This document shows positions 1-64,000 of a DNA stretch of 64,000 nucleotides, one piece after another. The notes under the pieces are model-generated. The model did no database searches. It was given only the letters and a program-made list of their open reading frames with translations, and was not told where the DNA came from. The DNA comes from Laetmonice hystrix (taxonomy: Eukaryota): contig OZ249436.1 in NCBI GenBank assembly GCA_965235115.1, positions 11,780,001 through 11,844,000 on the forward strand, in the 5' to 3' direction. Every line of letters begins with the position of its first letter. The stretch's first letter is position 1. A program made the translations under genes and the position numbers.

Positions 1-254
1 AATGCCGCGTGTCGCAATCGGGAAAAGCCTCGGTTGGGCTTTTTATCGCGCACATCATTTGACATGCGCCAAACATTGCATCCTGTCTGTTCCGAGTTTT
101 ATAAAGGAACATAGGCTGTCCTGTCTAATGTCTGTTTCATAAAAAAGAAATTTGTACATGGTACTCTAAAATTTGCCATTTAGAAATCACTCTTTTACTA
201 TTACCGGGTACTCACTTTCCGGGGTTAGCCCATAGCAATGGCTATATTTTTTAG

Positions 255-1779
255 AGTTATAGATGCTCACCCAGCCCTAGGTCAGGCTGCCATGATGGTC
301 GCTGCTGCAGTCAACGAAGAAGGTTCCAAAGAAAATGCACAGACTTCCCGATCAAGTAGAGGTACACATGATTAAGTTTCAACTCAAATGACTCAATAAA
401 TATACTTATAATCTCATCAGATGTCGATGGAAACTGAAGGTAAATTGACATTGTCAGATGTCAGGGGGCAGTATAATGGGCATCATCACATCTAATCTGG
501 CTGACTGGAGATTATAGAGATAGACTATCCATTCAGTGATAAAAGAGCTGCATATTTAAGTAACTGGTGTATAATTTCAGGAACGTATTCCTTGGACCAA
601 ATGTCCGATGATGAAGACATGGACGGGGCCCGGGCTAGTCTTGGGGCAGCAAGTATGGCATCAATCACAGCGTCGCAGCTAGCAGCAGCCATAGCAGCAG
701 CTGGGGGTGCTGGTCAGCAAGCAGCTTCTACAGCTGTGAGTATAACATTTCAATTCAAGTCAGACCTCATGTATCTCAACCTTGGACATATACACAGAGG
801 CTACGTATCAGTATTATAATGTCATGTCCAGCTGGTCATGTCATTTCAAGCAGTGATTGCAGACGACTCAGTGCGCAGTGACTGGTGCCACCTAGCAGGC
901 TTTGTGTGAACAAGTTTAGGGAAACCCTCATATTTCAGGTGTTCTTTAATGTTTTGATATTTTGGCTTCTGTTTTAAGTCATGCTTGTGTGTTATATTTA
1001 CTCTTAGACCCAAGGAAGCTCAAGCACTTCAGCCCAGCCTTCAACATCCTCATCCTCATCCAGCATGATTACCAGCGACTTTTTCCGTCAAGCCATCGCT
1101 GCTGCTGGTGGTTCATCCAACTCCAATCAGCCCTCTAGTGGCAGCACACCGAACCAGGATCAGCCGCCACATGTTCTACAGGTACAGTACTTATATTTTG
1201 AGTGATAATATATAATCCATCCCGTATCTTTAGCGTTGAATTTTGAGTTTTACTCGAAGCTTCAGTTTTGCAGAAACTGCAACTCAAAATACTGGGGTGT
1301 GTTTCACTAATGAAAGACGTCTTTAGCAAAGACGTCTTTGGAAAGGCGAGGCCCATATTAAAGAATAGGAGGTTAGTGACACCCCCTTCGCCACAAAGAC
1401 CTCTTTGGCTCAGCGACCATTTCAAAGACGTCTTTCAGACTTAGTGAAACGCACCCCAGAATGCTGAATCGTAAGGAAAAAGACTATATTTAGATGAATA
1501 GTAGTTGTAAACACTGTGCGTTGAATAAGGTTATGACAACAGTAGTAACACACCATTTCCATAGCAGTCATCTTTGGAGGGACATTATGTACGTAATCAG
1601 TAGATCTGCAGAATTTTGATTGAAGTGAATTCATGTACATATAACCTTTGCAGGCACAGCTGGAACAACTTCGAGACATGGGAATTACTAATGAAGTTGT
1701 GGCGCGCAGTGCGCTCCAAGCCACAGAGGGTAACCTGGAGGCAGCAATCGAACTTCTCTTCTCTGATGGTGGCTTCTAA
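255..1779 (+). CDS. UBL7: Ubiquitin-like protein 7 (UBL7/BMSC-UbP), last four coding exons; 5' part lies outside the window
   Basis: Exons 255-361, 581-735, 1008-1181, 1654-1779, all AG/GT bounded and phase-compatible. Peptides VIDAHPALGQAAMMVAAAV, SDDEDMD, ITASQLAAAIAAA, ITSDFFRQAIAAA and the C-terminal UBA domain QLEQLRDMGITNEVVARSALQATEGNLEAAIELLF match the motif order I recall for UBL7. Confidence 0.88.
1292..1459. mobile_element. MITE with ~19-bp terminal inverted repeats (PIF/Harbinger-like), in the last UBL7 intron
   Basis: CTGGGGTGTGTTTCACTAA at 1292 versus TTAGTGAAACGCACCCCAG ending at 1459 (1 mismatch). Internal repeated palindrome AAAGACGTCTTT. Confidence 0.65.
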
Positions 1780-2017
1780 ATATTCACATATACAAAAAAA
1801 TATTTATTATAGCGACGTATATTGGAATACCTAACGTGTTGACATTAATTTTTGTTTTTGGTTGTACCTGGGCCTTATTCTGGACAGGGAAAATGAGAAA
1901 ACAGTCTTGGTGTGATGCCATATTGTAGTAATTTGTACACGATCCTTACTACTGGGACATGCTTCACAAGCTGAAGATGAGTTTGTCCATAGATGCCATT
2001 CTTTGCATATTGGGTAC

Positions 2018-2078
2018 AATAAAGTTGTGAGAATTTGTTCAATATAATAATGCTGGGCTTTGAATCCTTTAGTTTATT
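2018..2078. terminator. Back-to-back polyadenylation signals of the convergent UBL7 (+) and SLC46-like (-) genes
   Basis: AATAAA at 2018-2023 on + and TTTATT at 2073-2078 (AATAAA on -), lying between the two stop codons (1779 and 2270). Confidence 0.45.
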
Positions 2079-2269
2079 GCAAAACATCAAGAAAACTAAA
2101 AACACGAGCAGTAGATTACATTATCAAATTTATTCCATAAATCCTCGTGTGCTGAACATTTTCAAGTTGTCGTTGTGTATCACAGAGTTGAAAGCATTGA
2201 CCATGGCTTGTAGACTGAACAGTTTCAGTGTACATATATCACATGTATAGTCCAGGAAAGTATTGCACA

Positions 2270-3865
2270 TTACTTGACATTATTCGTTTCTTTGCATAGT
2301 GACTGCATGTTCCCACCATTTTGGACACCCACTATTTCAGACTCATTTGTATCTCCGTCATGATCATCCTCATTGTCTGAAATGACGGCAATGACCGGTG
2401 GGTCCTGTTCTGTGCCATATCGTGTGAAGGGCTTTATGTCCTGACTGAGAGAGCTGCCCCTACCGTGGCGCCATCTAGACATCACATCGGGTGACACAGC
2501 GACAACTCCCAACATGAAAATGAAACAAACGCCGGCAAGAAGGAAGAATGTGAAACCAGGCAGCATATTCAAGGATGACAAGTAGATTCCGTTAAATACA
2601 AGGGCTCCGATCATAGTGAAGACAGTCTCTACTGCCATTAACAGAGAGAACGCTCTGTTGATTTCATCCTGTCTAACAAGCTTAGAGAGGAGCCCACGGA
2701 GTGCAGTAAGGGCGCTGATCCCGTTACCGAGGACGACCAGAGAAAGGAACACCATCCAACTGTGTACGCTGAACCCGAAAAGGACATATGCTGCCGTTAA
2801 GGACGCAAGTCCTTGAATGAGGATGATTACATCATGCATGCCAATGATTCTTGAAAGAAGAGGCATAATCAGAATGCCGCAGATCCCTTCACTGGTGAAA
2901 TAGGCAGCCATTCCATACGCATAAAGAGAGCCGTTCCACAGCAGAGGTTGACGCTTCACAAACAAAGCAAACAGGTCCCACTGCCCTCCTCTGCAGAGCG
3001 CCAAACTCGCACCCAGTGCCAGGTAAAATGCCATGTAAATTTTACCCTTATTGCAGCGGGGATTACTAAAGAAGTCCTTCCACTCAGCCAGAGACCGCGC
3101 ACGAGGGATGTTGGCAATGGCGAGTGTGTCCTCAGAATTAGAAGGTGACTGTTTGGTTTCTGTCGGCCGGTTCACATCCACATCAAAATCTACCGGGGTC
3201 TCTTCCTTGAGCAGAGCTATAGACGCGATGAGGGAAAGCGACGTAACTCCCACATACACACAGAATATGACGGCAAAATTGGTGAACTGCAGCAGAACTC
3301 CGACGAGCACGTTGCCTAGCAACCGTCCAAGGAAATTCATTGTTAGTAGGATATACATGCGGTGGACCTTCGTTCTCTCTGTCGTGATTTCAGCAACGTA
3401 GCTTTGAATGCCCATATGAACGACAGCCACGTGGCCCGACATGCCGCACACTGCGCCTCCCGTTAGAACAAGTTGAATGGCATGAACTGGAGTTAAGATT
3501 GTGGCTGTCAGAAAGCAGAGACCTCCCATGATAATACCGACTTTTGACAGCACAATCGGAAGTTTTCGTCCGACGCGATCACTCCAGGCACCACAGAGTA
3601 GCATGACGATGATGGCGGGTAGGTAAGTAACTAGGCGGTAACAGAGCAGGTAGGTTGCCGCCAGTTTCTGCGTCCTGATCGTCTGCTCAGCTTCCAGCCC
3701 CGCCTCGGCAGCCGTCTCCGAGGCACAGACCGACTCGTCGTAACCATGAGCATTGGTTGTAAGGAGACAGCTGGTCGAGTAGATGAACACTTGTATGGCC
3801 ACCATCGATAGCGAGTCTCCAACGTTGAAGAGCAGGAGGATGATTTCAGGCGTTGGGTTAATCAT
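2270..3865 (-). CDS. SLC46-family MFS transporter (proton-coupled folate transporter / SLC46A3-like), 531 aa, single coding exon
   Basis: Uninterrupted ORF with about 12 hydrophobic segments, GAWSDRVGRK motif A, YVAEIT motif, LRGLLSKLVRQDEINRAFS in the C-half and an acidic tail. A splice acceptor near 3946 suggests a 5'UTR intron. Confidence 0.88.
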   Translation of the reverse strand: MINPTPEIILLLFNVGDSLSMVAIQVFIYSTSCLLTTNAHGYDESVCASETAAEAGLEAEQTIRTQKLAATYLLCYRLVTYLPAIIVMLLCGAWSDRVGRKLPIVLSKVGIIMGGLCFLTATILTPVHAIQLVLTGGAVCGMSGHVAVVHMGIQSYVAEITTERTKVHRMYILLTMNFLGRLLGNVLVGVLLQFTNFAVIFCVYVGVTSLSLIASIALLKEETPVDFDVDVNRPTETKQSPSNSEDTLAIANIPRARSLAEWKDFFSNPRCNKGKIYMAFYLALGASLALCRGGQWDLFALFVKRQPLLWNGSLYAYGMAAYFTSEGICGILIMPLLSRIIGMHDVIILIQGLASLTAAYVLFGFSVHSWMVFLSLVVLGNGISALTALRGLLSKLVRQDEINRAFSLLMAVETVFTMIGALVFNGIYLSSLNMLPGFTFFLLAGVCFIFMLGVVAVSPDVMSRWRHGRGSSLSQDIKPFTRYGTEQDPPVIAVISDNEDDHDGDTNESEIVGVQNGGNMQSLCKETNNVK

Positions 3866-5848
3866 GGCTCCGGTTCGTTACGGCAAGAGTCGCAGAATGA
3901 ATTCCAATATGATAGCAAAGTCCCCGTTCCGTCGCGAAGCAGTCTGAAAATAATTAAAGGCAACATATGTTCACATCCATGACGTTTACATCTGGAATCA
4001 TCTATTTATAAACATGACAGCCAACATGTTGCGGGGAATGTCCACCTGCTTAGTGTAATCCGAACAGTAAGCCAATACACACATAGAGTTCATAGAAGAT
4101 CATAACACGACTGCAGCAGAACTGATCCTATGCGAAATTAAAATGTTAGGCTAGCCAGTTTAAAGGCCTAAAGGCTTGTGCATTGAACAATTATAAGTGT
4201 CTGCCCTTTTGCGCAGGATAGGTACAATTACAAAGGATTTCATTCCCAGATATCTACGAGTTCGATAAGTTGCTTGGCACAATCACGTACATTGTATCTG
4301 CAAATGTTTCGGACCTAACAGCTTTCTCTTCCCCCACTCTACTAACATGAAACCAAATCTGAAGAATTTCCGACCTACCTATCAATCGAACCTGCCTAGA
4401 GTCAGACCACGGATCTCGACATTCCTGGTGTTGTTTCTTTATCCGGCGTATTGGCGCAGGTCTATGGCAGTCAGTCGACAATATAAGTTACCACAGGTGG
4501 TGGTGGCGAGTCTGGACTCGACTGTGGCCAGTTTACATGGCCCAAACGTACAGTCTGGGCTCGGCCAGGCCCAGGTGGCACAGATCGGGAGTCCAAGTGA
4601 CATGTTCTCCGAACTACCAGCTGTGACTCGCTGCTGCCCATTGTGACGGCCGACCGACCGACATCAAGTGCCACGAGAGAAGGGATTATGTACAGGCCTA
4701 TACAAGGTCCCAGGTGGTTGCCTATTGCTCTCACGTTTCCGCGCCTAGCGGTGCAATGTCTAGCTACTCCGTTGAAAAGGTGACACAACAGGGGCGGCCC
4801 ACAGGCAAGGGCTATGGTGGGATCGGTATGGAGACTAGTTATTGGCAGTAGCTGTCGAACAGATCATATTGGGGGGGGGGGTTGCTTGAGGTATAGTGGA
4901 ACGTCAATGTATCATATAGATACAAAAACAGATCTAGGATTATCATTATTAATAATATGGCATAAAAAATCTACAAATGGAGCCTGCATAACAATAAATG
5001 GGATTTCTTTTTAACTACACACAGCTGGCATTTAATTCCAAAAGTCAAATGCGCCTCATTTAATAGGGACTTAAAAAGAGAAGGATAAATGCCCCCATCA
5101 GAGCCGCGTTGTGTCGTAATTAATGTAGATATACACTATAATGTTCCTGTGCGAATACAAAATTACAACCGGATTGCGTACCAACAAGATTATGAAGGCG
5201 AATAATAAACAAAGGGTGACCACGACACACGGAAAACAAGGAAAATTACCCCAAAAAAATTCCTGCAGGGAAAATATTTCTTAAAATCACCAAACCACAG
5301 GGGAGTGGGATTGACCGCCAAGAAAAAAAAATAGGCAGATCTTGTGTAGCGTTCAAATGATTCTGATCTGATTCAGGATGGCTGCCTGGTCGCTACATTT
5401 GACAAGTGAACATAACATTATAATATTATGTAACTCTCGGTCACAAATAATGTGTTTTGGCTGAGCAATCCTGTAAATAACTTTTGAAAGGTAGCATTTC
5501 TCTCCTTGCCTTGTTTTGAGCGCCGTCAGTATTAAAGTAAAGTAAAAAAGAATGGACATGATCCCGTTATGTTTGTTGTCTCTAAAGGTCGAATAAGTTC
5601 CACACATAGTTTCGGTGCACTGCATGACTTGAAGGGGACGTTATGCCGACCAGGTTTCATTTATACCATACTTTTGATCACGAGTTGTCTTTTGTAAAGT
5701 CAAGTTTGCACTTTGCTTTTTGATCCCCACACATGGCATTTGACCATGGCAATATATGGCATTCTATGAGAACCATGTCTCGCCATCAAGCTACACTCGT
5801 CTGGATGTTAAATACAATTTCATCCTAGACCCATCAGATACGTTCCGA

Positions 5849-6064
5849 TACTGTATAACAAGTAATTTTAACGAGGTATTTAATTTAGCGATTCGCTATT
5901 TTCGCTAACAATAGTTGCCGCTAAATTTTAACCATAAAGCCTTCCATACGGTAGGCTATAGGCCTAGTACTAATTCTCAAATCGCTAAAAGTTGTACCTG
6001 CTAAATAGTCCATATTGAAAATTCGCTAAATTTTATACCCGCTGAACTAAACTGTTACACAGTA
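5849..6064. mobile_element. MITE with TACTGT(A/G)TAAC termini and internal repeated (T)CGCTAA motifs
   Basis: TACTGTATAAC at 5849 versus GTTACACAGTA ending at 6064; TA at both ends. Confidence 0.55.
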
Positions 6065-6558
6065 CTTTCCGATTGTACCAATCACACTGAATGCCAGGTA
6101 AAGGGGACTCTCGCATAATCAACGCTTCCACCATTCTGCTTCAAATGGTGCCATCACACAGGCCACCTAGCGGGAAAGCAGAGATTCTGCATGTTTCCAC
6201 GGCACTATCGGAGGCCACTGCCACCAGAGGGCCAATACACATACGTCCTCCACCGTCCTTCATTACAAATCCATGACGTGCGGACAAATGTCTTGATTTT
6301 TCCTCTTTTATTATTCTTTTGGCTCTGGAACAAATGACACAATAGACATGGCAAAGGGGATAGCCTACGTTCTGCTCTAGGCTACTGAGCAATATCTAGT
6401 TTCAGTGTAGGCAATTGGGGTATTCCGATCTAGGATTTCTCTGAGTCTTTACAATAGGCCTACTGTAGTTCGGAATATTTCGCCTAAAAAGAGAGCACAC
6501 ACTAAAATCTTGTCTTCATCCTTCCTTGCCACCCCCGAATCCGGGCCCGGTAGGCTTA

Positions 6559-7410
6559 TATCGGGTGGATAAAAAAAACGCCCTGAACTTTAAACTTCAA
6601 TATCTCAAAAAGTAATGATTGTAATTCAATGAAATTTCTCTTAATATCACTTCATGATGTTGTCACTTAGTTGTTAATGTTACAACTCAATAGTTCGGAT
6701 AATGTTTCCGTGGCGCTAAAAACAAAAATCATTGTACAAAAGCGCAATGCCGGGCTAAAACGAGTTGTAGTCGCACCCAGAGTCCCTGGCCTCACACTAG
6801 AGTAGGTGGTCAATCGGTCTCCCGTTTTCACTTCATACTGCTCTCAGTCTCTTTTTCCATGAGCCAATGCACTTCCTGATCTCTGAGAGGGAAATATCTT
6901 CCCAACATTGGGAAATACACAACGTTCTGAACGTGTTGCTAAACGTGATATTGATACGATTTCCCTTGAACTTCCGGTTACAGTCATATATCGTCCTAAT
7001 GTTGCAGTTTCTCTGTAGGGTTTGGCACATTAAACATCTGGTTTTCTCTAGAAGTACTAGGAATAGCACATAATTTATTATATCTAAGTGGTCCACAACA
7101 TTATACATATTGTAAAACATGTAAAAACTAAATATTATTATTTTTTTACCCAATGCGGTGCATCAAACAGGTGTCAAATTGGATACCTGGCAGCTGCATG
7201 ATATTTGACCTAATTCCGGCATTGCGCTTTTAGACAATGATTTTTGTTTTTAACGCCACGGGATTATTATAAAAGCTATGGAGCTGAGACTTTAACATAC
7301 CAGAGATAATATCATGAAGTGATATTAAGAGAAATTTTATGGAATTATAGTACATAGTTTTTGAAATATTAAAGTTTAAAGTTCGGGGCGTTTTTTTATC
7401 CACCCGTTAT
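6559..7410 (-). mobile_element. Degenerate Tc1/mariner-type element with ~100-bp TIRs and a transposase C-terminal remnant
   Basis: CGGGTGGATAAAAAAAACGCCC...ATATCACTTCATGAT (from ~6562) is mirrored at ~7311-7406 and flanked by TA runs. The minus strand reads CWEDISLSEIRKCIGSWKKRLRAV*SENGRPIDHLL*, resembling a Tc1-family C-terminus with an in-frame stop. Confidence 0.65.
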
Positions 7411-8729
7411 ATATAGGCATAGGTCTTATATAATTATGCAGTCATTTGGAGGGAAACTACATGGTAATGTTTATGTTTATGTGCGTGGGCATTGGCGGAG
7501 AGGGGTCACGGTTCATTGGCTTCTAGGCCTATTGTCCACGGGACTATCGATAAATGTACCTCTGTTTGTTTTCCCTACAAAATATGTCACCTGCATAACC
7601 TCTATATGTGCTGGCAGAGGTAAGGCAAGTGGGTCAGGTCACCTGGGAGGCGAGAAGACGATATGGCCGCGCAACGCTTTACGACATGAAGCGTTAATTA
7701 ACCCCAAACTGACACCACCATCTGTTACATTCTAAGTAGATGTGGTTGCATTCTGGTACCCAGTCTGCCAGTCTCGCAGTAAACTCGTGTCCGTTGGGCC
7801 TATATTGTATTATTTTTTTTATATAAAACGATTGAATTAGTTAATTTTTCATCACATAGGCCCTACGAATACACTTTTGGATTGAAATTTTTGTTTGAAA
7901 TCTTTCTCTTGACTATTATAATATTATGCATAAGGATTTGGCAGCTCCAAATTACCATGGATCGAAGTTACTTTTCAAACTGATTGACCCGATGTTCACA
8001 GGGCTGAACGGGGGGAAAACTGGGGCATCACTTCTTTAAAAAGGCCAACCACTACTCCGACCTGACGTACACTGCATTACCAACAAACAAACATCAAAGG
8101 CACCGAAGCGCAACACATGGACAGTTACTGTAGGCCTACCCCAAACTGAGTTGAGCTACAGGACTATCCTATACTTGTCACGGCTTTGTGGGCACTGGGT
8201 GGGCCTACCAATTACGTCAAAGTTCCATACAGCTTTATGTATGTACATATATAGAAAAAGGTACAAAACGAGGTGCTGATTGCCCAATGTAGCCTTTATT
8301 GACAAAAGAACGATACTTGGACATTCTAATAATAACTTATACACCGCTAACAATCCCTTCATGCCTCCCAAGCAAAAATCTGAATTATTATGATTATCAT
8401 TGACTCTGCACGAGTAAATGTAGGCCTAGATCTATACGTGGAGTATTTTAACAGATGTATGCTCGCAACTCTTTCAATGGACATACTGTTTGTCCCCAGG
8501 AAACCATCTGTGTTTCTGAAACCCGTGCATCTCCCTCGCAATGACGGAGATTTCAAATCACCGAATCCAAATGCCTCACTGGAATGTGTACAAGGTAGAA
8601 ATCAAGCCACACAGGCTTTGTCTTACACAGAAGGCATAGTCTACGTTATCGCTCTTGCATAAAGCATTCAGGCTGGTCCTGTGCATGCCAACGACCCGTC
8701 TTGAGTCTTACTTCAACTGTTCATAACAA

Positions 8730-9325
8730 AAGGGCGTTTCAATTTGCACGTTTCCAATCTCCAATTCCGTTTTTAGAACGCGGATGCCTATAGTTGTTAG
8801 GAGAGTGTGTTCCATGTCAACGTTTCGTTGACCAATTCCGTTTTCTGATTCTCAAACGATATGGGGAGTGACTGGAAATCAAACGGACGGCAAAAGGACG
8901 ACTAAATGTATAGTACCACAGATGTCCGCGAGGTGAAACGGGAATATAGGCCTATGTGATGAGGGAGGCACCCTACATGTGACGTGAATTTTATTACGAA
9001 TTGACACGAAGAATGTTGTCAAGGATGTGGGGACATGGCTGGAGCAGCCAGACCAGCCAAAAATTAAACCATCATAAAGAAAAATAAATAAGCGTCCGTA
9101 AAGATGCACCTTGATTTAACTTTCATTTAAGTTTGGAAAACACAATTCCATAGGATATGCTGTAGAAGGTATGTTAATGAAAAATTGCCACTAGTTGAGG
9201 TGAAACGGACACATGGAAACGAGTCCAGTGTATCTGTTCCTCAAAACGGAACCGTAAAACGGAATCGTAGAACGGAATCGTAGAACGGAAATGGATAAAG
9301 GAAACTTGCATATGGAAATGGGCCT
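8730..9325. mobile_element. Old non-autonomous TIR element (divergent GGGC-type TIRs)
   Basis: AAGGGCGTTTCAATTTGCACGTTTCC...TTCCGTT at the left aligns imperfectly with the reverse complement of AACGGAAATGGATAAAGGAAACTTGCATATGGAAATGGGCCTT at the right. Confidence 0.45.
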
Positions 9326-10744
9326 TTAGAACCAACATCGACAAAGCGTGTCCACACTTTGATAAAGGAACCGACCGTGATTTAGATTAACCTTTCCTCT
9401 CCACTTGATACATTGTACAGGGTAAAAACAGAAGACCATAACAACATGCCAGATGGGAAATATAATCAAAGCTAAAGCAATATATAACAAGCAGTCTTTT
9501 CGGATTAATCCATTGGAAATGTTACATTCTCTTTGCAAGAAAAATCCTAAAAACACACCTTAAAATAGTTCTTGTTATATTATATACATCTGGTAGTGTA
9601 AAATGGGAGAAAATAACCTACATAGGGCGTGGGTAGTAAAGCTTGAAATAGCAACACTATATCGTGCACTTCATAACATAAATATTCAGTATAATATTAA
9701 ACTAATGGTAGGCCCATTAATACCGTATCAATTCTAGTTCTGACGAGTCCACCCCTCCGTACAGAGGGTGTTGCAGAAACACTATAGGCCATTCCTGCGT
9801 GGTGCTCCTAAATAATTAACATACAAGATTAATTAATAATCTACGATTTTAACATCTCCTGCCCAATCTCAGATCGAGAACCCCATAATCAAGTAGAGCT
9901 GATGTTTTGCATCTATATACCGGTAATGAGATTCATCTCACAACAGTAAAATATTCTGAATTAGTACACAGGGTGTTCCAAAATATAGGTACACATTTCA
10001 ATTATGAAATAAAATATGTATGTATTTTGTGAAAACCCTGTATTTCGAGTATTTTCCCAAATAGACTTCAAATCTATAGGATCCCAATGTACATTATACA
10101 TATTATAGATATGGCACATATATGCAAGCCCAGTGTAAGACAGGGCACAAAACACACAGATACACTTTGGTATAGAATATATATACACATTATTTTCAAT
10201 TACATCTACGTATATAATATTAACACCAGAACTTTTGCATACCATTTTCACATACGACTTTTTTCATTTATAAAATGGACTTTATACGAATCCACTTGGC
10301 ATCATCAGAATTCATCGCCACATTGTCCAAATACATATTTTAATCACGGGTATTTTTATTTGACCATATTTGTAGCTTGGCCTAAATAGTGTTGTGTACC
10401 TATAAGGATGACCGTACGATGACCAAGTACTGTTCAGTTCTATTTCGTCAACCTATATTTCTCAACGAAATGGTCTTTTAGACTTAACTGCCGAACAACA
10501 CACAGGCCTAGCCTACTGTGTACCGTATACGTTAAAATTACAACCTGATTATAGAGCGGCTAAACATGACGCGGTCATATACCTGGGACTGATAACACTG
10601 TGATCGCAAGGTAATGCATGCGAAACGATCGAGTGCAATCCCATGTTATGTATAACGACAAGAGAAAAAAACACCCTTTTCTCAATTTTTACGTCTCGCT
10701 TCCACGCACTCTTATTATCTTGATCTCTTTCCCTTTTTGCTTAT

Positions 10745-10899
10745 AGGATGACTTGATATCTATACGAGATATCAAAGGATGACTTGATATCTATACGAGA
10801 TATCATAGGATGACTTGATATCTATACGAGATATCAAAGGATGACTTGATATCTATACGAGATATCATAGGATGACTTGATATCTATACGAGATATCAA
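10745..10899. repeat. 31-bp tandem repeat x5, each unit containing a hairpin
   Basis: Unit AGGATGACTTGATATCTATACGAGATATCA(A/T); stem TGATATCT/AGATATCA; the last base alternates A,T,A,T,A. Confidence 0.95.
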
Positions 10900-11009
10900 A
10901 GTATCCGCCTCATAATCCGCCAGGTTCTTCAGTTTAATGTCCCGTGCATGGCCTATGTAAATCCCTTTAATCAAAGTATCATGATCGCGTGGCAGCTTAC
11001 ATATATTTT

Positions 11010-11547
11010 ATAGGTCTGTGTATAATTTGACCTTTTATAACCCCATGGCTACGAGAAGCAGTGGCGTTATGATCACATTGCACAATGTCAAAGCCACCCC
11101 GTTCCCACATAGGTCTGTGTATAGTTTGATCTTTTATAAACCCATGTACGAGAAGCAGTGGCGTTATGATCACATTGCACAATGTCAACGCCACCCCGTT
11201 CCCACATAGGTCTGTGTATAGTTTGATCTTTTATAAACCCATGGCTACGAGAAGCAGTGGCGTTATGATCACATTGCACAATGTCAAAGCCACCATGGCT
11301 ACGAGAAGCAGTGGCGTTATGATCACATTGCACAATGTCAAAGCCACCCCGTTCCCACATAGGTCTGTGTATAATTTGATCTTTTATAAACCCATGGCTA
11401 CGAGAAGCAGAGGCGTTATGATCACATTGCACAATGTCAAAGCCACCCCGTTCCCACATAGGTCTGTGTATAATTTGATCTTTTATAAACCCATGGCTAC
11501 GAGAAGCAGTGGCGTTATGATCACATTGCACAATGTCAAGGCCACCG
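11010..11547. repeat. ~99-bp minisatellite, about 5.5 copies with one internal partial unit
   Basis: Unit TAGGTCTGTGTAT...CCATGGCTACGAGAAGCAGTGGCGTTATGATCACATTGCACAATGTCAAAGCCACCCCGTTCCCACA recurs at ~11011, 11110, 11207, 11360, 11459. Confidence 0.92.
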
Positions 11548-14358
11548 GTACCTGTAAAGGTTTCTGGTCCACATTCATGTTTTCTGACTGAAGCAGCACT
11601 CACTGACAAATCTGTCAGTACCTCTTGGGTAGGGGCTTCTGTTTCTATTTGGCACTTAATTCTATTCAGCGTCGACTGTTCGTGCCCGAATATATACGGA
11701 CGTTTTCTATGGACGTATGCTGGTACTGGTAGACATGCGTTTCAATCAGTGACGGGTAAATTTTGTGAACTACTCACCGCGGTCTTTATATATGTAAATA
11801 ATACAAGGAAATAACTCCCCTTTCGTTAATCAATCACACCTGTTCTTATTTTCGAGACATTTTTTTTAAAATACATTTTTATAGTACCCTGTTTTCCCTT
11901 CATGGATGTCTTGCGATAACTTTCTTCCAGAAAAAAAGCGGAAGGTCATTTTTTCTCGAGAATGGAAAGTCACAGATGAGAAGAACTGTATCACCCGAAA
12001 CGTCCGACTAGACAGGTATACGTGATATAAATACGTATGTGTGACACAGTCTATACCCAGCGAGGAAAACAAAGTTACGAGAGTCGCGCATTACCTTCTT
12101 ACTGCTGCAATCATCACTGGTGAAATAAAGGAGGAGAATCACTCAAGGATCAGGGTCGCCGTTGCCAATTTCAAGCTTATAATACGAGAATCACATGGGG
12201 AATATCAATAACGTTTGTCTCGTCGATTTTACACTCACCGAAATGACACCTGGCGTGTTCTCCGTGTCATGTTGTTGATTTCATCAGAATATAGTAGTGT
12301 CTAATCTTTACAATTTCACTAGAATTGACACAACTTTATTCTATCAGCTCGTTTAAACTAGGGTAACTTTACGGACCTTGGCAGGTTTCCCTCTAGGGGA
12401 GACAATACCACATACATGCGTATTATAAGACCGTAAAATATTCACTTTGTTTTATTCACTTGTGTAGAAACAATGCAGCATTTTTTTTCTGTATATGCAA
12501 AACATGCAAATAAGAGGGACACTATATACATGTATCCCGCTCAAGTGCACTGCGCCACGCATGACTGCATGCTTACATAATGTAGGATACATGTAGGCCC
12601 TACGTACATAATAACCTAAACCCTTCTCTGCCCATATTCAAGGAAAGATAAAAATATGTTTTCTGCCTTATCGTTACACTCTATACTTTCAGCAAACCAG
12701 TAATATCCTGCATCACTCCACAGACTTTCTGCCCTTACTATCTCAACTATTAATAAATATATAACAAATAACATACATGTACCGCTCATGTTGCAGAACA
12801 GAGTCTCACAAAATCCTAAACTTACACATACTTCATATCTTCTTAACTTGAATAACTCAGATAAAAGCTCACACTCTTACGTTCATTTGTAAACAGCATA
12901 TGAGATGGCCACAACAGATACATAACATGAAACTATATGGATTACACTCAGAGGTAAAATCCTCACCAACCCAAGTTTATGCGCTGTTTGGAATATGGAT
13001 ATTTGAGTGTGGATTATGTGGATCCGGGAGGAAATACCTTTTCCTATTTACCATGTTTTCACCGTACAAATGGCCACATACAGAATATATCGGTGTAATC
13101 GGAAGCAGTACTAATTATTAAGACAATATTAACTTATTTGTTTTAATCATGTTTTGTGATTTAGACAAAATGCTCTAGCATACAAAACTGGAGGGACAAT
13201 GACTGTTCGTGTGAATAAAACCAGTTCTGAATACTGCGGCGTGGCTGTGGGAAGAAGACACCCATGGTATTCATAGTCTGACGGCAAGTTAGGAAGGTAT
13301 AGAAGACTATGAACACTTCCAAGCTAGAATTTGAAGAAGAAAACATGAAAATTCTATTTAAGTCTTTGTTCAAGTGAAAGTTAAACTTGTGCACATGTTC
13401 CACACAGTCGACGGTTCAAAACATGAGGCTTATATTAAATTTCACAGGTCGTTAATGGGTTTACAAAGCGCATTATACACTGTTCTTAGGCGGGAAGACG
13501 TTGTTTTGACAGTTTTTACACTTTATTTTATTTTTTAATAAAAAATATATAAAAAATCCAGGTCGGGGGCATTTCACAGGTCGGGCGGGGACGCTAAACA
13601 AGTAACTTTTTTATTGGGCCTAACAATGGATGAGATTGGTTCTGTCTTTGCTTTGTTTTTTTTATAATGATGGGGCCTTCATAAATATTCCAGTAATATT
13701 TCGTAAATTATTTGGACCGCGGTTTAGGGTTGAATTAAATCTTTAAAAGATACCTATTTCTGGCAATTTGTTTCAGTGCAAATTGTCATCCCAATAGCTG
13801 CCATAGATTTATATATAAAGAAAATACAAACACAGGCATACAAAAGAAAAGGTGCTACCGTATAGATGACATCAAATTTTATCCTCATAGCTGTCTGGCA
13901 CATGTGTAATATAATAAAAGACCTATTACAGAGGGCATGCACAGTTAGTAATGAGTGAATGTACTAATTACTATTGACAACCTGGAACCGGTATTGTTGG
14001 GAATACAGCCCTTAATACTACATCCGCACTATACGGCAGGTCCATCGGGAAAATGTTACAACTATAGAAACTGAAATTTCAATTTCACCGGCAAATGCCA
14101 AAAAGGCATACTTTTCCCATAATAAAAAAAATTGCGTGTATGTGTATGGACCTAGGTAATACAACAGTTCTATTGTAGAACATCACTTGCCTACATATCA
14201 CAGGGATAGGTCTTTACAAAGTCTGATATCCATAGATAAGGGGAAACCATCACCATCGAAGACATGGCATTGGCATTTTGCCCCTTGCTTTTTTCGCCTT
14301 TTTAAAATATCATGACAAATACGGATAAACGGATGGCACATGAGATTCGAGATTCACT

Positions 14359-14580
14359 ATAGTCTGTTCGCTCTAAGAAGAGCTCGACCTCGGCCTCATT
14401 AAAGCTCTGACCTGCCCCCCCCCCCCCCTCCTCCCGTCTACCCACAGCTGGCGTATCACAAGTCATCACCGCCTGTCATTCAAGAATATGACCAAATTCT
14501 ACGTGGTTCTATATTAACCCAAATGAAGTAATAGCTTTAATGAGGCCGAGGTCGAGCTCTTCTTAGAGTGAACAGACTAT
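14359..14580. mobile_element. MITE with ~48-bp near-perfect TIRs
   Basis: ATAGTCTGTTCGCTCTAAGAAGAGCTCGACCTCGGCCTCATTAAAGCT versus AGCTTTAATGAGGCCGAGGTCGAGCTCTTCTTAGAGTGAACAGACTAT (1 mismatch). Confidence 0.8.
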
Positions 14581-15277
14581 GCACAAAGGTGCCGACTGAA
14601 ACAGACGAACTCCACCGGAAGTGTCGGCGGGGGGTCCTTCCGGTGGACGGGGGCGGCGATCGAGGCACAACCTGACACAGATCTTGCTCTCTCCTCCACC
14701 AACATGAACGTTACATCTTACTTACGGCAGTTTCCATGGGGACACGTGCCCTTTGTCCCCTTGCCCAGGTAACTGCCTTGGTTCCAAAAGGATCGGAGGA
14801 GGAATATTATCAATAACATTCAGTTAGAGGAGACGACGTGTACATTGGGTTGTAATAAAAGACTGTCCCTTTCCCTTATCATCCCTTCCTTGTATATCAT
14901 AACGTGTACATTGTTGGGTAGATTGTCACAAAGTATAACATTGGAATTGATCCTGTTAACAATCTGATGAAACAATTGCTTTCCCCTGGTCAAATCACAA
15001 AATGTCTCTTGACTAAATGAAACAAGTCAAAATAAGTACAATATATACAAGGAAAGCGTTGTTACCAGTATTTGTGGAGATATGGTAGGGATGAGGGAAT
15101 GGGACATTCTTATACACCCTGTATAATGGACTGACTGGCTGGGATTCTGACATTATCTGAACCACCTCCTGCAGGGAGACACCCTGTCGCCGAATAAAAC
15201 AGCACTGCCAGCCAAGGGCGGCCACCATCCTGACTGGAGGATGGTGGCCCACAGGGCGGAGAGAGATATCGGAGACC

Positions 15278-18200
15278 TCAGGCATCAACAGTGTGAATGC
15301 CCTCCGCCGATCTCGTCAGAGATTTCTTCTCGTCTGGCAGTTTGATGCTGAGATCCTCCGAGTCGACGGTTCGTCCCACGGACGCCACCGAGCCGTTGTG
15401 GTGGTTGGACGTCCTATCTGAGCCCATCATCAGGGTGGTCGCCTCCAGGCAGTTCTCATCCTGGTTAGGGAACACCTCGTCGTCCTCGACAAACTCCTCC
15501 ACCTCTATGGTGCCACCAGGCATAAACACGTTAGCGATCTCCTCAAATGTCCGCCCCTTTGTCTCGGGAACTTTGTAAAAGACGAAGACAGTGAAGAGCA
15601 CCATCAGAACCAGGAAGATGATGAACGTATATGTCTTGCAGAGTTCCTGTGATGAAAGGAAATGAAAGAATGAAGCAGATCGTCACCCTACATAAGCTCA
15701 GCTACACCTACTGCAGTATGTCATACAATATTGTCTCGTTTGTTCAGGAAAGCAGGTTTGTAGATACCGGTAGATTGTATACTAATGAGAGCAAATATTA
15801 TATCAGCCCCGACATTGTGTCACTACACCCTACCTGTATGGACTCAAAGGAAATGGCAATGATGAATGTACAGATCCAGTTGGCCAGGCCGACTAAACTC
15901 ATGGCGCGAGGTCGGGGACCCTGTCGGAAAAGTTCGGCACCAATCATGGTGGGGATTGGTCCTGAAAGAAATAATTGCAACAATTGATTCGGCGCCACAT
16001 TTTGTGGGCATGAATGTTGCCGTCAGAGTTTCTTTTAGAGCAGATACTGTATTACAGTCATGTTCTATAATAACATTAATAGGTAATAGTGACTCTGATG
16101 CGTGTACACAGTATACTCTCAGACTAGATACGGATACATTTTTTACTATACATGTATAAGAAACGTCACTTACCTAGACCAACGGCAAAGCAAACGACAT
16201 ATGCAATGACACATCCAACACTGATGAATCGCATCCAATTCAGCTGATCCTACAATATGGACAGGCACGGATATTTTAACAATTTGAAAACTTAGTCGAT
16301 ATGTACATGTACACTGTACTTATATTTTAAGTATAAAAAATAAGGTACATGGCCAGCATTATCCATGTTCATACAAGTTCCACCATCGCCATAAGTGTCT
16401 GCAGAAACAATCGTAGCCGATATCACTGATACGGGTGGTTATTATAACCACCACGGAAGTATGTACCATGTCAATCTAAAATAAGTCAAACAAATGTGGA
16501 AGGATCCGCAAGCCGTTTGTACCTGAAGATTGAAGGCAATGGTGATGAGGACAAGCACGATGTTCATGCCAATCATTGGGAAGAGGAGGAGTGGACGGCG
16601 GCCGATCCTGTCAATGATTGGTACGGTGACGATGGTCATGATGACGTTCACAGCGTTCGTGCCCACCACAGCATACTGGATGCGATCCTCCATCACGCCC
16701 GCGTTTCTATAGATACCCGTCGAGTAAAAGAAAATCTGACACAAACAAAACACGCAAACGTCAGTGGTTACAAATAACGTCATTGGTTACAAATAACATC
16801 AGTGGTTACAAATAACATTAGTGGTTACAAATAATGTAAGTAGTTACAAATAATGTGAGTGGGTAGTACAAAATAACATCAGTGGTTACAAATAACATCA
16901 GTGGTTACCAATAACATCAGTGGTTACAAATAACGTTAGTGGTTACAAATAACATCAGTGGTTACGCATAACGTCAGTGGTTACGCATAACGTCAGTGGT
17001 TACAAATAACGTCAGTGGTTACAAATAACGTTAGTGGTTACAAATAACATCAGTGGTTACAAATAATGTCAGTGGTTACAAATAACGTTAGTGGTTACAA
17101 ATAACGTCAGCGGTTACAAACAACGTCAGTGGTCACAAATAATGTCAGTGGTTATAAATAACGTCAGTGGTTACAAATAACAGTGATCCTCCTAAGATGT
17201 CAATGCAGTCAAGATGATGAAAGTGCGAGTAACGAAAACGAATGGGTCTGAATGAAGAGAGAGATGGGATTTGTAATACTCACAGCATTGATGCCTGAAA
17301 ATTGTTGGATGACTTGGAGCATTATAGCAACCAAAAGTGGCATACGAAGTTCCTTGGTCTTGAGCAACATTGACATTGTATAGCTCTCCTCGGGCCCGGT
17401 CGATTCCTTGTTGTTCTCGCCACTCTCTGTCTCCATCTCCTCGATGTCAACAATGACATCGAGCTTTTTACGGTAAAAGCGAAGTGCCTTTTCGGCAGCC
17501 AAACGATTATTTCTGACAAGCATAAGATATCGAGGGCTTTCTGGGACGAATGGAAGAAAGACCAAAGAAAATAATGCGGGAAACGCATTCAACAGGAGGA
17601 GGTATGGCCAACCCGATTCAGTACCTGTAAAGAAAACAATCTATTGTTATGTGTGGGAAAGACAGTAATATATAACAATATACGGTATACAATCTACTAA
17701 ACGACATCATCCTTTTTTGCATTATATATACGTAAGAACTAAAAACATACAGTGTATGTGTATCACTATGTGTGTCCATGTCACAGTAAAATATCATAAT
17801 TACCCAAAACTGAACTCACCGAGGATCTCCCGTAAACCAAATATACTGCCCATAAAGATGCCAATAGTGATGAAGAGCTGATGGCCTGTTCCTATCGCAC
17901 CTCGCAGGTTGAAGGGAGCTATCTCCGTGAGATACATGGGGGCCAACTGGGTCGCAAACCCTGGGGGAAACAAAGGTAATTGTCTAACACATCAGCAAAT
18001 AATGTGACGCCTCCCTGTACATGTAAATCATTATTATGACACTTCTTTACAATACAACCGATACTCCTGTATGCGTTATTTCTGGCACTACAAATATTTG
18101 TCTTTTAAACAAAACAAGGGTGAAACTTGAAGCGTATAATGTTCAGACGGGGTATACTCACCACAGTTGAGTCCGGTGATGAGACGGCCGATCATGAGGA

Positions 18201-21200
18201 GCTCTGGAGCCTTGGCAAATACGCAGACGAAGGACACGATGGCGCCAACTAAAGCTGGCACGTGGCTGATCAGGGTGGCGCCCTTTCTGCCAACATAAAA
18301 CAGCAATCGTGCATATTTCATCATCCTTTCTGTATACGCGGGGAGCGGAGAGCTCCTTCAGGTTATTGTCCATTTTAGACAAAGAAAAGGTCAAACCTCA
18401 CAGAAATAATTTTAAAGATATTTCTTGTCCCCTTACCCATTTTAAAGCAATCAGCCAGTATCTCTCATTTCAATGACTCTAAAATGCAGACATGGTCTGT
18501 TAGGTTAGAGTTAGACTACATAAGTCAATAGATGCATGTTTTCCCACAGAAATGAAGAAGTACAATGAAAGTCAACATTCCAGTTGCCTGCTGTCACCAT
18601 GAAGCAAACGCCTCATGGCTGGTTGTTGACCTGGCATTGACTTGAACAGTCAATGAAATTCATCGGTTCATTGGCTGTTCAAGTCAATGCCAGGTCAACA
18701 ACCAGCCATGAGACGATCGCTTCATGCCGTCAACAGGCAACTGCAATGTTAAATTTGATTGGATTCTCCATTTCTGCGGGTATATTAATTTATGTCTAAG
18801 GCCTTATCTCGCCTAACAGCCCGTGTCTGCATTTCGGAGTCATTGAAATGAGAGATATACTCGCTGATTGCTTTAAGCATATTTCAGAAGGGAAAAACCG
18901 TTCCTTTATCGCCAAAGTATAACATTACGACGGCAAACTGTGTCACCTCGAACAGACCCGAGTACTTAGTGAAATACATCTGTATCAGATTACCACAACC
19001 AAAAAAGTTTCATATTCCGTGCAGATACCTATCTTAATTATATGAATATCATTAAGTGAGTAACGTACCGGCCAAACCTGTCTGCCAGGAAACCAGCGGT
19101 GTAGGCTCCGATCATACCACCGGGCAGGAACATGGCCGTCGTCAGCGACCAAAGGAAGGTCAGGAATCCGGGACTAATGTCACCATTCCGCGCAGTGTAC
19201 GTCTCATTATAGAAGTTTCGGATCAGCTACAATATTGTAAGAAAAAAATTAAATAATTTAAACAGGTGGGAAATACTCTTTCATTTTCAATCGTAACATT
19301 TAATTCAATACTCTTGACTTGATGTTATTTTCATACTTTACATTTTACAATTCCTTAAAAATATTAATTTACGATGCTGCTTCAATTTCATAAAGTAAGG
19401 TTGACAACTATTGTCTGCTGATGGTATGGTGTCTACTGTTATCAGATATTGTAGTGTCATTCATAGTACAAATGTAGTACTCTCCAAGTATATGATACTC
19501 ATGATAAAATATATCTGTCGCTGACCAAGGTCAATTTTAATAAATGTGTTATACGTTACACACAAATTTCATTGTTTTCTTAAATACCCCTTCGGGCCTG
19601 ATTTTGGTACACCCTGTACTTTAGGAGAAAACAGCGAGTCTTTGCTATCAATCACTATGTATTTAAAAAAGAAAACTTTAATTTGAACGTCTAGGTTAGG
19701 TCTATTCAGATTAGAAAGAACAAGTATATTCTTCTCCAATCTTTACTACACACACAATTTGGGCCAGAAAAACCCTGAGGGCATATCTGTAAGATTCTCA
19801 TTTAATGTCATTAAGTGCATGTCAGCCGGGACGTGACAAAATTCGCTATATGATTTCAACTGCTCTACAAAGGGACGTGACCTAATATTAGTACTTAGTC
19901 AATCATTACACTGACACCTTTCAGGACAATGATGTACACTGATTGCTGATAGGGCAGTGTTTGACATCTCTGTGACTTTTTATGGTCGCGAAGTTAATTT
20001 TCTAATTGCTTTTTGACGACCTGTTCTTTTTATCGTAATTTTTGCCAATTGTTTTCATGTTGTTATATAGGGATGTTTCCAACCGTTTGCCGATATTTCA
20101 CCTTTTACCGTTTACCGGTCGTCTCTCTCACGCACCTACAGGTATCTAGGGAACCTATGGCCATGGCACAGATATATCCGTGTATATATCCAGTCCTTCG
20201 TGAAAAGTTGACAGCAAAATTACAGGTCCACATGCACTCAGGTATGCCTATACACCTCCAACCATATTTACTGTATTAATTAAACTCCCTCGTACTGTCA
20301 CCCGGATCTCGACATGTTGAAATATAATAGTTTGCCCTAACTCTGGTCAAGATAAATATGGCAACCAGCACTCAGTTTGCAGGAATAGTTAAACAGAAAG
20401 TAGCCATAAACCCTTTATTGCTCATTGTTCTCGCCCAGGTAGATGCCTCATGAGTAAGGTATATAATCAAGACGCCACGGCACCACCTGGTCCTCCCAGG
20501 TAACCGCATGGGATGCTGTTCATCACCCAGATCACCAAGGTAGTCGGTGATAATGGTAGGCCTACTGACGTGTGTATGCAGGTATATACAAGTTATGTCG
20601 ATTGGTGCGTGCGCGGATGGAATTCGGTGCAGGCCGTCGGAGCCTGTCGGTACCGGGACCTCGTGGTGCATGGGGAGTAGCACCGCCACGCCGTGCATGT
20701 CACCGTCACCAGTGTCGGTCACACGTCACCACTGTGACCGCTCTCCGAACGGTCCCACTCGTCACACCTGTCACAGATCGCACGTGCCAGATGCAGACAC
20801 AACTACAAACGTTGCCGCCTTCGGCTGCACACCCAGATATATTATGCGACCGACGTTTGCCTCATAAATCGGCAGCGACCGCCCGGCCAACATTCCTGTC
20901 GTGTATGGCGGGCAGGGGAGCCGAACCAAGACATCAATTCACCTTGTTGATAATGATCAGATGAAAGACTTCAAAAGGGACAACATTCAGGTGGAGGCTA
21001 GTGGTGAATCAATAAATGTCCACCACTTGACGTCATGGAGGAAGGTTAAATTCAACTCTACATATGCTATAGGTCCTATCCTATGGGTCAATAGACTTCA
21101 CCATATAATATGTTAATAATGACACCCTAATTATGTTCATTGTGCGTTAACATAACGTTTACAAAAACAGAGCTAGGTTTATGTTGGATCAGTGTCGGGT

Positions 21201-23750
21201 TAGCCATTCCCAAGAGTGTTTTCCTAGTTTGTGAAGGGTTGAGGGGTGGCGAGTGAAAGAGGGGTGTAGAGTTAAGGAGGGGTTTAGAAAGACACAAGCA
21301 GCACACATGTATACCAGTGTTACTTCCTGTCATTTGCAATGGGCCCATGCCTTTAGGGAGAAGGAAGCTCCTATAATGTTAACACAGGTAGGTCTACTTT
21401 GGCATTGCAGGCCTACACATTTTATTGCAAAAGCATTTTCAATTGGGACATGATTATCTTAGGACACCCCCCCTCAATTAACCCCCCCCCCCCCGCGCCT
21501 CAATTGAAAACTTCACACATAATCTAAGGGGGTGAGGCCCCGGGCCCCCTACCAAAACACCCCTGGTCACAGCCCCCCCCCCCCCCACCACCACCACCAC
21601 CTCCCGCGGCGTTTCCAAGAGGGCATCCTTCTCCTATGTTTACATTAAATAATTTATTTGTGTCCATAATTCTTAATGGAAACTTCCACAGTGGAGTGTG
21701 ATAATCTTCATAATCATGAACTAGGCCACCTTTTGACGTGCGCCAACAAGACATGATATTTTTTGTTAACTCTAATCATCTGGCTGGGCCGAAGGTCGTG
21801 CCACGCTTCCGTTAAATTCTCTCCGTCATGCCACCTCTCCCCCATCTTGTAACAACTTTCTCATGTCGTTTCATTGCTGCCTACTATTTGTCTTAAGACA
21901 CCTTAATCGTCAACGGCAATTACTCAATTCTTCCAGGCTTTAACAGAGTGGTTCATCATGTCAAAAAGACACTATTAGCATAGAGACTCAAGTCCTTTAG
22001 TCCTGACCAGGAACCATGGTGGCATGTGAACATTGGCCTACCCTTGCAGTATTAGGCTATGTAACAACGCAAGCCTGGTATGTAAATATACCCTACGACA
22101 TATGGGGGCCTAAAGTGTTTAGCACCGAAACTGTCTGGCACAAGTCCGTATACAGACCGGATACCACACTGCTTGTATCAACCAATGGGTCGTGAAATTC
22201 ACACCCAGACATCACGGCCATAAAATGGTTCCCTGGCACAGATGATTTACTCCAATGGCACATCCACTACTTTTTAGGGATGTGTATGGTACAGAGTACA
22301 CTGCATGGAAAGTTCGCAGTTGGTGGGCTTTGTATACTGTGTCAACGCGCAGTTGTCTCTATAGTCCGTGCTCAGATGAAACTCCATGTGGCATTCTTGT
22401 TCTCTGTCTGGGAGGATACCAAACGTCAGAATATACTAATGTTCTGCCTTCACTATCTTGGTCACTATGATAGCATTTGGTGCATGAGCTGCCAATAACT
22501 CTTCGGGATAGATTTTTACTGTCTCTGTCGCGAAGACAACCTTTTAGATGACCTTCATAGGAGGAGAGGTCGAGGAAGTTTAAGGAAGTACTGCTCTTTT
22601 ACTCTTGTCACGTTCAGGCAAACTATGCTTTATCACTAAGAATGCAAACATCCACACATTGTTATATTTCAGACGACCTACTTTTGCGATATTATCAGAA
22701 AGATTATTTCATGTTGTATGCCGCACAGAACTACATTGTACGTCTGTCGGATTCTGTCCTGACGGAGAGGCGCCTGAATATTTACCATGAGGAAGCCTCG
22801 TGGTCACGAATTCTTGTCAGCAGTACAACTGGTAGTAGTTTTTTTTATGATACCACTGATTCCTATGCTGCTGTTTCTATGCACAAAACTCTTCACCTTT
22901 ATAAAAGGCGACTAGGTGCACTTTTTATGGTGACGCAGGGCAAGGTGCACTTTGTATGATGAAGTGGAGAGTGGTTTGCTAACTTACCTGTACTGGTTGG
23001 TTCAGGACGCCGATATTGTAACCAAATAGGAAGCTTGAACCAAACATAATCAGGAAACTCGCCCACAACAAATTGAGGTTAATACCCTGAAATGATGGAA
23101 ATAAAGGACATACGTATATTTAATCTTTCAGAATTGACATAGGCCTCTGTATAAAGACACGTTATAACCGCAGGTTTTACCATGTTTTATAACTTCGGCA
23201 TAGGGGCAACTGTACGCGTCCTTTGAAACTGCTTGGTCGGAGAGGAATACTATGGACATGCCTACATATATCGGCTTTTATCAATAAGGTTAGGTAAACT
23301 TATACTTTATCTAAAAGGCTTTTGTATGTACAGTCTATATATGAAAGTAAATATTTGATGTTTGGCTGATAACGAGAACGGTAAAAGGATAATTACTGAC
23401 ACCACTTTCGAAAAAAAGTACGGAGCATCTAAGAGAAATACAAGTAGTGCTGCATGATATGAGAGAGACACAAAAAGAGTTACACTGACCTGTTCTAATT
23501 CCAACTTCAAGTCACCGTGGTACTCTGCTCGGGACGCTTTCCTAGAACGGATTGACCTTCCTGACGGTGTCCGCGTCCGCATACCTGAGATACGGCTGGA
23601 CACAGAACCTGACCGTCCGGTACGGACGCTGCTCGAGTCTCCATCCTTGAGAGACTGCAACACCACTCCGTCCCCATCTATCTGAGACGCCAACGACCCT
23701 TGTCGGTAGAGACTTCTTCTCCGAGGTTTGTTTTCAGAATCAACGGCTTT
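15278..23750 (-). CDS. SLC2A1: Class I facilitated glucose transporter (GLUT/SLC2A1-like), at least 636 aa; first coding exon not firmly located
   Basis: Exons (high to low) 23490-23750, 22988-23086, 19069-19226, 18162-18286, 17820-17960, 17284-17624, 16523-16735, 16174-16249, 15834-15961, 15278-15646, all phase-compatible with GT-AG. Motifs [57 protein letters not shown]. The symbol means '-like'; exact orthology is unverified. Possible first exon 24519-24605 (MQQDP...FPR). Confidence 0.92.
16757..17180. repeat. 19-bp minisatellite, about 22 copies, filling most of a GLUT intron
   Basis: Unit AAC(G/A)TCAGTGGTTACAAAT; starts about 20 bp from the splice acceptor at 16736-16737. Confidence 0.95.
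18442..18876. mobile_element. Foldback MITE with TTAA flanks (Kolobok- or piggyBac-like)
   Basis: TTAA|AGCAATCAGCCAGTATCTCTCATTTCAATGACTC ... GAGTCATTGAAATGAGAGATATACTCGCTGATTGCT|TTAA. The inner arms (CATGGCTGGTTGTTGACCTGGCATTGACTTGAACAG / CTGTTCAAGTCAATGCCAGGTCAACAACCAGCCATG) also pair, centred near 18660. Confidence 0.8.
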
Positions 23751-26700
23751 CTGTTGTAAAGAAAAGAGTGAAAAGGTATTAATATTATTTAGGCTTCTAA
23801 ACAATAACATTTTGCATGCGAAAAATTGTAGGAATTACGAAAAGAAAATACGAAAACAAAATAATCTGTGAGGACGTAAAGTATAATTATGTCCTGTATA
23901 TAGCCCACATACATAGCTTATTGTTTTAGTGTGTCCTAGTCTCTCTTGTACCCGATGTCCTTTTTCTAGTGTAGCTGCTATTTCTCACGTCCACCACCCC
24001 AAGGTTCACATCGTTTCCCAGTATTTACATTATACTATCCGGCCAAACGTACACAAACAGCTGCATTGCGTTTTTCGATTCGTTGAACCCGGCTTTCTGT
24101 GGCGGACGTTGCTGTCCTGGACTCCGTGTTTGCGCAGACAGTGTTAATATAAACATAAACATAAAAATGCTCGCGGAAGAGGCTCACCTAACCTAACATC
24201 TTGCCTTGTATCGTCACATTTCTGAACAAAGACCTATTTACATACACGCAAGCCTTTCCACCCACGCACGCTACCTGTATGTCTGCCTGTCTGTCTCTCG
24301 AGCTTTCTTCCTGATAAATGGCTCAGGTTTCATCCATGCAATAAAACGTAATATTTCACGCAAAATGATTAGGCCTTTATATTCGAGGGGTTGTGTGTCT
24401 TCGTTTACCATCGCCATTTCATGGAAAATCTCATCAAAAGAACACCATGGACGCAGGAATAATGTTTCGTTTGGCCTCGTTTTTTACTTATACCAAAAAT
24501 ATATAGTTTTAACTTAACACGAGGAAACCGCCCGTGAACAGTCTTGACTCCCGGCTGGGGACCTGACGGTTCAGACGGGAAGGTTCTGATTGGGTCCTGC
24601 TGCATCTGTTTGCATATAAACGCTGACCTTTGATGGGTTCAAGGTAGGACAAACCGACAACTACGATGTGGTGGTAATAAATCGTCTGGCTGTCATGTAC
24701 GTGGTGGCGGAGGCTGAATACATGCGGACTTGACGACGTGTTTTGCCGGTGAATGGCAATATCAATAAACCCGAGTCGTGTTATACCGGTGAGACAATGG
24801 CCTCAACCTTAACCTGACTATACGCTTCATCTATAGACATATAAACCTTTCACACCAGTAATTAGGTACCTAATATGGTACCTATTATACATACACATTG
24901 ACATACTTGAGCAGCGGGAACGGTTTTCTATCATTTCTATAGGTTTATTTTGATATACAGTATACTCGACCTCTATAATAAATATACATGGGGGCATGGG
25001 GGCCGGTGTTATAGTATTTACAATACTTACATGAGAAAAGTTAGACTGCATGATCATAACATACTGATCAAGAGAGTCGGGTGACCCAGACTGACAAATC
25101 TCGAGTATAGTGTGCTGTATAGGTGTTATATCAGACTCGGGACTGAGCCAAATTGGTTCTATATATGAGTTGGTCTCTATACCGGGGTGGTATTCAATAA
25201 CCAAGTAAGAACATTTTATTACAGGTGCACAGCTTTCCCAACCAAGACTGTACGGGGTGCATGTACAGGCACATCCACCACGGCTATGTATACGATCGAG
25301 GTCATAAAGTAGGCCTTCAAAGCGTTGAATTCCAGGAACCGTGATGACGCAATACGTTTGAAATATCCATCCGGGTCATATAATCGAGCCTGATGTTGGG
25401 CAACCTTGTCAACTAAAACTAGGTGTTTAATTAGCCCCCCCCCCCCAAAAAAAAAGGAAGACACGCATGCACATATCGAATAAGAAGCTAGATAGATATT
25501 TTCACATACACTCGCATCTCCACGGAAAAAAATCGCACAAAATGATTTTTTTCCTATAAGGACGTCATTTGCTTTCCTGCGGGAATCACATGAACATTGG
25601 GCATTATGGAGCAAGATGGTCTACACATGTCTATAGCCAAGGGTATACGTATACATGTATAGGCCTATGTTTACAAGACGATATCCTCTTTCCAACTGCT
25701 CCTTCTTGAGCAATTCACTCGGTCAACTGAGGTACTGCCTCCGGACTGCGCATGCTGTAAGGGACAATTCCTTCAGTGTCCTCGGCAAATACAGATGGCG
25801 CTCTCCACCTGCATGGTCAGCATTTCCTGCGTTTATTCTGGCGCCAACCACGGTTTCCGAGAAACGATGGCGACGTGGCTTTCCATCACTGCATAATGAA
25901 TGCACGTGGGGGTTTGGTCGGAGGCGGGGGCGGCTTTCTGCATCCTGATTGGCTGTCCCATCGCGCCGTCTCAACCAGCCAATACAGACACACCTCCACC
26001 TCGACCTCAGTCAGTCAATACCCTACTATTCTGGCATTCCATACCCAAACAACCTTGACACAAGGTGCCCTTGGCTGCACTGAACGATGCCAAATAGCAC
26101 TATATAGCTGTGTCGTGTATACACCTGAAATCCATTGGTATAATCGGGGTGAGGCATGCAGGACGGACGCAGGACTGGGCGCGTGCGTGCTTTGTACACG
26201 CATGCCTCCTTCAGCGCATGCACCCCCCCCCCCCTCGAATCTGATTCTGGAGTTACTATACCCCGTAATAAATTACCAAGCAGACAAACTACAGCTGTAT
26301 AGGGGACCTAGTCGCTGAAACTTCATGACGTATTTTTTATCATTATGCTGTTTATATGACCGTATTATTTCGAGGCGTTAATTATACCTCAGTGCCTGGT
26401 TGATCTCTACTGGCAGGCTACCCCTGCGGACGCCCATCATCGCTAGAGAAACATGCACGCCTGCCTGTCTGCTGAACGTGGCGGGGTCATGTAAGGACAC
26501 GCAGGCGCACACAGACTGGCCAAGGATGACACAGCATGCGGCGCTCACGTTTGTGTGCAGTACCTGAAGTAACCCAACTGGGGTTGGGTTGGCAGGCATC
26601 TTCATGCCGAAGAGCATTTCGTCCCTCGTTATTTGTATAGAGTTGTCTCGGTACGTTTCGTTCGTAGTATGATCTAAGTATAGGTATTTCCACTGATCGC

Positions 26701-28148
26701 GGTTCACGATGCCATTGATGATGTTTGGGGTTTTATAACATTTTCTATTCTCCACATTGGTGCATATCCTACAGTACACAATAGTTAAAATTACGTCTTG
26801 TTAGTATTATTTCTTTCATTGCATCTTGTTTCAAAATGCATGGTTATATATGTAGGCCCCGACTGTGTGCATGGCGGTCTCTTCAGTGGCCTCTGTGGCT
26901 GGACGGTGCAGCCTTCCGCTCTCTTCCAAACGTTTATTGTGAGCCATAGGTTTGCACGCAGAATCCCCCACCGAATATCATCACATCAAACTCAGAGGTT
27001 GAATGTTTTACTACCTTCTAACATTACTATATATGTATAAAAAAAAAACTGTAGTTCATCTATTGCAGGAGACAAACAAGTGGAGAATGTTGGCATACAC
27101 AGTATAAGTTAATATAATTATTATGGATTGCATATCGCGCTTTCCCCCGGGATAGGCCTATTATGCGCCTCCGGACATAATATGCTAGGCCTACCGTTCT
27201 CATGTACGATTTGACCGTAAAGTGTTAAATGAACCGTGAATAATAGTTCGTCCATTATGAGCAATATATCACCAGCCTGCTCGTCTATATCGGACCACTT
27301 TAGACGGCTATCACTACGTATACGTTGCACGACCTCTGTTTGCCATCTGGCGGTATTTCAATGTCAGGCACTCAAGGCCACAGCGTATGCAGCCTCTGCC
27401 GGCCAGCAACCCGGCGTCTGGCTTCAACACGGGTCCACGCGGGCACGAGTGGCGCAGTTCAATCAGACGGAGCACATGGTCGCTGTCTGAGCAACCTCAC
27501 CAACCGATCTCCATCCTGTGACTTTACACGAAACGAGATGATGTTTGCCCGATGTCACAATATAGCAGGAGGGTTTGTTCATGTGCCTGGCAGGGACACT
27601 GGTTGTACAAGGCGCCACACTGGCCACGGTCTTGTCAACTCATTGGCTGCGCACACCGTAAACACACAGTACTCAAACCGAGTTGGGAGCCATGCAATTG
27701 TGTGGGTAGAGCCTACACGTAGCACGTTTACATAATGTTGCCTGCCAGATACGTTACCAAAAACTGAAATCGACTTTAGTAATCGATTCAATGGCACAAT
27801 CGGAGACCAAATGTTACCAACCTTTACATCTGGTGCGCTCATATTTATCGTATCCTTGGCTTGACGCTTGATCACTGATGTTCTCTCGGATCTGTACAGA
27901 CGCGATTATTCCTCAGTTCGCGGCAGTCGGGGAGAGATATATAAGCTTCCTGATTGGCACAGACAGTCCACTAAGACCGTGACACTCCGAGTTCACAGCA
28001 ACGTGTTGCCTGACCCCGTACAAGTATATAGGTAGTCTACGCTGTCCGATCAAAGGAAACACTGCAGTTGTCACTATGTCGTCTGTTGTTCCTGGAGAAA
28101 CTGCAAATGTTGGTACAGCAGGCCATGCACACGTAGTTTTAGTGCGCT

Positions 28149-28200
28149 TGCGCATGACGTCAGTGGAGCCTCTTCACGTCTATTGGACGGGAGGTGGGCG
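28149..28200. promoter_or_regulatory. Promoter-like motif cluster (full CRE, inverted CCAAT, GC box)
   Basis: TGACGTCA at 28155-28162 preceded by TGCGCA, then ATTGG and GGGCGG within 50 bp. Target gene unknown; it could be a GLUT upstream promoter. Confidence 0.3.
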
Positions 28201-28391
28201 GTGCCTGCCACTCCCCCGACCATCCCTCCACCATCCCATGCGCGCCACGATCAAAGGCAACTAGGCCTATTGATGGGCCCAGACCTGGTATGGATCTAGT
28301 CGGCGCTTTCCTGAGTCCATATAGATCTAAGTAGGCCTAATAGAGAAACGTACGAAAAGCAGCACAAGCCTACGGCGTCCAGCCTGATGGG

Positions 28392-28393
<2 letters not shown>

Positions 28394-28446
<53 letters not shown>

Positions 28447-28490
28447 ACACACACAGAGAGACACAGAGAGACACATAGAGACACAGACAG
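28394..28490. repeat. (GA)n microsatellite (~25 units) grading into CA/GA mixed repeats
   Basis: Direct reading. Confidence 0.97.
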
Positions 28491-29871
28491 TTATATTTTT
28501 TCAATTAGGCCTATGTAGCCCAAACAATGGAAAGCACAATCTGTGAAGTTACATGTAAAATTCCCTTGAATAATGGCGGAAGTACGGTCTCTTAAAGACC
28601 TCTTGGACATGGACGACTATAGGATTCGAGACATTTCGTGTGGCATTTTAAAAACGTGATTACCTAAAAGATAAGCTCTATCCATCTTTATTTGAGAATG
28701 CACCCCTGTTTGCCTGTATGTCTGGGTACCATTTGGATGACGAAAAACAGGCCCAAACCATCTTCACCCGAATTCCCGGCTCTAATTTTCACAACAATAT
28801 CCCCTTTTAAAGAGCGGACATACAACGCACGCACCGAACCTTTAACTATATCACCTCATTTCACACCATCAATGAACATATTGCCGGTCATCAGCGTTCT
28901 ACCTGAACGGCTCACTGATTGCCGATGACAAGCAAAAGCACAGAAGAATCAGAGCCCTGTTGGTGTCCATTTGCCTGAGGCAATTTGTATAGTTGCTGGC
29001 CCTGGTTAGTCATATAAGTTACTTGGTCAGAATCGCACAGATCGCTGCATTAGCCTATGTGGATATGGAATCGTCTTGTCGCTGACTTGTAAATTCAAAA
29101 ATTTCTCACCTTTTAACGCATTTTAAGTCATTTTCAAGAAATGATAGGCTAAAGGTGATCTCTTCCTTTTAATGGATGACGAGATCATACAAAAATTTAC
29201 AAAGATATAATGATAATTCCAAAAGATAATAGGGTTCTCAATAAAACAAAGTGATGGCCGCAAAGGTTTAGGCCTATTGGGACAGATTTAGTCCTCACGT
29301 GAACTGAATAACTGCAAAAAGATAGTGGTTTAATTCTCACGTACATTTTCCCAAAGGACCACGTCCTGCATGGCCCTCAAGGATTGGCTCATGTAAGAAA
29401 TCCGGGCGGGCATAGCACTCTTCACGCCGACAGACAGGAAACATTGGGTCGCGAGTGTTTACTTATGTCTTCAAAGAGCAGAGGGCAGGACAAGTTTTAT
29501 GTTTCAAGAGTTTATCTCACACGTGCACCCTATAGATGGGATAGGCTTTCCTGCGTCGCGTACGTTCTATATAATGTCGCCTAAACTTGAAACTCTGATC
29601 CTTGATATACAGGACCGAAGTTCGCCCACTCAAAGTATATAGGCTTGACTGAGTGTCGTCCCAGTTGCCAGCAGACAGGGGCTGACATCGCCGGTCGTTA
29701 AAAAGCTTTAAAACTATCGAATGCGAACTCACCGCCGTGGACAATTCGTCTGCTCACTTATTCGTTTTTTTGCTCGTTTTTTTTTTTATCCCGTATATTT
29801 AATAAATTAGACGTTTGAAAATGCGAACCGAGCAGTTTGATTTCCGTTGCCTGCAATGTTGTTAGTCCTAA

Positions 29872-30005
29872 TGCGCATGCGCACTGAAGTTCAGTAGGGG
29901 AGCATATCATCACATAGGGAGCCAAGTATTCCTCCATTATGGCCCGAGATCCAGGCCCCCTTCTTAGATAATAGCTGCTCCCTTTGTTTATTTAAAATGG
30001 CGGCC
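29872..30005 (+). promoter_or_regulatory. NRF1-like palindrome and YY1-like motif
   Basis: TGCGCATGCGCA at 29872-29883 and AAAATGGCGGC near 29995-30005. No downstream gene identified; may be repeat-derived. Confidence 0.25.
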
Positions 30006-31255
30006 GGCCGTGACGATGTCGAAGTGCCTGCTTCGTTTGAAAAATCACCTGAATCTGCTTTGTAGAAGGCCTTAAGCTAAATTCATTGCACTCAATGGCT
30101 GAAGGTACAGGCAAAACTTCATTTGAAATGATTGGTTATGTGCATGCGACAAAGCCTCTCATTCCGCGACAGTTTCAAAATCTCTCATGGGCATAGCTTT
30201 GGCTATAGGGGCAATATTAACATTTGGATACAAGGACAGAAATGGCCTTTAATTTCTGTAGAAATAATAGAACACGTCATCTATTATATTAGCCTAGCCA
30301 AAATATTCCAAATAATCGGTTCAGAAACTCTCGCACCAATTTAGGCCTATTCCCAATTAGAGACGGCCAAAAAATGATCATCAGACTATTCAACTCAAAA
30401 CACGATGGCTTCAGTGTTGGCCTGTTTATTGGCTTGTTTACAGCGTCATTGACCTCCATGACGTAGGTGGCATTTAACCTACAGCTATGCTCTCTCGTAT
30501 AGCAAATTGAGATCACGAGTTGGTCCTGAATTAATACTAGAAGTGCTGACGTGCATTTAATAAGGGCGCTATTAATCTGGTAAAATTAGGTTTATAGGAA
30601 GCATCATAATTATTATCCCACATTGTGCCAGTCCAGGGTCGCGCAAGTGGAGGTTGGGTGGGGCGACGCCGAGCCATTATAATAAAAACCTAGGCTAAGC
30701 CCCAAAGGTCCGACTCATCACCTATACTCGATTTGGCCAACATATCACAGATATTTCTCAAAGTCATGACTTCGATGAATAAAAAGTAACATGATCCATG
30801 AGTGCATTGACCAATCAGGATAAAATAGACCATTAATTTTGAAAAAAGAGTCTCTATAACTTATGTGAAGCTCGCAAATGTTAGCCTCTAACATAGGCCG
30901 TGTGTATACACGGCCTATCGTCTAGCGAACGGGCTGAGAACGAACGTTCTAGCGCAGAATGAATGTGCGCTAGCGCACCTCTTCCATCACTTCAAATAAA
31001 AGATTGCCTTTACCTTCAGCTACTGAGCCTAATGAACTTACTTGGTGTTCCTCTAAGCAACAGATTCGGCCAATTTTCCAAACCAAGCGACCACTTTCCA
31101 TAGTCTTACAACCGGCGCCATTTCTGTAAACCCACATCCGGGGTCAAACTCACGAAGGGAGCAGTCATTTCAGACGGTTGGCTATTAGTTTGGCGCCATA
31201 ATGGAGGAATTGCTGTTTGGTCTAGAATAACGAATGCTCCCCTGCTGGTCGCCAG

Positions 31256-31910
31256 GGGCCCGTCTTACTAAAGTAGATCCCGGGGATAATCCCCGGGATT
31301 GTCCCCAGTTTGGGGACATCGCCACTCTGAGGCGTCTTACTAAGAATGTCCCTCCCGGGGACATCCCCAAATCGGGGATTTTGGTGGGGACTGCTACTGA
31401 GTAGTCCCCGCCAAATCCCCGATAAGAAAACGTTAATTAGAGGTATATCTCTAAGTAAATAAGAGCTAAAATGTGTCTAACCGTAAAGTAGAGATCTTGC
31501 CTTCTCTGCCCACTGCCACGAACACAACGTTTGTGTTTACAGAGAGCGCTACGTGACGTCCAAACAAACCATTGTCTGACGTCAAAATAGACAGTGATTC
31601 TAGCTGACACAGTGAATGGGCATAGCGGACGTCTAAAATAACGTGTTTTGGAATGTTAGTTTATCATAATCAAACAACATAAGTTGAGCTCATGATTTTA
31701 GTTACATAGATTGTAAAAGGTAAGAATGCAAAATGCACTACAAAAGGTGTTAAAACAGCGTGTTTTAAGTTTCTTTGCTGGGCGAATTATCATCAGCATA
31801 AGCGGCAATCGGCGACATGTTAGTAAGACGGGCACTGAGGGAAGTCGCCGGGATGTCCCCAGATTGGGGATGTCGCCAGCTGGGGACAAAATTCTTAGTA
31901 AGACGGGCCC
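31256..31910. mobile_element. PIF/Harbinger-like non-autonomous element with a 3-bp CAG target-site duplication
   Basis: CAG|GGGCCCGTCTTACTAA ... TTAGTAAGACGGGCCC|CAG; subterminal repeats TCCCC(A/G)(G/A)(T/A)TTGGGGA. Confidence 0.78.
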
Positions 31911-34524
31911 CAGTGTGCATGTTTTGAACATGCGCAGTAGAACAAACAGTATTGCGGCTAACGGCAGAGAACCAGCGCGATTCGGAGTTTCGAAAGTCTG
32001 ATTTATTAAAACTTTGGGCAAAAATCCTCGGAAAAGTGTGCAGCAGAGGAACAGAAGATGGGCTGCGTTAGAATTGACACCTCAACTGGCAGTAGTTACG
32101 ATGGATTTTGCACAGCGAGTGATTGACATAGGAGGTAGGGTTTTTCGCGTTAACGCTGTCCGTCCCTACACTGGGGACGATACTCCGTCTAGCAAATGTG
32201 ACAGGTTCACAAAATGGTTGTGCATTTTTTGGGGGGATACCCTATACCCTCATATTTATGTGTTTTATGAATGCCGACTTTAGAATTGTGTGCTATAGTT
32301 TACTTTTATTTTATCACCCTATATGGCTAGTTGCATGGGCTGCCAGAAAGAAATAGGCCTAGACCTACACTGAGAAAGTTACGGCACGCCACTCAGTAGT
32401 TTTTTTTGTTTGAATTCGATGACTGTAAAGGCAGCAGTTAATAACAGATGTTCACGATCGACGCTGACGGCCTTCACTGGTATGCAGCTGTGACTCCATT
32501 TTTTACGAGCGACTTTTTTCCGGTTTTGGTTCCAGTGATTTCAGGGTTGGAAATGCGACTTTGACCACCCTTCCCTGTACATTGCATAGGATGAGGGTTG
32601 GGTTATACGCTATACTCTGCCCTTCCTGACCGCACCATCCGGTTCCACAGTTTCGAAGGGTGTGCCTACTATAAGGAATCATAACCCTATAATGACTGTA
32701 AAAATCTATTGCCTCTCCCGCACCCCCCCCCCCCCCAATCGTGCTGAGGCTAATATAGTATTATCCTCTACAATGATTTACAAAAGGTCTTTATACACAA
32801 ATATATACGGCACCAAGTGAAATAGGCTATAGATCCTATACACAAGTATATTAGGACCTGAGGAGTGGACGATACGTTTACATACCCCCCCCCCCCCCCC
32901 CACTACCCCCACCACCAAGCGGGTTCCTTGTTTTAGTGCTCTTGCACTGAGCGGGGAAAACGCTGGCTCCTTTGCAGGCCGATCTATAATGGCACGTCCA
33001 GCATGAGTTGTGCCAGGTAATCGAAATCTGGCAGCACCAACACTTGGGTGTAGTTGCATAGTTTGGAACCGTCTGACATTTACTGCAATGGGAGGGAGGG
33101 ACGGAAGACGGCTGCTGCACCCTCCCCACTCCGCTCCTCGGTATGCTCACCATATTGTGGTGTGCTTTATAAGAGAGGGCGGGTCAGTTAATTAAAGAGA
33201 ATTTGACCTTGGTAAGAGCAGCAGTGGCCGTATACTTTACTCCACATCGGACACCCAAACAGAGGGGGTTGGGCGGGGGGGGGGGGGCGCTCCGTATAAA
33301 TACGCGAGTGACCCCACGTAGCCCTACTCTGCGCTATAAACATCTACACTCAGGCATCGATTGACGGCAGCTGTTGTAGTAGGCTATAACCATTTTTTCC
33401 GATGTTTCCATCTCTTTTCCCTTCGATGGGGAGGAACGCGTATATTATTAATCATTCTCGAGTCTTGATATTAAAATATAGGTCTTGTGGCCAAGTTTAG
33501 TTCCGATGTCCTCATCAGACGACACGTTGCACACTTTTTCTTAACGAATATCATTTTAAGGTATGAAAGTCTTTAAAAAAAATGGGCCTAAAATATATGG
33601 AGAGAATAGAGAAAGGTATGAGAACCTGCTTCGAACATCAATTACGGGATTTAGGGTTGGTACCAAAGCCATTCCAGCTGCTGGAATAATTATTGTCTTC
33701 CTTAATTACATTACGTGTCCTTGATCACGTTTGAAGTTCGGTGATAACGATAGATTAGGCCCATTAATAGGTCGGGTTGATCCTTCTGTGAAGCGGTTCG
33801 CAAGCATACCATGGTGCACCAAGCATGGCATTGACGTCAGAGATACTTGAGTAGGGTTTTCAATACGGATGACATTGACGCCCGACAGTTCCATGAAACG
33901 CGAGTTTACATAGAGCCAATTTTTACCCGCTGTACCACCGAGTGTAGCAACCAAGGACACAAAGTCCTGTGGACAAGGTCAGCTATGGCACGCCGGGGGG
34001 ACGAATAACATCAATAATGTAGTGTGTCGTGGAGAAGGCTGGTTCTTGGTAATAGTAGATCACAGCTGGTTGTATCAGTTTCCGACTGGGCCTGTTCACC
34101 TGGATCCGCGTCTGACGCTCCGAGTCATGTATAGGCTAGGCCTGATCGGGATATCCGCACTAGTGTCTAGTTCTGGGCGAGACTTTTTTCCATGTATGAG
34201 TGGAATCGTCACCCTCCGAAGCCCGCTCCGCCCAAACACTCATGTTTCAGAATAAAAACATCAATACATGTACCTGTTGTAAATTATGACCATTCTCTTT
34301 AATTCCACGCTAGTAGACCTATACGACATTCAACTCTCACCCCCGGCCTCCAGAGTACACACAAAATATCTCAGGCACACACACACACACACCCACCCAT
34401 GCACATACATCCTCCGCACACAGAAACATGACTTGTTCCATTAAAAGTTAGATCTTTGAGCGCTCAGTTGACATTTCCTATTGGTATCGTCTCTAGTCCA
34501 ATCAGTGAAGGTCTGTGGAAATAC

Positions 34525-34833
34525 CAGGTCCTGATACCGGGCGGGCCAGGCCCTGATACTGGGAGGGTCAGGCCCTGATAGCGGGCGGGTTAGGTCCTGA
34601 TACCGGGCGGGTTAGGTCCTGATAGCGGGCGGGTTAGGTCCTGATACCGGGCGGGTTAGGTCCTGATACCGGGCGGGTCAGGCCCTGATACCGGGCGGGT
34701 GAGGCCCTGATACCGGGCGGGCCAGGACCTGATACCGGGCGGGTCATGTCCTGATACCGGGCAGGTCAGGCTCTGATACCGGGCGGGCCATGCCCTGATA
34801 CCGGGCGGGTCATGTCCTGATAGCCAGCGGGTC
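34525..34833. repeat. 22-bp GC-rich minisatellite, about 14 copies, overlapping the FASTKD5 stop codon and 3'UTR
   Basis: Unit CTGATACCGGGCGGGTCAGG(C/T)C; period 22 (34531, 34553, 34575...). Confidence 0.93.
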
Positions 34834-37800
34834 AATTATCAGGCTCTGTACCAAACGGCGTCGCTCGTCAAGGTCTGCGTTGTGAAGAGCTCTGGCGTCC
34901 GCGGGGTTGACCTAAACATGAAAGAATACAAATGTGCATATAGAAACATTTTGTGCATCCGGTGTTTGATAGTTCCATTCATACATTTTCTGTGCGAATA
35001 CACATCAAATCGCCACCAATAAAAAGAAAATTGCTAGCATACATAGCTCCACCTACCGCCAGAATTTCGTATCCTAGATTAGAAAGTATACGTAGCTCCA
35101 TCTGGTGTACACCAAGAAGACTAGAGTCATTGCGCCTGTACTGATTTTCACTCAGTATTTTGACTGTTATCCTGTGACAGGCAATAAATAGTATCACTGT
35201 ATCAATATGGCTGATTCATAACATCTCAAAAATATCACTATAGCTGAAGTCTCTTGGATTATACGAGAATGGTTCTTTTCATGAACAGACTTAGGTGTTT
35301 TCATGCTCCGCCCCCTCCCCCAACCATCACACAACCCATTTAAAAAAACACACACAAGAAACGCCTACTTTCTAGGACCTTCACTTTGCTGTGGCTTTAG
35401 ATGAATGCTGTCAGCGACTATGCTGCAAGAACAAAATAATACGATAATAAGATTTCATGTCATACAGTTAAGAACTCATAATATCCAGTGTGTAAACAAG
35501 ACAAATCAGGCGAGATCCTTGATGCATAAATCAACACATGCGTAGTTTAGTAAACTTTTGTAGATGGTCACAGGTGTCCCACTCTGGTCTCTCTTCTACA
35601 CTTACTTTGTTGTTTCCTTATCCCTTATATCCCATTGACAATAAATAAAACCATAAAAGCTACCACTTCTACGCAGTAATAAATATTGCCCTTCTCTTGG
35701 ACCATTTGATGGGGCTTATCACTAGCAGAGCTTAAAGAGATAATCATAAGCCTTTGGTCATTAACCAACTGGGGATTATAACAGATGTCTGATATACTGC
35801 ATATAATGTACTCGTAATCTAACCAACTCACCGTGGTGACTTCGCCTGTTCTTTAAGTAAAGCAGCCAACACACCGCCTTCCTGACCATCTGCCTTACTG
35901 TAGTTCTCTACCCTCCTTTCCTTGTTAAAGCGTTCGTCCAGTGATGACCTGAGGTATTTCTCATGGTTACTCCATGTGTTCAGTTCCACCTCCAGGGGCT
36001 GGCCATCTACACCGAGATGAATCTCCAGATCTAAGAAAGAGAAACCAGAAACTGATACAACCAGTGAGAAAAAGGACTTGAAGACTGAGAACCTGAATTA
36101 ACAAATCGATATATGTATTAAAGACAATGAGTAGTATGGTGATAAGTCTTGCTACGTAAACTTGATTTTTCAGATCGGTCCTTCGGAGGCGTGCTAAATA
36201 TGATTTTCTTACCAGGTAAGAAGGAGAAGTTTAAAATGTAGTGACATTTAACTTTGGACCGTCCTAAAAGTTCTTGTAGACACAGCCATGTTGCAGCCAG
36301 GCCAGTGCGAGTATGGAGAGCCAGTCCACGACTGTTTTCCTTTCCCTCCATTAGTTTTTCCACCACCTCCTTCAAACAATTAGGAAATTTACAATTTTTA
36401 AGAGAAGACTCATTCATACAGAAAACGCCTATTCAATGTTCATCTAAACTCCTTTACAGTAAGGTAATATTTCACCCTCAACCACAGATTGACTTTGATT
36501 TAAATTACGAAAAACCTTTTCTTTGCATACTGTTTGATCATAATTTTAGGTTTTATTTTTTTATTATACCTGTGGAAGTCTAGCGCCATCATAGTCCTCA
36601 ACTTCGATGCTCACAGCCTGGTCGATCAGCAACAGCTGGTGGTTTTGTTCTAGCAATCGACCTGTTTTAAAACCCAATTCCGAATATTTTTTACCAGAAA
36701 AGATACAACCCTGCCACTTTTAAAAGCCTCACTCTCTTTGAAAAATTTTCCTTTTCGGGTGGCTGTAAACAAATCCACGTTTCTAAATGCAGATATTTTC
36801 AATACATAACTACGTGTAATACGAAATTAGGTTTCGCTTTTGTAGTCATTCTTCAGACGAGATATTCTTTTACATTCTTTATGGTGATACTTCAAATTCT
36901 TACCCATTTTAAATTTCACAAAGGCAGGTGATAGAATGTTGCTGATCTGTGCTGGAAGATATGTTTCACCCATTGCTAGAGCACACAGGGCCTCTATGTA
37001 TATTTCAGGATATATCATCTCAAGACATTGATCGCTGCACAACTGTCTAATCAGCTCATTCCGCAAGTTGGCTGGGACAGGTTCTTGGAGCATTTCGTAA
37101 CTCCACACAATCCTGGACAGGTCCTTGAGCCGCACATTGCTCCATCTCTGACTTGAAAACAACTCCACTACACGCTTTGCCACAGCTTCAAAAAGACGTT
37201 TATGACACTGTCTCTGTGAGGCATATGCACTACAAATGTTGGCAAAGTTTGATAGACTCCTATCCGATAACAAAACGTCAGTTTTACACAGAAGGTCACC
37301 AAGTGATTTATAGAAGGTATTTCCATTAAACCCAGAATGCCTCATAACTTTGAGGACATTACAAATTTGGTATAGAGCCATGTTCTGGACATCTCGCAAT
37401 ACTATGTTGGACAAGTGTTGCTGGAGAGCATAGTTTTTCATTGAACAGTTACTAGCAAAAAATGCATGGGTTATAAGTCCTACTTCTGCTCCCGACAGAC
37501 TTTCAGCATGAGATAAAAGGAAGTCTTCTATTTTGGTGTAGATTTCTGCAGGAGCATTTCTATAAATGCCAATGTAGAACAAAAGCTGGAGAACTATGGG
37601 TACACTGAGTGTAGTGCTGTTCCAGCTTGCTGTCACTTGCCCTAGAAGGGCCTTGAGATAGCGTTCTGCCTGGTATCCAACACTGTAAAATATGTCAGCC
37701 ACCAACATTTGATCTGTTCTACTAAGTTGTTTCAGCATTAACAAACAGATTTCCTCTAAAAACTGTACATCATACATGTTGGCCCTAAGGTCTTCACCTG

Positions 37801-38239
37801 TATGGCCAAACTCTATCATAGCTGCTCTTACATCACCGGGGCTCAGAGACTTCACCATCTGCCATCCTTCTTCATTTTGAGGTTTGCTCTTTAGTCTTTC
37901 TAGGATTTGTTGTCCTTGACCCGATTCTGGGTTAGGAGTGATCTTATCAAACAAAGTTTCTTGAAACTCTGGCATTCTCAAAGCATCATTTCTGAGCCTC
38001 TCTCGCACAGCTGCAGGAATATTCCACGATCTTGGCCGTACAGACCCCTGCATCTGTCCTGGCATTGATTTTATTTGGACTTTTCTTGAATTCTTCATGG
38101 TGAGGCGCTCACGAGTTGCACTCTCAGCATATGTTTGTGAAACATAGGAGCCGTGTGTGAAACATCTAGGCCTACTTGTGACACCATGTCTCAGGCTGAC
38201 TCGGCCTATCGCTTGAAGAATCTTCTGTATTGAAAGCAT
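34810..38239 (-). CDS. FASTKD5: FAST kinase domain-containing protein 5-like mitochondrial RNA-binding protein, 666 aa, with C-terminal RAP domain
   Basis: Exons 36904-38239, 36570-36661, 36213-36369, 35832-36030, 35057-35171, 34810-34911 (2001 nt, phase-compatible). Arg-rich N-terminal presequence, helical repeats, LLLIDQAVSIEVEDYDGARLP, LLGRSKVKCHYILNFSFLPDLEIHLGVDGQPL and the RAP-like ILSENQYRRNDSSLLGVHQMELRILSNLGYEILAV. Confidence 0.82.
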
Positions 38240-38347
38240 ACTGTTATCTTGGCTTCAGGCCCTACCTATGAGAAAGAGAAAAAATTGTAGGGTTACTACA
38301 GCACTGGTATTTCAGATAAGCACTCCTGCAAGATGTATACCCTATTT

Positions 38348-38557
38348 CAGGCCTGATTTTAAGACGCGAACGATCGTTTCGTTCGCGTGTCGTTCACCTA
38401 AAATGGAAAGGCCCAGAACGAAAATCCGTTCACCTGCAAATTTTGCAAGCCTGAGATTAACAGGTGAACGGCCGTTTCGTTCGCCTGTCGGTTACCTAAA
38501 ATAAAAAACAGGGGAACGAAAAATGGGTTATGCAAATTTCCCTTAATCTCAGGCCTG
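38348..38557. mobile_element. MITE (CAGGCCTGA..TTAAG TIRs, CWG flanks) in the FASTKD5 5'UTR intron
   Basis: CAGGCCTGATTTTAAG versus CTTAATCTCAGGCCTG; internal CGTTTCGTTCGC repeats. Confidence 0.6.
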
Positions 38558-39571
38558 CTATTTGAAAGAAGATGGGTATAAACAGAAGTGTAGGGTAGAG
38601 CCTACAACAGTTGGTATCATTATTTTACTATTTTAAATTTTTAATTTTACTTATCTTTTTTTTTTGGAGGGGGGGGGGGTGGGGTTGTTGGCCTTATCTT
38701 CAGCAGGATTGAGTGGTCGTTTATTATTATTTGGAAGAAAACTTTCAATCATTTAGCAGATTACCAGAGATGGGAGGCCAAACTGCAACACACGCATGCA
38801 CACCCCGTTAGTAGCAACATCAAAACAATAAAAAGCCATGCTCCTGGAGAATGGAGACCGGCACTGGGCAGAGATTTGAATTTCAGACCGTGACACTGGA
38901 CTAGGCAGGTTTGTGCCATTGTGCCGAAGGGGCGGGGGGGGGGGGGGGTGTCAAGAGGGGTGTACCAATATGTTTAGTTTGAACTATAAAGCAAAAAAAA
39001 AGTTACTTCGTAAGGGGGGGGGCACATTACATGGGCAGATCCAGGAATTCTTTTTTTTTTTTGAGGGGGGGTCGCCATTGGGCAAAAACAATTTTAATAT
39101 TAATTTATAAATAGGCCTAACGAGTAACGTAGTCGTACTCGTAGGCCCCTAGGCCTAGCCCCAGACTCTAGCTAGGGTAAATTATTATGATCACAATTGG
39201 ATGATAAAAATAACATAGTCCAGAATTTAGGGGGGTTGGAGCCCTCCCCCCCCTCCGGATCCGCCAGTGTGCAACCCACGTGGCGGTGACGCTGGCCGTG
39301 ACACAGGCACCCGGAGGGGGGGGGGGTTCCCCCGGCCTGGATGGTGTCGTGTACGGTGACGGTGTGGTACCCGACAGGGAGGGAGGGGAGGGAGGGTAGG
39401 CCTACCGGCAACAGTTTACTGACTGCAGTGTCCAGTAACATCATCTCTTCATCTGCAGAGATACTTGTTAATCTAGTGGTAACATCTAGTTCTTCCCCTG
39501 ATGACCATACAGTATCACAACTCGCACTAACCTTGGCGGAATCGAGGGACTTCTGCTCCTGTCTGCTCTGG

Positions 39572-39880
39572 TCAGGGCGCAGCCATTTTGAAAGGTCCCG
39601 GATGTCAAAGGCGTGGTTTTACAGCTTATCGTAAGGTGGCGGTGCTGTATACTTTTCTCCTGCGAGGTTCAGGCAGAAGAGGGCGCCTAATAACGTCTCC
39701 CATGAGATCTATAATATGATGTAGGTGCTACCTAGAGGGCGAGCGCAGCGACGGGAGGCCTACAACTATAACAATATACGATGTCAGCAGGACTGGTCAC
39801 TTAGCAGCATGGACGTCGGGATATTGTGGCGTCACAGTGAACAAACACTCACGCGACTGTTTGTTCACTGTGACGTCACA
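39572..39880 (-). promoter_or_regulatory. Probable FASTKD5 promoter / first non-coding exon region
   Basis: YY1-like CAAAATGGCTGC on - at 39579-39590, CRE TGACGTCA at 39871-39878, candidate donors near 39407 and 39533, and a matching acceptor just upstream of the ATG near 38265. Confidence 0.4.
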
Positions 39881-40149
39881 AATCACACACGCGCTGCAAG
39901 GGTCACATGACCCTCCATGGATTTCTCCATGGATTTGCTCCATGGTTTTTCCGGTTCCGGTTTTACGTGACGAAATTTTTTGGTGAGACGGTATGTGTCA
40001 CCTTGGCAACCCTTTCACACGTGTTGTCATACCCAGCTAACAAAAACACGTGTTCAGCACGTGTCTGACACGTGTCAAAGTAGTGCAAAGCACGTGTCTG
40101 GGACACGTGTCCTTCACGTGTTTCTGTGAACACTTTTTCCCGTGTTAAA

Positions 40150-40990
40150 CACGTGTCATATACACGTGTCAGAAAGACGTGTAAAGAACGTGTCAAACAC
40201 GTGTTAGAAAGACGTGTCAAAAACACGTCTAAAGAACGTGTTAGACACGTGTTAGAAACACGTGCAGAAAGACGTGTAAAAAACGTGTTAGACACGTGTT
40301 GGAAACACGTGTCAGAAAGACGTGTAAAGAACGTGTTAGGCACGTGTTAGAAACACGTGTCAGAAAGACGTGTTAAGGACGTGTTAGGCACGTGTTAGAA
40401 ACACGTGTCAGAAAGACGTGTAAAGAACGTGTTAGACACGTGTTAGAAACACGTGTCAGAAAGACGTGTAACGAACGTGTTAGGCACGTGTTAGAAACAC
40501 GTGTCAGAAAGACGTGTAAAGAACGTGTTAGGCACGTGTTAGAAACACGTGTCAGAAAGACGTGTTAAGGCCGTGTTAGGCACGTGTTAGAAACACGTGT
40601 CAGAAAGACGTGTAAAGAACGTGTTAGACACGTGTTAGAAACACGTGTCAGAAAGACGTGTAACGAACGTGTTAGGCACGTGTTAGAAACACGTGTCAGA
40701 AAGACGTGTAAAGAACGTGTTAGGCACGTGTTAGAAACACGTGTCAGAAAGACGTGTAAAGAACGTGTTAGGCACGTGTTAGAAACACGTGTCAGAAAGA
40801 CGTGTAACGAACGTGTTAGGCACGTGTTAGAAACACGTGTCAGAAAGACGTGTAACGAACGTGTTAGGCACGTGTTAGAAACACGTGTCAGAAAGACGTG
40901 TAACGAACGTGTTAGGCACGTGTTAGAAACACGTGTCAGAAAGACGTATAAAGAACGTGTTAGGCACGTGTTAGAAACACGTGTCAGACT
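40150..40990. repeat. 48-bp tandem array (~17 copies), four ACGTGT motifs per unit
   Basis: Unit ACACGTGTCAGAAAGACGTGTAAAGAACGTGTTAGGCACGTGTTAGAA; period 48 (40501 to 40549). Confidence 0.96.
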
Positions 40991-41159
40991 GGTTACAAAC
41001 ACGTGTTTGGTACCAGATTGTTACCAGTATAGAACGTCTTCTTCGCGTCTATAGCACGAGTTTTATTTTGCCGTTGATTATAAAATTTAATGAGTAGAAA
41101 AAAACACACAAACAACATGTTTCAAGTTAATGTACCTTTATTGTATTAACTCTTTATTC

Positions 41160-43165
41160 CACTTTAATCCTCCTCGGACATTGCAGGCCGCCTCCTTGTT
41201 ACTGCACTGACAGGTTGGGGCACCTTTAACGAAGAATAAAACACATGAGAATAGTCACACTCCTCACAAAGCAAAACTCGGTGGGGGTGGGGGTGGGGGT
41301 GAGCTATGTGTGATTTTCTTTAGATGCATCGGCATAACCCATGCTGTTACTTTGAGAATGTCCGGAAAGAGAAAAGTTGTAGGCCTATAATCCTCTACTG
41401 GAATTTAACCCGGGCCCCAACATTACTGCACCCAGGTATCGCCGCTTGTGTGTGGGTGTGTGTGGAGGGGGGTGAGCAGGATTTTGAAGTACAATGAAAA
41501 TACTACTAACCATTGTGTTGGTTTTTTTGCGTTGGCCTTGAGATATTCGGCAAGTGCCTTGTCCACAATTAACTCCGAATATTTCTCTGGGGACTTCCGT
41601 CGGCACGCTCCTATTGACAACAATGAAACTGACCTCATTACATATTCCATTTTTGGACTTGCTATTTTTTCAAAACTTTAAAAAAAGTTTTGCAAAGTGT
41701 ATATTTGATATACTTACGTCTGATCACGCCGTATACGCATGTTGCGTCAAACGCCTTTTTTTGTGGTCCCATGCCGTTCCCCCTGGTCGTACCTGTGCCT
41801 CTTCTGCCCACGAAGACTGTAGCCCTTCAATCGTTGTCAAATAGGATATCTGTATACCAAAAAGGACAGCTAATAAGTAAGGTTCAAGGTATTATAATGT
41901 TGATGTATATTTCTTTCTTTGCTTGGCTCCTTCGTGTTATTTTAACTATGTTTTTAGAAAAGGCACAATACTTAATCCTGTGACCAAATACTAGGCCTAT
42001 ACTAGTACGTTCTTGCATCCAGCCATTAGTGTTTTGCATACATTCACTGCAGTTTATGTAATTAATATCATTTTTTTCTTAGTCATGTGGATGCATGAAA
42101 ATGCCCCCGACTCATTTCTGCCGCCTAGGATGACATTCCGATGGTTGTCAGACTCCATGGCGCGCCTTTCCCAGACTCCATGTTCCAGTCACCCCGAGTC
42201 AGGTGCATGGTCAACTAAACGGGCGGCGGTCGCCCATGTTCCCGATACGGGAGTCCACAGGTGGCCGTCTTTAGATGGGGCCAGATATGCCAATTTGGTC
42301 AAAAATCTCTTACCGAGCACTTAAAATAACAGGAATTCGTCGCAATAACCGCTGACTAATGAAATGATTGCTCAAAACTTTTATTTAGATCTATAGGGAG
42401 AAATATCGACTGGAGAATAAAATGTACACTTGGGACATGAAGTCTCACATACTGGGACATAGCGCGTATATATATGGAGCATGGAGTCACTCACCCCATA
42501 GGGGTTATAGGCCTACTGGGGGGGGGGGGGCAAAGTAAATGCTTAAGAGATGGGGGCCCTGCCCCCCCGGATCTGGCACGTAATCAACTGATACACCCAT
42601 TTGTGACTACACCGTGATCCTATAAAAACTGCATGTGGCGTATCCAGGGGGGTTTCCAAGTATCCCGGAACCCCCTCCACCCTTAAAAAAATTACTATAT
42701 TAAGGACATTTTGGTAAAACAAGGGGTTTAAATTATATTATTTTAACCTAAGGAACCTTCAACCTTCACATTTCCACACAAGATGTCCCGGGATTATTTG
42801 ATGTCTTTTTAAAAAAATTCCTAGAGAACCATGGCGGTAGCTATAGTAGTATAACAACACAGCCACACCATGTGTCAGACTCCTGTGAGGATACCTAAAC
42901 TTCGGAAACCCCCCTTAAACATTTCTGGATACACCACTGGACTGGCTGTGATTCCTTGACATAACATTGAAGGATATTAAGAAAACGGACTCACCAAGAT
43001 CAAGGTTTACGGTGCTGATTGATTGACAGGCGCTACAAGTTGAATCCGCACGACGGTTTGGTGAATCTGAAACCGTTGACACGTGATTCCCGCCAAAGGC
43101 GGAGGCAGAATCATCAACCTTCTGACCTGCCGGTCTTTCAAACATATCAACTCTCTAACTGGGTT
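41160..43165 (-). pseudogene. Decayed spliced gene encoding a BEN/DUF4806-like domain protein, inside the TIR element
   Basis: Exon-like pieces ~42970-43165, ~42090-42320, ~41718-41850, ~41499-41610, ~41160-41228 give ...STCSACQSISTVNLDL / VLGKRFLTKL...VILGGRNE / ILFDN..LKGYSLRGQKR...KKAFDATCVYGVIR / RACRRKSPEKYSELIVDKALAEYLKANAKKP. There are two frameshifts and one in-frame stop. Two AATAAA follow on the minus strand (~41130-41150). Confidence 0.5.
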
Positions 43166-44567
43166 AATTACTCCATCGTGCATGCGTGTAAGCACAGAAA
43201 GTATTTACTTAAGCCGACCTGTGACCTACATAAGAAGGGGTAAACTATGATTAACCTGAAGCTGGAGGAGCAATATGTAATGACGCTGAGTGAGAAATGA
43301 AAACTAGTAGACTAAATCAATATAAAAGAAATCGTATAGCATTGTTACGTGTTTGGAACACATTCAGCGGGGCTGGGGTATCGATAAGGTTCACATGGAA
43401 CTTTAAAACGTGGGTATAACTTTGGTGATGTGCTTTTATGACCTCTTGCATGGTGGCCCAGCATGCTCTATATATAGCTGTGATCGGGTTACTGGAGATC
43501 GCACCCCCTTCATCAGTGCAGACATATTATATAGATGTACGGTGCAGACAAATCAAGTTTATGTAAAGAGGGGGGTTTTCAAGTATCCCGGACCCCCCTT
43601 AAAAAATTACTATATTTTGGACATATAACAGGAGTGTAAAAAGTGAATTATTTTAACCAAGAAAATTAATCTTCATATTTCCAAACAAGACGATTGCATT
43701 ACCGGTATTTAGTGTCTTTTTAAAAATTTCCCTAAATTGGCCTAAGGCTGTCGGAGCCCGTGGAGCACTGGATTCAGATCGGGGTAGCTGTATGGGAGAA
43801 GTACGGAGGGCTTACATATGTACTAAATCCTTTTAGCCCAAATTTACCACACTTATGGAAACAAGTCTTGTAAATGTGTAATCAAATTTAGTTAGAGCTT
43901 ATGAAATAGAATGAAAGGCACCCCAAAGAAGCGATTAAAATAGGCAGACAGATCTATTTGAAGTTTCGTAATGTGCAGAACACATAAAGGCTATAATAAG
44001 GCCACATTTGATAGTATTTGAACATTTTTTGACCAATTACCGCGACTTCAAGAAAGTTATCGCTTTTTAGTGTAAGTCTCCAGTAACGTCTGGGCGGACC
44101 AGAAATGTGAAATAGTCAATTTCCTTAATTACGCATGAATTCGCCTGATACTTTTAATATATTCTCTTTGCTACCTAGAAAAACGATTTGTGGTGGTTTT
44201 CTCCTGGTTTAAAATTGCACGGAGCCAAAAAAAACTCAAATAATGCACCCTGGCCCCCCAGCGCTTGTGCTGCCACCTATCGGTTACCAGACGTGGTCAC
44301 ATTACGATAAACTTTAAATTACGCCGGATTCATTTTCATTTTCACACAAACACTTCAGTGCTTAATAGACCTACGATGAGGATACCACGTGTATCTTTCT
44401 ATGGATTTGTACAAATATTATGGAGGCCTATATTATAACTGTATAACTGTATTTAAAAAAACGCTTCTGAAGGCTGGCATTGTAGTGCATGTTAGCCCTA
44501 CAACAAATAGCGTACATTATACGGTAATCAAATCATATAGCCTAGGCCTAGCTGCATAATTGGGTAG

Positions 44568-46270
44568 GTATTCACCACACCAGTTTGGCATCAGATAGAC
44601 ACGTCCCACTAATATCACCGGTGAGGTCAACACGTTCTAAACACGTGTTATACACGGTAGGTGTTCACCACACCAGTTTGACACCAGATAGACACGTCCC
44701 ACTAATATCACCGGTGAGGTCAACACGTTCTAAACACGTGTTATACACGGTAGGTGTTCACCACACCAGTTTGACTCCAGATAGACACGTCCCACTAATA
44801 TCACTGGTGAGGTCAACACGTTCTAAACACGTGTTATACACGGTAGGTGTTCACCACACCAGTTTGATCCCAGATAGACACGTCCCACTAATATCACTAG
44901 TGAAGTCAATACGTTCTAAACACGTGTTATACACGGTAGGTGTTTACCACACCAGTTTGACACCAGATAGACACGTCCCACTAATATCACTGGTGACGTC
45001 AACACGTTCTAAACACGTGTTATACACGTTAGGTGTTCACCACACCAGTTTGACACCAGATAGACACGTCCCACTAATATCACTAGTGAGGTCAACACGT
45101 TCTAAACACGTGTTATACATGGTAGGTGTTCACCACACCAGTTCGACTCCAGATAGACACGTCCCACTAATATCACTGCATGGTGAGGTCAACACGTTCT
45201 AAACACGTGTTATACACGGTAGGTGTTCACCACACCAGTTTGATCCCAGATAGACACGTCCCACTAATATCACTAGTGAAGTCAACACGTTCTAAACACG
45301 TGTTATACACGGTCGGTGTTCACCACACCAGTTTGACACCAGATAGACACGTCCCACTAATATCACTAGTGAAGTCAACACGTTCTAAACACGTGTTATA
45401 CACGGTAGGTGTTCACCACACCAGTTTGACTCCAGATAGACACGTCCCACTAACATCACCGGTGAGGTCAACACGTTCTAAACACGTGTTATACACGGTA
45501 GGTGTTCACCACACCAGTTTGACACCAGATAGACACGTCCCACTAATATCACTGGTGAGGTCAACATGTTCTAAACACGTGTTATACACGGTAGGTGTTC
45601 ACCACACCAGTTTGACACCAGATAGACACGTCCCACTAATATCACTGGTGAGGTCAGCATGTTCTAAACACGTGTTATACACGGTAGGTGTTCACCACAC
45701 CAGTTTGACACCAGATAGACACGTCCCACTAATATCACTGGTGAGGTCAACACGTTCTAAACACGTGTTATACACGGTAGGTGTTCACCACACCAGTTTG
45801 ATCCCAGATAGACACGTCCCACTAATATCACTAGTGAAGTCAACACGTTCTAAACACGTGTTATACACGGTCGGTGTTCACCACACCAGTTTGACACCAG
45901 ATAGACACGTCCCACTAATAGCACTGGTGAGGTCAACACGTTCTAAACACGTGTTATACACGGTAGGTGTTCACCACACCAGTTTGACACCAGATAGACA
46001 CGTCCCACTAATATCACTAGTGAAGTCAATACGTTCTAAACACGTGTTATACATGGTAGGTGTTCACCACACCAGTTTGACACCAGATAGACACGTCCCA
46101 CTAATATCACTGGTGAGGTCAACACGTTCTAAACACGTGTTATACACGGTAGGTGTTCACCACACCAGTTTGACACCAGATAGACACGTCCCACTAATAT
46201 CACTGGTAAGGTCAACACGTTCTAAACACGTGTTATACACGGTCGGTGTTCACCACACCAGTTTGATTCC
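44568..46270. repeat. 93-bp tandem array (~18 copies) containing ACACGT and ACACGTGT motifs
   Basis: Unit CACCACACCAGTTTGACACCAGATAGACACGTCCCACTAATATCACTGGTGAGGTCAACACGTTCTAAACACGTGTTATACACGGTAGGTGTT; period 93 (44573 to 44666). Confidence 0.97.
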
Positions 46271-47647
46271 AGCTAAACACGTGTTAAACACGTGTCCTGT
46301 TTGCTGGGTAGAGCTCGCTTCGCGAGCCGCTGCGCGGCTCGCTTGCGCTCGCTACTACATGTAGACTACATTGTATATCGGCCCAGGCCTCGATCGGGAT
46401 AGCAGCAAGAACGGTGGAGTGTCCGAAATTAGGCCTAGGCCTATTAGGCCTAGGCCTATTTATGAATAAAATTATAGGCTAGGCATATAAATTTAATAAG
46501 CCTAATTTTAATTAGCCTATTGCCTACTTAAAAAGTAGGTCTAACGTATAAGCCTAGGTACCGTTTTTCACTCTGTGCATGTTCTTTGAGGACCGACTTT
46601 ATTTTGACAACTTTGTTTTTCTTTTATTTTCTTTCTATTTTCTTTCTTTTTTCTAAGGGGGGCGGGGTTGTACCCCCCCCCCCCCCCATCCGGCCCTGTA
46701 TCTATAGGCCTAGACGGGGTATCCAACCATGCAGGGGGGAGGGGGCAGAGGGGATTGGGGGCACGTGCCCCTCAGCCAAATTGGGTTTATTCCCCCATAG
46801 ATTCTAGGCTTACAAGAATTGCAAAAATTTCCATTGATGGGGGGGGGGGGGGGAGGGGGGGGGGGCGAAAGCAGGGCTTATAGGAAGAGGCGATCTAGAC
46901 CTATGCTGTAGGCATCAACTTGCATGTGTCGCAGCGGTGGATGGTGGACACGGCACCACAGAAAAAGCAAATCGAAAGTTTTTCTTCCCGCTTATAATAT
47001 TTTTTTAAAGTATTACAAACAAAACCAAGAACAAAACCTTTTGGCACCGATCTTTCTGGTAATCATTATAGATCGGAAACAAGATGGAAAGTTATGCCCT
47101 TAACAGAAATAAGTACGCGCAAATTCGAAACCAATTAGAAGTATAGACATAGAAAGTTTCTCAAAGGAAATTGATTTAGCCTTCTTTATCTGTCATTATG
47201 TTCAAAGGGTTTTTTTTTTAAACATTTTGATGTAATGAATCGCTTGTATACTAGGCATATGGAGTATAGCTTTCAAGCCGTTTCTAGGTTCTTTGTTCAG
47301 GGGGAAAAGAAAGTAACAAAATATGCATGGTCTTCTAGCTGTCTTTTTTCAATCTTGTAATTTAGTTGAAGTCTTATCATTTCTTTCGACATGCACTTTG
47401 GACTTTTTTGCCGGTTGCGTGTATATTTGAGAACATACAAATTTAATCCATAATCCATTAAATGAATATGGCAGTATCTTTGTATTGGCCTGGGTCTATG
47501 CATTTTAACTTCAAGACGACCAGGATCGTTTGTGAGAGGCCTAGATTCGTCACTTTAGGTGTTCTTTGAAGTATTTCACTATAAACCCGTTGTACAATGA
47601 GAGAGGTTTAAAGACAGCGTCTAACATTCCTGCTGCACATTGAATCC

Positions 47648-50600
47648 ATGGCGTCACACGATAGGGTTCCGTTCAGACAGAAAGCGTTTCTCGCCGGTTG
47701 GGTTTTCTCCCTACTCTGTGCAGCACAGACTCAGGCCCCGACTGGGAACGCTACATCTGCTGATGAAGAGCTAAAAGATCTCTATCTTCTGGGAATGTTT
47801 CCTATGCAAGGACAATGGGCCGAAGGGCCCGGCTATTCCATGGCAGTTCTCTTGGGCCTTGAAGATGTTAATACCAGACAGGACTTGCTGCCTGGTTATC
47901 GACTTAACATGATTTGGAACGACACCACGGTAAGCAGGACCTACTACAGAGATATACAACCGACCGGGCTAAAGAATCGGATCCTGGGGTGCGTTCCTCA
48001 TCATGTCGTTAGCTTGTCGTATCGTTAACTCCAATGTATTTTCAATGGGGATTTTAACGCACGACAGGATAACGATAGATGAGGAACGCACCCCAGGCTG
48101 GATTCTGTCAAGTGGGGTTGTAGGCATAATGCACACCCACCATTGATCATGCAGCCAACAAAAGCTCTTGGGCGTGCAACTTTGTGTCATAGGACGCCCT
48201 GTATGAAATGGGGGGCGGGGGGGGGCGGGGGGGGGGAGATCTACTCCGGTTCGGTCTAACCAACACATGGCTCTATAATCAGCACTGACCACCGGTAAAT
48301 TCTACAATTTCTTCTCTTTTCCAGTGCGACAGAGGCGTAGGCGTCAACTTGATGGTGAGGCTGTTGTACGAGAATCCGCGTAAACTGTTTATAATGGGCG
48401 GCGGGTGCTCTACCGTTACCCAAGCAACAGCCGAGGCTTCCCATCTCTGGAACCTTGTACAGGTAACGGTACCAACCCCGTAACCACGTGAAGGTGGCGG
48501 CGGGGGCACACTCTAACTAACCCTAACCGTTACCCAGGCCACAGCCGAGGCTTCCCATCACTGGAACCTTGTACAGGTAACGGTACCAACCCCGTAACCA
48601 CGTGAAGGTGGCGGCGGGGGCACGATCTAACTAACCCTAACCGTTACCCAGGCCACAGCCGAGGCTTCCCATCTCTGGAACCTACAGGTAACGGTACCAA
48701 CCCCGTAACCACGTGAAGGTGGCGGCGGGGGCACACACTAACTAACCCTAACCGTTACCCAGGCCACAGCCGAGGCTTCCCATCTCTGGAACCTTGTACA
48801 GGTAACGGTACCAACCCCGTAACCACGTGAAGGTGGCGGCGGGGGCACACTCTAACTAACCCTAACCGTTACCCAGGCAACAGCCGAGGCTTCCCATCTC
48901 TGGAACCTTGTACAGGTAACGGTATAACCACGAGAAGGTGGCGGCGGGGGCACACACTAACTAACCCTAACCGTTACCCAGGCCACAGCCGAGGCTTCCC
49001 ATCTCTGGAACCTTGTACAGGTAACGGTATAACCACGAGAAGGTGGCGGCGGGGGCACACACTAACTAACCCTAACCGAGGCTTCTCATCTCTGGAACCT
49101 TGTACAGGTAACGGTAGGCCTACCAACCCCGTAACCACGTGAAGGTGGCGGCGGGGGCACACACTAACTAACCCTAACCGTTACCCAGGCCACGGCCGAG
49201 GCTTCCCATAGATCTCTGGAACCTTGTGCAGGTAACGGTACCAACCCCGTATCCACGTGAAGGTGGTGGCGGGGGCACACACTAACTAACCCTAACCGTT
49301 ACCCAGGCCACAGCCGAGGCTTCCCATCTCTGAAACCTTGTACAGGTAACGGTACCAACCCCGTAACCATGCATGAGAAGGTGGCGGCGGGGGCACACAC
49401 TAACTAACCCTAACCGTTACCCAGGCCACAGCCGAGGCTTCCCATCTCTGGAACCTTGTACAGGTAACGGTACCACAACCCCGTAACCACGTGAAGGTGG
49501 CGGCGGGGGCACACACTAACTAACCCTAACCGTTACCCAGGCCACAGCCGAGGCTTCCCATCTCTGGAACCTTGTACAGGTAACGGTACCAACCCCGTAA
49601 CCACGTGAAGGTGGCGGCGGGGGCACACACTAACTAACCCTAACCGTTACCCAGGCCACAGCCGAGGCTTCCCATCTCTGAAACCTTGTACAGGTAACGG
49701 TACCAACCCCGTAACCACGTGAAGGTGGCGGCGGGGGCACACACTAACTAACCCTAACCGTTACCCAGGCAACAGCCGATCGAGGCTTCCCATCTCTGGA
49801 ACCTTGTACAGGTAACGGTACCAACCCCGTAACCACGTGAAAGTGGCGGCGGGGGCACATCCTAACTAACCCTAACCGTTACCCAGGCCACTGCCGAGGC
49901 TTCTCATCTGACTACCTTGCAGCCTACAGGTACCAACCCCGTATAACCACGTGAAGGGGGCACACCGGCAGGGCCCAGTTTTTCAAAAACTTGAGTAAAG
50001 CTTACTGAAGTAAACTAACAGCCTTCTGATTGGCTGGATGGGAATTTGTTCTATAACGAAATTGTTAGAAAGAAGGAACGATTTATGCTATAGTATAAAT
50101 GCCGGATGTGATAATGTCCGCCTCCCTTATTAACCCTTGCCCGCTTTCTCTTATTCTTGAACCAGTTTATACCTTTATTTCCTTTGTCATAGATTTGCAC
50201 AAAGTACTAAACAGAAAACGGTAAATAAAAGATCCACCATTCCTCCATCCGCGACAGCGTGCCTGAAACGTTTTCTGATCGTGTCTGATGGAAATCTCCC
50301 ACCTATTGTATACATGACATGGTAATAGATCTAATACACTGTTTTTCTAACTGCCTTAATAGGCCAATAATGTGCATTCAGAGTTACTGCACGGCATCAA
50401 TGGTTAGTGGTTTAAGCAACGCGGTAGGATAGATTGCGCATCTTTTAATAGCAAAATAAAGTCGATGTGGGTCCATTCAAAGCACAAGGCTGCATAAGTA
50501 TCACCTCGTCCTGCGTGCGTTGATGGTTGCTAATACGCAAAATATCTCCTCAAGACGTAGACCTCAATCTAAAGATCTATGCAAAGACGCTCAGTGTTTG

Positions 50601-53600
50601 AATGTATACAGAAAGTATAGGCCTACTTAGTAACTTACAAATTAACCGTGATGTATTGCCTGCACGGAAATGTTGGCTGTATACATTGTGCTCCAAGGTG
50701 TAAGTTAGGGGGAGTGCCTCCTTACTCATCCGTGACGGCTCTTTCTCCTACAGCTTTCCTACGCCAGTACGTCACCCGCACTGTCGGACCGCTTCCGGTA
50801 CAAACGCTTCTTCCGCGTTTCGCCGTCAGAAAACGTCATCAACCCTACTCGTGCTGCCCTCATGCGGCTTTTTAAATGGAAAAGGGTTGCCACAATACAT
50901 GAAGGCGTCGAGTACTATTCTAGGGTATGCCTTTCACAAAATTATTGATAAGGTAGGACCGATATAAATAGTATTTATAGGCCAGGTTCCCGCTATTCAA
51001 CTGGTATGACATTATTGATATATGCCTCCAAACGGACGGAACAAATATGAATAGATCTATTTTCGTTCAGGTCACAGAAGATGCCATACGCTATTTGAAT
51101 GAGTACAACATAACTCTCATAACATCCGAAATCTTCACTGATGACGTGTCCCTTCAAGTCAGCAATTTAAAGGTAGGCCTACGGCAACATGGTACATGTG
51201 TACATCCAATTCATGGGGAAAAAGTTTATAATGTAAATGTGCATGAGTGTGAAAATTTACTTGTCTGTATCGTGGTGCACTTCTTTGGAGCGCCTTGCCA
51301 TAAATTTAGCCGATATTATGTATCTATATGTATATGGCAGCGTCAGGACGCCCGCATCATTGTTCTGTCGGCGTACATCGACAAGATCCGGAAGGTGCTG
51401 TGCGAGGCGTACCGCCAGGGTCTGTACGGACCCCGTTATGTCTGGTTGATCCCGGAGTTTTACCCGGAGGGCTGGTGGGCGGAGTCAGACGGTGGTTGTA
51501 CTGGAGCCGAGCTGACTGCTGCCGCTGACGGACTCATCGGCACCAGGAAACTCTACCATGACCCCCGTAAACTTGTCGGCATTTCTGGCATCAACGTGGA
51601 CGACTTCTGGGAACGCCTGTGGAAGCGGATTGACTGGCACGAACCTGGTATCATCCAGGGCTATGACGCCGCTTGGGCTGCCGCTATCGCTCTGAATTTT
51701 ACCATGCAAGAACTGAAGTCAAGAGGTACTATGGCTGATAAAACTGATGGCGATGATGATGGCGATCTTATCTTCACGTTACGTTCTCAAACATTACAAT
51801 GTGTGCAGGGCTTGCAGAAATCAATGTCTTTCATGTATCAGAGGCCTTTATAGGATTCACTGAAAGAGGGTGTGTTTTTCCAACGAAACTGTTTTATCCT
51901 TGATTGCACAAATCGATGTCTTTCATGACAAGAATCCCATATGTCTTTAGAGTGTACGTTATTTTTTGTGTTATCCGTGCGTGCCTATAAAATGCCGTGT
52001 CCTTTGAAAGGGATTGAGAGAGGTCTGGAAGACTTCACGTACGGGGACGATGTAATGGGACAAATAATGTACGACAGCATGTGGAAGGTAAACTTCAAGG
52101 GTATCAAAGGTGACGTATATTTCGACCCGAAAACTGGCAGCGCCCCGGGCAGCATTCTCATCCAACAAATTCAAGGTATACGGCTGAAGATTAACAACTA
52201 TTGCATCAAAATTGTTGATATGTTGTTCTTTTTTTATGACATTATACACATTGACATCAGTGAACCCTCTGCTCTTCCTATAGATGGCATACGCGTGACA
52301 ACTGGTGTGCATTACCCAGGAGGCGATGGGCAGTTTGAATGGTATCCCGACACACCACTGAAATGGAAAGGTAAAGAGGCGTAAACTTATAATAGCTAAA
52401 ATCACAGAAAACCTTGAGGACAGAAGGGGCCTACATGATCCTCCACAGTTGTTCTTGATAAAGACTATCTCAACCTGCAATCTATCATGGCAGTAAAATC
52501 AATCTGAGTGAAGCCTACTTTCTTTCTCTATAATTCATCACTGAGGGTCTCTCGTGTGCCCCTACATGGTGTGAGTACATGACCCACGTAAACGTGGCAC
52601 GCTCAACATGAGCCGAGTTTCTTCCCTTGCCGCAGGGGGTAAGCCTCCCCCCGACTCGACGCTCATCGTCCTCAGACCCGCCTTCGTGTCCGCCACAATG
52701 TACGCTGCCATGTGCTCCGTCGCTGCCCTGGGAATGATGATAGCAATTATCTTTCTAATTTTCAATATTTACTTCAGAAAGGAAAGGTACGAATACTATA
52801 TTATATAAGCAGTTCAGCTGTAATCTCCATCTATAATTATGGAAGTGCCGAGTCATTATGTTGTGAAGTCGATAACTCTTTCTAACCACAATACCTCCTC
52901 CACCATCATTGAATAAAGAAAACTGTTTTTCCTCAATTTTGAATAGCTCCTATTTAAGTACTTAATTCCTTTCATGTTTTCTAACGTCAGATATATCAAA
53001 ATGTCGTCACCTGTCATGAATAATATAATCCTCATGGGTTGTCTGGTGACATACGCCACTGTCGCACTCCAGGAACTCGACCCATCTACAGCACTGCTCT
53101 TCTGCAAGGTACACATTTCACCCCAACTTATGTAATTGGTCTGACTGTATCGATAGGCTCCTTTGAAGTTATGCCCAACGTTCATATAGCACAGATAATA
53201 TTGTGTCAACGACTAAAAACGTGGTTATATATTACACTGAATGCTCCAGGCACGTTTATATATTACACTGAATGCTCCAGGCACGTTTATATATTACACT
53301 GAATGCTCCAGGCACGTGTATATTACACTGAATGCTCCAGGCACGTGTATATTACACTGAATGCTCCAGGAACGTTTAGATATGACACTAAATACTCCAG
53401 GCACGTTTATATATTACACTGAATGCTCCAGGCACGTTTATATTACACTGAATGCTCCAGGCACGTTCGTGGACGGTCATGACTGGTTTTTCGATGTCCT
53501 TTGGTGCATTGTTCGTGAAAACCTGGCGGGTTCATGCCATCTTCACCAATAAGACAAAAAGAGTGGTACGTATCTTGTTCTTGTCTATGCTTACCCAGAC

Positions 53601-56600
53601 TGGTATCTAGTGGGATTAATTGGGACAGGGGGATTAGTTACTACCGCATTTATTGTGGTGAAATTGTCCTTTTTGACAAGGAGGTCCTCTTTTAATTTGA
53701 TAGAAATGTGCTCCACATGTAGTAGCCCATGGCAAGTGCCATTCGGGACCTGCGGCTGCCCCTATAGCAAAATTTAGACTGCGAAAGGCCGTGTTCTAAG
53801 GTTTCTTAATCTTCAGAAATCAGATCGGACATTGTTTTTTTCTTTCACTCGGAACTATGGAGCACAGACATGTGTCATAATGTAGTCACTCCGTGTCGTG
53901 TACTTGTTCAGGTGATTGGAGATCGCCAGTTGGCCGGAATGGTGGGAGTACTTCTCGTCATTGACGTCATCGTCCTCGTCTCGCGAGAAATCGCCAACCC
54001 TTTAACAATCTCCAGAGTGAACGTTTCGTCTGAGGTATACATGATTGTATTAACAGACCACGGACATTTTGTCACTGATGTATATAGGCTAGTTCATGTA
54101 ATCACACTTTGGATAGTTCAAGTAGGCCTATAAAGCTCGGCTTATATAGGCCTAACCTGAAACATTCCCGTGATTTCTGGTATGTTTTTGATGTAAGAAT
54201 AGAGGTTGGGGGAGTTCTATTATTTATCGAGGTGACCATACCATAATTATGCCACGTAGGCCTTGAACGCTACGCTATAGGCTTATACTTGTATACAACT
54301 TGTTATACACCTCTATCCCCATTGGTCTTCCAGCTGCAGCCAGGTGGTGACATCGAAATCCAGAACCAGGTCCTCCTCTGCACGTCCTCCTACTCCACCT
54401 ACTTTCAAATCGCCGTGTACGCATACAAAGGCTTGCTTCTCGCATTTGGAGCCTTCCTGGCATGGGAAACGCGTAAGGTGTGGATTGATATTTTAATCTG
54501 TAATGATGTAGAGGTTGGGGGTGAGAGAGTTGACCAATACAATATTCCTTGCAGAGGCATGGTAACTTTAATACTCCCTGGCTCTAGCTGTGGCCTGCAC
54601 AAGGGTTCAGAAAATTGGCGCAGCTCGGGGGTTCTCGTATAATGGTTACATCTGTTGAGAAATAAGACAGAGAATAATTTTAATTTGATGTGACTCAAGG
54701 TTACAGAAATAATCCCAAACTAGCAAGAACCCGTGCGGGTCCGAAGGGGGCTAAAAGGGGTCGATCATGGAAAAATGACTCCCTGTCCCAGTCCCTTGCG
54801 TATGATCATAATGGACGGCCCCTATGAGGCTAAGCGGTATGGCTGGAGACCTGCCCTCTGCTGCTGCCCTCTACCGCCGCACCAGAGATGGTGCGGCCAG
54901 ACTGCCACCAGAGGGCGCAGGTCTTCAGCCAAGGTCAGTTGTCGTAGCCGATCAGCAACAACAATGGCGGGCAGTTCGGGCGGTTGTAGTGAAACATGTG
55001 CAAAAAATGCCCCACAGCGCCAAGGAAACAAACATTAATACACATCAAAACAAACAGGGGAATACTGTAAATATGCCTGGCGTACTTTAACTACAAAGCT
55101 TTACCCCCAAAATTACTCTTTGTGATGGGGAGAAAGTCATGTATATGACCTTCTATCCATCACAAAGAGTAATAGCCTTGAACCACTCACCACCAAGGAA
55201 AGGTCGAAGAATACGTCCCGCTATACGTCATCGTCAATGGTGCGAAATGAAAGAGAATATGACATGCTGTTCATGCTTAGTAGCTATAGCCTTTTCTTCC
55301 ATGCACTGTTTTCAAGATATATAGAATGTCAATCGGAGGATGACGTCACTATATCACTTCATATTTGTCAACAATAGTATTTACAACATTATCTTGCACA
55401 CTTTGTGCCAAAATAGTGTTATCATGGGGGTCTAAAATAAATGTGGCCGCCATGTCGCCATATTGAATCTGAACAGAAAATATATTGGTATGCAAGTTGC
55501 CCCTCATATGCTTACTTGCTGAACCAAGTTTGATGTCGTTTTCTTCAACGGTTTTGGAATTACAGGCCATTGAAAATATCCATGACCTTGATTGACCTTT
55601 CATGGAAAATGACGCCAAAGGAAAGGTCATATGTGACTTCCTATCTGACAATAATAGTAACTAGTGCGTTATCTTGCACCGTTGTCGAATATATGAGCCA
55701 ACACAGGATGGTCAAAAAACAAATATGGCCGCCATATTGCCTCTGAACTGCGAATACTTGCCATATAACATTGCCCCTTATTATGCTTTTTCTCTAGCCT
55801 ACATCAACTTTGAAAGAAATCGGGATGACGTGCATCATCCTCAGACCGTCCCTGATCATTATGTAATGTTTCATACCATTTGACCCATACGTCTGAGAAA
55901 TCGCTGTCTATGGACGTCCGGACGGCGCGACGAACTAACGAACGAACGTACGAACGGGGAGCGAATTAGAAGCCATGCCCCTTCGGGTTGAGGGCGAATA
56001 AACAATTGACTTGTGACTGTACATTTTGTCAAGGTAACCATCCCGGCACTGAATGACTCGCAGTACATCGGAATGTGCATCTATAACGTACTCATCCTCA
56101 GCATACTCGGCGTTCTGCTGGTCTTCGTTCTCAGTAACCAGGTCGTTCTCCAGTACGCCATAACCTCGGGATTTCTCATCTTTGGAACGCTAATAACTCA
56201 GCTTATCATCTTCGTGCCTAAGGTAAATAAATATAATTATGTAGAAAGAGAACTTGAACATTTTCTTAAAATATAGAGAGACCCAGATTCTTAGCTTTGC
56301 CGTGGTGAAAAACTGGACACGCGCCTGTTCGTAGAGTAAAATAGTTCTCCGTTATAAGCATGTTCTGGCAGTCTTTTTTTTGTGTGTTGAATTTCAGATT
56401 TTGAAACTAAAAGATAGTAAAGGCCAAGTGGGTGATGGGGAGGAGGGTACTGTGGACGACGGTACGCGAACTACATTTGCCACAAAGAGTACGGCCGTCG
56501 GCGCTGAGAACCACGACATTGACTGGTACATCAACAGGGTGAGGGAGCTCGAAGAGGAAGTTGAAACCCTAAAAAAGGTATCACTTCTTAGGATAACATC

Positions 56601-57027
56601 AACATTCCTTTTAAAATGTACTACTCTGCGCAAAATGTTTTCTCTAACCCTCTACACAAAATGTTTTCCCCACCCCTGTAGTCTATGTTGAGATAGATGT
56701 ATTGTACTAAGAACAGAACATGTTCTTTTTATTTAAGAACATTTTATTAATTTTTTATTTAAGAATATTGAATGGGTGTCGCACAACATAAGTTCAAAAA
56801 GGATGGAGGGGGGACTTTTTGTGGGGAGTATATATTATTTACACTAGTAACAGAAAAGTTTTCGGTGTACAGCCTGTGTAGGTGTCAGATATGGCTTAAA
56901 GTATATAAAGAGCCAGACCAAAGCTTATAAAATCATGCAAGCAGGATTACTATATACTGTCGTGTAATTTGTTGTGTTTTAAATTGTTCTTGGTTTTCCG
57001 ATCTCATTCCAGGCGGCTAAACAATGA
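47648..57027 (+). CDS. GABA-B-receptor-like class C GPCR, 784 aa, 15 exons
   Basis: Exons 47648-47929, 48325-48462, 50754-50924, 51071-51172, 51341-51725, 52011-52175, 52284-52370, 52636-52786, 52991-53108, 53461-53565, 53912-54034, 54334-54477, 56034-56222, 56398-56577, 57013-57027 (2355 nt, phase-compatible). Motifs LLGMFPM, GCSTVTQATAEASHLWNLVQLSY, GLYGPRYVW, GYDAAW, PPPD, IKMSSP, KTWRVHAIF, FLAWETRKVTIPALNDS, FVPK and a short coiled-coil tail. The last 15-nt exon is less certain. Confidence 0.92.
48412..49960 (+). repeat. 114-bp minisatellite (~13-14 copies) made from the 3' end of GPCR exon 2, its splice donor and flanking intron
   Basis: Unit ACCGTTACCCAGGCCACAGCCGAGGCTTCCCATCTCTGGAACCTTGTACAG|GTAACGGTACCAACCCCGTAACCACGTGAAGGTGGCGGCGGGGGCACACTCTAACTAACCCTA; period 114 (48412 to 48526). 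Confidence 0.96.
53225..53468 (+). repeat. 29-31-bp minisatellite (8 copies) made from the splice acceptor and first bases of GPCR exon 10
   Basis: TATATTACACTGAATGCTCCAG|GCACGTT; AG ends at 53249, 53280, 53311, 53340, 53369, 53400, 53431, 53460. Confidence 0.95.
54718..56005 (+). mobile_element. Possible non-autonomous Helentron/HINE-like interspersed repeat in GPCR intron 12
   Basis: Internal TGACCTT/AAGGTCA motifs, a GACG/AACG microsatellite-like tract (55915-55960) and a terminal stem-loop GCCC...GGGC followed by AATAAAC. Architecture recognised by eye only; the boundaries are approximate. Confidence 0.4.
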
Positions 57028-57431
57028 GAGAAGGATTTTCTATACATGTCATTGCGTTGGACAATGTCTGGTGGATCATCGATAATCTGAACGATTTCTC
57101 GAAAATGTAGCAAAATTAGTACCTGAGTTCCAGATAGGCATACCTGTAGGCCTATATTTGGTAGTCAATTGGGTAGAATTAAATTGGTACGCTTTTGTTT
57201 GGGCTTTTATTTTTTTCATTATTTTCTGTATTTCCTATACAGGCATCTTTTTAAAATCTATATCAAGGAGTGGAGAATACTCGCCATTTAACCGAATATC
57301 AAATTTCCTCTCTCCCAGATGGGACTCGATATTTCACGTCCACTCGATCGGTGGACGGTAGACTATGCGTTGATCTAGGGGACGGCAAGATGAACGGGAA
57401 GACAAAATTTGCAGATACAGTGCCCCCTGCC

Positions 57432-58686
57432 TCAATATGCCCTCTGATACATAGTTACGATTAAATCTATATTCCAAACACCTGCTAAAATAGCACTTAA
57501 CATTGGTTTGGGGCAGGACATCTACTCGGTCGACTATAGTTTGCACTTTACATCTCGCTGTGTTTAGCCATAATAATCACATATATTCTGTTGACAGGGT
57601 GCATGGCTTGTGCTTTCTTACCACAAGTCACAAAATAATAACCCGTCCAATATGAGATTAAATTCGCCTCTCTGTCAGTGTCCAACGCCACTGACATAGA
57701 TAATAAATCGAGGATTACCAATAATTGCCCCATCATTCCCATTTTGGTAATGACCTCTGCAAGTCGCGTCAACTACGAGTGGAACAATTCCCTATTGTCA
57801 TGAGCATCGGACGAACAATTAACACGAGAGTTCCATATAGAGTTAATTATATTCTCTCGAATGAACTGATGTCTGATGTGTCTTGCTGTGACACGCCGTG
57901 ATCATAGAAAAAAATGGGGGGGGGGGAATAATAACAGTGTTGGTATAGTTGCCTTAATAGAGTAGGCCTATATCGGTCCAAGCCAGGGAAAGAGTTTAGA
58001 ATCATAATAGATAATGCAACAAAACACATAACAATTTGTCCCTGTGTCCCCATACCGGGCTGCGTAGTTTTGGAACCGAACCGCTGACCTGGATGAGTGG
58101 ATTTGAGGACCGGCGCATTTCGAAGGGAGAAACACTGCTGTTGGCAAGTGACACCGAACGAACTCGCTTGCGATCTTTTTTCTCGTCATCATGGCGCGTC
58201 TTCTCATCCCCCTCGCCGTCCTCGTCATCTTCTCTCTCATACCCTTGCAAGGCAAAGGGGGTAAGTACCATTTGTTTGGCATGTTAGCAACTTATAGCAC
58301 GGCGAATCATGCGTGAGGGGGGGGGGGCAGGCGAACGTTTCTTTATACGTGACAATTAACGGCTTTTAGTCGATCCTACCCAAAATATATCTATATTTAA
58401 ACCTCTCACCGGATTCAGACCCCGAAAACAGACTTTTCCATAGTTACCAGATAGATTTATTGCAAATATGTTTTAGTTGTCAGTTGTGCAAATACCAAAT
58501 AAAGAAACGGCACCGATTCATATCTCTACGAATACATGATTACTTCTCTTTACATCTGACGACATGCAGCGCACAGTTTATGAAGTAATGCGCTCCTTCT
58601 GTAATATAGGCCGTTTTTATACCCTCAATCGAAGCAAATCGAAGATTCGTTCCTGTCCGCCATTGTTGTTTGTCGGTACTGCGCAT
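57432..58686 (-). CDS. Tentative 4-exon gene for a 139-aa protein with a charged N-terminus and two hydrophobic helices (possibly MS4A/CD20-like)
   Basis: Exons 58623-58686, 58089-58243, 57622-57772, 57432-57481, each with AG/GT and matching phases (1,0,1). Product MRSTDK...GYEREDDEDGEGDEK...RKRVRSVSL...MRRSSNPLIQLTRLAEVITKMGMMGQLLVILDLLSMSVALDTDREANLISYWTGYYFVTCGVWNIDLIVTMYQRAY. Confidence 0.35.
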
Positions 58687-59837
58687 GTGCAAATGGAACC
58701 GGAACCAGCTGATTCATGTTATCACGCGTGTCGAATGGCGATGGAGAGTTTTAAAAAGTCGGACTGAACTTACAACAAAAGGCCTGACAAGTCAAAAATC
58801 ACCTTCGGAATAGACAATTCCTTGACCAAGATCCTAGCGAACACTATACACATTAACATGGGCATTTTATTGTAAGTAGATATCGCGACAGGGGTTTGAA
58901 ATCGGCGTTGAAACCGAGCCAACCCACGCATTTGGTAAATTCTCTATGGCTTGTCCCACATCCTTAACGCGAAGTTGTTAAAGGGTGTCCACGTCTAGGG
59001 AAGACCGGACGCGCACGGAGGGCTTCACATACATGGACTCGGGAGTCCAAGACGGCCGGAGCCATGACCTCCACATGACCTCCACATGACCAACTGCCAC
59101 ACCTCCTATAAATCTTCATGTTTTGGGAAAATTCAATTCAAGGTCATTGAAGTATCAAGTCGTCTACAGATCCGCAAGGATAATTGCCGCGTGCAACTTT
59201 TAGACCATCCCGTTTGAATGGCTGAACCTGAGAGATGGCTTCATGGGGTGAGGTTTTTTTTCAGGGAATGGGACAAAGTTTTTTGAGGTAATCAATCACA
59301 CATGGTAGGTGCTGAAACCCAAAAGAAAATTTAAAAAAAGAGAAAAACTTGAATAAGTTGTAGGCTAACCTTTTCCGTCTCGAAGTGAGTTTGAATGTCT
59401 ACTCCTGCGTCGTGGCAGATAAGCCGATGAATACTATTAGGCCTACTCAATACTCAAACATAAAGAAGTAGGCCACTACCAAGCAGACTATACTAGTATT
59501 GACGAACCTGTGACAGAATGTGGTTCTTCTGGACATTCGATGCCACTATAACTGAGTTCTCTCCAATGTCAACAAAAGGCGAAAGGCATTTAGGTCGACG
59601 GCACTGAGACAGGCAGCGAAGGTAATCAGGCGAGAAACGTCCTTTCGGGTTACGCCCTCTACTACGGAGCATGCTCAGAAACATACATTTTATATTTGTC
59701 CGTTCCTACGCATACCCAGTCATAATAGGCAGGCAGTGTTACAGTAGGGAACAGAAAATATCGTGATGGGCCAATATTGCTTTTGCCCTGTTGAAGACCA
59801 TTCCTTGAGCCGTAAGGCCCTTACTCATACAAAATAT

Positions 59838-59868
59838 AGTGTGTGTGTGTGTGTGTGTGGGGGGGGGG
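59838..59868. repeat. (GT)n microsatellite followed by a poly-G run
   Basis: Direct reading. Confidence 0.9.
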
Positions 59869-60582
59869 GTCCTAGAATCAAGCCTCAATAGGCCTAATAT
59901 TGATATCAAGACGAACCCAGGTCAGTGACGTAGCCACCAGAGGACGTAAACCCGCCGTACGCCCCCCCCCCCCCGTTTGGCTTTTTTTGTTGCTTGTGAG
60001 CATTTTTTAAGACCTTTTTTATTTTTTGCTTGTTAGATTTTCCTTACAAAATTTACGCCCCCTTTCATTAAAGCGGCATCGTTAGTAACCTATCTTCGAG
60101 AATAAAACAGAATCAGGTAAAAAGCTGGGAAAGAATGAGTTGGACAGAAGACGCGACAGTGCTCGTGGCATTGAAATAGATCGGTGGATGGCCTTGAAAC
60201 TCCACGCTCCGACTAGTCCGAGCGTCACCAGAGCCTGTGAGAGTCACTGAAACTCAGCTTGGGAATTCAGCTGTTATAACGGTTATCCAAAATGGCCAAG
60301 CGGTTCGAAGGTAGAGCGTTAGATTGCTACGGAGCCAGCTGAGCGTTCTCACATTAGATTTGGTGGGTCTCACTTCAATTTATTTGAGTTTTACATGTGA
60401 CAGTCAGACGCTGATTTATATGGCAGGGTGTCGATATTACAGTTTGTAAGAATAGTGGACCTTTAATTCCTGGCTACGTCACTGCAGGCACCCATCCCCA
60501 GGCGAGACCGGCCGGAGGTTGCGGGAGCGGCGGGCAGCTTTTTCTTCCATGGTGCCTCTCTGACGATCTGTAAGCTCTTTAG

Positions 60583-63133
60583 GCCAACATCTATACCTTG
60601 ACAAAGTTGCAGATGCCGTGGTCAACTCAAACAATAGCTCTTACGTTCGACATGAGGTGCGACTTCTGAACGACCTCTTGGCGAGGGCTCACAAGTTTGT
60701 AAGGCCGGTGAAACAGCAGAACGACACCGTTCAGATCCGTTTTGGTCTTGCACTCTTGTCGATAGATGACGTCGTGAGTACAGGGATCTCATTTGCTGTC
60801 CAATTCAGTAATGTATAATAGCAGAAAGTCTTCCAAGGAAATGAGAGGAATTAATCCTGTGAGAATTGTATTTTATAAGCTGAGACTATGAGCTCTTTAA
60901 TAATTATGTCGCAATAATTTTGTTCTCTTTGATTTAGAATGAAAACGCCCGGACATTAACGACCACTGTTTGGATTCGACAGGTAAATGTTACACGTTAT
61001 TAGGTTGCAAAAACACGACTCGTTACTTTTATACTTTCGTTAACGTCGATCATTATTACCCGATAAGCCAAAATGTTACGTGTCAATATTGTCCCATACT
61101 CTGTTGCCATGCAGCTCTGGGACGACGCGTTCTTATCGTGGAACCCCGAGGACTATGGAGACATCGACCATATTCGCTTACCCATTTCTGAAATATGGCG
61201 TCCTGACCTCACGGTGTACAATGGGTGAGTCTGATACTCAAAAACTCCAGCTGAGGGTTGGTTCGAACTTTACTTCCGACTTTTAACTCGTTCAGCTGTT
61301 TTGTAGTGATGACAGTTTTTGGCATTTAATGCAGCCCTGGTTTTTGTCTTATTTTGTGACAAATTTTCTCCAGACGGTTGACAAAATCGAGCTTAATTCA
61401 TGCCTGTTGATACAATACATACGAGATAAAACTGCATTAACCCTCAGAACCCTCTTTTATTTCAAAGTTTGTTACTTTCAGTAAGGATCACATTATTCAT
61501 TCGTTTGACGCCCTGGCGGTTACGTCCTCGTCTGGTCAGGTTCTGTGGATACCGCCCGCCAGAATCACGTCCATGTGTACATTCGACATGACATACTTCC
61601 CTTTCGATGAACAGGAGTGTTCCCTGAAAATTGGATCCTGGACATATGACGGGTTTCGTGTACGTATACGGTTTAGACATTATGGTGTGTAGGGCCGTGC
61701 CCGGGGGGGGGGGGGGTCTCCAACCCAACCCCCAACCACTTATCGAAGAACACCATCATGGTTTCATATCCCGCCTGCATGGACCTATTTACTGCAATGC
61801 CGGTGTTCACGAGCTGTTTGAGAAACGATTTTAGTATATCTTCCTATTCCGTGATTTATTAAATTGGTTATCACGTATTTCGTAGGTATCACTAAAATTC
61901 TACGATGACTACGAGAAGTTCGATCTCACCGACTACGTTCCATCCCCGGACTGGAGAGTCCTTTCAGCCAAAGCAAAGCTAAACACGAAGTACTATCCGT
62001 GCTGCCCAGAGCCCTACCCTGACCTGACGTTCACCCTCCGTATACGGCGAAACCCTGGTTACTACAGCTACATATACCTGGGGCCTGCTGTACTGTTGGC
62101 ACTCCTGGCACCGTTTGTCTTCCTCCTGCCACCAGGAGACACTCAGAAAATGACGCTTGGTGAGGGACCACGCCCCTGTTTGACTTCACGATAATACAAG
62201 TACTTGTATGGGCTTAACCGGGTTTAATTACTGATCAATATTTATATTGTGCTTAAATCGACCCATTGCTTTCATGGAGACTGCGAACGAACTAGTAAAT
62301 ATTCTAAAATCAAATACAGTATATCGGCGTCACAGCAGCTCAATTTTTCTTTCATCCCTTTTAGGATGTAGTATCCTCATCTGTTTTACCCTCCTGTTCG
62401 GGAGAACTGGAGACTTCATTCCAAGGGTGCATGTCAACGTCCCACTTATAGGTATGTGGTGCTTCAGAAAAATCAGTTTCAAATTTCTGTTATGAACGAC
62501 ATCTCTTCCGGAAATAACTCTGTCCTGCAGATAGTGACTAGTGCAACGGGTCTTCTTCTATAACTGCGTCATTCTAATTACCGGGTAGTCATGAAACTTG
62601 ACTCCTCCACTGTGGACAACATGTATGTTTTCCCTCCAGACATGTACTACATGGCCCAATACGTCCTACTCTCACTGTCCATCGCAATGACCGTCATCGT
62701 TGCAAACATTGCTAAGCGAGCCAGATCGGTCAGCGGTGGTGAACCAAGCGAGTTCCTCAGGAAGGTGAGTCGGAAAAGTAGAAAACATTGATAAAACAGG
62801 ATAAGTATAGATAAGTATGGGAATTATTATCTTAATTCCTTTGGTTATTTACTGTATGGTTTATTTTCATTTCCCCTGTATTATTTTCGATTTCATTGTT
62901 AACAGACAGTGTTCGGTTGTCTGGGCCGCTGTGTGTGTGTGTCCTATGACCCTGTACCCGAGCCGTTTGTCGCGGACTCGACACCAGACGACAAAACGAC
63001 CGATGGAGAAGCTGAAGGCGGAAGAAGGCGGGAATGGTTGATCATGGCAACCATCGTCGACAGGTTCCTCTTCGGGATCTACCTGGTTCTGACCATCCTC
63101 GTCACACTCTGCGTCCTTCTCAGAAGGCCCTAG
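60583..63133 (+). CDS. Nicotinic acetylcholine receptor alpha-type subunit (Cys-loop ligand-gated ion channel); signal-peptide exon not located
   Basis: Exons 60583(or 60613)-60773, 60938-60982, 61115-61224, 61482-61659, 61886-62159, 62365-62451, 62640-62764, 62906-63133, phase-compatible. Loop A WRPDLTVYN, Cys-loop CTFDMTYFPFDEQEC, loop B GSWTYDG, loop C YYPCCPEPY with vicinal cysteines, four TM helices, EW..MA..VDR before M4. Confidence 0.93.
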
Positions 63134-64000
63134 TCTGGATATTGAGCTTTGCCTAAGATTATGTTGGCGAATTACATACCGAAGAAGTCTCGTCTCGTAG
63201 ATTTTGTTAGTCGTCGAATATCCCTTTCTTAGACCTATTATTACTGTATGGCCCACAATTATACATTACAATATTATGACCTATATTATAAGGCATGTGC
63301 CCCTTGTTCAGTGTTGGTTGGAAGTTGGTCAAACTCGGCCAAGACAATGACAACTTTAATTTGACTCTCGCCTAGAAAAGGCCGTGATCTAGGTCGAAAC
63401 CGACCGTAAATCGTCCAACAACAAGACAGGAACCATTGGTGAGCCGGTGTATTTGGTCCTCCAAGTTGACGTAGATCAAAGCCGTCAACAGTGAAGCGAG
63501 ACCCTTTGACAATATTTTCATAAGTAGAACATATACTACACTGAAAGTAACGTGTTCATCAATCATTATCGGTGTTTCTTCCATCCATATGTACCTACCG
63601 TTTTCAGTTGTGTCTGCATGGACAGTTTTAGCGAGCGGGAATTTATGCAACAGCTGGGGACCAGGCCTATGGTCATATCGCCTTGCGAATTTCCATGAGA
63701 TTTCCCCAAGGTCTGATGAGTTATTTAATGGATCAAAGTAGAAAAAAGATAAGAATCGTGTTTATTGGCAACCAATAGGTTGGATTACATACAACGAAGA
63801 TAAAAAGTTAAGACATAATATGTAAAAGTTAGCAGTAAAATAGACATTTGAAACGACTCGACATTTAGTCTGACAGTTCTTGTACCGATTAGTTCGAGCA
63901 TTAAGTAGAGGGTATTCTTGACTATAAGTAGGTATGGCACATTTCTGGCTTCAGGCAACAAGTGATGGAGTTTATGCTCCGAGTTCTTCCTGTTATTAAA

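What the first reader, a model, noticed from the sequence alone, without database searches (positions are those of the whole stretch)
45170..49790. Palindrome-creating micro-insertions caught in single array copies
Seen, using sister units as the ancestral state: GGTACC to GGTAGGCCTACC (49115-49122), CCCATCTC to CCCATAGATCTC (~49210), GCCGAGG to GCCGATCGAGG (~49780), an AACCATGCATGAG variant (~49370), CACACTCT to CACGATCT (~48624), and in the 93-bp array CACTGGTG to CACTGCATGGTG (~45178). Nearly every insertion generates a short palindrome (AGGCCT, AGATCT, CGATCG, ATGCAT, TGCA). Inference: a recurrent template-switch, hairpin-opening or transposon-footprint mechanism is active, and the arrays act as a natural mutation-reporter.
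Basis: partly seen in the sequence, partly recalled or inferred. Interest (0 to 1): 0.72.

Follow-up and report, generated by a model that had tools for sequence, protein, structure and literature searches.

The report
Palindromic micro-insertions in tandem repeat copies
Single copies of tandem repeats in this animal genome have gained tiny 4- or 6-letter insertions that are palindromic far more often than chance allows: one is a scar type that is common genome-wide and looks like a jumping gene's exit mark, while the others follow a [quoted passage not shown] rule whose cause is still open.

Summary
All six variants are in the assembly at the stated places: five insertions (+6, four of +4) and one double substitution. 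The 45177 insertion also sits in a separate copy of the same 6.3-kb element on another chromosome.

In 59 arrays (68 kb, from a 254-kb sample of the genome), 7 of 10 single-copy, non-duplicative 4/6-bp gains are palindromic; 0.58 are expected (P about 1e-7). In arrays outside the finding the count is 4 of 6 (P about 1e-4). None of four 4-bp deletions is palindromic.

There are two classes.
- **A:** GGTACC to GGTAGGCCTACC is TA to TA-GGCC-TA. This scan has already reported that scar elsewhere in this genome. It occurs 38 times in the window against 0.66 expected, is enriched only with TA flanks, and recurs independently in another array. It has the form of a Tc1/mariner-type excision footprint. 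The source element was not found.
- **B:** the 4-bp gains have the form XY to XY + 2 nt + XY, and the filler is usually the reverse complement of XY (TG-CA-TG, GA-TC-GA). This fits hairpin-opening (P-nucleotide) or double template-switch repair. It fits non-TA transposon scars less well.

The double substitution has no statistical support. Four of the events cluster within 700 bp of one array.

The parts
48412..49961 (+). 114-bp minisatellite, 13.8 units. It amplifies an exon end plus its GT splice donor and holds four of the palindromic gains within 700 bp.
   Evidence: TRF; units split; exon 48325-48462 translates open; a downstream open frame at 50981-51850 hits ANF_receptor PF01094.
49115..49122 (.). 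Class A scar: TA to TA-GGCC-TA (+6) at the centre of GGTACC, giving a 12-bp palindrome at 49113-49124.
   Evidence: The same gain occurs independently at L017:1196 and in the L013/L018 satellite. TAGGCCTA: 38 in the window against 0.66 expected.
49208..49215 (.). Class B gain (+4): AT to AT-AG-AT, equivalently T + AGA (reverse complement of the following TCT) + TCT. It creates AGATCT.
   Evidence: No template within 400 bp.
49368..49375 (.). CATGCATG (+4): either a tandem duplication of CATG after CpG to TpG, or TG to TG-CA-TG.
   Evidence: ambiguity 4, so classed as a duplication.
49777..49782 (.). Class B gain (+4): GA to GA-TC-GA (or CGA-T-CGA). It creates CGATCG.
48621..48628 (.). CACGATCT: two adjacent substitutions relative to CACACTCT in units 1 and 4. 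It creates only GATC.
   Evidence: Same unit length (114); no test supports it as non-random.
44563..46282 (+). 93-bp subterminal array (18.5 units) of a 6.3-kb TIR element (40032-46308) flanked by TA.
   Evidence: TRF; element ends read.
45177..45182 (.). Class B gain (+4): TG to TG-CA-TG in one 93-bp unit.
   Evidence: The identical unit is in the element's sister copy on C12, and the flank is unique to C1.
49474..49475 (.). Ordinary +2 tandem duplication (CA), for contrast.

Best explanation
The variants are real mutations of two kinds, and both are repair products of 2-nt staggered breaks.

**Class A (49115).** A TA dinucleotide became TA-GGCC-TA. This has the form that a Tc1/mariner-type cut-and-paste element leaves when it excises: the duplicated TA target plus two terminal nucleotides of each inverted end (GG...CC), joined by end joining. 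It is one instance of a genome-wide scar.

**Class B (45177, 49208, 49777, perhaps 49368).** A dinucleotide XY became XY + 2 nt + XY. The two filler bases are usually the reverse complement of XY, giving an inverted micro-triplication. The filler is dictated by the flank, not by a mobile element's ends. The likeliest origin is addition of palindromic (P-type) nucleotides when a hairpin-capped or fold-back end is opened and rejoined. An equivalent origin is a forward, backward, forward template switch over 2-3 nt during repair or replication.

The 114-bp array is a local hot spot for such breaks.

Shown: the anatomy, the statistics, the recurrence, the TA specificity and the presence of open Tc1/mariner-type transposase frames.
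Inferred: the excision origin of class A and the hairpin or template-switch origin of class B.
For: **Palindromic gains against chance.** 7 of 10 palindromic against 0.58 expected, P 1.5e-7. In arrays outside the finding, 4 of 6, P 1e-4. A 2-bp duplication at the junction is present in 7 of 10 against 1.46 expected, P 1e-4. None of four 4-bp deletions is palindromic.

**Class A.**
- TAGGCCTA occurs in 75 distinct contexts in 254 kb against 3.7 expected. It is the top 8-mer palindrome of the sample.
- Only TA-flanked forms are enriched: NN-GGCC-NN with other flanks is not, and TA-G(n)-C(m)-TA is strongly enriched only for n=m=2.
- Independent TA to TAGGCCTA gains occur at L017:1196 and in the L013/L018 satellite.
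- TACATGTA is also enriched (39 against 5.8).
- Tc1/mariner elements leave 2-4 terminal nucleotides between the TA copies (PMC6943129).
- The genome holds DDE_3 frames open for 355 and 490 aa.

**Class B.** The inverted-copy rule fits 3 of 3 non-duplicative 4-bp gains in the finding (P 1.4e-5) and L019:7993 outside it. No template lies within 400 bp on either strand.

**Real DNA.** The 45177 gain is present in a separate copy of the element.
Against: - No element with TA|GG...CC|TA ends was found. The one abundant TA-flanked GGG...CCC MITE has A-TA...TA-T flanks in 40 of 40 copies, unlike the scars.
- The class B sample is small (5-7 events), and the strict inverted-copy rule was met by only 1 of 4 events outside the finding.
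- GC-AT-GC (L001:8467) and AT-AG-AT (49208) do not fit the 2+2 rule.
- CATG recurs as filler or insert in 4-6 events. This hints at a sequence-specific source (a CA...TG element) rather than a flank-templated one.
- Always +4 is not predicted by free template switching.
- Raw reads were not examined for the 114-bp array.
Confidence: 0.5

Rival explanations
1. All the gains, including the 4-bp ones, are transposon excision scars. On this reading class B events are partial footprints of TA-type elements with CA...TG or GA...TC ends. Those elements would have integrated at non-TA dinucleotides (TG, GA) or lost one TA copy on repair.
For: - CATG is part of the gain at 45177, 49368, L019:7993, L001:8467, L001:3002 and L009:2126.
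- L019:7993 and L009:2126 abut a TA.
- TACATGTA and TAGATCTA are enriched only with TA flanks.
- Every clean event has a 2-bp duplication like a Tc1/mariner target duplication.
- Sleeping Beauty integrates at non-TA sites with TG/CA preferred and true duplications (PMC5801840).
Against: - Non-TA integration is about 1.4% in Sleeping Beauty, yet here non-TA events (45177, 49208, 49368, 49777, L001:8467) are as many as TA events.
- The partial TA scars TACATA and TATGTA are not enriched.
- NN-CATG-NN with non-TA flanks is not enriched.
- The fillers AG and AT match no common end.
Confidence: 0.22
2. The variants are ordinary unrelated indels. The palindromes are coincidence plus selective reading.
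For: - 4-bp palindromes are common by chance.
- The CACGATCT variant and the GTAC gain at 16866 are weak cases.
- Pre-existing inverted repeats at the sites are not significant.
- There is no k-mer excess of XY-revcomp(XY)-XY 6-mers.
Against: - Exact null over all 4/6-mers at the same sites gives P 1.5e-7 overall and 1e-4 in arrays not used to form the idea.
- The identical 6-bp gain occurs at two unrelated TA sites.
- Deletions show no such bias.
Confidence: 0.04
3. The variants are consensus or assembly errors inside repeats, not mutations.
For: The only runs found are contigs from one sample, probably the assembly's own source.
Against: - The 45177 gain was assembled identically at two loci on different chromosomes.
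- Known long-read errors are homopolymer indels, not 4-6 bp palindromes (my own knowledge).
- The same TA to TAGGCCTA gain is seen in unique DNA and in satellites on several chromosomes.
Confidence: 0.06

Closest known systems
Tc1/mariner excision footprints (e.g. Sleeping Beauty TAC(A/T)GTA; PMC6943129)
   Same: A TA target duplicated, with a few terminal transposon nucleotides kept between the two TA copies. The scar is palindromic because the ends are inverted repeats. TA specificity and a weak symmetric R-TA-Y context are also shared.
   Different: - The element that would supply GG...CC was not identified.
- The outcome is unusually uniform: only n=m=2 is strongly enriched.
- The scar is the most over-represented 8-mer palindrome of the sample, about one per 3-4 kb.
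- I found no published report of this motif.
P (palindromic) nucleotides from opening of hairpin-capped ends, as in V(D)J coding joints and hAT/Transib-type excision sites (my own knowledge)
   Same: The added bases are the reverse complement of the adjoining flank (TG then CA, GA then TC, AGA before TCT) and are 2-3 nt long.
   Different: Here the flank dinucleotide is also duplicated and the net gain is always +4. No 5-8 bp target duplication of a hairpin-forming transposon is present. No hairpin-forming enzyme is implicated.
Short template-switch mutations, four-point model (PMC5453318, PMC7954356)
   Same: The change can be written as leaving the template, copying the complementary strand backwards, then returning. 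It creates or extends an inverted repeat in one event.
   Different: The inverted tract is 2-3 nt. That is far below the tract lengths such studies can call, by my recollection, which I did not check in the papers. There is no significant pre-existing quasi-palindrome at the sites.
Polymerase-theta end joining with templated (snap-back) insertions (my own knowledge)
   Same: Small gains with 2-bp junction microhomology. The same array has microhomology-flanked deletions of 9 and 18 bp.
   Different: Snap-back needs a loop and usually comes with a deletion. These are pure gains with a zero-loop inverse copy.

Membership tests
Tc1/mariner-type excision footprint (class A, 49115) | Sits at a TA, with the TA present on both sides of the filler. 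| tested here: met
   Sister units read GGTACC and the variant reads GG-TA-GGCC-TA-CC. The same holds at L017:1196. Only TA-flanked GGCC is enriched.
Tc1/mariner-type excision footprint (class A, 49115) | The filler equals the terminal nucleotides of a resident element's inverted ends. | tested here: inconclusive
   No TA|GG...CC|TA element was found in 254 kb. The MITE family at L005:3213-3604 has GGG...CCC next to TA, but its flank pattern is incompatible with the scars.
Tc1/mariner-type excision footprint (class A, 49115) | The genome encodes Tc1/mariner-type DDE transposases. | tested here: met
   PF13358 matches above the cut-off, with open frames of 355 aa and 490 aa in several identical-scoring copies. 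Their ends could not be read.
Tc1/mariner-type excision footprint (class A, 49115) | Filled, empty and scar alleles exist at the same site. | not testable with these tools
P-nucleotide or inverted template-switch insertion (class B) | The inserted bases are the reverse complement of the immediately adjoining flank. | tested here: met
   Met at 45177, 49208, 49777 and L019:7993. Not met at L001:8467 or window 16866.
P-nucleotide or inverted template-switch insertion (class B) | More frequent than random fillers at the same sites. | tested here: met
   3 of 7 scored automatically against 0.16 expected, P 3e-4. This becomes 4 of 7 after correcting L019:7993. Outside the finding it is only 1 of 4.
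P-nucleotide or inverted template-switch insertion (class B) | A pre-existing quasi-palindrome or hairpin at the site, as in the classical quasi-palindrome correction model. | tested here: not met
   Site-centred inverted-repeat scores are not unusual against all positions of the same arrays (p 0.04 to 0.98).
Templated filler from nearby DNA (end-joining filler) | The insert plus at least 3 nt of flank is found elsewhere within a few hundred bp. | tested here: not met
   No direct or inverted match within 400 bp for any key event.

The most novel reading that the evidence does not exclude
This genome has an active, sequence-independent process that makes 2-nt staggered breaks and reseals them through hairpin-type ends, writing XY to XY-revcomp(XY)-XY. 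The agent could be a domesticated or off-target hairpin-forming transposase or nuclease, with hot spots such as the 114-bp intronic array. This process would be separate from the TA-GGCC-TA scarring, and together the two would account for most non-slippage short insertions in the species.
Probability: 0.15. Interest if true: 0.75.

Novelty: new variant of a known kind. Interest (0 to 1): 0.52.

Why it matters
Short insertions are usually put down to replication slippage. In this sample of arrays, 7 of the 34 unit-specific gains of 2 bp or more are palindromic 4/6-bp gains, the same number as are plain tandem duplications.

One kind (TA to TAGGCCTA) is so frequent that it is the most over-represented 8-mer palindrome in the sample. 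If it is a transposon exit scar, it records an enormous history of insertion and excision by an element still to be identified. It would also let excision rates be read directly from minisatellites.

The 4-bp class, if confirmed genome-wide, would be a natural signature of hairpin or template-switch repair at a scale (2-3 nt) that standard comparative methods cannot call.

Tried and rejected
- **Raw-read check.** Local scripts (TRF, k-mer counts, self-BLAST) did read the whole window file.
- **Nearby templates for the inserts.** None found.
- **Sites at pre-existing inverted repeats.** Not significant. A predicted ssDNA fold of the 114-bp unit (z -2.4) places 49208 in a loop, but this is post hoc.
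- **k-mer excess of XY-revcomp(XY)-XY.** None.
- **Partial TA scars TACATA/TATGTA and TAGGTA/TACCTA.** Not enriched.
- **Source element for GGCC.**
  - TA-flanked TIR scans found only pairs of scars and unrelated foldbacks.
  - The MITE at L005:3213-3604 (at least 827 candidates, 97-98% identical) was rejected on its flank pattern.
  - Long ORFs of the sample hold no DNA transposase.
- **Literature search by motif.** Nothing relevant.
- **Exact-protein look-up of an ORF across the 49115 scar.** Not on record.
- **Pfam on the 46-aa exon.** No hit.
Full report
**What is there.** The window is G000:C1:11780001-11844000 of a 627-Mb, 35-contig animal assembly that is very rich in minisatellites.
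- +6 at 49115: GGTACC to GGTAGGCCTACC.
- +4 at 49208: CCCATCTC to CCCATAGATCTC.
- +4 at 49368: giving CATGCATG.
- +4 at 49777: GCCGAGG to GCCGATCGAGG.
- +4 at 45177: CACTGGTG to CACTGCATGGTG.
- A double substitution giving CACGATCT at 48621-48628.

The 114-bp array also has a plain CA duplication and deletions of 3, 9 and 18 bp. From the sequence, the two longer deletions appear flanked by short direct repeats.

**Are they real DNA?** I could not look at reads. Indirect support exists for one event. The 91 nt around the 45177 gain occur with 100% identity at G000:C12:15979924-15980014, while about 470 other units of this family match without the four bases. The DNA to the right of the element (46700-47500) is unique to C1. 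So the gain sits in two separate insertions of a 6.3-kb TA-flanked TIR element (40032-46308) and predates a recent transposition.

I aligned 59 arrays (67.9 kb) to their tiled consensus and called unit-specific indels. Ten gains are single-copy, non-duplicative and 4 or 6 bp long.
- For each I enumerated all 4- or 6-mers at the same site, weighted by the sample's own spectrum, as the null.
- Seven gains are palindromic in some equivalent placement, against 0.58 expected (P 1.5e-7).
- Leaving out the events named in the finding, 4 of 6 are palindromic against 0.33 expected (P 1e-4). L019:7993 was re-read by eye as TG to TGCATG.
- Seven of ten have at least 2 bp of junction duplication, against 1.46 expected (P 1e-4).
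- None of four 4-bp deletions is palindromic.

**Class A, TA to TA-GGCC-TA.**
- The same six bases were gained at an unrelated TA in a 68-bp array on another chromosome (L017:1196).
- Between two related 863-bp satellites, L013 has gained GGCCTA plus TGTA at a TA, and L018 has gained GGCCCA at another TA.
- TAGGCCTA occurs 38 times in the window against 0.66 expected from dinucleotide shuffles.
- In the 254-kb sample it occurs in 75 distinct contexts against 3.7 expected, making it the commonest 8-mer palindrome.
- The excess is specific. No other NN-GGCC-NN palindrome is enriched, and among TA-G(n)-C(m)-TA forms only n=m=2 stands out strongly.
- TACATGTA (39 against 5.8) and TAGATCTA (16 against 5.8) are enriched in the same TA-only way.
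- The flanks show only a weak R at -1.
- One-substitution neighbours are modestly in excess (152 against 90), which suggests that many scars are young.

This anatomy is what Tc1/mariner excision leaves: two TA copies around the first and last 2-4 nucleotides of the element (PMC6943129). The genome has Tc1/mariner-type DDE_3 frames open for 355 and 490 aa in several identical-scoring copies. I could not read their ends, and no TA|GG...CC|TA element is in my sample.

One abundant young MITE looked promising: L005:3213-3604, at least 827 candidates at 97-98% identity, with TA next to GGGAGCG. Its copies carry A-TA...TA-T in 40 of 40 cases, whereas the scars have A at -1 in only a third. I therefore do not take it as the source.

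Earlier follow-ups in this scan reached the same reading of TAGGCCTA on other DNA of this genome and also failed to find the element.

**Class B, the 4-bp gains.** All clean cases have the form XY to XY + 2 nt + XY.
- TG-CA-TG: 45177, L019:7993, and 49368 if its ancestor was CATGAG.
- GA-TC-GA: 49777.
- AT-AG-AT: 49208.
- GC-AT-GC: L001:8467.

In the first two types the filler is the reverse complement of the duplicated dinucleotide. 49208 fits as T + AGA + TCT, an inverse copy of three bases with one base re-copied. L001:8467 does not fit. Against the exact null, the inverse-copy rule is met by 3 of 3 events in the finding (P 1.4e-5) and by 1 of 4 outside it.

The filler is set by the flank. 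That is the mark of P nucleotides from an opened hairpin end, or of a forward, backward, forward template switch (PMC5453318), rather than of fixed transposon ends.

**The transposon reading of class B is not excluded.**
- In its favour: CATG is part of 4-6 gains, two of them abut a TA, and Sleeping Beauty does integrate at non-TA sites with TG/CA preferred (PMC5801840).
- Against it: that pathway is about 1.4% of integrations, whereas here non-TA events equal TA events.
- Also against it: the partial TA scars TACATA and TATGTA, and non-TA NN-CATG-NN forms, are not enriched.

**Other tests.** No direct or inverted template lies within 400 bp. The sites are not unusually centred on pre-existing inverted repeats. 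XY-revcomp(XY)-XY 6-mers are not over-represented genome-wide.

**The remaining two variants.** The 49368 gain may be a simple tandem duplication. The CACGATCT variant is an ordinary double substitution without statistical support.

**Local clustering.** Four of the roughly ten palindromic or 2-bp-flanked gains lie in 700 bp of one array that makes up 2.3% of the array bases. By my own arithmetic that is a binomial P of about 6e-5. It is post hoc, since this array was picked for it. Its units are no more diverged from their consensus than those of other arrays (match fractions). The array is G+C-rich and lies beside an exon of a gene whose downstream open frame hits ANF_receptor. Its unit folds well as single-stranded DNA (z -2.4). 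Why it is a hot spot is unexplained.

**Verdict.**
- Class A belongs to a scar type already found repeatedly in this genome by this scan. It fits a known kind of event (Tc1/mariner footprints) with an unidentified source and unusual abundance.
- Class B is the new element of this finding. It is supported statistically but by few events, and its mechanism is inferred, not shown.

Noticed in passing
window 40032-46308; G000:C12:15978910-15980586: The 6.3-kb TIR element (ends CCCAGC.../...GCTGGG, flanked by TA) has a sister copy on C12. Its 93-bp array matches unit for unit, including the 4-bp gain, while the window's right flank is unique. The element has therefore moved very recently.
   Followed up: partly
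L005:3213-3604 (G000:C2:3003213-3003604): A 392-bp MITE with 12-nt ends GGGAGCGTAAGT: at least 827 candidate copies, and the 40 scored are 97-98% identical and full length. All carry A-TA...TA-T at the borders, so the target is ATAT-like or the ends include TA.
   Followed up: partly
G000:C8:24451919, C19:12277760, C1:10730686, C1:25870834, C8:28970965, C20:8972931, C5:35104913: Tc1/mariner-type DDE_3 matches in frames open for 355 aa and 490 aa, in groups with identical scores. These are candidate active transposase genes whose ends were not read.
   Followed up: no
L013 (C5) versus L018 (C8): Two arrays of a related 863-bp satellite on different chromosomes, about 85% identical. They differ by TA to TAGGCCTA-type gains in both directions, and by a TATGTA gain next to one of them.
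   Followed up: partly
window 46428-46460 and 25652-25667; L003:7345-7831: Scars are stacked or clustered: TAGGCCTAGGCCTA twice at 46430-46458, TACATGTA directly followed by TAGGCCTA at 25652-25667, and eight TAGGCCTA within 500 bp in L003.
   Followed up: no
window 48325-48462 and 50981-51850: The 114-bp array repeats the last 51 nt of an open 46-codon exon together with its GT donor. A downstream open frame on the same strand hits ANF_receptor (PF01094).
   Followed up: partly
L003:4324-5714: A foldback-like element with 320-nt arms that are 98% complementary, with smaller nested inverted repeats inside.
   Followed up: no
L016:1-10000: The whole 10-kb stretch is a 54-bp satellite (186 units) that stays open in one frame for up to 1503 codons.
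   Followed up: no
They were left out of every later search.
   Followed up: no
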